Positions 1-64,000 of a DNA stretch of 64,000 nt are shown piece by piece. The stretch spans positions 62,001 to 126,000 of the forward strand of contig JAAPAO010000008.1 in NCBI GenBank assembly GCA_013115145.1, read 5' to 3'. The stretch's first letter is position 1. Each line of letters starts with the position of its first letter. Below the pieces are notes generated by a model. The model searched no databases and was not told where the DNA came from. It worked only from the letters and a program-made list of their open reading frames with translations. A program made the translations under genes and the position numbers. This DNA comes from Perkinsus chesapeaki ATCC PRA-425 (Eukaryota; Protista; Perkinsozoa).

Positions 1-2
1 AA

Positions 3-209
3 GAGTTTGAAAGGAGCGAGAGGGAAGCCAGACGGTTGGCGGCCATGGAAGAGGCAGCGGGCTTAGGAAGGGAAGGTCGCGGTGATGAGCGCAGTGGTGG
101 GCATGGACGCCGGGGGAATAGTGGGGGCAAGGGGAAAGGGAATCGACGAGGAGGCCGGTGGGAGGGCGGTAATCGCCGGAAGGCAGCCGCAGCAGCTCAG
201 AAAGTTTAA
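3..209 (+). CDS. 3' end of an unidentified gene (basic, Gly/Arg-rich C-terminus), 5'-truncated by the window
   Basis: Frame 3 is open from the window edge: EFERSEREARRLAAMEEAAGLGREGRG...NRRKAAAAAQKV, stop TAA at 207-209, followed by AT-rich sequence. No family motif recognised. Confidence 0.45.
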   Translation, partial: EFERSEREARRLAAMEEAAGLGREGRGDERSGGHGRRGNSGGKGKGNRRGGRWEGGNRRKAAAAAQKV

Positions 210-661
210 TTGCTATGTGTTGAAAATTATGGCGTTGGGCCATTGTATACATTATTATCATTGTGTTTATTGAGGCATTTTCAAAGAGTCGGATGCTACT
301 TGAGTTAGTTTAAATGCTACTCCCGAAACCATCGAAAATTGGAGTCCTTTGACCTTCTCTAAACCGTCTCTATGCTTGGATAACTGACACGACTTTAATC
401 TCGTCACTAGTAGCTTTATTGGGAAAGAGCTGTGTTATTTGGTGTTATTCGTGCCCTTCACAAATAACCTTTACTGCTTCATCAGCAGCAGCTCATTCAA
501 AATGGATGTGATAGGTTTGCCTTGCTGGTTCTAAAAAGTGACTTGTTATATTTCTCCTGAGCGTGTTTTAGAAAGGAGGAGCTCAGAGTGGATGAAAGAG
601 TAAAATGATTGTGAGTTGGTAGTAGCCTCAAGTCGATCGGTAAATGATTTAGTACTTTATA

Positions 662-1050
662 ATGTCCAATTATCGTCCACTGCACTATAGCGCTGCCGCC
701 AATGCCCCCTCCAACCACGGCCATCCACCCGGCCCTCCGTTTCGTTTAGGACATCGGCACCCAGGAACTTCTCTCGCATTATGTGCCAGCCCGCCGGGTA
801 TCCGTCCTCGGTCTGTAATGCTGATGGCCAGCGACTTCACGCCGCTTGTGCTGAGCCATAGGACTGTGCAAGTCCTGTCTTACGGAGAGGCGGAGGAGCT
901 GAGTCGGACGGTGCTGCTGGCTAATATGCCTTTTCCGCAGTTCAACGGCCAGCAGAACTCGGACGCCCACGAAATCACCATTATTAAGTTCTATCACAAA
1001 TGGCTTAGTGAGTACGGCACTGTTAAGAAGGTATGAGTTGCCTGTAGCTC

Positions 1051-1088
<38 letters not shown>

Positions 1089-2703
1089 GAGCGCTGCCTC
1101 AGGTGGAGCCGTGCGATCCTCCTGGCTCGTTAATTTGCACTTTTACTCACAGAGACGCTGCCTTACGAGCAGTTACGGCGATGCACCAAAGTTGCCCAGT
1201 GGTGGCTGGCTCTCGAGGTGGAGCTCGAGAGGCTCAGGTAGTACTGGCGGCCACATTTTGGCGAATGCCCAGTGAAGTGGTAGGTCTTGGCTAGCTTGGC
1301 TTCAAGCAGGAGAAAGCTTCATTCGGTTGAGGGCCGTCAGGTGAGCCGCCTTCCTAAGGTTTGATGGTGACCAGTAAAGTGTCCATAGTTCTACTCGTAT
1401 GACAGTATGCTGCCATTCACCACCACTAGCGGCTTGGCTACTGACAAGAGAGCCTCCATTGCTGTTTGTATTAAGAATATCCCTCCGACTTCGTCGAGGG
1501 GGGAGATCTGTGCTGTTATTGGCTACTTTGCCAGAGTAATTGCGGTGGCAACATGCGCTCTGGTTGTTCATAGTTGCTGATGCTGCCTTAGTCTGCCTAC
1601 GTCCCTCCCGAGGCCCAGCCCAGAGGTAAGGTCACATGCTACTTCCGCTGTGCAGGAGAGGCCTATCTCGTAATGGCTGCCATCAACTACGCGTGCCGGG
1701 ATGGTCCACTCTACCTTGCCGAGGAAACATACCGCAATTTCGTAAGGGACTCCCATCATTTTAGCGCTACATGTTCGAGCAGTTTCCTCGCACCTGGATC
1801 ACTGGCCGTGTGTGTGCCTGCAGGGTGAAGGGTGATTTCGTTGCGAAGAGCAGGAGTAGGCATGTGCATGTTTGTCGGTGTATCTCCTATTTGCGGCAGA
1901 GCAACTGCCCTCGGTGGCACCGCTGCTGGCAACGGCACGGGACCCAGCTAAGGCTTTGGGAATCCTTTTGGATATGACACGTCAGAGGATCGAGGAAGAT
2001 ATCACTCCGGCGAGCGGCAGGAATCGACGGGTCACCAATGGGAGGGGAGCGAGCGAAAGCAGCACCAGTGGGATTGGAAGTATGCAGGCTCTGGGGATGG
2101 AACTTGCGCGCGAACGGGCAGAATCGGTTTCAGATGTCCGCTGCCCGCCAAGCTCGGCTCGGTCAACGCCTCGCTCTTCGGAGCCCCTTTTGGTACCACC
2201 AGCTGCATTTCAGGATCCCATTGGCAATTGTCTAGCTTTCAATGTAGAGTGTCCCCGGGCTAGGCCACCATCAGATGTGTACTGCCCTTTCAGCCCTTCG
2301 CCCTACATGCCTTGCGGAGGGCGTATGAGCTATTGCTGGCTTCGTGGTATACATCGGGAGCTTTGGTGCTACCTAAGCCTGACACTGGGCCGCATTATAG
2401 CCGCGGCGCCGCCCCAGCGAGGTGGGTTGGTGCTGTCTGTTTGGTGCCAAATGGGGTTCTGACGCTTCATATTACCATTGTTAAATCCATCAATAAAATC
2501 TTGGAGGCATCTGATATTTGTTATTTCAGGCAAGACCTTTATGAATCTGCTGCCCATGTACGAGGGCATCGGTCTGCAACAGCAGACCCCCACCAAGGAG
2601 AACGTCCTTTGTAGATTATTATTATTATTATTATTTCATCATCGGGGTTGTTATTACCATTGCAGGGTTGCATTGTCATATAAGGAAACGTTTGGTGGCT
2701 TAG
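662..2703 (+). CDS. Multi-exon RNA-binding protein with at least two degenerate RRM-like domains
   Basis: Hand-spliced exons give RTVLLANMP...WLSEYGTVKK|VEPCDPPGSLICTFTHRDAALRAVTAMH (RRM-like) and AVCIKNIPPTSSRGEICAVIGYFARVIA (second RRM-like), then a Ser/Pro-rich region. GT-AG introns, e.g. 1031-1092. The 3' end is uncertain. Confidence 0.6.
1052..1084 (+). repeat. (GCT)11 trinucleotide microsatellite in intron 1 of the RRM gene
   Basis: Eleven perfect GCT units read directly, lying between donor GTATGA (1031) and acceptor CTCAG (1092). Confidence 0.95.
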
Positions 2704-2774
2704 CACGTATTAGCGTTCCCATCATCTCCTGTGTTTCGTTCGTCAATATTTCGTTGAACTACCCTCAGAGTAAA

Positions 2775-3595
2775 CTACCGTACAATAGCCGACCTAAACG
2801 AGGTGTACTCAACTGTAGGGGCAATAACCATCATCCGAAATACGACAGCCACACCTGTAGTAAAGAACGCCCAATCATCGGCCGTGGAGCGTGGTGGCCG
2901 ATGTGGTGCTCCGCCACGGCGGGAATGTCCCAGGCTAAAACTGATAGCCAGTTGCAAGTGGGCTTCCTTCGAGCAGCTTAACCAGCAGTCTTGCCCGCAA
3001 ACCATTCTTTCGGTTTGGGAACATGACGATATTAATACATCTGAATGCTCGGGGCTCGATGACGGAAAACCACAATGGGGAAGAACAATCTCGCCAGTTT
3101 GATCTTACCAGGTCGAATCAGATCTTCCTCGCTGGCCTTCGGTTCCGTGCTTTTACGAATAGGAAGTAGGGACGGTCGCTCCGCGCTCCACGACATGGTT
3201 CCCCTCCTGTCCATTCTGTGCACCAGAAAAATTGAGGAGAGCCCAGCTCGTATGAGTGTTATAGGAAGAAGCAATGCATTATGAGCGTTAGCAACTACCG
3301 CCCAGGCAGCCCCAACTTCAGGCGACTCTATTGAGAAGAGCGTCACCGCGTCACATTTCAAACGCGAGTGTGTCGACTGTAGCATGCAAGAAAGTTGCCT
3401 AATAGGCGGTGCCTATTCAACTCGCCACAGGAATGCTCGCTCCTCTACGTTGCTGTAGTGCTCTGCTTGTATACTGTAACAGAACCGATAAATGTCACTA
3501 CGGCAATATGAAGTGTCTGTAGATTTGAAGCTTTGCCCTTGCCGTCTATAGGGATTAGCTATACAGCTTGGTAGTGTCAGCTTGGTAGCTGGCAT
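2775..3595 (-). CDS. Possible small multi-exon hypothetical gene
   Basis: Minus-strand ORF pieces (3032-3385, 2775-3005) with plausible minus-strand GT..AG introns (e.g. GTGTGG...CCCTACAG near 2810-2851). No recognisable domain and the start is not defined. Confidence 0.25.
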
Positions 3596-3731
3596 TCAGC
3601 CTACTCGAATATGTCATTTGCCCCCAAAGTTGCTGAGTTGCCCACCGACTAATCAATTCGTATAACGCTTATCAACGGGCTACCAGAAGAGACTGATGTT
3701 TATGGTTTAACCGTAAATAACAGTCTGTTGG

Positions 3732-3758
3732 TCGTACTAACCGTAACGGTTAGTACGA
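3732..3758. promoter_or_regulatory. Perfect 13-bp inverted repeat (TCGTACTAACCGT-A-ACGGTTAGTACGA) upstream of UGDH
   Basis: The palindrome is read directly. Each arm holds TAACCGT, which fits the Myb-type YAACNG consensus, and a third TAACCGT lies at 3708-3714. The regulatory role is inferred from its intergenic position. Confidence 0.5.
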
Positions 3759-4293
3759 AAGCTGCTCGCGGCCACCGGTCATGGGTTCTAGTTCGCTCGC
3801 TTTGTCATCTCAACGTCATAATAACCTTTCGTGAGCGGTCAATTAGTTGCGACCGGCAGCGTTGTGACCGCTTGAGTTGTCTCCTTTTTCTCCCCAATTT
3901 GCAAGACATTATCCTTCCTGCCGGTTCTTATATTTAGCTGTGGGCATGAAACACCTGAAGGGATAATGAGCGTTGCACTTCTTACTATATCTCACGGTAC
4001 AGTGCCATCGGTTCGAACCATCGGTGTGTTGCAGTGTGAACGGCGGCGCATCGGTCACGTGTTCACCTACAGGTTTGTGATGGAGCACACGTGGGGTACG
4101 TCACGCTTGGGTGGAATGTTGCTCCATATGACTACAGCTTTCTTTATTGTCATCCGCCATGCTCTTTCGTTTAGTGCTGGTAGAATGCTGGGGTCGAAGT
4201 TGGTATCCAATTCTTGAGTCATCTATTCGCAAGGAGGCTTTAGTCTTGTGCGTGTTGTGTCAGCTCCGCTTAAACCCAGGTGATCTGGGATCC

Positions 4294-6461
4294 ATGACCG
4301 CTACCACTTTCACCGACTATGATACCAATGGTGGAGGCCCAGCGTAAGTCTATGTGTGTTTGTGCGCCCGTCCGAATGAGATTAACTCATCAGAGTCTCG
4401 CCAATCCGTACTATCTGCACGACACGCATCTGCTGCATTGGCGCGGGATACGTCGGAGGCCCAACTATGGCCATGATTGCCTACAAGTGTCCGCATATCC
4501 AAGTAGCCTCTCCGTGGCTTCATCACATCATCATCACAATGAACATCATCACTCCACCAGGTCTGTGTCGTTGATGTATCCGAGCCTCGGATAGCTGCAT
4601 GGAATTCAAACAACTTGCCTATCTACGAGCCAGGCCTTGCTGAGGTACCCTTGTGTACATCTAGGCTTCTGGGATTGCCACATTCAGATCGTAAAGCACT
4701 GCCGCGGCCGTAATTTACATTTTTCAACAAATGTTGGTGCTGCCATCGCAGACTGCGATATCATCTTCGTATCGGTGAACACCCCGACCAAGTAGGGCTC
4801 GGCCGATTCCATGAAATACTCAAGATTTGCAGGAAGTATGGCCATGGGGCGGGAAGAGCTGCGAACCTCGCGCCCTGGGAAGGAGCCGGCAGGACGATTG
4901 CGGCACATTCTCGGGGACCGAAGATAATCATCGAGAAGAGCACGGTAGGCAAGGCAATCAAAATCTGGTATGATGATGTTGGATAGGTGCCGGTGAGGAC
5001 AGCCGCGGCACTACAGAGGGTCCTGGATGGCCAGGGTACCTCACAGAAATACGTCATACTTAGCAATCCCGAATTCCTCGCCGAAGGGACTGCAATGGCA
5101 GACCTGGCCGACCCAGACAGGGTAGGTGGTGGCACTGGTGAGGCGGTGAGGGAAGATCGTTCTTTTCAAGGTGCTTATAGGAGGGCCACAAAACAGTGAT
5201 GGTCGTTTTTCAATTGATGTTATAGCCGATGTCTACGCCAACTGGGTCCCACGTGAACGTATAATCACCACCAACTTGTGGTCCAGTGAACTTTCGAAGT
5301 TGGTTGCCAATGCATTTCTAGCCCAGCGAGTCTCCAGTAGGCCATACCAGCGGCAAGTGTGTGCGATTGGAGACCTTCCTCAGGCATCAACGCGATATCG
5401 ATGCTATGTGAGAAGACAGGAGCCGATGTCAGTGAAGTTGCCCACGCAATTGGTGATTGCTGGCTTCGAAGACTTCCATGGGATGCACTTCCCTCAGGCA
5501 CCGACTCCCGGATAGGGCCGAAGTTCCTGAATGCGTCCGTCGGATTCGGCGGGTCTTGCTTCCAGAAGGACATACTAAACCTAGTGTAAGTAGTGGGCAG
5601 ATGTGAGACAGAATAGGGCTTGGGCAGATACTTATGTGAGCAATTCAACCTTCCAGAAGTGGCGCGGTATTGGCGTCAAGTGGTGGAGATGAACGAGTTA
5701 CAGAAGACCCATTTTGTGAGCATCTGTTCGGTCACGCTCAGAAGGCGTTGGTCAGGTCCAGAAAATAATACATTCAATGTTCAACACAGTGCAAGGCAAG
5801 AAGATCTGTATTCTAGGCTTTGCTTTTAAAAAGGTGCAGCTGAAGCTTGTTTGACCGCCAGGCAGCAGTTCATCAGGATACCGGAGACACTCGAGAGTCG
5901 GCTGCCTTGTCGATATGCGCTCAACTCATGCACGATGGTGCGCTACTTCATGTGTATGATCCTCAAGTGACAAGAGAACAGGTGTCAATGCTTACTGATA
6001 AAGTGTGGGGAATATCGCCACGCTTAGGCTCTACTGGAGTTCTCTGATCATGGTATGTCGTTTGACTTTGATAAACAGTTTATAACTGCGGATCAGCCGG
6101 CCAGTGCGGCAAGTGAATCTCATGCCATTGTGGTGCTCACCGAATGGGACATGTAGCGGCCCTCTCATGCTTAGTGCGTAGTACATTGTTTGGCTAGGTT
6201 CAAGGAACTGCCCTATGAGGAATACTTTAATACGATGGTCAAGCCCGCCTTCATTTTCGATGGCAGAAATATTTTGAACCACCAGAGGTTCGTCATATGC
6301 AGCCAACGCTTTCGAAATACTCTTTGCTGCTGTTCAGTTTGGTGCGCATTGGTTTTGAGGTCCACGCCATCGGCAGGGCCGTGAGGGGCCGGTTGTCTGC
6401 TAAGAGCCTTTATCCGACCAGTCCTCGGTCTGTAGCAAGCTCGCCAGAACGATGCACGTGA
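4294..6461 (+). CDS. UGDH: UDP-glucose 6-dehydrogenase (multi-exon)
   Basis: Spliced motifs [44 protein letters not shown]|[33 protein letters not shown], catalytic [27 protein letters not shown]. Confidence 0.95.
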
Positions 6462-6895
6462 AATAATAAGGATCCCGGAAGGGACTGTCTCTTAAGAGAT
6501 TGCTGTTTTTTGGTACACATTATCCACCGAATTTATGAGACTCGAGTTGATTACAGTGTCGGTAAAATAACAAAAAATGCAGGCAATGTTTACACTTCGG
6601 TGCACCGGAACAGATGTATTGCGTCCAGTATCATCGAGGACTTCTTGAGTATTCCCCCGAACGCCTAGGCTTATTATCGACAATCGTTAACCGTTATGCG
6701 AAAGTACAACTTAGCGGCTACATGGAGTTCATCATACTAGTTGCTGCAACGCGGAGGTTGACCGTCCGAGGGTCTGGAAGGCCGCGATGGCCATCTATCC
6801 AAGGGGCGCGCGCAAATCGATCAGGTGATCGATTTGTCGGCGGCCAGCTACTTGCGCCCGTGTAGATCCCCATCGACATCCATCCACGCCTCATC

Positions 6896-7674
6896 ATGGC
6901 CGATCAGGTACTACTAGGGTGGATTATAGGCATTGTTGATGGCACTAGTGGCTCAACTGTTAGTGGCATTGTGTGTTTGACGGTTCTCTAGCCCTAACTA
7001 TGTCTGATCTTGTCGGCTTTAATCACTTTCTGTGGTCTGTCATGTGTGGGTCGATGAATCATTAATACCGTTTAAGATTAACACCTTAAGTGCTTATTAA
7101 CCATTTGTTTTTATTTCAGCACGAGAAGGCTTTCCAGAAGCAGGACGCTGTCTTCCTTGGAAACAAGAGGGCCCTTAAGTCCAAGAAGGGTCTTCGCTGG
7201 TTCAAGAACGTTGGTCTTGGCTTCCAGACCCCTAAGGAGGCCATTGAGGGAACTTACATCGATAAGAAGTGTCCCTTCACTGGCAACGTCAGCATCCGTG
7301 GTCGTATTTTCCGCGGTATGGTGATCTCCAACAAGATGCAGAGGACTATTGTCGTTCGTCGCCATTATCTTCATTACATCAAGAAGTACAACCGTTTCGA
7401 GAAGAGGCACAGCAACACCGCCGTGCATTGCAGGTAGTATTCTTGCACGGGTTAAGAGTAGCGCTGTTAGTCCCTTGGACTATCGTTCGGTGATCATCTG
7501 TGCTACTGCTGTACTCATGTTCCTTTTTTCAGTCCTTGCTTCGAGGCCAAGGAAGGTGATATTGTGACCTGCGGTCAGTGCCGTCCTCTTAGCAAAACCG
7601 TGCGTTTCAACGTCTTGAAGCTCGAGAAGAACCAGATCTTCGGTACCGCCAAGAAGCAGTTCCGTCTCTTCTAA
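6896..7674 (+). CDS. RPS11: 40S ribosomal protein S11 (uS17); exons 6896-6907, 7120-7433, 7533-7674
   Basis: MADQ|HEKAFQKQ...[34 protein letters not shown]...[13 protein letters not shown]|SPCF...[15 protein letters not shown]...KKQFRLF. Confidence 0.97.
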
Positions 7675-7905
7675 GTAGCTGATGACACTCTGAAGGCCAA
7701 TGGATGATGACGGTCTGGGAAGATAGTCTCTTTCCGAATTTACCGCCGCTCTTGCGTTTGAAGTTTTTTATTCTGGATGGGGTATTAATCTAGAATGTAC
7801 TTCGAAGGATATATGATTCCTCTTCAAAGTCTGTATTAATTAATTCGACTAACAACGCAAGTTGGTGTCAATAATACATACACTTTAATCAGGAAACATG
7901 AACAC

Positions 7906-8931
7906 TTATAGCAGAATAGCACGACCATTGATCCAACCATGGAAGTCCCGCTGAGTGATACCTATACGCCCATCGTTACATAAAGCGTTCATAACGAATG
8001 TGAGCTCATCAGATCGGAAAGATATGCCGGCAACTTGACCTAAGATACGCGTAAATCTTTATAGTGCGTTATAAGGATATGGAGCTCACCACTGAGCAGA
8101 TTGAACTCATCGGCGTTCATCCCTTCTTGAGGATTTGACCTCGCATAGGAGTTGAACATTTGCTCCGTATCGGCGTTTTGTCGGCGAACTTGCTGACGAA
8201 CCTGTACTAAGTGTACTAAGTGTAAGATGCCAGGGGGGAACATCCTACCCGGTTGAGTTTTCTAGACTTCATAGCACCCATTACTGTTGCAAAGACTCCG
8301 ATAAGGAATACATAGAAGCCGAGGACGACTGCACCGAAGTACCTGTGGTACTGCTGCTGTTGTCCCTTGCTGCCTTAAAAGGCTCACCAGATCTGATTAT
8401 CCCATAGTGTGGCAAATGTCATAGTACCGAGGAAAATATACCAAATTCCTCTGCCGGTGAACCGTGTTAGAAAGGCGAAGTATTTGACAATGAAGGCCTA
8501 GTGGGGACGCCAGTGTGATAGGCGCTGGGTTGATGGGTTAGATTCACCTGGGCCTCTACGATACCTTTAAACCGGACTGGTGCGTCTAGGATGAACATTT
8601 TAGTGCCAAAGACCAAGAGATAGACACAGTCGATCAAATCGAAGGGAGCTATCTCGGTGAGGAATACCTGTGGGACTTGTCTGTGGGGCTTATGATCCTC
8701 TTTACCTCGATGGTAGATATGAGACTGGCGGCCACCACACAGCAGGCTGCCGAGAAGAATATGAGATCCATTGTCATCGACATTTGGGATGCATGAGCTT
8801 TCCAAGCCGCCACGGTGCTCACTACGTTCTGAGCACCTGGTTAACAGATGTCAGTTGGTCCGTAAAAGCTTACCTCCTTCGAGGTCGACTCGACGGAATC
8901 CTTGAGCGATAGGATTGGATGGGCGGCTCAT
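7906..8931 (-). CDS. COPI-associated (Tvp15-like) membrane protein with a soluble C-terminal extension
   Basis: Minus-strand exons give hydrophobic helices and IVKYFAFLTRFTGRGIWYIFLG, matching the COPI_assoc/Tvp15 FL..F.GRG.FY.F.G motif. The C-terminus has EF-hand-like segments (GMNADEF, GRIGITQRDFHGW). Confidence 0.7.
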
Positions 8932-9616
8932 AAATAATAAGCTACCCGAAGAAAAGGTGTTGTAACTTACCACTAAAGGCTTACTCTTAAGAAAAGAGCA
9001 AACAAAACGGCTTCATTTGTAGCCGGTCATTTTCTAACACGGCAAATGCGATTAATACTGACGACACTGTATGGTGAAGTGGTTGATGTATGGCTCATAA
9101 CGTGGCCGGGTAACACGTACAAATGGCGCGCAAGACGAGGTACGCTAATCTAATGGGAAAGGCGTGCAATACACAGCTAAGAGCAAGCTACAGATGCGTA
9201 TCCTATATAGGGCAGTATTATGCCGTAGTTTAGGTATCCTGCTGAGCCGCTGTAGCCATTAATAACGTAAGAGTGATGGTATGAGATGAATAACTTCAAG
9301 ACGTGTCCCCGAGCGAGCATATGAAGAACGTACAGAGAGAACGCAAATTGTGCGGCACTAAGAGAGAAGGGACTAGAAGAACGCATATAGGAGCGCACCT
9401 TATGGAACAAAAGCCAGGGCTAATCGATAGTTGGTTAAGTAAATGCTTCAAAAGGAAAGATGAATTGGTTCGATTAAGATTCGAGGGCGCGCGCTTTTCG
9501 CTTTTGTTGATCTTTACCGTTGAAGCACGCAGGCACAGTCTCTAGAAGGAAGTGGGAGCAGGGAGTAGGTATATTACTCAGGTGACACCTATTTATCTAA
9601 TTTCTTTCATTTTCCA

Positions 9617-11482
9617 ATGGCTAATGCCGGCTTTGTTACATCCTCAAGAATTAAATCATCAACGGAGAGCAGCGGCAAAGAGGCCGGCGATGCCATATTA
9701 AAGAGTTTGACCAATGATGCGCATCTGGAGTCCCCACTAGTTGTAGGCCGCCAGGCAGCTACTAGACTTTTTGATTTTTGCACTGAAGCCTGGTCTAAGG
9801 ACTCTCATGCTCGACCTAAAGATATGTGTAGCTATCGCTACCGTATGGACAGTGGTGAGATCACCGCCACGGTTATTCTGCGTCTTCCGGGTCGCACGAA
9901 CCCTATGGTTGTGCCCAACTCCCAGAACTGGTTCAGGAATCGCTCTAACGCTCAGAACGCGGCCGCCTTGCGAGCTCTGGTCGAGCTTGGTGTAGTGAGG
10001 CGCCCCACCAAGCGCGAGGAGGATGCTATCTTTGGTGACAACTTGGTGGACTTCCATAAATTGGTTGCCGAAGAGCAATCTTCTGAAACTAAAACAGAGA
10101 AGAAGTCGTCGGAGAATTGCACCACTGTTGGGCGTGCTCCCCCTCAATTTAATGGTCCCTACGCTCAATACAAGGCCCCTATGTTACCTCATCCCCGCTG
10201 GGTTGGCAAACCTACTTGGCGTTCTCTCAAATCATCTAAATCAGCATCACCAGTATCCTCTATTGGTTCGTATGAAGGTTGCGCTGAACCTACTCCTAAA
10301 TCCTATCCAGGCTATCACCTGTCACAGAGGCAAAACAGTGGTGATGCATCTACCCTTGCCGATAGTGAAAGCAGCGTTAGTATTAGGAATGTTATAGTTG
10401 ACGGTGCTCAAACGGTTGATAGATTTGGCGTCCGTCAGCAGCACCATCACACTACGGCTGAGGATGCTGCGGGTCACCATGGTTACTATTACGCTGAAGA
10501 TGGCTACTATCAAGGTCCTGCTCAAGAAGCATCTGGTCTACAGCAACAACAGTATGGTGATTATTATCATAATGGTTACTATCATCACCCTATGCACTCT
10601 GGTGTGTACTATAGTGTAGCCGCCGCCCCCCAGCCATTGAGCGCATCGCCTGATGGTGGGTCTCCCTATGCTGACAGCTCCTACTCACCGTACTCAACGA
10701 GTGGATATGCCACTTGTACTACTACGACTTCGGTGACCCAGGGTCATACTCCTCAATTCTTCAGTGAGGGTGGTAATGTAGCATCACAGCATTCCACTGC
10801 TGCTTCTGCTCCTCACTATGGTAGTATTCAATACCACCACCACCATCCTCATCATCATCAACAGCAAGTATCCCGGCATAACACAGGCTTTTCCGAGGGA
10901 TGTACTGGCCGCTACTGCCCGACAGTGTATGGGCATCCACAACAGCAGCAGGCTATGCAGCATCAACATCCCTCCTCTGGCATATGCCCTATGCCAACAG
11001 CGCCATCACAGGGCTATAATGTGGCCGGCATACCACCACCGCCTCCTCCTCCGTTAAACCCGTCCCAGTATGGAGCATACCATCATAGGGGTAGCAGCTG
11101 GGACAATCAGGGAGAAATGGAGGTGGTGCCGGCTGCTGCTGCTGCTCACTCGGTCTATCATACTAATGGTGCACCTTGTCTTCCCTGTCAATCCGGGTAT
11201 GAAGATTATCAGCCGTTGTATTATGGTAATATGATGGCATATCCAAATGGTGGTGGTACCGCTCCTCCTCCTCTTCCTCATAATCACAGTTATGGTATTC
11301 ATCACCATGGTGGTTATATGATGAGCTCTGGTGGTTACCTACCTTACATGACCCAACAACAACAACCACCACCGCCACCCTCCTCCTATCAAGTTGATCG
11401 ACAATCCCATCGTGTATGTATTAACAATGACGCAGATGGTTGGACTCCACGTACCGGTGTTGAAGGGGGATATGAGGTCTAG
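9617..11482 (+). CDS. Intronless 621-aa protein: N-terminal dsRBD-like domain plus long Q/H/Y/P/G low-complexity tail
   Basis: Single long ORF. RLFDFCTEAW...YRYRMDSGEITATVILRLP...WFRNRSNAQNAAALRALVELG fits the alpha-beta-beta-beta-alpha dsRBM pattern (terminal K..A...AA..AL..L helix). The C-terminal half is rich in QQQ, HHH, YY and PPP. Confidence 0.65.
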   Translation: MANAGFVTSSRIKSSTESSGKEAGDAILKSLTNDAHLESPLVVGRQAATRLFDFCTEAWSKDSHARPKDMCSYRYRMDSGEITATVILRLPGRTNPMVVPNSQNWFRNRSNAQNAAALRALVELGVVRRPTKREEDAIFGDNLVDFHKLVAEEQSSETKTEKKSSENCTTVGRAPPQFNGPYAQYKAPMLPHPRWVGKPTWRSLKSSKSASPVSSIGSYEGCAEPTPKSYPGYHLSQRQNSGDASTLADSESSVSIRNVIVDGAQTVDRFGVRQQHHHTTAEDAAGHHGYYYAEDGYYQGPAQEASGLQQQQYGDYYHNGYYHHPMHSGVYYSVAAAPQPLSASPDGGSPYADSSYSPYSTSGYATCTTTTSVTQGHTPQFFSEGGNVASQHSTAASAPHYGSIQYHHHHPHHHQQQVSRHNTGFSEGCTGRYCPTVYGHPQQQQAMQHQHPSSGICPMPTAPSQGYNVAGIPPPPPPPLNPSQYGAYHHRGSSWDNQGEMEVVPAAAAAHSVYHTNGAPCLPCQSGYEDYQPLYYGNMMAYPNGGGTAPPPLPHNHSYGIHHHGGYMMSSGGYLPYMTQQQQPPPPPSSYQVDRQSHRVCINNDADGWTPRTGVEGGYEV

Positions 11483-13446
11483 CACATGTAGTTGTAAAAG
11501 GCCGTAAGGGCCTAGATATTTCTATTAGTACTCCTGCACTACCAATAAGGTAGCTGATACGATTTATTCATAACCGTAAGACGTAGACATTGTTACTATT
11601 AACGTCTCATAATAGGGGTACTATCTCAATGCTATGTGAACTGTTCTACCATTGTCATCCTGATCATCAACCAAATACTGCTCTATGTGTCCTGGTTACA
11701 TAGCCGATCCTGTTATTACCATCATCATGCAGTGTCATATTAGTCATGTCGTTCTTCTCTGAGGGATTCTCCCTCAAACTCTGTGCTAGACCCTGATGCG
11801 GTTCGCCTTGTAGAGGCTTCCAATTGTAGCGATTTTTCAAACATTTTTTGGATGCCGTATTGGCACTTGGCAGTATAACGACATTATAGACCTGGCCGTG
11901 ACCGTCACCATCGAAAGTTTGACTTGACCATCATCATCAGCAGCAGCAGTAGTGACGAGCTACTGCGGGCAACATGCCGTCTATGTCGGTCTACTGACCT
12001 CCTCTGGAGATACGGCTTTGAATGTACTTGGTGGTTGCTGTGTCTCCATCAGCCTGGTTATCCTTTCTTTGCTTGTTGTGTGTCTTCCTCCTTATTCTCG
12101 TACTATTGTTGAAGCTAAGGCTACTATGTAGTATCTTATTATGGATTAGCTTTTGAAGTAGGAGAAGACATATCTGCCCCCCCATCGAGCATGCAATGCT
12201 AGAGTTATCTGACCTGAGACTACTTTATGGGACTAGTTGGGCTCCTGGTAAGCAGCAGCAGTTGTACCGGTAGCACTGTAACCATGTTGTGACGTGCTGT
12301 TGCTGGCTTAGCGAGTTTCCGTAGTAATCTGATTAAGTTTCAGACAAGTTGATATATTCCCTGTTGTGCTGTCCAAAGGGCATCTCTCGCCAGTACTGAA
12401 AGTCTAGGGCAGATTTACGGAACCAGCAGTTGAAACTTTTGTGTTTGTATGCCGTCCCGTTTAATAATACCTGCGCGCCTTCCCCGATCGCACATTCCTA
12501 TCGTACCGGACACTGGAGGTGAGGTAGAGCGGATGGCGCGGCCTACAAGTGGCGTTATGTGTAGAGTCTCCGGCGTTAATTGACCACTCAGTATTTGATT
12601 CGGACGTTATGGATTCCGCCGGTGTCCCGGGTGTTCGAGCCCCACCGGTATCACCTGTTTCTAACAGCAGGAGTATTGAGGAATCGCCCTCAACAGAGCA
12701 GGTAGTGGGTATGGTCTGTTACGGCAAGGAGCAGCAGCTCTGGTGTTAGGAGCTTAATACCCCGGAGGAAGTAGCGCCGAAACAGACATCCAGGATAGGC
12801 AATTTCTGGGTAGCCGTCCAGCTGCCAGGGGGTGCCTAGGGTTACTGTTGTTCTGTTGTTAGTCTTTATTAGCAGCATATGCTCGGCGAGTTGTGTCGGC
12901 AGCCTGTCCCCAGTCATGTCGTCCAGGCAGTGGTATAGAGCTTACTAGGTCTGGGATGGTTGGGAGGCCTGCTCATGTCTGTGTGGCTGAAGTAGCGGTT
13001 GATGTTGATGTTATATTGACTGGTAGTACGGGTTTGGGGGGGGCACAGTAACAGTAGAAAGGAGCTGACAATGCTCAACAATGGGCTATAAAAGTCTTGA
13101 GGGTTCTTCGACGTCTTCCTCTATATGTGACATGACTGGTGGGTAGTTGTTAGTATTAATGGACGTGTTGTAAAAGGATGTGTGTTAATGACGTGGTTGC
13201 CTTTTCGGTATACATTATGGAGACTCCATTAACGCCGCCGCCACTGCCTTTCCGGAGGCAGGGGACGTCGTTACGCGGCAGCGCTTGATTTAATTCATAA
13301 CGCTAGAAATGGGAAGGTCTGCCGTGGTCTATGGTGGATTCGGTATAAAAGCCAGTAGGGAACGTATTGATTGATTGTATAGCGGAAACTAAGGCTAAAG
13401 GCATGCGGTGCTCCCAAAGATAGTCTGACGCTCGTGGTCGACAGAC

Positions 13447-14206
13447 ATGTTCACTTCAGTTCGCTCGTGGTGGCCAAGTGATCTATCAATCGAGGAAGTA
13501 CGCGAGCATGGCCTGAACCAGGCCCATGCATCGGCCAGGCAGTGGTGGAGTGAGCACTACTTGGAGTTTGTGAATCAAAGAAGGGCATTGCAGCAACAGC
13601 CTCAATATTTTAAAGTGAGTCCCTTGCTCATGTTGACGGGGATTACTAGTATCATTTCATTGTGTCATTCTGTCTGCCATAGTATCTTTCATAGGTGGAA
13701 TATACAACGCAATATAACCACATGTCCGCTGCTGCTTTCGATCAGGTGCCCACGGATGCCGATGTAGTTAAACGCGACCTCCTACCGCTGGTGGTTCGCT
13801 TTGAAGATGATGATGATGGTGATGACGATGATTCGGCCACATGGTCCACGCCCCGGTCCCAGGCAGTAGATATGGAATGTGCTATATGTCTTGAGTCTAA
13901 CAGTGATTGTCGGTTACGAACTTGCCAGCATGGCTTCCACCACGAATGCTTGACCAAATGGTTCTGCAAATCTCGAAAGTACGCCTCCTGTCGATTAACT
14001 GTCACTTGTTATTATTCTTTTGCAGACTATGTTGCCCCCTTTGTCGGTCCTCTTTGGACACTTATATTCCCGAGCACATTCGACATAAAGCCTCGGAGAT
14101 AGTAGAGGAAGAGGTAGTGATAGTGGGAGGGACGTGTGTGGGGTATGGTGGTAGTGTCAGGTCATGCATCCGGAAGTTATTACATTACGAGTTGAAGAAG
14201 GCGTGA
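13447..14206 (+). CDS. RING-H2 zinc-finger protein (probable E3 ligase), 3 exons
   Basis: Spliced CAICLESNSDCRLRTCQHGFHHECLTKWFCKSRK|LCCPLCR is a C3H2C3 RING. Confidence 0.85.
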
Positions 14207-14481
14207 TCGAGCCCAATGATTCTGAAGCTTCACCTGTGAATGGTTCCTTATAGGATTATCAGTTACTAGGCACATTAGAAGATAGTTTTTATTTTTATTA
14301 TATATAGGGCGCACTTGCCCTTCCCAAAGGAACTGGTTATGGTATGCTTAGTAGTACAATTACGCTACTTTCTTATTATTATTCAACCTAGGTATAAGAC
14401 CTATATAGGCAGCACTAACTTTACTAAACTCTGTCTTGTGTTAAGTCTCTATAAATAGTAAGCAGTTCCTCTGCTTTTGTG

Positions 14482-16373
14482 ATGTCTCTTCGCGGTCTAT
14501 CTGCCCGACAGAGTGCGCTAGTTAGCGACTTTGCAGATGTCAGCGGTACAGGGGAACAGGTCGGTGTGGTTGTCTCTTGTGTACTGGATGTCATCTTCAC
14601 ATCTCCACAGATAGCATGCTCTTACCTACAGCGCTCCAACTGGTCTCTAGAAGGCGCTCTTGACATGTTTTATCAGGACGGTGCACCGGGGGCCTGCGAG
14701 GCCAATGACCGGAGCGGTAGTGAGGGAAAAGCCTGGTGTGGATTTAGTAGAATGAGTATGTCAGATACTGACAGTGATGGTCGCCATTACAGATCGCATC
14801 GGTCGTTGAATAAGAAGTTTAAAGTAGGTCTTTAAAGGAACGCCTTTGGGGGCGTTAGGACTTCTGACGGAAAATCGATGCCTGTGCGTGTACAGCTTGC
14901 TGGAACAGCAGGCGCATGTTTCCATTTCTTTCTTCTTCTTCAACAACACTATGCTTCCAAGCCAGAGAGGTTTGAGTAGATGGGTTACTGGCCTTGGAGG
15001 GGGTTGCTGGGGGCTCGGCAGCAGCACCGACACCCACGTGGGGTTGTTGCGTCCAGATAGAGTCCACCTTAACTCTGGGCTCAGGCCCTGCCAGCTGGTT
15101 GTTGCCGGATTCCTTGGGTTTTGCCATGGGGAGGGGTTGGGTATCGGGCCTGGGGACAAGGGGTCCTTATACCATGTTCAAGTAAAGACCAAGCAACGCT
15201 ATATCGGGAACTCTTTACTGTGGGCTTCAACTGCCCTTCCCGGGCAACAGCAAAAGTGCTTGCTGAAGTAGCGTTGTTTGGTCTTTCTTCTCGGTATAGA
15301 AGGCCCTCGTATGTGGTGTTACACTGGTGTTTCTCCTTTGCAGTATTGCTTTGTTGTGTTCCACCACCATAATTAATGCCCAGCCCTCCGACTAAGCGGG
15401 TGAAGCGATCGGCGGCGAGGGGAGCAGCTCAATCTCGTGAAACTCCCGACAAGCGAGACCATCGCCTTCTACGTCGGAAGGTAGACGCTGAAAATGTCGA
15501 AAATTCCGCGGGGCATTTCCGGTGCTATTGGGACGCTTACTTGATCAGGTTAACAACACTAAGCTTGGGAGGTTCTTTTCAAACTATGCCACGTCGGAGG
15601 GATCGGAGGGCCAGGAAGCTATAGGCATTGATGGGATTGAACGGTAGGGGGGTGCAGTGGATGGAGGGTATGGGGATGTTAGGTTATGCGGGGACCTGGG
15701 CAATGACCCTATGGACGAGGCCTGGTTAACGATAGCATTCTATTGCCAGGCGGAGACCATGGGGGAGTTTACTAAGTAACAGAGATGGGCTACGGCTGTA
15801 TAGGGAGTTGGGGCGTAGGTCCGAATGGCTGAATGGAATGCAACGTATTGGAGTGGACTCTATGGAAGGGCTAAGGGATGCCTTACCGGAGCTACGGAAG
15901 GAGATTGATGAAGATCGCAGTACAAGCGAGCAGATTTACCGGTATGCCTTCACCTACTCCCTGGACTCGGGGGCAAAGACGCTACCGGTAGGAGTGTTGC
16001 CCCGCCATCTTGCTGGTGATGATGGTTCAGATTGAGGGATGCATGCAACTTTGGAGCATTTTCTTGAAGCCCTATTGGTCACTTTATCCCCAATGGGAGC
16101 AGTTTGTTAAGGATGAGTGTCGCCATAACGTCAGCAAAGACACGTGAGCCTCCGTCCCCCCCCTCCCGCTGTTGCTGCTGCTGTTAGTTGGCATACCTCA
16201 GATACCAGATGTTGTGGGAGGCATCCACGGGAGCAATGCGTGATGAAGCCACGCTGAGGTCAGACTACGACATATCTGGTGGGGCCTGGCCGGTCATGCT
16301 GGATGACTTCTACACATGGTTTGTCGATCCTGGTCGAAAGGACGGCAGCAGTAGTGATGTGGAAATGCAATAG
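14482..16373 (+). CDS. DCN1: DCN1-like NEDD8 E3 co-factor (UBA-like N-terminus, extra internal region, cullin-binding/PONY domain)
   Basis: N-terminus SALVSDFADVSGTGEQ|IACSYLQRSNWSLEGALDMFYQ is UBA-like. C-terminus AIGIDGIER|LCGDLG, GEFTK|SEWLNGMQRIGVDSMEGL, IYRYAFTYS, KTLP, VSKDT|YQML, GAWPVMLDDF. Joining of the middle exons is less certain. Confidence 0.8.
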
Positions 16374-16472
16374 GCTAGTTTGATTGCTATGTACCACTTT
16401 GTTTGCTTTTCTCTCTTGCCCGTAATGATTCGAGTTGATGCATCCCCCCATTGTGTTCCTCAAGCAGGCTTT

Positions 16473-18289
16473 ATGTCGACCGATTGGTGCTCTGTTGTAC
16501 TGGCAGGAGCATCAGCCTTTGGATGCGCCGCAGTAGCCGTCGGCGGTGGGATAGGTGGAGGTACTACATGGATCTGGCAGCACTCGGAAGCTTCCTTTAG
16601 GAGCCCTTTATATGCCAGCCTTTGTGGCTCTGATGGGAGATGCACACTGGGCAGTGCCTTTGTCCAAGGTTGCCATCAACGGTGTGGCTGTCAGTGCCAC
16701 TATCTTCAATATAGGTCAGAGGCATCCTATATATGACCAGGTGCAGAATGGCTATTTCCTGGCCCGCTGAGATGCTCTATTTGTCAGCCACTAATAGACC
16801 TTGATGTCGGCTTATTGATGGAGCCAGCGACCTTAGTGGGGGCTATGCTTGGGGTGTACTTGAACGTGATCATGACGAGCGTTCAGATTCTCACCTGTCT
16901 GGTGTTGGTTCTTTCAGCCACGGCGATACTAGCGTAACTTGTCTGTTTTGAGAGGCATTGTAACGGTCCTTTACAGCCTTCGTAAGGCTATTCAGCGTCG
17001 AGAGCAAGAGGGTGATATTGTGGTCGATGGAGGGATGACAGAGCTCAGGCTATTGGGGGTAGCTGCTGGCATTCCTTCAGTGAGATGGGCTGCCATGGCA
17101 ACTTTACCTTTCAGAGATATCTTTGGCGCTTAAGGATCCTTTTGCGTAGTTGAAAGTACATTCTTAAAATGGCTCCCTTATTTCGCTGAATTGGAGACCT
17201 TAAGCGCAAAAGGTTTCTGGAACGTGTAAAGGGACTTGGGCTTTCAGAGCATGCCGTTGATGCTGGAAGTAGACAAGATCGTTCACGAGGAGAGTGTGTT
17301 CCAACCTTTGAAGGCGTGGGCGCTGTTTGTGGTGTGGTTGGCTAATGGTAATGTGATCCTCACTGGTGTGATAATGCTCGGTGCACCTTCAGGTGCCCTC
17401 CTCTATCTAGCTGAAGGCCCTGCTGAGCTACTGTGTGGGGACACTGCTCAGAAGGTGCTGTCCTTCTATTTGGGGGGCAATGATGGAGCGTTGTGTTGGT
17501 TATTAGGCTATGATCTCTACTGTCATTCTGCTGTGTGTGCTTGTCACTATAGTAGTCCGGGAGCGGCTCCTTCAGCGGCAGTAGTGACATTGGGCACTTG
17601 AGATGGACCTGTCTTCTATAGATTAATAAAGGATGAAGCCTGCCTTCCGAAGACCAGTGTTGTTTACACCAAAGCCAATACTATCATATATCCCTTTTTA
17701 AGCTGCTTTGCTGGGGTCTGTGCAGGATGCCTTGGCATAGGCGGTGGTCTTATCAAGGTACTCGAGTGGATGGTGCAAGCCATCCCGGCAGGAGCAGGCT
17801 GTGTCTAGGGCCCCCTTATGCTCCAGCTTGGCATGCTTCCGCAGGCTGCCACCGCCACTAGTATTTGGATGATTCTGTTTACCTCTAGCAGTAGGCAGCT
17901 CCATCACTGGGCTGAGTCCAGGGGCCGGCCCCACTCAGGTACGTCGCTGCAGTTCGCCTTGATGGGCCGCCTATTGCTACTGCCGTCTGTGGCTGTATGG
18001 GTCCTGAGTTTCAGTGGTGCATGGGTTGGCAGTCGTTTGCTGGTTACAAGACTTCATCGATCTGGCAGACAGTCTACTGTGGCCTTCCTAATGGGTAACT
18101 ACACTTGTCACCTTCCCCTGCCTTCCCTGTATCTTTCCAGCCGCTCTTATACTGCTATCGATGTTATGCATGGTGGGTGTGTTCATTTATGAGCATTCCC
18201 AAGGGACAGCTGGTGGAGGGCTACGGAGTAAATCTGACCTAACTCCCAGTGAAGTGTGTGAGCTCATGAGACGCCGAGGGCCTATTTGA
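16473..18289 (+). CDS. TauE/SafE-family (sulfite exporter-like) multi-pass membrane protein
   Basis: Duplicated Gly motifs AVGGGIGGG|ALYMP and AGCLGIGGG|GPLMLQLGMLPQAATATS, plus AVPLSKVAI, RHP, LLMEPATLVGAMLGV. This is the two-repeat TauE layout. Confidence 0.85.
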
Positions 18290-18386
18290 CGTCGTCATGC
18301 CCATGGACCATCGTTTCCTTTATCAAGCTCAGTTTGTTTTGTTAAGTCGATTTCTTCCTGTTTGTTAAGGCTATTGTTATTGCGTC

Positions 18387-21029
18387 ATGTCGCGCTGTCG
18401 GCATGTCAGCCAGTGGGCATCGGTAGTGAAGAGTCGGTTGAAGCGGCATTGGCAAGAGGCCACACTAGTAGAGTTCAGCGGTTCCCTTGGGGACCTTGGC
18501 ACCTTCATTCCCCTTGCAGTAGGAATGTCAGTGACGGCAGGTATCGATCGATAGCATCATCCGCCACCTGGCTCGTACCTTGTATCAGGCCTCGACTTTA
18601 GCACCATCCTCATCTTTACCGGCATCTACAATGTAGCCTCTGGCATCCTATTTGATGCCCCAATACCCGTCCAACCCATGAAGACCATAGCGGCAGCAGC
18701 AATAGCTCAAGGGGTGGGGGCGGCGGTGGTTGGCATCTCTGTTGGACTCTTTCTGCCTGCCTGCCTCAGCTGTCCCTCGGTGCGGTGGCCGCCGCTGGTA
18801 TCTTTGTTTCTGCAGTGGTGCTCGTACTTGGCATTTTTAAGTAGGCTATTTTCCCCAGTGACTCGGGTGACTTCTTTTTGTCAGTTTAACAAGGCTATTA
18901 GAGTACATGATCCCGATGTCTATTGTAAGGGGAATACAGCTTGGTCTGGCAGTATCGCTCTTTAAAAAGGGATATACGTAATAGTAGCGGGAATGATGCC
19001 TGGTCGAGGTTTGCTGGTTAGGACTCTTTTGGTCCGCACCTCGGCTGGCTCGCTGGTATGGAACCCCTTCGAGCAGGTGGACTCGTTCACCCTGGCATTG
19101 CTGATCTCTGTAAGCCGTCCTCCTCCTTGCCGTCGTGGCGGTGTTGCTGGTACTCTTCTTCGCAACATTGGAGATGTCGTTATCTAGATGGTACATGGAT
19201 GCTCTTTACAATGAATGAAGTGGTCTAACAATTACTTCGCATTACCGATTGTGACGTAATCCATTAGGGTAGGGGCCAGGAGGAGGAGGAGTGTGATATC
19301 GTTATTATAGAGGCGGCGGCGGCTACAGACTACTACTTTGCATAATTGTCCTATTTTACGCCTTTTGCGCCTTAGGCGGGCGGAGTGTCACTTATGGGGT
19401 GAACATGCCAAGTCATTACGCCACACGCTTTTAGTGTTGCTCGGCGAATTACGGCGAAATGCATGTTGAGGAACTTGGACCCATCTGGGTGCCCGGCTCG
19501 CTTCTTTGCCAAAACCTCCCAACCAGTCTCTAACGCCTTCCTTCGAGAGGGAGGGATTTCCCCGTCAGTTCTTCTGAGGACAGCCTATTGACTTACAATC
19601 TCCAGCGTTGCATTATTCGTCGTATTAACATGATAAGGGCAAGTAGGGAAGTCCGCAGCTTGACCCTTTCGTGGCCCTGAAGGAAGGTCGCTATGCTTTA
19701 TGCAGGTCACACTACTGATTCTGCTCAACTTGTCCCCGCCCCTTCGCATCCCCCCACCGGCCGCTTTAATAGTATTTATTTTTGGCCTTATCATTGTCAT
19801 TGCGGCACACTGGTCTGAAATACCACTCCATCAGTTCGGCCCGAGCGTCTCGGTGATCACTATCACCGGAGAAGACTGGCTGGAAGGTGCAACTTGCCGC
19901 CTCGGCTTCTCGTCCAACCCTCTCTACCATATCCAGGAATCGTCAACGGCGGCTTGCCCCAGTTGCCCTTGACCCTCCTCAACTCGGTCATATCGGTCTG
20001 TGCTTTGGCAAGGGAGCTCTTCGGGGCGGATTGCAACGGGGGTAGCACTAAGCACATGGCGGTTAGTGTTGGTAGGGCGGGAAAGGGCCGGATGGGGACA
20101 GATGGATTGTGCAGGTGTTATGAACCTGGTCGGCTGCTGGTTCGGTGCAATGCCGTGCTGTCATGGTTGTGGTGGCCTGGCAGCTCAGTACAGGTTTGGA
20201 GCGCGAACTGGAACTAGCGTTGTTATGCTGGGTAGTAGAGGGGCGCAGAAAAAGGTCCCAAGCGCCGAGTTGTTAGATTATCGCTTCCTTCATGGGCTCC
20301 TCTTGGCAGGTATCTTGAAGCTGATAATAGGCCTAGTTTTCGGGCCTCAGCTTCTGCATATCCTCACCGTCTATCCAGGGGCTGTTCTTGGACCAATGCT
20401 CTGTATAGCAGCGGGAGAGCTGGGGGTGCAAGCTCTTAAACAGACGGGGAGCCTCACACTGGAGTTGAAGGGTAGGAAGGATTTAAGCCGAGACAGGGGC
20501 AAGCATCCTACATCTCCCTTGCGGAGTAGCTACATTGACGATGTATTATAATCTAGCTCCACGCTACACGTGCTCAAGCAATTATGGTCTCATGTAGGCT
20601 TAAAGTAGTTAGTATTTCCCTACTACCAATGCTATGGGACCAACCCTAAAGATACTGTAGATTTCGGATTCCAGTCTTCTGTGGAGAGCCCATCCTCAGA
20701 CCCCTCCCTGGCATCCTGGTTATTGTTCATGACTGCAGCAGCATGTGTGGCCAGCGGGTCCACTGGCTGGGGCTTTGCTATCGGTTACGGCATTTGGCTC
20801 ACTGTAGTGTCGGTACGTTTGGTGGCAAAGCGCTGGTAAGTCAAGGACCACGCTTTGGAGGTAACACTGTCGTCTCTGCAGCTGTGGAAACATCGGCTCG
20901 ACACCGTCCCGGGAGGACCTGGAAGAAGCGTTGTCCGACGGCGCAGTGGCTGCTCATGGTGCTTGCGGGGTCGAGTCACCTGGAGGCTGCTCGGGAACCT
21001 GCGCTAATTCAGCTGTCTCGAAGGTTTGA
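18387..21029 (+). CDS. MOT1/MOT2-family molybdate transporter
   Basis: EFSGSLGDLGTFIPL, GIYNVASGILFDAPIPVQPMKTIAAAAI, IPMSIVRGIQLGL, GGLPQLPLTLLNSVISVCALARELF, GAMPCCHGCGGLAAQYRFGARTG, GAVLGPML. Contains a 596-nt intron (19110-19705). Confidence 0.9.
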
Positions 21030-21132
21030 CGTATATTTATGAGCTTCTTGTGAGTTTCTTACACTGTGCTTGGCTGCCTTCTGTTCGGTTACGCTTGCTG
21101 TGAGCTTGCCGGGGCAGGTGTTTGCCTAATTA

Positions 21133-23010
21133 ATGACGGGAGAGTCGGCATTCCTTCGGCAAAAGGTATCGAATCTGAAGGAGGAGCTCCGGAAGCAGAA
21201 GGAGCTCAATCTCACCCTGCAGACGGTCGACAGGAAGAAGGCCGAGGAGGAGCAGGGAAGGCTTAAGAAAGCGTAAGAATCTTCGGGGAGCCCTCATTGC
21301 ACGCCCTCAGAGGGCTGCTGCGCTTTGGGTGCTTTCTGTGGTGGCATTGGACCGAAGTCTCAGTCGGTTTGGTGGTGTCAGATTGTCGGTGGTTATGAGC
21401 GGCCAATGCCTCCTTCGTTCCTGGTTCTCTCCACGGGTACTGCTGTCAGTGTAGCTCACAAGGCATTGTTAGCAAAGCCTTTAATAGTCCAACAACTCTT
21501 CCAGCCTCCCGTCTCTGTGGCAGGTACGACGACTTGCAGTCTGAGACGGTACAGATGCGGCTTGAGTTGGAGGAATTTAGAAAGCAGCAAGAGAAGGAGG
21601 CCGCCGCTGGGGAGATGCAGGAGGGGGATGATGCAGTCCTGGGCATGGGGGACCTGGACGAAGCGGCACAGTTGAGGGAGGCACTTGACGTAATGATACG
21701 GGCGGACACCTGGTGTGGGACGTTGGGTCCTTCAGGCGGAAAGGGAGCGATGCCAAGCTCTTGAGAGCCGATTGATGGAAGTGCAGAGCCAGGGGTGGTC
21801 GGCTGGGTCGGCTGCAGCAGCAGCATCGCCGCCGCCAGGGATTGACGTTGAGGCCGCAGTGGCACAGGCCTTGGGTGGTGGTGGTGGTGGCAGCCAGGGT
21901 GTGAGGGAGGACAGCGATGCGGAGGGGACGGCTAAGGGAAAGAAACGGAAAAGAAAGGAAGGGCATAAGAAAAAGGAAATTAAGAGCAAGAAGAAAAAAC
22001 ACAAGGAGCATCCCTTAGAAGAGCCGGCAGACGGTACCACCGCCGGGTCAAAGGGGACCTTTTAAGAGAGTGTTATTTCAGAAGTAGTGGAGGACCCGAT
22101 CGCGGGAGTGTTCCCCGCGCTCGACCGGGGAGATGTGGTGTCGGCATCTAAGCTTGTTTTGCGCTTCTGTTATGCCGGTCGCGCAGGCGATGAAATTGCA
22201 CTGCGAAATCGGTTGTCTTTGGTAAACCTCAAGCATCGCTTCGCTTTCATCGAGCTTTTCATTTAGGTGCTGTCTGAATGCGCGCTGCATCTCACAGGCA
22301 GCAAGGGGGGCGATGGCGTCCTATCTAGGATTTGCTCTCTGGCTATCTTGTCCACCAACGAGGTAGGCTTCTGGTCATCTATCTCCAGCATGCTGTGGCA
22401 GGTTCAACTGGTGGTGCGATCACTGTACTCATCGGGGCTGCAGCTGGCGGAGTCGGCACCGGACGCATGTCGGTTGATGATGAAGGCTCTGAAGGAGTGC
22501 TGTCGGAAGGTACGTTGAGACAGTCTCTCACGCTGGAGCCATTTTCTAGTTGAACCTGATTTCGCCGCTGGCATGCATACTGTGGCATCAGCAATGTGGC
22601 CCTCCTCGGTACCCGGCAGCCAAAGAGGCCTTGCTTGAAGGGGAGGCCTTCCAGTGCGACTTCGAGGCTGTCATCGAATCCAATCAGCCACCGTCAACCA
22701 AGAGCTTGTGTATGTTCCACGCTGCGCTTGTGGGGAGCTCCCTTTCCCCAGAGGAGCGGTACCAGCGAATTAGGCGGCTCGGTGAGAAGCATGGAGAACC
22801 GTAGGGAGGGGCATGGCCTTGTGACCGTGACGCTGTCTGATCAGGCTCGAAGTGAAGCGACGAGTTGTGGCTATGATACCGGCAGTTGGGGATCCAACGC
22901 CACTTCGGCTTGCTATCAACGAAGTCCTCTCCTGGCCAGATAATGTAGCCGGCAGGAGGGACCTGCTGGATTTCCTACAGGCTCATCTCTCGGCCATGCT
23001 GGCGACCTAG
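21133..23010 (+). CDS. Hypothetical protein: N-terminal coiled coil, Lys-rich basic patch, helical C-terminal region
   Basis: MTGESAFLRQKVSNLKEELRKQKEL (coiled coil), GKKRKRKEGHKKKEIKSKKKKHK, and in-phase GT-AG joins continuing to ...AHLSAMLAT, stop at 23008-23010. No family recognised. Confidence 0.55.
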
Positions 23011-23165
23011 CTCCACGTAAACTCCTGTACAGTTCCTCTCTCACATTTCACTTGGTACCATTACGTATAGTACTCACTGATTTCCCCTTCTGGTCTGTGT
23101 TGGTCCTTTTGGAGGGAGGGTTTGGTGGCGACTGCTTTGATCAGGATGCCATCTGTTTTGTAGCG

Positions 23166-30761
<7,596 letters not shown>

Positions 30762-30932
30762 ATATTGTATCATCAATGATTATTCAATGTACCCTTACTA
30801 CCCCAAAATGGAAGGTGGCAGATAAGATGCAAGATATGCTCATCAATCTGATGAAGTTAAACGTTCACTTTACCGATGTCCCTGTTGGGTTAGGAGAGTG
30901 TTCCTTAGGGGAGGCAGTTGGTTTTGATAAGC

Positions 30933-32959
30933 ATGGGAAAGGACTACTACGCCATCTTAGGGGTGAGCCGGGATGCCAGCCAGGACGAGCTTAAAAAGGC
31001 TTATCGGAAGATGGCTATTCGATGGCATCCAGATAAAAATCCAGATAATTTAGAAGAAGCCAATGAGAAGTTTAAAGACATTAGTGAGGCCTATGAGGTA
31101 CTCTCTGATACACAGAAGCGTGAAGTGTAATAATAGCACGGGTGCGATCGTACTCTTGTCGGGGGCACAATGGGAACGCCTTAACTTCCTTCTAGATAGT
31201 GTTTTTTGATCAGTCTATTTGTGACTGGTATAGCCTATTAAGTTGTTGCTTTGCATTTTTATTGGTAGGTATGATCGGTACGGCTCTGATGGTCCACAGA
31301 TGCAGGCAGGCGGTGGCCCAGGTGGCTTTGGTGGGCAGCATATAGATCCCAACGATCTATTCCGAGCGTAAGCCTTCTGAAGCATCTCAACTGAGAGGAC
31401 TCGGAGTGTCACAGGTTTTTCGGTGGTGCCGATATGGAAGATATTTTCGGTGGTCGAGTTGGTGGCGGTATGGGCGGTCCAATGGGTGGGGTAGTAAGGT
31501 GGCACGGGAGACAATGGGATTGGTGCGGTTCTCAATATTAGACCATGCGGCATGGTGCATGCCGCCAGGGGGCTGCAGTGTTGCGTGCCGTGGCTTACGT
31601 ACTGTACTCGAGGCAAGGAAACGGATTTATTGCGGAAATAGCGCAAAGCTGTTTGCGGTCCCCCGCCAATGCCGGACCATCGTATTTATGGGATCCCGTT
31701 GAAAATTCTTTGCTACCTGGTGAGCTATTTTAGAGCTCAACTGGGGAAAGTCGCCAGATATTCCAGCACTGGGCAGTTTCGATCTTGCCAGCCTACTTAT
31801 CGAATGCCCATTGAGTGGCTTCTTGCCACCTTAGGGCAAGGAACGTCACCAGCTTATAAGCATCGCACGAATCGTCATTCTTCAGAATGGAAGCGCTAAG
31901 CGTATGCCTGCTTTCCAGGTTCACTTCGCGACCTTCGGTCCCGGTGGCATGGGGTTCCAATTCGGAGGGCCGGGAATGGGTGGATTCGGTCCAGGGTTTG
32001 GTCGACGACCACAGCAGCCCTCAGCGGTACCTGTGGAAGTTAGCCTAGAGGAAATTTACCAAGGCTCTACAAGGCGAGAGACGGTAGTTATCAGAGAACC
32101 AATGTCGGGCTTTCACTGGGTTTTGGGTGCAGATCAACGGTCATACGGCCAGCTTCCAGATCCCTAAGGGGTGCCATGAGGGAAAGAAGATCAGGTAGGG
32201 AGGAAGCTGTGGGTTGCGCAGATGGGTGGTGATGCTGATTCGCTCAGTTTTGGATCGAGTTCGTCGGCCAACGATATTTCCTATGTAGTGGTTCACGAGC
32301 AGGAACATGATACATTCGAGCGATCAGGAGACGCCGATCTGGTTACTTATGCGGTGCTTAGTGTGATGGAATGGGTAAGGCGGTCGAGTTATGGCTGCCA
32401 GGAGCTTCGCTGTGTATCAGCTCATCACCGGTCGATCTGGATATAAGATAAGGTGCTTGGATGGTAAGGAGATAACAGTACATGCCCCTTCAGTGTGGGA
32501 AGGACAGATTAGAGTTAGGGGAAAGGTACTAGAAGAACCCTTGAGGGTATCTTCGTATGCTGCACTGTTAGGGTATGCCAGTTGAGGCTGTACCTAATGA
32601 GTACGGTGATTTGTATGTTCGGAGTAGTCCAGTGGACCAAGAGACATGGGAGCAGATGAAACAACTATTGAAGATGGTAGTAGAGGAAGGGAGTGTGCCT
32701 TACCCAGCTCTAGCTTCATTTACCATTCGCCTTCACGTGGACTTCGGTAGGCAGCCGATATGCTACGAACCTTTGTGAATAGATATTCGACGACTCTTAA
32801 CGGAGCGTTGCTGGTTGCCCCGCATTGAATGGATGTCGTATCGTCTTGTACATGTAATATCTTCCTCAGGTTGGAGGACTGTTCTTGATCCTCTTGGTAA
32901 TGTCTAACCCATCATGGCTGTTCCTAATCCTAATGCTAAGACCACTGCTTGGTCAATAG
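30933..32959 (+). CDS. DnaJ/Hsp40 (J domain with HPD, G/F-rich region, reduced C-terminal domain, probable C-terminal TM segment)
   Basis: [11 protein letters not shown]...[15 protein letters not shown]...[15 protein letters not shown] linker, [15 protein letters not shown]|GMP...GDLYV. The last two exons (hydrophobic tail) are hand-predicted; the alternative stop is at 32778. Confidence 0.88.
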
Positions 32960-33279
32960 TATATGGCTAGAGGACACGATCACAGCCATAAGGGATGTTC
33001 CTATAGTGAGCTGCAACGCTCTACTGTCAATAGGAGAGATTCGGCGCTTCGCTCCGCTTGCTTAGTGTATCATGTTGTGTCTTTCTCTAACGTTATCATG
33101 AGCGGTGCCATTGTTCGGGCACTATTGCTAGCTGGTGGCAACAACCGCTCTTAACATACCCATCATCCCACTGTATTCTTAGTCACCATAACGTTGACTA
33201 TGTTTTCTGTTCTATTGCCATAGCAGTGCGTTGATTTTTAGTGGTAAATTTACCTGGCCTCAGCGGTACTCTTCCGGCA

Positions 33280-35152
33280 ATGGCTCTTGCCATACCATGG
33301 CGTGCCCAGAGTGTTATCCGATGCGCTCGCTGTTTGGCCTCGACCAGAGTGACGGCTGCACGGCAAGACAGACGGCCTGAAAGAGGAAAGAGAGATACAG
33401 TAGTGGCACCGACGGTGGCGGAGGAAGAAGGGGAGCTAGATGATGACTTGGGAAGCATTGATGAAGTTCGAATGTGGTGTAGAGTGGCAGGTAAGAGTAG
33501 CCACCTGTTTGCCATTGGGGCTTGAAATCCATGTTGTTGTTGATAGAATGTTCTACAGTGCGTCCCGAAAAATGCTCATTGCCGCGATATTGGCTTTTCT
33601 GGAAAAGTTACCCCGGAAAGGGCATTTCCCTGGGATACCCTTTAGTGCCGTTTCGGGGAATTATCGCGAAGAAGTTGTTCCTTATCGTATTGTTGAATGC
33701 GTTGAGGAATCCTTTGTGTCTCGTGGAAGCGTCGATGATAGCATTTAGGGTAGGTTCGGATATGGTCAGTGGTAGTACAGACGCAGTAGTGGAAACGGTC
33801 GAAACGAATAGAGGAGAGGGTATCGAAGAAGCGGAGGAGGATTACATAGAGAATGATAGAGCACTGAGGGAGATGATGAAACTGAGCCCTAAGAAGGGCA
33901 CGTGGCTCTCGTACACGGCGCGTAGGGAGGGGCCTTGAGGTGGTCCCGTTGCATGTTTCTTTCTATGGTAGCTGAGACCAGCATGTCCAATACAAGACGG
34001 TGGCGACGGTTCATGAAGAACTCAGTGATAGAGCAAACACAATTAGTGGAGGGAGGCCGGTGAGCATTCTAGCTTCCCCTACTGGTGGCAATAGAAGGCT
34101 GTATTGTTAGCTATGGCTCTCGGTGGCATGAGGGTAAGGACTGGCTTGAGAAAGCGAAAGAGTCTGAGAGAAAGCCTCGGGTTGGTCTAGAATAGTGCGT
34201 GTCAGTTGCATGGATGAACCTTAGATACGCGTGAGAGTGCTTGATGTCGATAGGCTATCAATGGAGGAGCTGCACGAGTACGCAGCGTTCTGTTTAATTC
34301 GTGCGTCATACCGAACTATGCAGATTTTTCATGTTTGCATTGGTGCGCCGATTTCCAGCCGAAAAGTGTCTGAAAGTTGCCAGCAGATTAGCGACGTTCC
34401 GAGACAAGGCATCTGCAGCTGTGAGAACTACTGGAGCCTCTGTTGAATTGTGAAATCTCAATCTCAGAGTTATAATAAGCTCATGATCGATATGAGCGAG
34501 CTCTTTGGATCCATTTATGGCCCGGAGCTGTGCGCCCTGTTTGATCGGTAGTGGGAAACAACTAAGTTAGATTCTTCTTGTCACGTCTGCTGTGTGTTCG
34601 TAGGTGTCACAATACAATATCAATACCCTACATGCTGGACTACATTAGGAAATATGGGCAGTTCTCGAAGGAATATATAGCGGAAGAAGTAGGTTGTCTT
34701 CATCAACTTGCGCGGCCTTTTCATCTGTGGAGACCCACTGCTTTTTTATTAGGTGTCGGAGTCTATGAATCCACCAGTATTTGACTTTGTGCGGTACCAG
34801 CATCGAGGTGGATTGCGGTACGAAATTGTCAGAAAGCCTCAAGTAAAGCCGTTGTTCAGGCCGTTACCACCAGTGGTTACCAAACCCCTCGAGCTCAACA
34901 CGTACGCACGACTTTTACCACCATCAAGCGTTAAACGGTACGGTCTGGGAAAGCCGTGTCTGAACGGCCAGTGTGGCACACAGGTGGATCTACCAGCACC
35001 TTCTGCACCACGGTCGGATTATGCTTCATCGAAAGTCGCCTAAGGCTGCGGATATGGATCCAGTGCTCATGGAGACCGATGCAGCAGCTCGTAACGTTTC
35101 GACCTCCGTTTCGGAAGCGGCCCTTTTGGGCGTTGGAAGAAACCATGTGTGA
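33280..35152 (+). CDS. Hypothetical multi-exon protein with Arg-rich, transit-peptide-like N-terminus
   Basis: MALAIPWRAQSVIRCARCLASTRVTAARQ... followed by several ORF segments separated by short GT-AG introns. No family recognised and the exon chain is incomplete. Confidence 0.45.
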
Positions 35153-35246
35153 TAGGTACGGCTGAACGTCTGGCTAGGTCGATGAGCAGCCGACCTCCAG
35201 AGCAGCTTTTGAACCAAGTGAACTAAAATGGACAAGGCAATGACTT

Positions 35247-36088
35247 ATGCGGAAAATTAGGTGCGAACTCGAGCCGAGCACGGATTGGAGCTTCCAAGAG
35301 AAGGCGGTGATGAAGGCGATGGTACAGTTGTTGAGTGGAACATAGCTTCTGGGAACAAAGGGAATTTTGAAGGCCAAGAAGAGGAGAAAGGTGAATTAAA
35401 TAGAAGGCTGTTGGGTGTTGTAGGACATACTTTAACGTGCCAGAATGGTCAATACGTTCAACTGAGGACCGCCCAAGTGGAGCCGACGGAACGAAGGTCA
35501 GGGATACTTCAAGTTCAATGCAATTCACTAAAGTGCAAGAATTCAAATCTCGTCTTGCGGAGGACGACGACTCGGCCATGGTACCGATCCCCGACGAATC
35601 GGGGGATCCAGGCTCAGTAAGGGTTCCAGGTCGTGTGCGGTGTTGTTACTTCCTGTAAGGTCATACCTGTTGGCGAAGAGACCGGACGAACGGACGACTT
35701 CGAGGAGAATAGAGAGGAGCGTTTCTGGCTGCGAAAAGTCGTCTCCTTCTTCCGACACAACCGACGGTAGATCGCAATGCGGTAATACTTGCAGCTACTG
35801 CGTAATCTCAGATGCTACCGCTACATCCCTGGTAGGGGATGGACACTGGTTGATGATCCTCGTGGACCGAAAAGGTAGAGGATGTTTGAGGTTAGACGTT
35901 TTGAACCTGGCGTTGCTTCAGTTACGGTATTCCACGAAAGCATCGCCCACATATCATACAACGTACGAAGCAAAGAAAGCTTTCGAAAGTTCGTGCATGG
36001 TATCGTCTCAAGTCCAATTTGCGTGGATCGGCGAAAGCTAGACTTGGCTGAACATGCGTTTCTGAGAAAGTTTCTGACTTTGCTATAG
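35247..36088 (+). CDS. Hypothetical multi-exon protein
   Basis: Plus-strand ORF segments (35437-35658, 35882-36088) with plausible GT-AG introns. No motif recognised and the start is uncertain. Confidence 0.3.
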
Positions 36089-36739
36089 TTCTACTTAACG
36101 TCAATTAGCTTATTCTCTACATAGTAACATTGCAACTGGTGTAATACTAGCACGAACTACGATACACTTCCCAACTTGCAACGCGTTCTTCGAAGTTGTC
36201 GTCGAGGTCGTACCGGGAGACCCAACCCTGTGCAAATTACTGCGGAAGCACGAGAATATGTTGAACGCGTTACCCAATACAGTTCTACGACAGAAATCAA
36301 CATTACCGATAGCTTCGAGCAGTTCGCATTTCCTTCATGCTGCGGACACATGGCATCGTCTTGATGAAAGCTTGTCAAAAACTATGGGATTCGCCTGGAC
36401 AAAACTCCATTAAAAAGCATTTAGGAACATGCAACTTCGCAGTCACGATATTGCGGCACATAAAGATACACAAAAAATATCAAGACCGCTCGACACTTTT
36501 TAATTACTTACATCCTCCGTCCAATAGTTAATAACTAACTATAGTTACTGTAGCCACTAAATGCTGTCTAATTCTCATCTAGCTCTAGCTTGTCGATATA
36601 GACATCGCTGAAGTGTCGCAAGCTGTAGACAATTCCATCGAGAGTTCAATTCCACGCAATTTACCGAAGCACTTATCGTCCTTGTAGTATTGTCTCAAAT
36701 CGTACTACTGAAGCACTTTCAGATCTAGCTTATCATTCC

Positions 36740-36817
36740 TAGATGTGTATGAGTGTCAACGTCTCCACTTTTAATTCCAAATCCTAGAGGTTGCTAGGCA
36801 AATGATCAAATAACGTC
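36740..36817 (+). repeat. 78-bp direct repeat, copy 1 (left of gap)
   Basis: TAGATGTGTATGAGTGTCAA...GATCAAATAACGTC; 5 mismatches by eye versus the copy at 37157-37234. Confidence 0.9.
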
Positions 36818-36896
36818 TTGTGTTTCGTCGGCGGTTCTCTCTTTCCAAAAATGCATATATTTTTTGTAGTTGATATCGTTTCTTTATATTAACGCT

Positions 36897-36939
36897 ATGA
36901 AGTTCATTCTCGCTGCTATCGGTGCTGTTGCTTTGGCTG
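36897..36939 (+). CDS. 5' fragment of a signal-peptide-bearing (secreted/surface) protein, truncated by the gap
   Basis: ATG...GCT G = MKFILAAIGAVALA, a classic signal peptide. A T-rich acceptor TTTTTTGTAG (AG at 36868-36869) lies 27 nt upstream of the ATG. Confidence 0.6.
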
Positions 36940-37038
36940 NNNNNNNNNNNNNNNNNNNNNNNNNNNNNNNNNNNNNNNNNNNNNNNNNNNNNNNNNNNNN
37001 NNNNNNNNNNNNNNNNNNNNNNNNNNNNNNNNNNNNNN
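36940..37038. other. Assembly gap (99 N)
   Basis: Run of N read directly. Confidence 0.99.
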
Positions 37039-37156
37039 ATTATTGCTAATTTTTGGTTGACTACCAGGTAGTCGCAAGCTAGATGAGCCGTATGGCTCGC
37101 ACGGTTTCCCCGCGGTAACCGTTACCAGTGTATCAGGTTGACTGGCTTGTCATTTT

Positions 37157-37234
37157 TAGATGTGTATGAGTGTCAATATCTCCACTTTTAATTCTAAATC
37201 CTAGAGGTTGCCAGGCAAACGATCAAATAACGTC
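37157..37234 (+). repeat. 78-bp direct repeat, copy 2 (right of gap)
   Basis: About 94% identical to 36740-36817 by hand alignment. Confidence 0.9.
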
Positions 37235-37372
37235 AAGTTTTCGTTAGCCTTAATTTTTTCCTAAAGATGTAGAATTTTAGTTTTTGAGTAGTGCTTCGGT
37301 GTGATGTTGTGAAGGGTTTCTTGCTTATGTATAGCCCCTGTTGGCACTAGGCGGACGCAACTGTGATGCAAA

Positions 37373-40300
37373 TTACGACAATGAATGCATCTTCATGAGT
37401 TCGGCCTTCCGCTTTGCAAGTAAATAGTCAACTCCTAGCCTTGAAGTTAATTGGCCACTCTTGAACTTACTAGGAGAAGAGCTTAGTCGATTAACCGTCT
37501 GCTTGGCGTTTGGCTTGTCAATGGCAAATCGATAGGTAGCATCCATGGAACGTGATCGTGAATGGCTCAGCGAGGTAGGACGATAGCTTGAACGGGACGA
37601 AACTGCAGGCGTACTATAAATCGATGTTGAGCTCCGAGTTGATAGGGACTGCCCGACTCGCAGCCGGTAACGCTCAGTAGGGCTACCGCTGGAGATACAC
37701 CTCTCGTTACCATTTGGGGGGCCCTCTTCTGTAACAATCTCCGTTGTGAGACTACTGTAGTGTCTTGTTGGCAGTAGTCTGTGTAGTGCAGCAACATCCT
37801 GATTCGTTTGACTTCTATGGTGGACTTAGATACTCTTCTTACTTCATTCAGCTGTTCTCTAATAACATCCGGTGACACTATTTGCTCAACCCCTTTCAAT
37901 ATTCTGCCCATTAGGGAGCCGATTTCAGTCGACTCAGTCGAGGCTATACCTTGCTCCCTAGTCTCGAGCTCCGATATCCTTTCCTGACACATTGCGTTAC
38001 TATCAGCTGTCCCTGACACTCACTCTTAGTTGAATCAGCTCTCTGTCTTGCACTTCTTTAGATTTCTGAAGCTGCGCCACTATCTGGTCTCGATCATCCA
38101 GCCGCGTTGTCAAGGCCAGCATAATATCTCTCTGCTTGATCAAAAGTGATTTATACCTAAAGTGCCGCTACCCCTCCAAGTTTGACTTCAAAATGGCTAC
38201 CTGTCAACGTGCATCTTATCGTTTTCCAGTGCCTCTCGTTCCCTTTCTAACGCCTCTTCAGTGAGCCTAAGCTGCTCCATGTATCGCTCATTACCATCTC
38301 CCAGCGCTGGATGCAGCAGTTGGTTTTGAAGATGCCGCACCCTCTCCGTGAGGGCTTCATTGGATTCTCTCTGTCGCTCAAATTCTCTGCAAGACCACGC
38401 ATAGCTTCCCCCTGTTCAGCTGGGCTCGATAGCCTTACCTACTGGTGTGTTGCAGTCGGCGATACGCTTCAGTACGATCCTCCTCTGCTCTTCGTCTCTC
38501 CTCGTCCATCTACAGCACCCCACATACCAAGACTCTCTCGTATACGTAACCCTCAAGTACGAATACCTTCAATAACTGTCTGTCGTTTACTGCACTGTTA
38601 GGGCGCTTGGCCAGCTCTGCTCGGAGCCTCTGTAGTTCAGCTTCGTATCTTCGCTAGCTTAGAACAGAGGCACTCCGTATACAACTGTTACTTGCGTATT
38701 AGAGCATCTTGATCCGATACGAACTCGTTCATGACAGCTGTGTTACGAATTGTCTTTGCCCTATTTGCAAACTTCAGTGTTGATAACGATTCTCCAAAGG
38801 CTTCTGCCTACCAAACAGGGCAGCTTACAAGGAGGACATCTGTCGGCGCACCGCTGGTGATATCATGGCAATCATCGCCGTTATACAGTTTCCACCAAGA
38901 GAATCTTCTAGCAGGCGAGTGAGCTTCGAGTCTCGATAGGGGATATGGCTCCGCCCAGCTCCCGATGCGCCACTCTCAGCTAACATATCACTCATCAAGA
39001 CCAACATCAATCGTAATGCAGACCTCGGCTGGCCTCAGTAAGAGCTGATATAACATTTCCCAGAGCTGATAGGGACTGATTTATCTTCTTTGATTCTTCC
39101 AATCTCACTCCTGTAGCACCTGTGTGGAAGGCTGCTAGATTATTATGACAACAGTCTAGCTACCAGTAAGCCTGACACGCTCACTTCCCGCCAAGTCGAC
39201 TAAGTTCAGCTTGCCTACCTGTCGGAAGTGTTCGACCATGCCACACTACTATCCTACCTTCAAAGTCGAGTTATCGTCTACGATCTCTACTACGATTGTA
39301 AATACTGCATGTGACCGTGAGGATGCATCATTGAGTTTAGTCTGAAGCGGCGTCGCTGCTGCGCTAGCGGACCCTCCCCTACAGTGGCGATGGCCCGTGA
39401 TGCATTGCCCTCTGTTATCAGTGTGTAAACCTCTTCTGGCTCTCTGACGATGTGCTCCGCCAAGCCGTCAACGTATCTTGCAAACTTATTATCGCAAATA
39501 GTCAGCCTCGAGCTTTTACACTCCTAGACTCTTATCCTGCCTTATATTCAGCTGTGGCCTATCCTCTCTTGGAAGCAAGTCCGATAAAGCCTCATTATAT
39601 ATTTGCAGGTAAGATGCTCGCACACGGAACGTTGCATCGGAAGCCCTATTGAGGTCTGCGTATCTGCACTTGGTGACTCGGCGTTTAACCTGTTGCTAGT
39701 CCTACTCGAATATCTCTGCCATGCTCCTTGGTATTATCCCTCTCTGTGAATGGTCATGGTAATCGGTAACGAAGCCCTCCATAGTGTGTGTCTTCCCAGT
39801 TCCCGTTTGACCGTAGGCCAGTATGGTAGCATTGTATCTACCTTAGCCGTTGCTCGTTTCGACACAAGAGTTTGTCTACCCTTGAAGCACACTCATTACG
39901 GCGTCCTTGGCCGTTCTCTGATAAACATCTGGTTGCCTGGAGTCCTCATCATATCTGGTGATTCACACTGCATGCGTTGCAACGACATTCAAGCTGCTGC
40001 CATTGGGAACTTACACGGTATCAAATGTGAAGACATGATTTGCCAGAATCTGGTGTTGCCGTTCAGTTGCCTGTGCGATTCTCGCAGGACCCCCTCCTCC
40101 CACAGAGCCCGTCATTGGTACGCTGACAACCTGAGGCCTTGCTGTCCGGCGGAGGGGTAAAAGCTATTACCTCGCTGAGTGTCAATTGTGGACCATCTAC
40201 CGAGACTATATGGCAGTAGTCGGATGCTAGTAATTCCCGCTTCAAAGGAGGTCTCACTCTTACAGCTACCTGTGCCATACTAATGGGTACTCTTCCCTGG

Positions 40301-40409
40301 TTAACAACAGGGGCGACATTACATTGAAATCACCCTTAATAATCTTTCTTGTCAGTGCCTTACGCTTTTCCGCTTCATTTGTTCGTAGCATGCCCTGTGA
40401 CATGGTCAT
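37373..40409 (-). CDS. Kinesin motor protein (N-terminal motor, coiled-coil stalk, Ser/Arg-rich tail)
   Basis: [13 protein letters not shown]-loop [13 protein letters not shown], switch [12 protein letters not shown], switch [46 protein letters not shown]. Confidence 0.95.
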
Positions 40410-40589
40410 ACCAGCGAACGCCAGAGCGCAGGCTAACACTACTTGTGACAACTGTAACGCGGAAAGATAGGTGTCATTAAAATATCAGAATTGAACTAAT
40501 AGTACGATTTATGATATTGCGAGGGTTGGGTGTGAATGTATTATACAGATTCGTCAGTCAGTCATATATTTAACAGTATGCCAAGCCAG

Positions 40590-42900
40590 CTAGATACCAT
40601 CTTCGACAACATTACCACGCCGAAACTCGTGAACCTGAAAAACTCCCCCATCACAAGTTCCTCCACCAGTAGCATTGTTGTATGGCACTTCAAGAGCTAC
40701 TGAGTGTCTGACCTTATTTGAGATGCATTCAAGTTCCTTCATGGTATCCTGGTATTTCTTTTTGGTTGCTCTAATTGCCGTTTTCACTTTGCCAGCTCTA
40801 ACTAGCTCATTATTACTGAGCTCCGAAAACCTGACGCCCGCTTGTTCCCATCAGTTTCCGTAGTAAAGTATGCTACTTCGCGAAATCACTGTACCAAGGT
40901 TCGGCCTTCTTTATGGCGCGTTCCGTTGTATCCCGCTTTATGCGTGATATTAGGTTCTGAATCGATCGGTACCTACTCCCCGAGTACCTCCACAAGACAT
41001 CACCATACACTTACTCAGAAGTTCGGGTGATGCAAGCACGCTCGGCTGCGTCCCGAGACGACTGAGCAGCAAGCAGCTCAACAGAGAGTTCCGCTAGTCG
41101 ATCCTATCAGTAACGATAAGCTGCAATGACCTCAGATGTTATACCTGTTCATCTGAGGACTTCAGAGGGATGCTACTACTAGTCCTTGGCCGTAGCGATG
41201 GTTCAGCAATTGGGCTTGGTTCAGCAGAGCTCCTGAGAACAATATCCAGTGCTAACGTGAGCCCACGAAGTATTCGGTTATCGAATTCCGGCGCTCGCCA
41301 CACGGCGATTGCTGATGGTAGAAATTTGAGTTGAGGTGAATTTCGGCAGGCTGCGAAGATGCCCTTCAAACCGCCCCTCCCCTATAGTACTCTTTGTCGT
41401 CCCCCACAGTACTGCCAGTCGAGTATGACTCTCGAGCTTCCACGCAGCCACCCTCCCCTTCGAGAGCGAATTCTGGAAGTGTATCACCACACAGGAAGGT
41501 TGAAGGCTTTACCTTCCTCAGCTCCACTCATAAGCTTTTTGATGCGTTCAACATCCTCAACAGCCTTCTTGAACTCACCAGTAGCTGCATGAACCGCCTA
41601 ACGTACACTGTACGGCGGTCAGATGGTGGCAAAGGCCGGCACCTGTTGAGAGTCCCCGAGAGCAGCGCATGCCTCATAGTAAGCTTTGGTTCTCTCAAGC
41701 ACCGATCGGCCGATAAGCTAAACACGCGAATGTCATTGAACTAGGTTTATGTAACGAGTCCATTACTGGCAGGAGCTGCTGTTTCCTCCTTCTCCATTCT
41801 GAAGCTAGATGATGCCGCCGCTTCTCTATTGTACTGAGCTCTCTCTCTAAATCATTCAGTCGCTCAGCAGATGTATTCATCGCATCCAATAGCTCTGGGA
41901 CCTGCGTCGATATTGACAATGCTGTAGAGGTGTATCGACGACCTTCTCAGTTAATCTCCTTTCCTCGTCGCCTTCCTCAGTGTCCTCTGCTAACTCCCGA
42001 ACCGAGCTCGGTACTTCCAGGTCACAATTAGCCGCTGCGACACTTTCAGAGTCGGCTGCCTGACATGATTGAATGCACTAAGGATATGTTGTCAGCCTTC
42101 CTAAGCTGAGCTCTACACTTTCCTGGCCGTTGGGGAGAGACTCGGGCCGATCGTCGCCACGATCCGAACACTAGCGTGGACTCGATACTGGAACTATAAT
42201 ATACATGTCTCCAACTAGATGATATAGATTCTAAGTTGAAGTAGCCCTCTCGGATGGGGTCCGCTTCAAAGAGAGCCGCCGAATTTTCCCCAACTCTTAA
42301 AGCGCTAAAACTATAAAAAGCGGCAGGAAATTTGTCATCTGTCCTCAACAACATAATTTCGACACTTACCGATGCGTCCACATCCGAGTCCCATCCACAG
42401 GTCATGTGCCGTGCCTTCCGAACATGATTCTAAGATGGGATATTAGGGTTATGGGCTTTATTCCTACAGTGTTATGATGAGAGTATCTGCTAGAGCTACG
42501 AGAGCTACTAGAGGACTCTGACCCCAAGCACGAGGCCACATCTGCAATGTGGACATCAGTAGGCTCCATCAGCTCAGTCGGAGTTGCGGATCTTGACAAA
42601 GTACTTTGAGCCCCCCAACGGCCCAGCACTACCTTCCGTACACTGTTGGTAGCTCGAGGCTCTTGCTGGTAATCCGAGGAGACTGAGGAAGAAGATCCAA
42701 GTCTCCATCGTGGGAAGTGATTTCGGGCACTACCGCGGAAATTTTGGTATGAGCTCGGGAGTCCGGCCGCCGCCGTTCACTGGTTGATGACGGTACTTCC
42801 AACGTGACAAAAATATAACTCAACTACAAGTAGGATAATCCGATTCAGTGTTAAACACTGAGAGGACAGGCCAACACTTGCCCTTCTTGCTCTGACTTGA
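40590..42900 (-). CDS. SH3BP5/REI-1/Parcas-like coiled-coil protein (putative Rab11 GEF); 5' end uncertain
   Basis: Spliced ELLDAMNTSAERLNDLERE, KLIGRSVLERTKAYYEA, AVHAATGEFKKAVEDVERIK, ERAIKKAEPW|FSEL, KKKYQDTMKELECISNK|VHEFRR. This mirrors the two SH3BP5 repeats (K..I...KPY..; Y..AL..LE.IS.EIH). Confidence 0.65.
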
Positions 42901-43041
42901 AGTTACCTAACGCTACTTCTCCAGTGTCGCACCTCGACGCGGTAGGCTTGCCCAGGCCGGTGCCTGATAGCGCTAGCGGAACTATCCTCGACAGGGAGAC
43001 TGTCGTTGGTGTATGTTTTAAGATGAGTTATTGTACATAGC

Positions 43042-46000
43042 ATGTTTGGCTTCAATCCTTCTATTGGTCTGAGTAAATATCGTCCAGGAGGGTCTTCTCC
43101 CATCCTAGGCCTTCAAGCGGCTCCCAATGGCCGTGTTCTATCGGTGATCACTCGAGGTGGGCGAGAGGTAAGCTTCAAAGGCTGCTCGTTGGGTTGTTAT
43201 GAAATGTGTCGCTAGGCACAGTTTTATGCTGCTGGTTATCAACAACAGCAGGCTCCGATGTACCGTCTACGTACGGCAGCCTCTATGCTGGGATCGACAC
43301 TACAGGAGGGCAATTCCAAACAGTCGGGCTCTGACTTGGATTCTGGCGACGAGAGCATGACCTTTACTGGGTACTATAGAAAAGATTCTTTTCGAGGTTG
43401 AATTCCGTCCCGTGTTTAGGCTGCATGCATGGTCCGGTGATTCGACTCGGGTATTTTTACAGTTGTCGACTCGGCATTTGGTTGCGGTCTTCCGAGTACG
43501 GTTCGGTGATGACGGTTTTAAAAAGGGGGCTGATTATGACTATGATGAGGCTGATACAGATTATGATGATGAAGGTGGGACAAAAAGGCATGTTAGGTGA
43601 TAATGGGGGGGACATGGGCACGGTGTGTGAGGCTCGGTCAGGTCTCATCAGCTGCGACAGCTTCCCTGTCATATTGAGCTTGAGTGTACGCTTAGTGTCC
43701 CTACGGAAAAGTTCTCACTCTTGCCTGGTGCTGGCAATCGACTTTTTATAGTATCATCACCGACAGAAGTATCATCAAGTAGCATGATTCTATTGCTGGA
43801 CACTGATAACTACAGGCAGCGTGCGCCCAAGGTCGACCTATCTGTACTAAAGCGAGGCCCAGGGGCCATCCTCGCCTTTGAAGAGTGTCGCTGTCTAAGC
43901 CAGATAGCGGACTCCTTCATAGCTGGCCATCCCGATAGCGGCCTCCGGAACCGTGTGGTAGCGACGTCTGCATCGGGAGGACCAAGCGGCGTTATTGCCG
44001 TCAGCGTAGTGATAGAGGGTACATCGGAAGTATGGCTGCTGCGAGACAGGCCAGTAGAGGGGAAAGGCGGTTGCGGATTGGGCCGAGTTCTCTCGGTATC
44101 GGGCAGTTGCAGCTGCGTCGCACTTTCCGGGGATTGCCTGGCTGTTGCCCTTACTGGTGGAGTTGTTGATCTTTATAATATACAGGATCCACAGGACACC
44201 CTAGAGCTAGCCCACCTGTGTCGGATAAAATCATCTGATCTCTTATCAACGACCGAAGAGCTCCCACCAAAGCTGCCAGTTAGCGGCCTGACGTGGGCCG
44301 GCGATCGGGTCCTATTGGTCCATACTGGGGTCGGCCTTGGTGCCGTCTCTGTGGATGGTGCCAGGCTTGGATGCTTTACTCATGGATGTGGCCCTGTTAA
44401 GTTCGCCGCCGGTAGCACAAGCTATCTTTGGGCATGTGTCGTGACCTTTAATGAGCCAGAGATTGCTAAGTTCCCCGCCGTGGTGGAGCATCCCTCCATG
44501 TTGACCGGTTATGGTGATGACGTCAGCTGTCCTTCAGTGCCGTTATTGGCATCTCATGAGCGAATGCTTTTGCCAAAGGCATCGTCTAGTACGTGGAAGG
44601 CAGTGCATTACCCTCACATGTACATGCGTACCAATTGGCCACCGCGTGTGTTCGCTGGTCGCCCCGGCCACTGGATCATGGTCTGTGGCGAGTTCGGCTT
44701 CGTGGTTTATAGTTACCTCAGGGATAAATGGAGGTTGTTTGGTGACGTGGCTCATGAGGGCTTGGTTGGTCGAGTTCGGGCAGCCTGCAGTCTAGGGCAA
44801 TACGGCGTAACTTTGAATAGCAGTGGCTTGTTGGTAGTCTGGGACATGGGTGCCAGGCTGGACTATTATACAGCAAAGCTGGCTAGTGTAGAGGCTGCAG
44901 ACGCTGCTGAGGTGAAGGCAATGGCGACATCTGAAGATTTCCAAGTGGTACTGGCAACCCTTACTGAGGCCACTTCATATCGCTATAATGGGCCGGGTGA
45001 TTTCACGGTCGGCAAGAGCGTCCGTTTGGATGCCCTGCCAAGTCCTTTAAGAGAAGTGCAGCTGTTCCGAGATGACAGCGGAGGCATGGTATTGCTGGCA
45101 CTCTTACGGAACGGTGAAGTATTCAGAGAGCAGGACAGTGGGTCGATGAAATTCGTAAGAGTGTGCGGCGGTGTTCGACGAATCTTCGTGTTCGAGCCTA
45201 CGGAGCGAAATCAGAAATCCCAACTGGAGATATCTAAGAGCTCGTCTACGGATGCGCCTGCTACTGGTGGATCGGAGGAAGATGCGTCTAGCTCTATTTC
45301 ACCGTTAACTTACAGAGGATTTGGCGGGCCTTTTATGATACCACAAACCGCGTCGTCTGTAGGAGAGAGCAGGCAGGGGAAGACGGGTAATAATAGGGGG
45401 CTTGAGTGGCGTGGATGGACTTCTGGGGGGCTTCGGCGTCAGGAGCCTCAGGGCCATTCAATCGGTCAATCAGTTAGTATAGATATTAATATATGGGAAA
45501 CCGAGAACTGATAGCATAATGGTGCAGTGTAGCGGATACTAGTAGCTATAAGATTTCACTGTATGGTTTACTTGTAGCATGTAGTAGTAGGAGTACTGTA
45601 ATAAGTTGTATAGGATGTTTATATAATATTAAACCAACATTCAGGAGTGCTCGTTCATGTTGGGTTACCTTTAGGTGTTGGACAATCTACATCAGACGAG
45701 ACCTCTGATGAGAGCCAATCGGTGGTAATGACAGGATACCGTTCTGTCCACCCGTTGCCAGCCCCGTCTCTGTCCCTTCCTATAGCCAGTCGTAATCAGA
45801 CCAATGAGGAGGCATCATCCTCCTCTCCTCGATTCGACCTGCCTATCAGCGGTCACGAGGACACAGCGAATGCAGCGGAGCTGTTTACACCATCTCATGT
45901 AAAGGTGGTCAACTACTCCAAAAGCAGCAAAGACTCGACGACATTGGGCAAGGTGGAGGTGCCACCTGATGAAAAATGCCCTTTCTGTAAGGATGTCTGT

Positions 46001-47379
46001 ACAGTGGACCTCGCTACTAGTTACTATGATAATAGCCCGAGGGCCGTCTCGGAGCTTGCTTCGGTACTGGATAGAGCCCAAGTGTGGATGGAAGATCAAG
46101 CTGGCTTGTCGCTGTGGATAAATGGCTCCTTCTTTGCCACCCGTATACCGATCGATTCACCGAGTGCCGCTGTACTTTGTGTATACCCTTCACAGGCATC
46201 TTTTCGAGTAGTGCTTCCCAAGCAGTCATGGAGCTTGGTAACTGCTCCTCTGTATCATACTCTACTCCATAGGCTTTGTAGTGCTCCTGGTAACCGTCTA
46301 CTTCGAACTGCTTATAATGTGTCGTGCACGGTGTATTCAGCCAAGGAGTTCAGAGTAGTCCTCGAGCTCCTCCTCCACGAGTCGATCGATGCCTGTGTAC
46401 CGATATTCCTACGACTTGATAAACTAGGGGTAACCGATGTCAATGCTGTCCATCATCACAGCCCAGTTAACATGCGTCTCCGTACATTACGGAATGCCTT
46501 GCATCTGGTCGGTCATTTCGGTCCTTCTGGGGTTGACTATTTGGTAGCGGCCTTGCGTAAAACAGAGCCTCATGTAAGCTTCCGCCACGTTCTTGGTATG
46601 ATGGATGAAGGAGGCTCAGAGAGGGTAGCGCCCGAACTATTCCGTAGCGCTTTAAAGGCCGGCAGACTCTATCAGGCTGCTGCACTACTACTTCTGGTAC
46701 AGTACTCCGCGGGCCCTGAGACTGCCAGGAAGGACTATGCGTTACCACTGTTAAAGGCGGCTTTAGACGCCGGCGAAAAGTCCCTTGCTGAGCAATGCAT
46801 TAGATTCTATTCGGCAATGGGAACGGACCGTCCTCCAGAAGTGGTGAGCTGCGTCCGCGAGTACTGTATCAAGTTGGTGGTCGATTGTAAATGGGTGGAC
46901 CTACTTAATTGCTTTGGCGCTGACGGCACCGCAAGAGAATTCCTGGAGGGGGTCCCCGAGCCCACAGTTGTCCAGTTCAACTCGGTGGTTCGGTCTTTCA
47001 GGGCTCTTATGATATGTGATAGAGAGCCTGGAGAGACCAAAGACAACGTTGGAATAGTGCAGATAGCAGCTGATGAAGGAAGTGATGATACTTCTACAGA
47101 GGGTGGAGGGTAGGTTGTCTCGCTGACGGCTGATGCTGATTTACTACTGTTGTCAGGTCACCATCAGATAACGCTGGTCTGCATGTATCGAGGCAGCTTT
47201 TCTTATTGTTTCTGTCTATTGGTTGGTCACGTCGTGTCCTAGCTATGTGTGTAGCATCGAGAGATCCTCGGTCATTGGCCTTTGCTATGGGCAGGGACCC
47301 GATGGTCAAGGAGATGTGTGCAGCTGAAGGAAGTGACGAATGTCGATCGCTGTTGCACGGTGCCCTAAGCTCTGTTTAA
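43042..47379 (+). CDS. RIC1: RIC1 (Rab6/Ypt6 GEF subunit): beta-propeller region plus C-terminal RIC1 domain
   Basis: C-terminal FRVVLELLLHE, YLVAALRKTE, LFRSALKAGRLYQAAALLLLVQ, LLKAALDAGEKSLAEQCIRF match RIC1-domain motifs (HxLELLLH, ARKTE, L.TAA.YL). The N-terminal region is beta-rich (HYPHMYMRTNWPPR, WRLFGD). Confidence 0.8.
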
Positions 47380-47501
47380 ATCGCTTTTTGAAAGCCTGTA
47401 TAATTCTGCATAGTTTCCCTTTGTGAAATAATGAGTTGCGTTGAAGTGCCTTAATCCTGGCTTCTACCCAGAAATTTCTGTTCTTACGTTCGCAGACCGC
47501 T

Positions 47502-50500
47502 ATGATCCGCTCCGGGATCGTTCTTTCCACGGAGCCTTCTTTTGGTGGGGTGTACGCTGATTCCGAGACGGAACGACCATCGTCACCTGCAAGTGGGCCA
47601 CAGATGGGTAACGGTCCTATAGGCTTGTATATCGCTATTAGTGTTCACCACGTAGGGCACATGGACAGTCGAAGTAGTATGGCGTCGATGTTGCGAGAAG
47701 CCAAGTCGAAGGACGTTTTATCACGATCTGAATTGCTGAGGATAACCAAGGCATATGAGGAGGCGGAGACGGAAACTAAAGACGTGAACGCTGGCGAGTA
47801 TCTTTTCCTTGGTAAGCTGATTGAAGGAAGTTATATTATTGTGTGGAAATACATTCGCATTAGGTAATTTCACAATGCAGTTTTGGAATGCATTTAATAA
47901 CTGGAACTTCCGTTATTGGGTATGCTTATTATTTGTTGGATTCGCCGTTTACACTGGTGAACATTTATCTACTTACTTCTTAACAAAAGCAGCAATCAGC
48001 CAGAACCAAGAGACAATGGGGCTATTTACATCTCCTTTTCATACGTGGATTGGATACTTCTACTTCATTATTGGTCCAGTAAGCTACACAGTATCAATCT
48101 CGTCGCAGTGTCTTTCTTTCAGCTGATGCTTTTCCTCGGTGGCGTCCTGTTGTTGCTCAACCCCTACGTCAAGCACACTCACACCATAGTAGCTTACTCT
48201 ATCATACTTACGCTCATTTGTGAATTTGTATGTGTCGTGGGAGATCCATACACATTCACATGCACGAGGGCTATGCCAATTCCTATGGTGCTATTCCTGG
48301 CCTGCATGAGCTCGAGACTTTTCCCCAGTGTCAGCTTCCTAGCAGTGGCACTCTATATGGGAGGTAAGCGTCACCTCCTCTGACGCATTTCCAGCTTGGA
48401 GGACTCTCACAGGTATACCCTTTCAGGTACGGACATTGCCCTAATAGTGTACTCCTCTTCTGGTGAGTATACGGCCCCCTATATTATGATGATATGGGCC
48501 GGTGTTCTATGTCATTGGTTTGTAAGCTCAACAATATCCTTCCCATATCTTTTATTATTCCTTTTCATTAGGTATTCGGTCTGTGTCTGGTTGGTAGCGG
48601 TAATCTGCTCCGTGCCCAATCTGATCTATTCTCCCTTATGATGGATAGATTACAGTTTAAAGAGAGAGATGACGGTGCTTATGATTTGGGAATACATGTA
48701 GGTCTCGTGGCCTGATTGATATATGTTAATTTCGGAGGCTTATCGGGTGAACTGCCTTTTTTCATCTTAGGCTGTCAGCCAACCTATGTTGAAGTACTTC
48801 GAAGATAATTATAAAGCAGCTTATGCAAAGTGTTTCAGAAGCAAAGTGGACGAGAAAGAGTAGGACTCACTGCAGGGCTTCATATCTGCAGCTAGCTGCT
48901 CGCAAACTTCGGTCATTGTTCCATAACCTTCCTGTTGGGGAATTTCTCATACCTCAACATCTATCGTTCCTTTCCTCTCTTTTATTAGTACCTAGCCTTG
49001 CTGCTGTAATGCTCCTACTTATTCAGATACAGTCTATGGGCTAGGTCCCGTCAAACATTCTGGATAACCCGACATATGAGATGGGCCATCGTAGGCGTTG
49101 TCTTGTAAGATATGGCTCTTCTAATTGGCCTCATATGTTATCCGTAGGTTGATCGCTGCTATGATATTCGTAGCGGCTGATTTTCATGAAGGTCCTAATG
49201 GCAACGCTGCTGGTCCAGTAGCAGGAGTTGTGGTAGGCACTTTCGGCAAGCTGTAATTCCCATTGATCATCCTGATCTTCGTTCAGGTACAAGTCTTGAG
49301 CGCGTTGGTCTTACTCATCGCAGTGTGTCTGTGTGTGATATCATTCGGGAAGCCTCGTCTTCTATTATCTGCCTCTGTACTGTTCTTTGTATCGGCTGCT
49401 ATGTTCTCCTGTGTATATATCTATAACTATGGTAGAGCATTCCAGGCGGTAAGCTCTTTGTGCATCGTGTCACAAGGCGATTTTGTTTTAATATCAGTGG
49501 AAAGACGATGCCCCCGACGTCACGCACTATGGCCCAGTCATGACCCGTATGGTGTGGGCAACCGATCCTGTAAGCTCCTTATCAGCCACTAATTGCAATT
49601 CTTTACCGTAGGGCCTGTTTACCATAATAGCAACTCATGTGACCATGTCGGATATTGGCGCCCTACCGCTGCTCTTCATCGATGTATTCGTTACCACTGG
49701 CGTCATTCTGAGGTGAGACTCGTGTAGCTTTAGGAAGCTGTGCAATAATATGGCGGTTCTGTGCGGATATGGGTCGATTGGGTTTCTCTCAGTTCTGAAT
49801 TCTGGTTGGAGCATCCCTCCAGCTTGTTGTCGATGGCCGACTTAGTCAACTATCTCATTATCATTGCAGCCGGTAGGCCTCGTGAAAAGCACATCGCTTG
49901 AATATATGCGGTTATCTTCTTTCAGCGTTCTTGTATACATTAAATCTTGAAAGCCATTGGCGCTTACTGTGGGCTATGTCCCGTGATAGAGTGCCAACAT
50001 CTCCAGATACGTATGTATCTGTAGAAGGATGTGCCACTGAATTCAGTACCAAAACTATGTACTATTTCCGAGTCCATCAAGGAGGAAGTAGATATTCGTT
50101 GCCACTTAAGCTACACCGGTTCCTGGGATAGGTTCATATTTATCATTACAGTCTACCCAGAAGTTGAGGGATATACTCGTGAAAGATGCGGAGCAAGAGC
50201 CTCACGAGTGGCAACAGTAAAGTCTAGAGGCATGTCGCAGGAATAGCTAGGTCGGTCCTGCAGATATATATGCCTAAGTTTTGATAACCTTGATCATGCT
50301 GGTGAAGGTGTTATTGAGACTAGAATGCATAGATTACAAGTTGTTATTAATGGTATTGTTAATCGTCGTCCAGATCTGGTAAGTGTATAATAATAATGAT
50401 TAATCATTCCTTTAATAGGTATCAAAGATGTTTCCTCGTCCTGAGGGTAATCATGTACCTAGAATGAATATTACTCTTATTGATGTTGGCAGTCGTGGTG

Positions 50501-53500
50501 ATGTCGAACCATATATTGCCATTTCCAAGGTATAAATCTCACGTTCTTCTTCGAATGGAAGTGTTGGATCTGTCTCAGGAACTGAACGCAATGGGTCATC
50601 ATTGTCGTCTCTGCACGCATGAGAAATTCCGAAACGTTATTGAGAAGAACGGTATAGAGTTTTTCCCAATGGCACTCGATGCCCCCGGCCACTGGCAGCC
50701 TGAGACGTTGATGAAGTAAGTATACTTCGAATAGTCGGCACCAGTTGTCTATATTTAGGATTGCCTCTGAGAGCCCCTCGTGGAATCCGGGATTCCTTGT
50801 CAGCCCTCATGACATGAATTTTGTGCTTCACAATACGTCGTTGATGAAACAGTCTGTTCGCGAGCTTTTCTTCTTCCCTGGATGGGAGAAGGGCGACGTT
50901 GGAGCATGGGGCGCCGTTAAGAGTGAGAATCCGGTTGGTGGATTCGCTTCAACTTCACTCGCCACGATATTGCTTTTGGACTGGTCTTTGTGGTTTTAGG
51001 CGCTCCTGAAAAGCGATGGGTTACTCATGCTATGATATCTAATCCCCCCGCTTACGTTCACGTACACATTGCCGAGCGCCTAGGCGTGCCCCTTCATATG
51101 TACTTAATGAAGAAGATGGTATAACTAGTAGAACTGGACTCTATAGGTTCTTCCCAATGCCATGGTCAAGAACGAAACTATTGGGGCATCCAATGAGTTC
51201 GAAGGAGCTTAACGATAATCCTTATTGGCGAGAGCTCAGCTACAGTTGGTTCGATCAGGTATACGTGATGCATTAAGTGCTTGTCGTTTACTTCGTATAT
51301 TTCAGATGCAATGGCACGGAATGTCCGCTGCGGTGAATAAGTACCGTAAGAAAGTTTTACACATCCCTAAGATCGGCATGTGGCACAGTGCTGGATCCCT
51401 ATTAGAAGAATGGGGTGTAAGTGTGAATATTGTCAATCACGTCTCATTCTTGCATAGGGGCTGTATTACGATAGGTGTTGTTGTTTTAGGTACCATTCTC
51501 ATACTGCTTCTCACCGTCACTCTTCCCAAAGCCGCCAGATTGGGGCCCGAATATCGAGATCACCGGTGTATGCTCCAATGGAAGTAGACAGTCATTCCGT
51601 GACGCTTGAGGCGTTCAGGGATCTTATCAGGTATAGAGAATACAACATACAATCCTCCGGCGGATCTTGCCAACTTCTTAAGCAACGGACCTAAGCCCTT
51701 CTATATTGGCTTTGGCAGTATTAGTGGTGATCTCACTTACATGTAAGGCCTAATTATGTGGCGCAGTGACGCTAAATGCTACTGTTCAGATATAAACCGA
51801 TCTTGCAAGCCGTCAAGAAAATGCCCAATTTGAGGGTTATAGTCCAGAAAGGTTGGTGCGACCTCAACGGCGTCTCCGCTGAGGACTTCACATCCATACC
51901 AGGTATCTAGCGCATCTCCTATCCGTGGTTACATTTGCCTTCAGATTTCCAAAAAAGAGTGTTCCTAATCGCTGCTCCACCCGAGCGCTGTCCTAAGTGC
52001 CGTAGACCCAGGGCTTCATTCACGCAGTAAGCTTCTTTTCTATTGTGAAAATACGGCAGCGCTTGGGCAATTTCGAAGGCAGCTAGTTTCGTGGAAGTGG
52101 TGAGTGATGATCTCTCATTTGTCAGTAATGGTTTATTCTGTGATGAATGTGATGGTTCATCAATAGAGGATGCTGAAGGGACGTGGGAATACGATATGTT
52201 GAAAGCATTAGGATCTGATAATATATCCTTCTTATCTGGTATTTATATTAATATTATATAATAATAAATACTTCCCTCCAACAGGTATACCACATGATTG
52301 GCTATTCCCTAAATGTTGTGCTGTAATGCATCATGGCGGTGCTGGTACCACTGCTATGGGTTTGGACTTCGGCCTTCCTACCTGTATTATTGCATTCTTT
52401 GGAGACCAATGGATCTGGGGTGAGAGCTGCTGGCGCGATCCTTTCCCGTATATAATCAAGCCCTACTGTAGCGTTTCTCAACATGTTCGTCCTAGGTGGC
52501 CTGGTTGAACTACAAGGAGCTGGTAAATTCCTTAGGAGGGATAGGGTCAACTCAGAGAACATGAAGGCCTCTCTGGAATTTGCCCTCACTGATGGAGCTC
52601 GGGCGGCTGCCAAGAGATTGCAAGGAGAGTTCAAGGTGAGCGGATATCTGCACTTCTTGGCTGCTTCGTAGCATTCTACTGTATTGTTAGGATGAGCGAG
52701 ATCGAGGTATGGGTGCTCATGAAGCAGCTCTTAGTTTCCAACGTCAATTACCATTAGAGCTAGTTACTTGTGAATTATGTAGAGTAATGGCTCGATGGGA
52801 ACCAGATATGTCATATAGGCCAAGAGCAGCTGAATATCGTGATACAGTTAGAGATATTGGTTTATGTAATATAATATTATTAACCATAATAATATATTAG
52901 TTATATTCAGGTCCGGTATGTGCTGTTACATTAGCTGAATCTGAAGGATTAGTAGTAGCACCATTCCGAACAGCTGATTGGGGCAGGACCAGAGGAGGCA
53001 TCCTTTATGTTCATTTCGTAAGTAGACGAGTGTGTCTTCTTGTATTTAACTCTACGTCAGGTAAGAGCGCTGAAAGCTTCTACTAGGCTTTTTAAACGCA
53101 TGGTTCAAGGCGGTCAGACAGGAGGAGTATACGGCTTCTTCATTGGTAGTCTTTCCCCGATTTGCGATTTCCTTTCGCAATCGACAATCAGGTGTCATGG
53201 CGGGCATACTAGAGTTCATTGTATTCATTGTATGTGCGCCATTCGTGTTTGTACGTGATAGCTGGAGAGTAGCCACTCAGCTGGCACAGGGGACAGCAGG
53301 TGATGTAGTTCGCCTGTGCGCATTTAGTTCAGCCAATGCTTGTGGTTCAGACGGTCGTCAGCTTGGTGGCCGTGACACGAAGACAGCTGATGCGGAACTG
53401 CTTAACGGACTGGTAAGTGGAGCTAGGGGTTTGTGGGAGATCCGCTCGTGTGGCAGGTATTAATCGATGATAAGAATTATGGTGATGTCCGCGCGGTTCC

Positions 53501-53834
53501 AGCTAGCACGTTAGAGAGCGACGATAAAGAACTTGACGAGGAGGAGTTTGCCTTCTTGCTTCACCGAACTGAGAGGGCGCTTTCGGAGCTGGAAAATAAG
53601 TAGGCTGTATCTTACTGACGCGTGACTTATCGGTGTTACTTGCTTAGCCGGTCGCGTGTACATAGAATGACAGAGGCAGTTTGTCAACTGTTTGAACGTC
53701 GTGGTGTGGGTATGGAATTCACAGCGAAGACTGCCTATCAAGAGCCCTTATTGAATCCAGGGGATAAAGTCCTTGCGGAAGAGGAATCAAAAGTGACTGA
53801 TAATAGAACTAAAGTCACCATAAGGGGAGCATAG
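47502..53834 (+). CDS. Multi-pass membrane domain + PX-like + ATG26/UGT80-type sterol 3-beta-glucosyltransferase fusion, copy 1
   Basis: In-phase GT-AG joins link hydrophobic exons to PRMNITLIDVGSRGDVEPY, FPMPWSRT, PPADLANFLSNGPKPFYIGFGS, GIPHDWLFPKCCAVMHHGGAGTTA, FFGDQWIWG and GAHEAALSFQRQLPLE. One short exon near 48.9-49.0 kb could not be placed unambiguously. Confidence 0.8.
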
Positions 53835-54218
53835 GTGAACTATCGACGGATGAGCTGGGGATTCCTTTGTGTTAGCTGTCCCCTTTCTAGGTGATCTGGA
53901 CGATATATAACGTGTTATGATTCATGCTTGGGGCGTGTGGTTGATGAGCTCTCCCTGTACAGCATATCATATTTGCAGGCATTAAATCCGAGCTGTATCA
54001 TAGCCACTGTAGAAATGCTTCGAAGTTTTCGCTCTTTTCGTACTTCCACGATCCTAAGTTCAGTCTCGGATCCTGAGTCAGTTAATTTATTTCTTCCCAA
54101 TATGCTTACTTTTCACTTTCCACCTTCCATAACTCCATGGTGTTGTGTGGTATCCCTAACTTGGCATTCTTAACCTTCAGTATTCCATTCGAATCAACAA
54201 CCGTCTCGGGTCAACACA

Positions 54219-57200
54219 ATGATTCGAGCATTCCTTGCTCACTCCCCTATAGGCTCGTTCGGTGGAGTTCACACTGATATAGAAGGCACCACGAGGGCGC
54301 CTCTTTCCCGTTCCAATACCAGTAAGTATCGTCAGCAGTTTCACCAGATCGGGTATGATAGAGTTTCCGTTTCGTTTTGTTAAGGTCATCAGCGCTTGGC
54401 GAATACCTCCGAGCTCCGCAAGGCTGGATCGGATGGAAAGCTATCTCAGTCTGAGCTGCTAAGAATCAAGAAAGCATATGAAGAGGCTGACAGCGAAACT
54501 AAAGACGTGAACGCTGGCGAGTATCTTTTCCTTGGTAAGCTGATTGAAGGAAGTTATATTATTGTGTGGAAATACATTCGCATTAGGTAATTTCACAATG
54601 CAGTTTTGGAATGCATTTAATAACTGGAACTTCCGTTATTGGGTATGCTTATTATTTGTTGGATTCGCCGTTTACACTGGTGAACATTTATCTACTTACT
54701 TCTTAACAAAAGCAGCAATCAGCCAGAACCAAGAGGCAGCGGAGATGCTTACATCTCCATTTCAATCATTGGCTGGATACTTCTACTTCATTATTGGTCC
54801 GGTAAGTTTTTAGAATTCTTTAAAATCTTATAATCTCCTATTCCAGCTAACGCTTCTCGTCGGTGGCGTAGTGTTGTTGCTCAACCCGTACGTAAAGCAC
54901 ACTCACACCATAGTAGCGACATCTATACTACTGACGCTATTCTGTGAATTCGTATGTGTGGTTGGAAGCCCCGATACCTTCACGGCTATGAGGCCTATGT
55001 CGGTTCCTATGGTATTATTCCTTACGTGCATGAGTTCAAGACTATTTCCGAGTGTTAGCTTTCTGGCGGTTGCGCTATATCTTATTGGTAAGTGGTTGTT
55101 AGTACATCAGCAGTTACAATCACTTCTTTCAGGTATTGATTTCGCGTTGCTTGTATGCAGCTGCTCTGGTGGTTATACGCCTTCTTACAAGATGATGATT
55201 CTGGCCGGTGTTCTATGTCATTGGTTTGTAAGCTCAACAATATCCTTCCCATATCTCTTATTGTTGCTTTTCATTAGGTATTCGGTCTGTGTCTGGTTGG
55301 TAGCAGTAATCTGCTCCGTGCTCAAGCTGATCTATTCTCTCTTATGATGGATAGATTACAGTTTAAAGAGAGAGCTGACGGTGCTTATGATTTGGGAATA
55401 CATGTAGGTCTCGCTACTTCTATGCCTTTATACTTTACCCTAATTCTCCTTCGTTCGGAAGTAACCAACAATGGAAATATGCCGCAATATTTTTTAGGGT
55501 GTAAGCCTCCCGATGCTGAGCTATTTCAAAAATAATTACACAGCACCAATCTCACATACATTCGACTCTAATGTCGATGAGAAAGAGTAAGTATGGGCCA
55601 GCTCCCATTCTACTAGCTGTATCGTAAAGTCACTTTACGCTACACTACACTTTACTAAAGTGTATTGAGTGTGTACTTGCATCGCCGCCAGGTATCACTT
55701 ATGGGCAAGATCTCGGCAGACCTTCTGGATTACCCGTCATATGAGATGGGCAGTGGCCGGTGTCTTGCTGTGAGTCCTCGCAGGCTGTCAACTCGTTTTA
55801 ATGCGTACCGGCTTTTAGACTGGTTTCGGCAATGATTTTTGTCGCTGTCAACTTCCATGGCCCGCTGAACGGCAACACTGTGAGTATGGTATCCGGCGTA
55901 GTGGTAAGCCAGCCACGGGTATCCTATGATCCCTGCTTTTATGCCTCGTCCAGGTTCAAGTGGCGAGTGTTCTACTCCTATTCATAGCGGTCTGCCTGAC
56001 AGTCGTATCGTTCGGCAAGCCGCGCCGTCTTGTAGCCGCTGGCCTCTTGTTCTTTGTATCGTCGTCTCTCTTCTCCTGCGTCTACGTCTACAACTTCGGA
56101 CGGGCTGTAGAAGATGTAAGTTGCCTCTCCACTCTCCACTATGGTTATATTTTCTCAATACCTCACTTGAGAGAGTGCTCTTATCATGCCACTTCGCTAA
56201 ACTCCGAAATTCTGATTCATCTCCGCTGGTGTACTGTATATTCGATACCAAGGCCCATAGCGAACCGTACAAGAAAAGAGTCTGTCACCCCGTAGACTGT
56301 GAAATCCGTACACTAAGATGCCATTCAGTGTTTTATCCTACGGGTAGCCAAATCAAACTGCTAACATTACTCTTTTTCAGCCTGGCTCTAATTCGCTCGG
56401 TCTTCACCGCTATGGCCCAGCAGTACTGAGAATGGTATGGGTAGCTGACCCAGTAAGTACTGTAGGCAGTATCGACACTGTGTACTTTTGGACTTTAGGG
56501 CCTCTCAACAATAATAGCTAGTCATGTTACAATGTCGGATATCGGTGCCGGGCGCCTTCTGCTTATCGATATTATTGTTACCATTGGTGTCATTGCAAGG
56601 TAGTATCCCCCATCCTAATTGCCCATCTTTTTTTGCTCAGTTCGTTGTTCTGGCTGGAGAACACCTCTGTGTTGTTGTCCATGACAGATTTAGTTAATTT
56701 CGTCATAGTCGTCGCAGTCGGTAGGCGGCATTGGAAGCACATCAATTGAATATATGCGGCTATTTTCTTTCAGCGTTCTTGTATACATTGAATCTTGAAA
56801 GCCATTGGCGCTTACTGTGGGCTATGTCCCGTGATAGAGTGCCAACATCTCCAGATACGTATGTATCTGTAGAAGGATGTGCCACTGAATTCAGTACCAA
56901 AACTATGTACTATTTCCGAGTCCATAAAAAGAGTGGTATGACCTTTACAGAATTTCGGGCCGAGATTATGCTGCTTTAGATTCCTATCTTTCCCTGCAGT
57001 CCACGAGAAGGTTGCGAGATCTTCTTGTGAAAGAAGCTGCCGAGAACCCCAAGGGCTGGCAGCAGTAAGATTACATACAGTGTGATCTGGTAGGACTTTG
57101 GCGGCTCTTGTAGGTACATTGACTTAAGTTTTGATAACCTTGATCATGCTGGTGAAGGTGTTATCGAGACTAGAATGCATAGATTACAAGTTGTTATTAA

Positions 57201-60200
57201 TGGTATTGTTAATCGTCGTCCAGATCTGGTAAGTGTACAGGTATAATAATAATGATTAATCATTCCTTTAATAGGTATCAAAGATGTTCCCTCGTCCTGA
57301 GGGTAATCATGTACCTAGAATGAATATTACTCTTATTGATGTTGGCAGTCGTGGTGATGTCGAACCATATATCGCTGTATCTCAAGTAGGACGTTCGGCT
57401 CCTGCGTATTCGTTCAATCCTAATCAAACTTTGTAGGAGCTCAACGCTATGGGTCATCATTGCCGCATTTGCACCCATGATAAATTCCGTGATGTAGTGG
57501 AAAAGGAAGGTGTCCAATTCTTTCCCATGGCTCTTGATGCTCCCGGCCATTGGCAGCCAGAAGAGTTCATGAAGTAAGGACTGTCTAGGTAGCACCAGTA
57601 CAGCGCTAATGTCAGGCACGGTGCCGAGGGACCTTCGTGGAGCCCGAGCTTCCTGGTGAACCCATCGGATATGCTGTATATATTGCAGCATACTCCGGGC
57701 ATGATGGAATCCCTTCGAGAGATCTTTTTCCCTCCAGGATGGGAAACAGACAAGGTCGGGGCATGGGCAGCTGTAAAGAGTAAGCCTGATCTCGTACGGC
57801 ACCTTAAACGGAAACTGGCCCTTTGGTAGGTAATCGTGAAAGCCGTTGGACGACACATGCTATGATCGCCAATCCTCCCTCCTACATTCATGTTCATCTT
57901 GCTGAGCGTCTCGGAGTTCCCCTGCATATGTGAGCGAGTAGGTTGTCCATTAGGCAATGCCGCCGTAGGTACTTCTCTATGCCGTGGTCTAAGACCAAGA
58001 TACTGGGCCATCCGTTCAGTTCCAATGGTATGGACGATAATCCGTATTGGCGTCTACTCAGCTATCGCTGGTTCGATCAAGTAAGTTGAGTATGTCACCT
58101 ATATGGTAGGAATACCCCATCACATCAGATGCAATGGCGTGGTATAGCAGCGGTAGTGCCGAAATTCAGAGCAGAGGTCCTACACATTCCCAAGATAGGC
58201 ATGTGGCATTCAGCTGGATCGCTGTTAGAAGACTGGGGGGTGAGCTCTGCTGCATGTACTAGGTCATTGATTTCAGCAGGTTCCGTTCTCATACTCGTTC
58301 TCCCCGACACTCTTCCCGAAGCCTCCGGATTGGGGCCCGAATATCGACATTACAGGATTCTGCACTGGACCAGGTGAAACTCTTACAATGCATCATGAAC
58401 TAAATGGAAATCATGTCAGATGAGGATAAGGCGAGCTATAATCCTCCGGCGAATCTTGCCAACTTCTTAAGCAGCGGACCTAAGCCCTTCTATATTGGCT
58501 TTGGCAGTATTAGTGGTGATCTTACTTACATGTAAGGCCTAATTATGTGGCGCAGTGATGCTCTATGTGGCTGTTTAGATTTAAGCCTATCTTGCAATCT
58601 GTTAAGGAAATGCCCAATTTGAGGGTCGTACTGCAGAAGGGTTGGTGTGAGCTCAACAGTATATCTGCTTCGGACTTCACCTCTATACCGAGTAAGGCGG
58701 ATAGTTACTCATTCTGTCTGGGGCTCGCCGGCTTGTCGTATTCTTGTCTTGTTAGACTTCAAAGAGAGAGTATTCTTTATTTGCACGCCTCCTGAGCGTT
58801 GCCCGAAATGTGGCAGGAAGCCGGATGCATACTCACAGTAGGTTAACCATCTGATCGGCTGTCACTGGGGGATCGATCATGAGCTATAATGGAGTGGTGA
58901 GTGATGGTTTCTCATTTTTCAGTAATGGTTTATTCTGTGATGAATGTGATGGTTCATCAATAGAGGATGCTGAAGGGACGTGGGAATACGATATGTTGAA
59001 AGCATTAGGATCTGATAATATATCCTTCTTATCTGGTATTTATATTAATATTATATAATATTAAATACTTCCCTCCAACAGGTATACCACATGATTGGCT
59101 ATTCCCTAAATGTTGTGCTGTAATGCATCATGGCGGTGCTGGTACCACTGCCATGGGTTTGGACTTCGGCCTTCCTACCTGTGTTATTTCATTCTTTGGA
59201 GACCAATGGATCTGGGGTAACCTCCATATCGCGGGCTTGACCAAAATCCCTTCCTTCAGGTGGCCTCCTTGAGCTTCGCGGTGCTGGGCGTTGCATACAT
59301 AGAGATAACGCCAGTGTGAAAACCATCCGCCCGGCCTTGGAGGGCTGTATGACGAAGGAAGCTGTCGCTGCCGCTAAGACGTTGCAAAAGGGCTTGCTGG
59401 TAAGTTGGACAGTTGTGGAGTTCATTGCAGCATTTTCCTGTATTGTTAGGATGAGCGAGATCGAGGTATGGGTGCTCATGAAGCAGCTCTTAGTTTCCAA
59501 CGTCAATTACCATTAGAGCTAGTTACTTGTGAATTATGTAGAGTAATGGCTCGATGGGAACCAGATATGTCATATAGGCCAAGAGCAGCTGAATATCGTG
59601 ATACAGTTAGAGATATTGGTTTATGTAATATAATATTATTAACCATAATAATATATTAGTTATATTCAGGTCCGGTATGTGCTGTTACATTAGCTGAATC
59701 TGAAGGATTAGTAGTAGCACCATTCCGAACAGCTGATTGGGGCAGGACCAGAGGAGGCATCCTTTATGTTCATTTCGTACGTTTTAGCATTATGCATTGA
59801 TGACTCCGTTAACTGTCATCTTCACTACAGGTTAAGGCTCTTGGTGCCGCAACGGCAGTTTTCAAGAGTATGATCCAAGGCGGTCATACTGGGGGAGTGT
59901 ATGGCTTCTTCATTGGTAAGGAATCGCTCTTGAACTAGGAGAACCATCACCCGTATCTCAGGAATTGTCGCCGGCATTTTCGAGTTCCTTGTGTTCATCG
60001 TTCTCGCTCCATTTGTCTTTATTCGTGATAGTTGGTGGGTAGCCACTCAGTTGGCTCAAGGAACTGCAGGTAGGGCGCTCAAGCTTGGTCAATATGTACT
60101 GAATGATATCATCAGACGGTCGACAGCACGGTGGATTCGATACTAAGTTGTGTGACAGGGAACTCCTTGAAGGAATGGTCAGCAGGGATACGGATAACGT

Positions 60201-60627
60201 TACGATTTTGTAGGTGGTATTGTCTTTAGGTTGTGGTACATGATGAAGCAAACCACGACATCCGGGCTGTTGCAAAAGATACACTGAAGGAGGATGATGA
60301 AGTGCTAAGTGCAACAGAGACAACGAAATTGACGGAGAGGACAGAGAGAGCCCTCAATGAGCTAGTACAGAAGTAAGGTGCCCTAGGAGTTCAGCAGCAG
60401 TCGACTAGCTATCCCGTCTCAGCCGATCTCGAGTACAGAGAATGACCGAAGCGGTCTGCCAGCTGTTCGAGCGTCGTGGAGTCGGTATTGAGCTCACAGC
60501 TAAGAACGCGTATGAAGAGCCGCTGATTGAGCGGAAGATGATAATAGCCGCTGAAGACGATGAAGCTACGAGTAGTGTCGAGACAACACCTGAGGCTCGC
60601 CCTTCGGTACCTGATATGGCAGAGTAG
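54219..60627 (+). CDS. Multi-pass membrane domain + PX-like + ATG26/UGT80-type sterol glucosyltransferase fusion, copy 2 (tandem paralogue)
   Basis: Start MIRAFLAHSPIGSFGGV aligns with copy 1 MIRSGIVLSTEPSFGGV. Same exon chain and motifs (VGSRGDVEPY, PHDWLF, HHGGAGTT, FFGDQ), ending ...ARPSVPDMAE. Confidence 0.8.
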
Positions 60628-60890
60628 TTCAACGCTTGCCAAGTAGCCTTAGGCAATTACATTGCCTCCTTTCCCTCTCAATGCTCTTTTCCTTATGTGA
60701 GCAGCAGCATGTCAATGAACCTTATGTATAACAGTGATGTAGTATTGAATGATGTGCTCACTTAAAAACTGTCAGTATTCGGTAAATTACCCGCCTTGGT
60801 GAATTACTCGCCTTTTGTAACCTCGACTGGCGTCACCTAGTCATCCCGCTACTGCAATTTGTCTATTTCGGCAGCAGCCAGCCTTCCTAT

Positions 60891-61889
60891 ATGTTGAGTT
60901 CGGTTATCGATTTTACTGATTGGGCCTGCAGCTTCGGGGTACTTTCTTCTACCGTTATGACACAATGGTCCAGCACAGTGCCGCCCGGGTGGCAAATTGT
61001 TTCAGCTCAGGATACCAAGCCGTACCGACAAGCATATACTTTACGAGATCGAGTGGTTCCTATAAAAACCGGCCTACCCCCTGCCAGGCCAAGGATGAGC
61101 TTGTTAGGCGGAACGTATAGGCGCCATTGCTCTAAGTGCCCCGAATACTCCTATACAGACCCCACAGCATTGCGGCAGCATTGCAAGAGCGAGTGGCACG
61201 TTGACAATGTGAAAAGGTCTCAGAGTGGCTTGGCGCCATTAAGCTACGAGGAGTGGTTACAGCTGTCTTTGGCATCTGACTCTGAAGAGCCCACTGAGGT
61301 CGATTCTGAGGAGGAAGAAGCCGAGGAATTCTCTGAACCGGAGATTAATGGTTTTATAATGGATAATTATCCATGGAAGATTCTAACTAACTGCTCGCCG
61401 AGGATAGCGCTCGCTTCGACAATAGATCCTGACGTTTGGGCCAGCTCAGAAATAGTGGTCGTTTTACTCTTCCGGAGCGGGAGGTTTGCCGGATGTGTCT
61501 GGGATGGTGATGGTAAAGTTATAGAACATACGACCTTTAAAAAGTGCACAGTTCGACGGAAACAAGGCGGAGCTCAGAGAAACTTCGAACAAGCTAAGTC
61601 GATGGGCGCGTTTATGAGGCGAACGCAGGATGCCAAGATCAGAGAGGATGTCTCCGAGTTGATATCCGACCGATGGCGAGAGTATCTATCCAATCCAAAA
61701 GCGTTAGTCCTAGTTGGCTCCCCAAGGCAGGATCAGAACTCTGTCTTCGTGGGGCCATTGAAGAATGGCTACAAGGACCCTAGGGTGGCTAAGGTGCCAC
61801 TGACATTCAGGGCACCGACGTTCACTGAGACCTTGAGGGTATATGATGTATTGATGCGGGTAATGGTCGAAGTGCCCCCTGATGATTGA
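60891..61889 (+). CDS. VMS1: Vms1/ANKZF1-like protein: C2H2 zinc finger + VLRF1 domain, intronless
   Basis: HCSKC...LRQHCKSEWHVDNVKRSQSGLAPLS (Vms1/Rei1-type ZnF); VLLFRSGRFAGCVW, HTTFKKCTVRRKQGGAQ, SMGAFMRR, DPRVAKVPLTFRAPTFTE. The ATG at 60957 is an alternative start. Confidence 0.85.
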   Translation: MLSSVIDFTDWACSFGVLSSTVMTQWSSTVPPGWQIVSAQDTKPYRQAYTLRDRVVPIKTGLPPARPRMSLLGGTYRRHCSKCPEYSYTDPTALRQHCKSEWHVDNVKRSQSGLAPLSYEEWLQLSLASDSEEPTEVDSEEEEAEEFSEPEINGFIMDNYPWKILTNCSPRIALASTIDPDVWASSEIVVVLLFRSGRFAGCVWDGDGKVIEHTTFKKCTVRRKQGGAQRNFEQAKSMGAFMRRTQDAKIREDVSELISDRWREYLSNPKALVLVGSPRQDQNSVFVGPLKNGYKDPRVAKVPLTFRAPTFTETLRVYDVLMRVMVEVPPDD

Positions 61890-62016
61890 TAGACTGCTGT
61901 ATGCCCCATTTACTGTACAGTAGAGGTGTAGAATTAACTAGCATTATCGCTGGTCACATCATGCTCGTTTTGTTCGAGTTTTCAATCTTGTTGTCTTTGG
62001 AGTTCCCCTTAACTAT

Positions 62017-64000
62017 ATGGCTGCTGTTCGGACCGCCGCCCAGAGCCGCTTTGACGATCCTGCATTCCAAGGGTGAGATCTGTGGCAGTGCGCCGACCAA
62101 GAGCATGCAGGTACCGGTGGATGGACAACTCAGTAGAGAGTCGACGTGAAGGGGAAGCGAGTCGCTGCGCTAAACTCTACACCGAAGTGGTGGCTAATGT
62201 AAGGAGCACTTAGCCGGCAATGTGCTTAAGAGAGATGCAGGCTAATAAGCTGTATCGAACATTACATCCCGAAGAGGAGGACGAAGGTGATCTTGAGATT
62301 GGCGTCTTCGGCACGCAGTAAGATAGTTTTCCCAGTCTGATGGGAAAGAATACGGTACACTAGATACAGCCAGCCGGTATTGATGGTTGGTCGTGTGTGC
62401 TGTGAAGCCGACGAGAATCTTCAACCAGTGCCAGAGCCGTTGAACCTCAATCCACAGAGCCTTCTACTGGAGCCTATCTTCACTGGTACCTCATTTACTT
62501 ACTAATTATTACTTAATTTGACATTCAGGAGGTCCAGGAGTGAGTGGCCGAGGCAGGAGACTCGTCCTTAACGTGCAATCTTTGGACAGTTACACGGGTA
62601 GTACTGCCAGTTGTTCAGTAGTGATGCCCATCGTCGTGGCAGTCTTTCCTGGTTGTGTGGTGGGCGTTGTTGGGCGTACAAGCCCCAATAGTTGCGGATC
62701 GGAGATTCTCGCGGAGGCGATGGTAACTGGAGCAGGCGAGCAGTGGGTGAAGAAAGATGCCGTAAACGAGTAAGAACTGTGATTCCAGCATTATGGGGAC
62801 AGTTCTTCATCAGACAAACTATCTCCTTGGAAATAGCTCACACCGACGGGTCACCCATTCATATTGTCTGCGCTAGTGGGCCATTCCAGACCATCAAGGG
62901 AACAGCGAAGGGTGGAGAGAGGCTAGATATCCTTTCAAAGTGGGGCTTCTGGTATCGATATCTTTCCTCTATAGACGACGCTCAGGTATATATCTGACTT
63001 TAAGCCAGCGGTACTTCTTTTGATGGGACCATTTCTGGATGCGGATGTGATGGAAGCTACGCTGTTTGATGGGGTACTCGAGGAGGAGTGTCAAGGAATG
63101 TTCCTAAGGGTTTAGGTGGAGAATCCTGTCAGTTTTGAAGACACATTTAACAAGGCAATACTTCCAAGGATTGTCAAGTTGGCGCTTGGGTGTCGAGAGA
63201 CTAGAACGCATGTAAGAAGGGAGGCACTCTAAGCTTTGTAGAACATCCGCCCGTGAAGCGCTTGGTGCCGTGGTTATCCAATAGCAGCTCCCTGCGTAGT
63301 GATGCGATGGCTGTAGGATTCGGTCTAGAGCTACTGGTTTGGTTATTGATCACTGTATTGATAACTCCTATGTGTCTTCTCTTCGCAGCTCATTATCATC
63401 CCTTCCCTTAACGAGTGCTGCTTTAACTACCCCTTGCCTCAGCCAACGTAATAACATTGCATCTCAACTAGTAAGAGTATTAGTCATATTCAGGCTCATG
63501 GCAATGCGGGCCTATGAGCCTTGGGCTACTCTGGCCAAGCACTTAGAGCCGATGCGTCATGTAGCTTTACTTCTACACTTTGTCGATAGATACCATTGCG
63601 CAGGTTCGGCTCGGGCCTAATCCATGCTCCATACGCCTCAACGATGTCACCTTCTACGTCACCTCTGCTGGTACTGACAGGCTAGATGTGGCTTGCGGAC
63701 ATTGAAGTATGTAGATCCTTTCAAATCCTTCACCAGCGAGATTCTCAGCAAGGCACCTGGGAACGAGAATCGTCCTAATAAGATAGAGCTCGCATTAGAG
63801 CAGGTGTGGCGACTAGTATTATTCGACCCGATCTCATTGTACTTAGTTCGTCTCCCATCGGTCTTTATTCCCTATGAGCCCGTCGCCTCTACTTATCGAT
63901 GCCAATAAGCTCAGGGCTGGCTCCCTTAGAATGCCTGACGCTACCGGCATAGTGGTAGTCCAGCCCTTTATTGGGGACTCCAACAGTGCTGCTTGGCTCA
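62017..64000 (+). CDS. POLA2: DNA polymerase alpha subunit B (multi-exon, runs off the window end)
   Basis: GRRLVLNVQSLDSY|AVFPGCVVGVVG (OB fold), IVCASGPF, KPAVLLLMGPFLD, NPCSIRLNDVTFYVTS, IELALEQ. The start at 62017 (MAAVRTAAQSRF) is inferred. Confidence 0.85.

What the first reader, a model, noticed from the sequence alone, without database searches (positions are those of the whole stretch)
47502..60627. Tandem genes fusing a ~12-TM (6+6) membrane domain to a sterol-glucosyltransferase
Seen: in both copies the hydrophobic 5' exons splice in frame into the glucosyltransferase exons. About six hydrophobic segments, a polar loop (DRLQFKE...VDEK), about six more, then a linker and the GT-B enzyme. 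Known: plant UGT80 enzymes are not polytopic, and fungal Atg26 uses soluble PH/GRAM domains. Inference: the membrane domain may sense, transport or present a lipid acceptor (e.g. host-derived sterol) coupled to glucosylation. The segments after TM6 (LLRAQSDLF) and TM12 (LESHWRLLW) recall the juxtamembrane E..R..FL helices of 2x6TM nucleotidyl cyclases, which would make this a sensor with a glycosyltransferase output. That similarity is by eye only.
Basis: partly seen in the sequence, partly recalled or inferred. Interest (0 to 1): 0.8.

Follow-up and report, generated by a model that had tools for sequence, protein, structure and literature searches.

The report
Membrane-embedded sterol glucosyltransferase gene pair
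Two neighbouring genes of the oyster-clam parasite Perkinsus chesapeaki each really do encode one long protein that joins an orphan 12-helix membrane domain and a PX-like domain to a sterol-glucosyltransferase-type enzyme, an undescribed architecture seen so far only in Perkinsus and a few unidentified environmental protists.

Summary
The window is Perkinsus chesapeaki. Two tandem 36-exon genes lie at 47502-53834 and 54219-60627 (GenBank "hypothetical proteins", 1452 and 1455 aa). Each encodes: a cytosolic N-terminus, about 12 transmembrane helices (6 + loop + 6), a roughly 110-aa module, a GT1 UGT80/UGT51-type glucosyltransferase, and a Cys-rich plus hydrophobic C-terminal module.

The fusion is not an annotation artefact.
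- Exon lengths and phases are conserved across the junction in a P. olseni orthologue and in a 43%-identical paralogue.
- The junction module is under purifying selection (dN/dS 0.09).
- Three environmental relatives carry the whole architecture as single uninterrupted intronless ORFs.

RNA contigs confirm only one 5' splice. The membrane-to-enzyme junction itself has no transcript evidence.

The membrane domain has no Pfam, PDB-sequence or detectable outside relatives, and no detectable internal repeat. Its only recurrent fold match is the membrane domain of adenylyl cyclases. That match rests on a low-confidence model and scores within noise, so it is a lead only.

Function of the membrane domain (lipid presentation, sensing, flipping or anchoring) remains inferred. 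This is a new variant of a known enzyme kind.

The parts
47502..53834 (+). Copy 1 gene (FOL47_010379, P0001, 1452 aa): 36 exons, 35 GT-AG introns
   Evidence: Exact protein-to-genome mapping. The protein was identified.
47884..49954 (+). Copy 1: exons encoding the roughly 12-helix membrane domain (aa 95-545; six helices, charged loop aa 280-357, six helices)
   Evidence: Hydropathy, predicted helices, loop charge bias. No Pfam or PDB sequence match. Coordinates.
50000..50445 (+).
   Evidence: Fold matches to many PX domains, Z 9.3-9.6, rmsd about 3 A, about 100 aa. hhalign to the chromerid N-module gives 93.8%, E 1.8e-7. dN/dS 0.09.
50452..52804 (+). Copy 1: GT1 glucosyltransferase domain (aa 668-1202) with GSRGDV and HHGGAGT...FFGDQ motifs and a CPKC...CDEC insert (51989-52150)
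   Evidence: Pfam Glyco_transf_28 and EryCIII-like_C. UGT51 5xvm/5gl5 at E 1e-54. Motif positions.
52769..53274 (+). Copy 1: C-terminal module: CELC...CPVC, an R..DW motif, and a Gly-rich hydrophobic stretch (aa 1278-1314)
   Evidence: Hydropathy. Homologous to the C-terminal module of the Platyproteum relative, BLASTP 5e-8.
54219..60627 (+). Copy 2 gene (FOL47_010380, P0007, 1455 aa): 36 exons. It is the positional counterpart of P. olseni P0006, since both lie next to bVLRF1
54607..56802 (+). Copy 2: membrane-domain exons
   Evidence: Alignment A1. Coordinates.
56848..57301 (+). Copy 2: PX-like domain exons. The conserved splice is 56935^56980; the deposited model uses 56906^56951
57308..59563 (+). 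Copy 2: GT1 domain exons
54535..54586 (+). Copy 2 intron between exons 2 and 3 (equivalent to 47812-47863 in copy 1), seen removed in an RNA-run contig
   Evidence: read laying shows a joint that skips 52 nt with GT..AG ends. The contig's 5' loose end equals copy 2 at 54445-54474.

Best explanation
Each gene encodes a single polytopic membrane enzyme.

Proposed layout. The N-terminus lies in the cytosol. Twelve helices cross the membrane (6 + cytosolic loop + 6). The chain re-emerges in the cytosol as an extended helix after TM12, then a PX-like domain, then a UGT80/UGT51-type GT-B glucosyltransferase. A C-terminal zinc-ribbon-like and hydrophobic module touches the membrane again.

Proposed reaction. 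The enzyme most likely transfers glucose from cytosolic UDP-glucose to the 3-OH of a membrane sterol. In Perkinsus that sterol would be taken from the host.

Proposed role of the membrane domain. I read it as more than an anchor: a lipid-binding module that holds the catalytic cleft at the bilayer and delivers the lipid acceptor to it or gates access. Any coupling would pass through the conserved juxtamembrane helices after TM6 and TM12.

Shown: one ORF, the domain identities, purifying selection on every part, a single evolutionary origin of the fusion, and splicing of one 5' intron.

Inferred: topology, sugar donor and acceptor, and any coupling between the membrane domain and catalysis.
For: One ORF.
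- Relatives P0010, P0011 and P0013 are uninterrupted ORFs of 1237-1309 aa on intronless contigs. They align over the membrane domain, the PX-like domain and the GT.
- Exon lengths across the junction (162, 85/106, 115, 111 nt) are kept in P. olseni P0006 and in the 43%-identical paralogue P0003, although intron lengths differ widely.
- The Met in 'KMFPRPEG' is Leu in the paralogue, so there is no conserved internal start.
- dN/dS for P0001 against P0007 is 0.16 for the membrane domain and 0.17 for the GT. For P0001 against P0006 the junction module gives 0.09.

Enzyme identity.
- Pfam hits lie above their cut-offs.
- UGT51 matches at E 1e-54, with the GSRGDV and HHGGAGT..FFGDQ motifs aligned. 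All seven membrane-bearing members keep both motifs.

Topology.
- All six predicted outside loops are net acidic, and the inside loops are net basic or neutral.

More than an anchor.
- Invariant polar residues lie in or at helices across proteins only 20-24% identical: E193, R224, Q399, D474.
- The juxtamembrane positions Q287, D296 and R548 are also invariant.

Single origin.
- The seven membrane-bearing proteins form one group on the GT tree with SH-aLRT 100.

Biology.
- P. marinus is reported to need dietary sterol and has sterol-GT ESTs (PMC2868825).
Against: - No transcript spans the membrane-to-GT junction. The only RNA contigs cover 47.75-48.0 and 48.49-48.52 kb.
- Perkinsus uses spliced-leader trans-splicing (my own knowledge), so an internal mRNA start cannot be formally excluded.
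- The acceptor is untested, and this clade sits on a long branch (0.96) away from characterised sterol GTs.
- The membrane domain has no recognisable transporter or sensor signature, and its model is poor (pLDDT 47-58).
- Conserved polar residues could serve folding or oligomerisation rather than lipid binding.
- Twelve helices is a count from hydropathy and a weak model. Helices 10 and 11 (aa 476-512) could be one long or re-entrant segment.
Confidence: 0.5

Rival explanations
1. Passive anchor or targeting device. The fusion is real, but the 12-helix domain only fixes the glucosyltransferase in a particular membrane. It would replace the PH/GRAM or peripheral binding used elsewhere, with no lipid handling or regulation.
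For: - Relatives without the membrane domain (Chromera, Vitrella, Platyproteum, oomycetes) already carry membrane-binding modules: a PX-like domain and a Gly-rich amphipathic C-terminal stretch. Membrane recruitment is therefore the recurring theme of the family.
- There is no transporter or sensor signature.
Against: - Twelve helices and a conserved 75-aa loop are far more than anchoring needs.
- The domain is as constrained as the enzyme (dN/dS 0.16 against 0.17).
- It keeps invariant intramembrane E, Q and D residues across 20-24% identical proteins.
Confidence: 0.22
2. Receptor enzyme. The 2x6-helix domain is a ligand (lipid) sensor of the kind proposed for membrane adenylyl cyclases. It would switch the glucosyltransferase on or off through the helices that extend from TM6 and TM12.
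For: - AC9 and AC5 are the only recurrent fold matches of the membrane part. They span both halves in order: 7pde_A has Z 10.3 with 250 aa aligned; 8sl3_A Z 9.1; 9u3s Z 8.0 with 317 of 425 aa aligned.
- The model extends TM6 and TM12 by about 15 residues into the cytosol.
- Language-model neighbours include clusters with AC_N, MASE2, MASE8 and 6TM_PilS.
- Membrane domains of mammalian adenylyl cyclases are reported to be lipid receptors (PMC11606603).
Against: - Z lies below the tool's stated noise level for helical bundles (about 13).
- rmsd is 5-11 A, and the model's pLDDT is mostly under 60 in the helices.
- There is no Pfam AC_N hit and no profile hit to any PDB sequence.
- No 6+6 internal repeat is detectable.
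- There is no cyclase-transducer or catalytic cyclase domain.
Confidence: 0.15
3. Synthase-translocase. The membrane domain moves lipid across the bilayer, either by taking up or extracting host sterol for glucosylation or by flipping the steryl glucoside product to the outer leaflet. This would be analogous to transporter-enzyme fusions such as bacterial LplT-Aas (my own knowledge).
For: - The 12-helix 6+6 topology with a long central cytosolic loop is typical of secondary transporters.
- There are conserved intramembrane acidic and amide residues.
- A sterol-auxotrophic parasite has a use for such a device.
Against: - There is no Pfam transporter family hit at E up to 1.
- No MFS, ABC or RND structure appears among the fold matches, apart from one partial ABC row at Z 6.6.
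- The two halves show no detectable similarity.
Confidence: 0.1
4. Annotation artefact. Two adjacent genes (a membrane protein and a glucosyltransferase) were wrongly merged by gene predictors and by the first reader.
For: - No RNA read crosses the junction.
- Both chesapeaki copies have an in-frame ATG just before the GT ('KMFPRPEG').
Against: - The intronless relatives are single ORFs.
- The junction module is a conserved, selected, folded domain in frame with both neighbours.
- That ATG is not conserved.
- Exon phases are conserved in a 43%-identical paralogue.
Confidence: 0.03

Closest known systems
Sterol 3-beta-glucosyltransferases of CAZy family GT1 (plant UGT80A2/B1; fungal UGT51/Atg26, PDB 5gl5/5xvm)
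   Same: - GT-B enzyme with a Glyco_transf_28 N-half and a UDP-sugar-binding C-half.
- GSRGDV and HHGGAGT...FFGDQ motifs.
- E 1e-54 to UGT51.
- Thousands of relatives are named sterol glucosyltransferase.
   Different: - No PH or GRAM hit is found here.
- This clade has a 12-helix N-terminal domain, a PX-like domain, a Cys-rich insert inside the GT and a C-terminal module.
- It sits on a long separate branch.
- Activity is untested.
Chromerid, Platyproteum and oomycete GT1 relatives (P0018-P0021, P0027, P0026, P0015-P0017)
   Same: - The GT domain is 30-37% identical.
- The N-module before the GT is homologous to the Perkinsus 'linker' (hhalign 93.8%). P0026 has a bona fide Pfam PX domain there (1.4e-17).
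- The C-terminal CxxC..CxxC plus Gly-rich module is shared.
   Different: - None has the 12-helix domain.
- The oomycete proteins carry two GT domains in tandem.
PX (phox homology) domains of sorting nexins, Nischarin and CISK/SGK3
   Same: The predicted fold of aa 561-672 superposes on about 40 different PX structures over about 100 residues, with Z 8-9.6 and rmsd about 3 A.
   Different: - There is no Pfam PX match at E up to 10.
- The canonical phosphoinositide-binding R-[YF]-x-x-F motif is not evident in the alignment (by eye). Lipid-head-group binding is therefore unproven.
Membrane domain (2 x 6 helices) of class III membrane adenylyl cyclases (AC9 7pde/9u3s, AC5 8sl3)
   Same: - Twelve helices in two sets of six.
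- TM6 and TM12 are predicted to continue as cytosolic helices.
- This is the only recurrent fold match of the membrane part.
   Different: - The match lies within noise for helical bundles and rests on a low-confidence model.
- There is no sequence similarity.
- There are no cyclase catalytic domains.
- The two halves are joined by a 75-aa loop rather than a C1 domain.

Membership tests
GT1 sterol 3-beta-glucosyltransferase (UGT80/UGT51 type) | GT-B two-domain enzyme recognised by Glyco_transf_28 (N) and a UDP-sugar-binding C-domain model above the curated cut-offs | tested here: met
   PF03033 at 61 bits (cut-off 26.2) and PF06722 at 51.3 bits (cut-off 31.7).
GT1 sterol 3-beta-glucosyltransferase (UGT80/UGT51 type) | Closest solved relative is a proven sterol glucosyltransferase, with the N-terminal GSRGDV and C-terminal HHGG[AS]GT...FGDQ motifs kept | tested here: met
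   5xvm/5gl5 at E 1e-54 with the motifs aligned. All seven membrane-bearing members keep them.
GT1 sterol 3-beta-glucosyltransferase (UGT80/UGT51 type) | Transfers glucose from UDP-glucose to the 3-OH of sterols | not testable with these tools
   An enzyme assay is needed. The clade lies on a long branch away from characterised enzymes.
Atg26-type sterol glucosyltransferase | PH and GRAM domains N-terminal to the GT | tested here: not met
   A Pfam scan of the whole protein at E up to 1 lists no PH or GRAM domain.
PX domain | Three-stranded sheet followed by a helical subdomain (PX fold) | tested here: met
   On the predicted model (block-mean pLDDT about 60-86 across this part), Z is 9.3-9.6 and rmsd 2.8-3.1 A over 95-100 aa against Nischarin and CISK PX. 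About 40 further PX entries score Z 7-9.
PX domain | Sequence match to the Pfam PX model (PF00787) | tested here: not met
   There is no PX hit at E up to 10 for four membrane-type 'linkers' or for four chromerid/Platyproteum N-modules. P0026 does hit, at 1.4e-17. hhalign of the chromerid module against the P0026 PX domain is not significant.
PX domain | Phosphoinositide-binding basic residues | tested here: inconclusive
   Invariant R602 and R641 exist, but their equivalence to the canonical Arg residues was not established.
Membrane adenylyl cyclase 2x6TM domain | Twelve helices as 6 + cytosolic segment + 6 | tested here: met
   Hydropathy and predicted helices. Helices 10 and 11 are the least certain.
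Membrane adenylyl cyclase 2x6TM domain | Sequence or profile similarity to cyclase membrane domains (e.g. Pfam AC_N) | tested here: not met
   There is no such Pfam hit, and the profile against PDB sequences finds nothing at E up to 10.
Membrane adenylyl cyclase 2x6TM domain | Structural superposition clearly above background | tested here: inconclusive
   The best match is 7pde_A at Z 10.3, rmsd 7.5 A, 250 aa. This is below the roughly 13 noise level quoted for helical bundles, and the model's pLDDT is mostly under 60 in the helices.
Membrane adenylyl cyclase 2x6TM domain | Class III cyclase catalytic domains after TM6 and TM12 | tested here: not met
   There is no cyclase domain in the Pfam scan. 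A GT1 domain follows TM12 and a 75-aa loop follows TM6.
12-TM secondary transporters (e.g. MFS) | Family profile match, or two homologous six-helix halves | tested here: not met
   There is no transporter Pfam hit. The two halves are unrelated by BLASTP and hhalign, and no such fold appears among the matches. The weak model limits this test.

The most novel reading that the evidence does not exclude
The orphan 12-helix domain is a very divergent relative of the 2x6-helix membrane module of class III adenylyl cyclases, which has recently been argued to be a lipid receptor. Here it would be wired through a PX-like domain to a glycosyltransferase instead of a cyclase. That would make it a receptor enzyme whose output is steryl glucoside, letting a sterol-auxotrophic parasite adjust sterol glucosylation to the lipids it meets in the host.
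Probability: 0.15. Interest if true: 0.85.

Novelty: new variant of a known kind. Interest (0 to 1): 0.62.

Why it matters
- Sterol glucosyltransferases are known as soluble or peripheral enzymes. A version built into the membrane through a conserved 12-helix domain would be a new solution to bringing a cytosolic sugar donor to a membrane sterol. It also gives a function-linked handle on an orphan membrane domain.
- Perkinsus species are major pathogens of oysters and clams and are reported to depend on host sterol. A lineage-restricted, duplicated, strongly conserved sterol-modifying membrane enzyme is a plausible player in host-lipid use and a parasite-specific marker.
- The family also traces a clear domain history: PX-like + GT + C-terminal module in chromerids, with the membrane domain added once in the Perkinsus-related clade.

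Tried and rejected
1. **RNA proof of the junction.** Only two tiny runs of the species were offered. Their contigs cover 47.75-48.0 and 48.49-48.52 kb and confirm one intron, but not the junction.
2. **Pfam on single exons and on whole proteins.** Nothing was found for the membrane domain. The weak hits (FTR1, DUF4131, CrcB, DUF423) are all far below their cut-offs and I rejected them.
3. **Sequence searches with the membrane domain.**
   - phmmer of a 166-aa stretch against 1.84 billion representatives gave 3 hits, all Perkinsus-like.
   - A region search and a profile search of 5.8 billion proteins found only Perkinsus.
   - The profile against PDB sequences found nothing.
   - Two scans of JGI metagenome contigs found only GT-domain relatives.
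   - The environmental relatives were found only through the GT-domain search.
4. **Language-model neighbours.** These were unnamed membrane proteins plus AC_N, MASE and PilS-6TM clusters, which I treated as leads only.
5. **Structure prediction.** With 4 sequences it failed (pLDDT 46.6). With 7 sequences pLDDT reached 58.4 and was good only for the central loop and the PX-like part. Foldseek against the PDB gave nothing at E <= 0.001. The atlas search returned only PX-containing proteins at TM-scores of 0.2-0.3.
6. **Internal 6+6 duplication.** Not detectable by BLASTP or hhalign.
7. **Chromerid N-module against a bona fide PX sequence.** hhalign was not significant.
8. **Taxon of the environmental contigs.** The neighbouring ATP synthase gamma gene shows only that they are eukaryotic and mitochondrial-type.
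9. **Separate GT gene starting at the ATG of 'MFPRPEG'.** Rejected, because that Met is not conserved and the upstream module is a selected, folded domain.
Full report
**What is there.** The stretch holds two head-to-tail copies of one multi-exon gene. blastn of 47.0-54.1 kb against 54.1-61.0 kb gives collinear matches of 69-83% identity.

A phmmer search with a 166-residue in-frame stretch of the hydrophobic exons (window:54847-55344) against 1.84 billion representative proteins returned only three hits. The first, P0001, is GenBank KAF4677785.1, "hypothetical protein FOL47_010379 [Perkinsus chesapeaki]", 1452 aa. UniRef auto-names it "Sterol 3-beta-glucosyltransferase". This identifies the genome.

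P0007 (FOL47_010380, 1455 aa) is copy 2. Mapping both proteins back by exact translation gives the following:
- 36 exons per copy
- 35 GT-AG introns per copy
- median intron length 48-49 nt
- copy 1 at 47502-53834 and copy 2 at 54219-60627

A splice-aware dynamic-programming model of my own, trained only on long ORFs of the window, found a similar path without the annotation. Copy 2 largely matches; several copy-1 exons were mis-predicted.

**Is the fusion real?** Gene predictions alone would not settle it, and RNA is almost absent. The two small runs of this species give contigs only at 47.75-48.0 and 48.49-48.52 kb. One contig skips 52 nt with GT..AG ends exactly at the predicted intron. Its 5' end matches copy 2 at 54445-54474, so copy 2 is transcribed and spliced there. 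Nothing reaches the junction. The case therefore rests on comparison, and that evidence is strong.

1. *Orthologue.* P. olseni has an orthologue (P0006, 1461 aa, 73% identical). All exon lengths are the same except the first two, the last, and two that differ by one codon. It lies next to the same bVLRF1 gene as copy 2.
2. *Paralogue.* P. olseni also has a paralogue only 43-45% identical (P0003/P0005/P0008). Its introns are several-fold longer, yet the exons across the junction keep their lengths and phases: 162, 106 (85 in chesapeaki), 115 and 111 nt.
3. *Selection on the junction.* Between P0001 and P0006 the junction module (aa 546-665) has pS 0.63 against pN 0.12, giving dN/dS 0.09. It is coding in this frame. 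Between the two chesapeaki copies the membrane domain (0.16) and the GT (0.17) are equally constrained.
4. *No conserved internal start.* The in-frame Met just before the GT ('KMFPRPEG') is Leu in the paralogue.
5. *Intronless relatives.* This is the decisive point. A search with the GT region found three environmental proteins (P0010, P0011, P0013; 36-43% identical in the GT) that also align over the whole membrane domain and junction module at 20-24% identity.
   - On their contigs (ENA assemblies, L003-L006) each is one uninterrupted ORF of 1237-1309 codons.
   - The surrounding genome is compact and intronless, with ATP synthase gamma, two DAGAT genes and a Upf1-like helicase as neighbours.
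   - For P0013 the open frame continues upstream to a Met that restores helix 1 with the family motif DYLF..NLP.FFW..F..WNR.YW.

On a tree of the GT domain the seven membrane-bearing proteins form one group (SH-aLRT 100) on a long branch. The fusion arose once.

**Domain anatomy (P0001 numbering).**

*Residues 1-94.* Polar, with a conserved helix.

*Residues about 103-541: membrane domain.*
- Helices fall at about 103-125, 149-171, 178-198, 211-226, 228-250 and 256-279.
- A charged loop spans 280-357. It contains a predicted hairpin and an amphipathic helix (EKEYSLWARSRQTFW).
- Six further helices lie at 358-380, 392-415, 420-444, 476-488, 491-512 and 519-541.
- All six loops placed outside by an N-in model are net acidic. 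The inside loops are net basic or neutral. This puts the N-terminus, the central loop and everything after TM12 in the cytosol, where UDP-glucose is.
- The count of twelve is the weakest point, because aa 476-512 could be one long or re-entrant element.
- Invariant positions across the seven proteins include polar residues in or at helices (E193, R224, Q399, D474) and in the helices that continue from TM6 and TM12 (Q287, D296, R548).
- The domain has no Pfam hit above noise, no PDB sequence relative, and no detectable similarity between its halves.

- It is the best-predicted part of the model, with block-mean pLDDT mostly 75-86.
- It superposes on some forty different PX domains. Nischarin scores Z 9.4-9.6 and CISK 9.3. 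SNX5, 10, 16, 23 and 25 and p40/p47phox score about 7.7-9.1. The rmsd is about 3 A over about 100 residues.
- It is homologous to the module that precedes the GT in chromerid and Platyproteum relatives lacking the membrane domain (hhalign 93.8%, E 1.8e-7).
- One further relative (P0026) has a bona fide Pfam PX domain at that place.
- Pfam's PX model does not recognise the Perkinsus module, and the canonical phosphoinositide-binding motif is not evident. I therefore call it PX-like.

*Residues 668-1202: GT1 enzyme.*
- Pfam Glyco_transf_28 at 1.7e-16 and EryCIII-like_C at 1.6e-13.
- UGT51 (5xvm/5gl5) at E 1e-54, with GSRGDV and HHGGAGT...FFGDQ aligned.
- A CPKC...CDEC insert is present.

*Residues 1190-1314: C-terminal module.* It holds CELC...CPVC, R..DW and a Gly-rich hydrophobic stretch. 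It is homologous to the same module in Platyproteum (BLASTP 5e-8).

The ancestral alveolate enzyme was thus PX-like + GT + C-terminal module. The Perkinsus-related clade added the membrane domain in front.

**How it probably works.** Three things are reasonably secure: it is a single polytopic protein, the catalytic part faces the cytosol, and it belongs to the sterol-glucosyltransferase branch of GT1.

Sterol as the acceptor is inferred from family membership and from Perkinsus biology. P. marinus is reported to need dietary sterol and to express three sterol-GT ESTs (PMC2868825).

For the membrane domain I favour a lipid-binding role (probability 0.5): presenting the acceptor or gating access to it. 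The reasons are that the domain is as constrained as the enzyme, keeps intramembrane polar residues over great divergence, and is far larger than an anchor needs to be. The rivals are:
- a pure anchor (0.22)
- a receptor-type regulator (0.15)
- a lipid translocase (0.10)
- an annotation artefact (0.03)

**The adenylyl-cyclase likeness.**
- Among solved structures the only recurrent match of the membrane part is the 2x6-helix domain of AC9 and AC5. The matches span both halves in order: 7pde_A Z 10.3, rmsd 7.5 A, 250 aa; 8sl3_A Z 9.1; 7pd4 8.9; 9u3s 8.0; 9u3q 7.7; 9u3v 7.3.
- The model extends TM6 and TM12 into the cytosol, as in cyclases.
- Language-model neighbours include AC_N and bacterial sensor-domain clusters.

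Against this:
- The helices are modelled at pLDDT mostly under 60.
- The tool's own calibration puts Z below about 13 for helical bundles within noise.
- There is no sequence signal.
- There is no cyclase domain.

It is a lead worth a proper structure, not a finding. It would be interesting because cyclase membrane domains are now argued to be lipid receptors (PMC11606603).

**Novelty.** I found no paper describing a polytopic, or a PX-linked, sterol glucosyltransferase. The proteins are deposited as hypothetical. The membrane domain is confined, as far as these searches reach, to Perkinsus and three or four environmental contigs. The enzyme kind is known; the architecture and the membrane domain are new. 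My verdict is a new variant of a known kind.

Noticed in passing
window 47790-47990, 48500-48660, 49900-50030, 50280-50470, 52100-52370, 52680-52970 (and the matching places in copy 2): Tracts of 99-100% nucleotide identity between the two copies, introns included, alternate with tracts of 50-70% identity. This looks like patchy gene conversion between tandem paralogues. The converted tracts cover helix 1, the TM6 and TM12 juxtamembrane helices, the end of the PX-like domain plus the GT start, the UDP-sugar motif and the second CxxC pair.
   Followed up: partly
window 56774-57064: The deposited model of copy 2 (P0007) splices 56906^56951, giving '...STKTIISGRDYAAL...'. The splice 56935^56980 gives '...STKTMYYFRVHKKS...'. 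That restores residues invariant in the family and the exon lengths 162/85 seen in copy 1 and P. olseni. The annotation is probably mis-spliced here.
   Followed up: partly
L003, L004/L005, L006 (ENA assemblies ERZ27280268, ERZ27263703, ERZ27280179, ERZ27280258): These are contigs of unidentified eukaryote(s) with no introns in the called genes and spacers of only about 20-180 bp. ATP synthase gamma lies divergently next to the membrane-GT gene in all of them. L004/L005 also carry two DAGAT genes and a Upf1-like helicase. The taxon is unknown, and such compactness is unlike Perkinsus.
   Followed up: partly
window 51989-52150 and 52769-52876: There are two CxxC...CxxC pairs: CPKC...CDEC inserted inside the GT C-half, and CELC...CPVC just after it. 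They look like zinc ribbons. Pfam gives only a faint rubredoxin-like hit at E 0.1. One environmental relative (P0011) lacks the first pair.
   Followed up: no
GT tree; L002: Copy 2 groups with the P. olseni orthologue P0006 (SH-aLRT 91) to the exclusion of copy 1, and both lie directly upstream of bVLRF1. The tandem duplication may therefore predate the chesapeaki-olseni split. The olseni contig ends 1.5 kb upstream of the gene, so a second olseni copy cannot be checked, and gene conversion blurs the signal.
   Followed up: partly
window 47995 (read laying, table 7): Two RNA-run contigs follow the exon up to 47995 and then continue with about 26-164 unrelated letters (CCGCCAGAAAGCTAACACTC...). 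These match neither copy at that place. They could come from a third paralogue, an allele or an assembly chimera. Unexplained.
   Followed up: no
P0009 (P. olseni FOL46_007645, partial): This deposited model joins the paralogue's GT and C-terminal module to an inorganic pyrophosphatase domain (PF00719). It looks like two neighbouring genes merged by the predictor.
   Followed up: no
window 45647-47113 and 60891-61889: The flanking genes are a RIC1 C-terminal solenoid protein (Pfam 1.2e-10) upstream and a bVLRF1 release-factor-like protein (1.3e-26) downstream. The downstream gene is syntenic in P. olseni.
   Followed up: no
P0015-P0017, P0021 (oomycete relatives): The oomycete proteins of this GT1 branch carry two complete GT domains in tandem separated by the Gly-rich module.
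   Followed up: no
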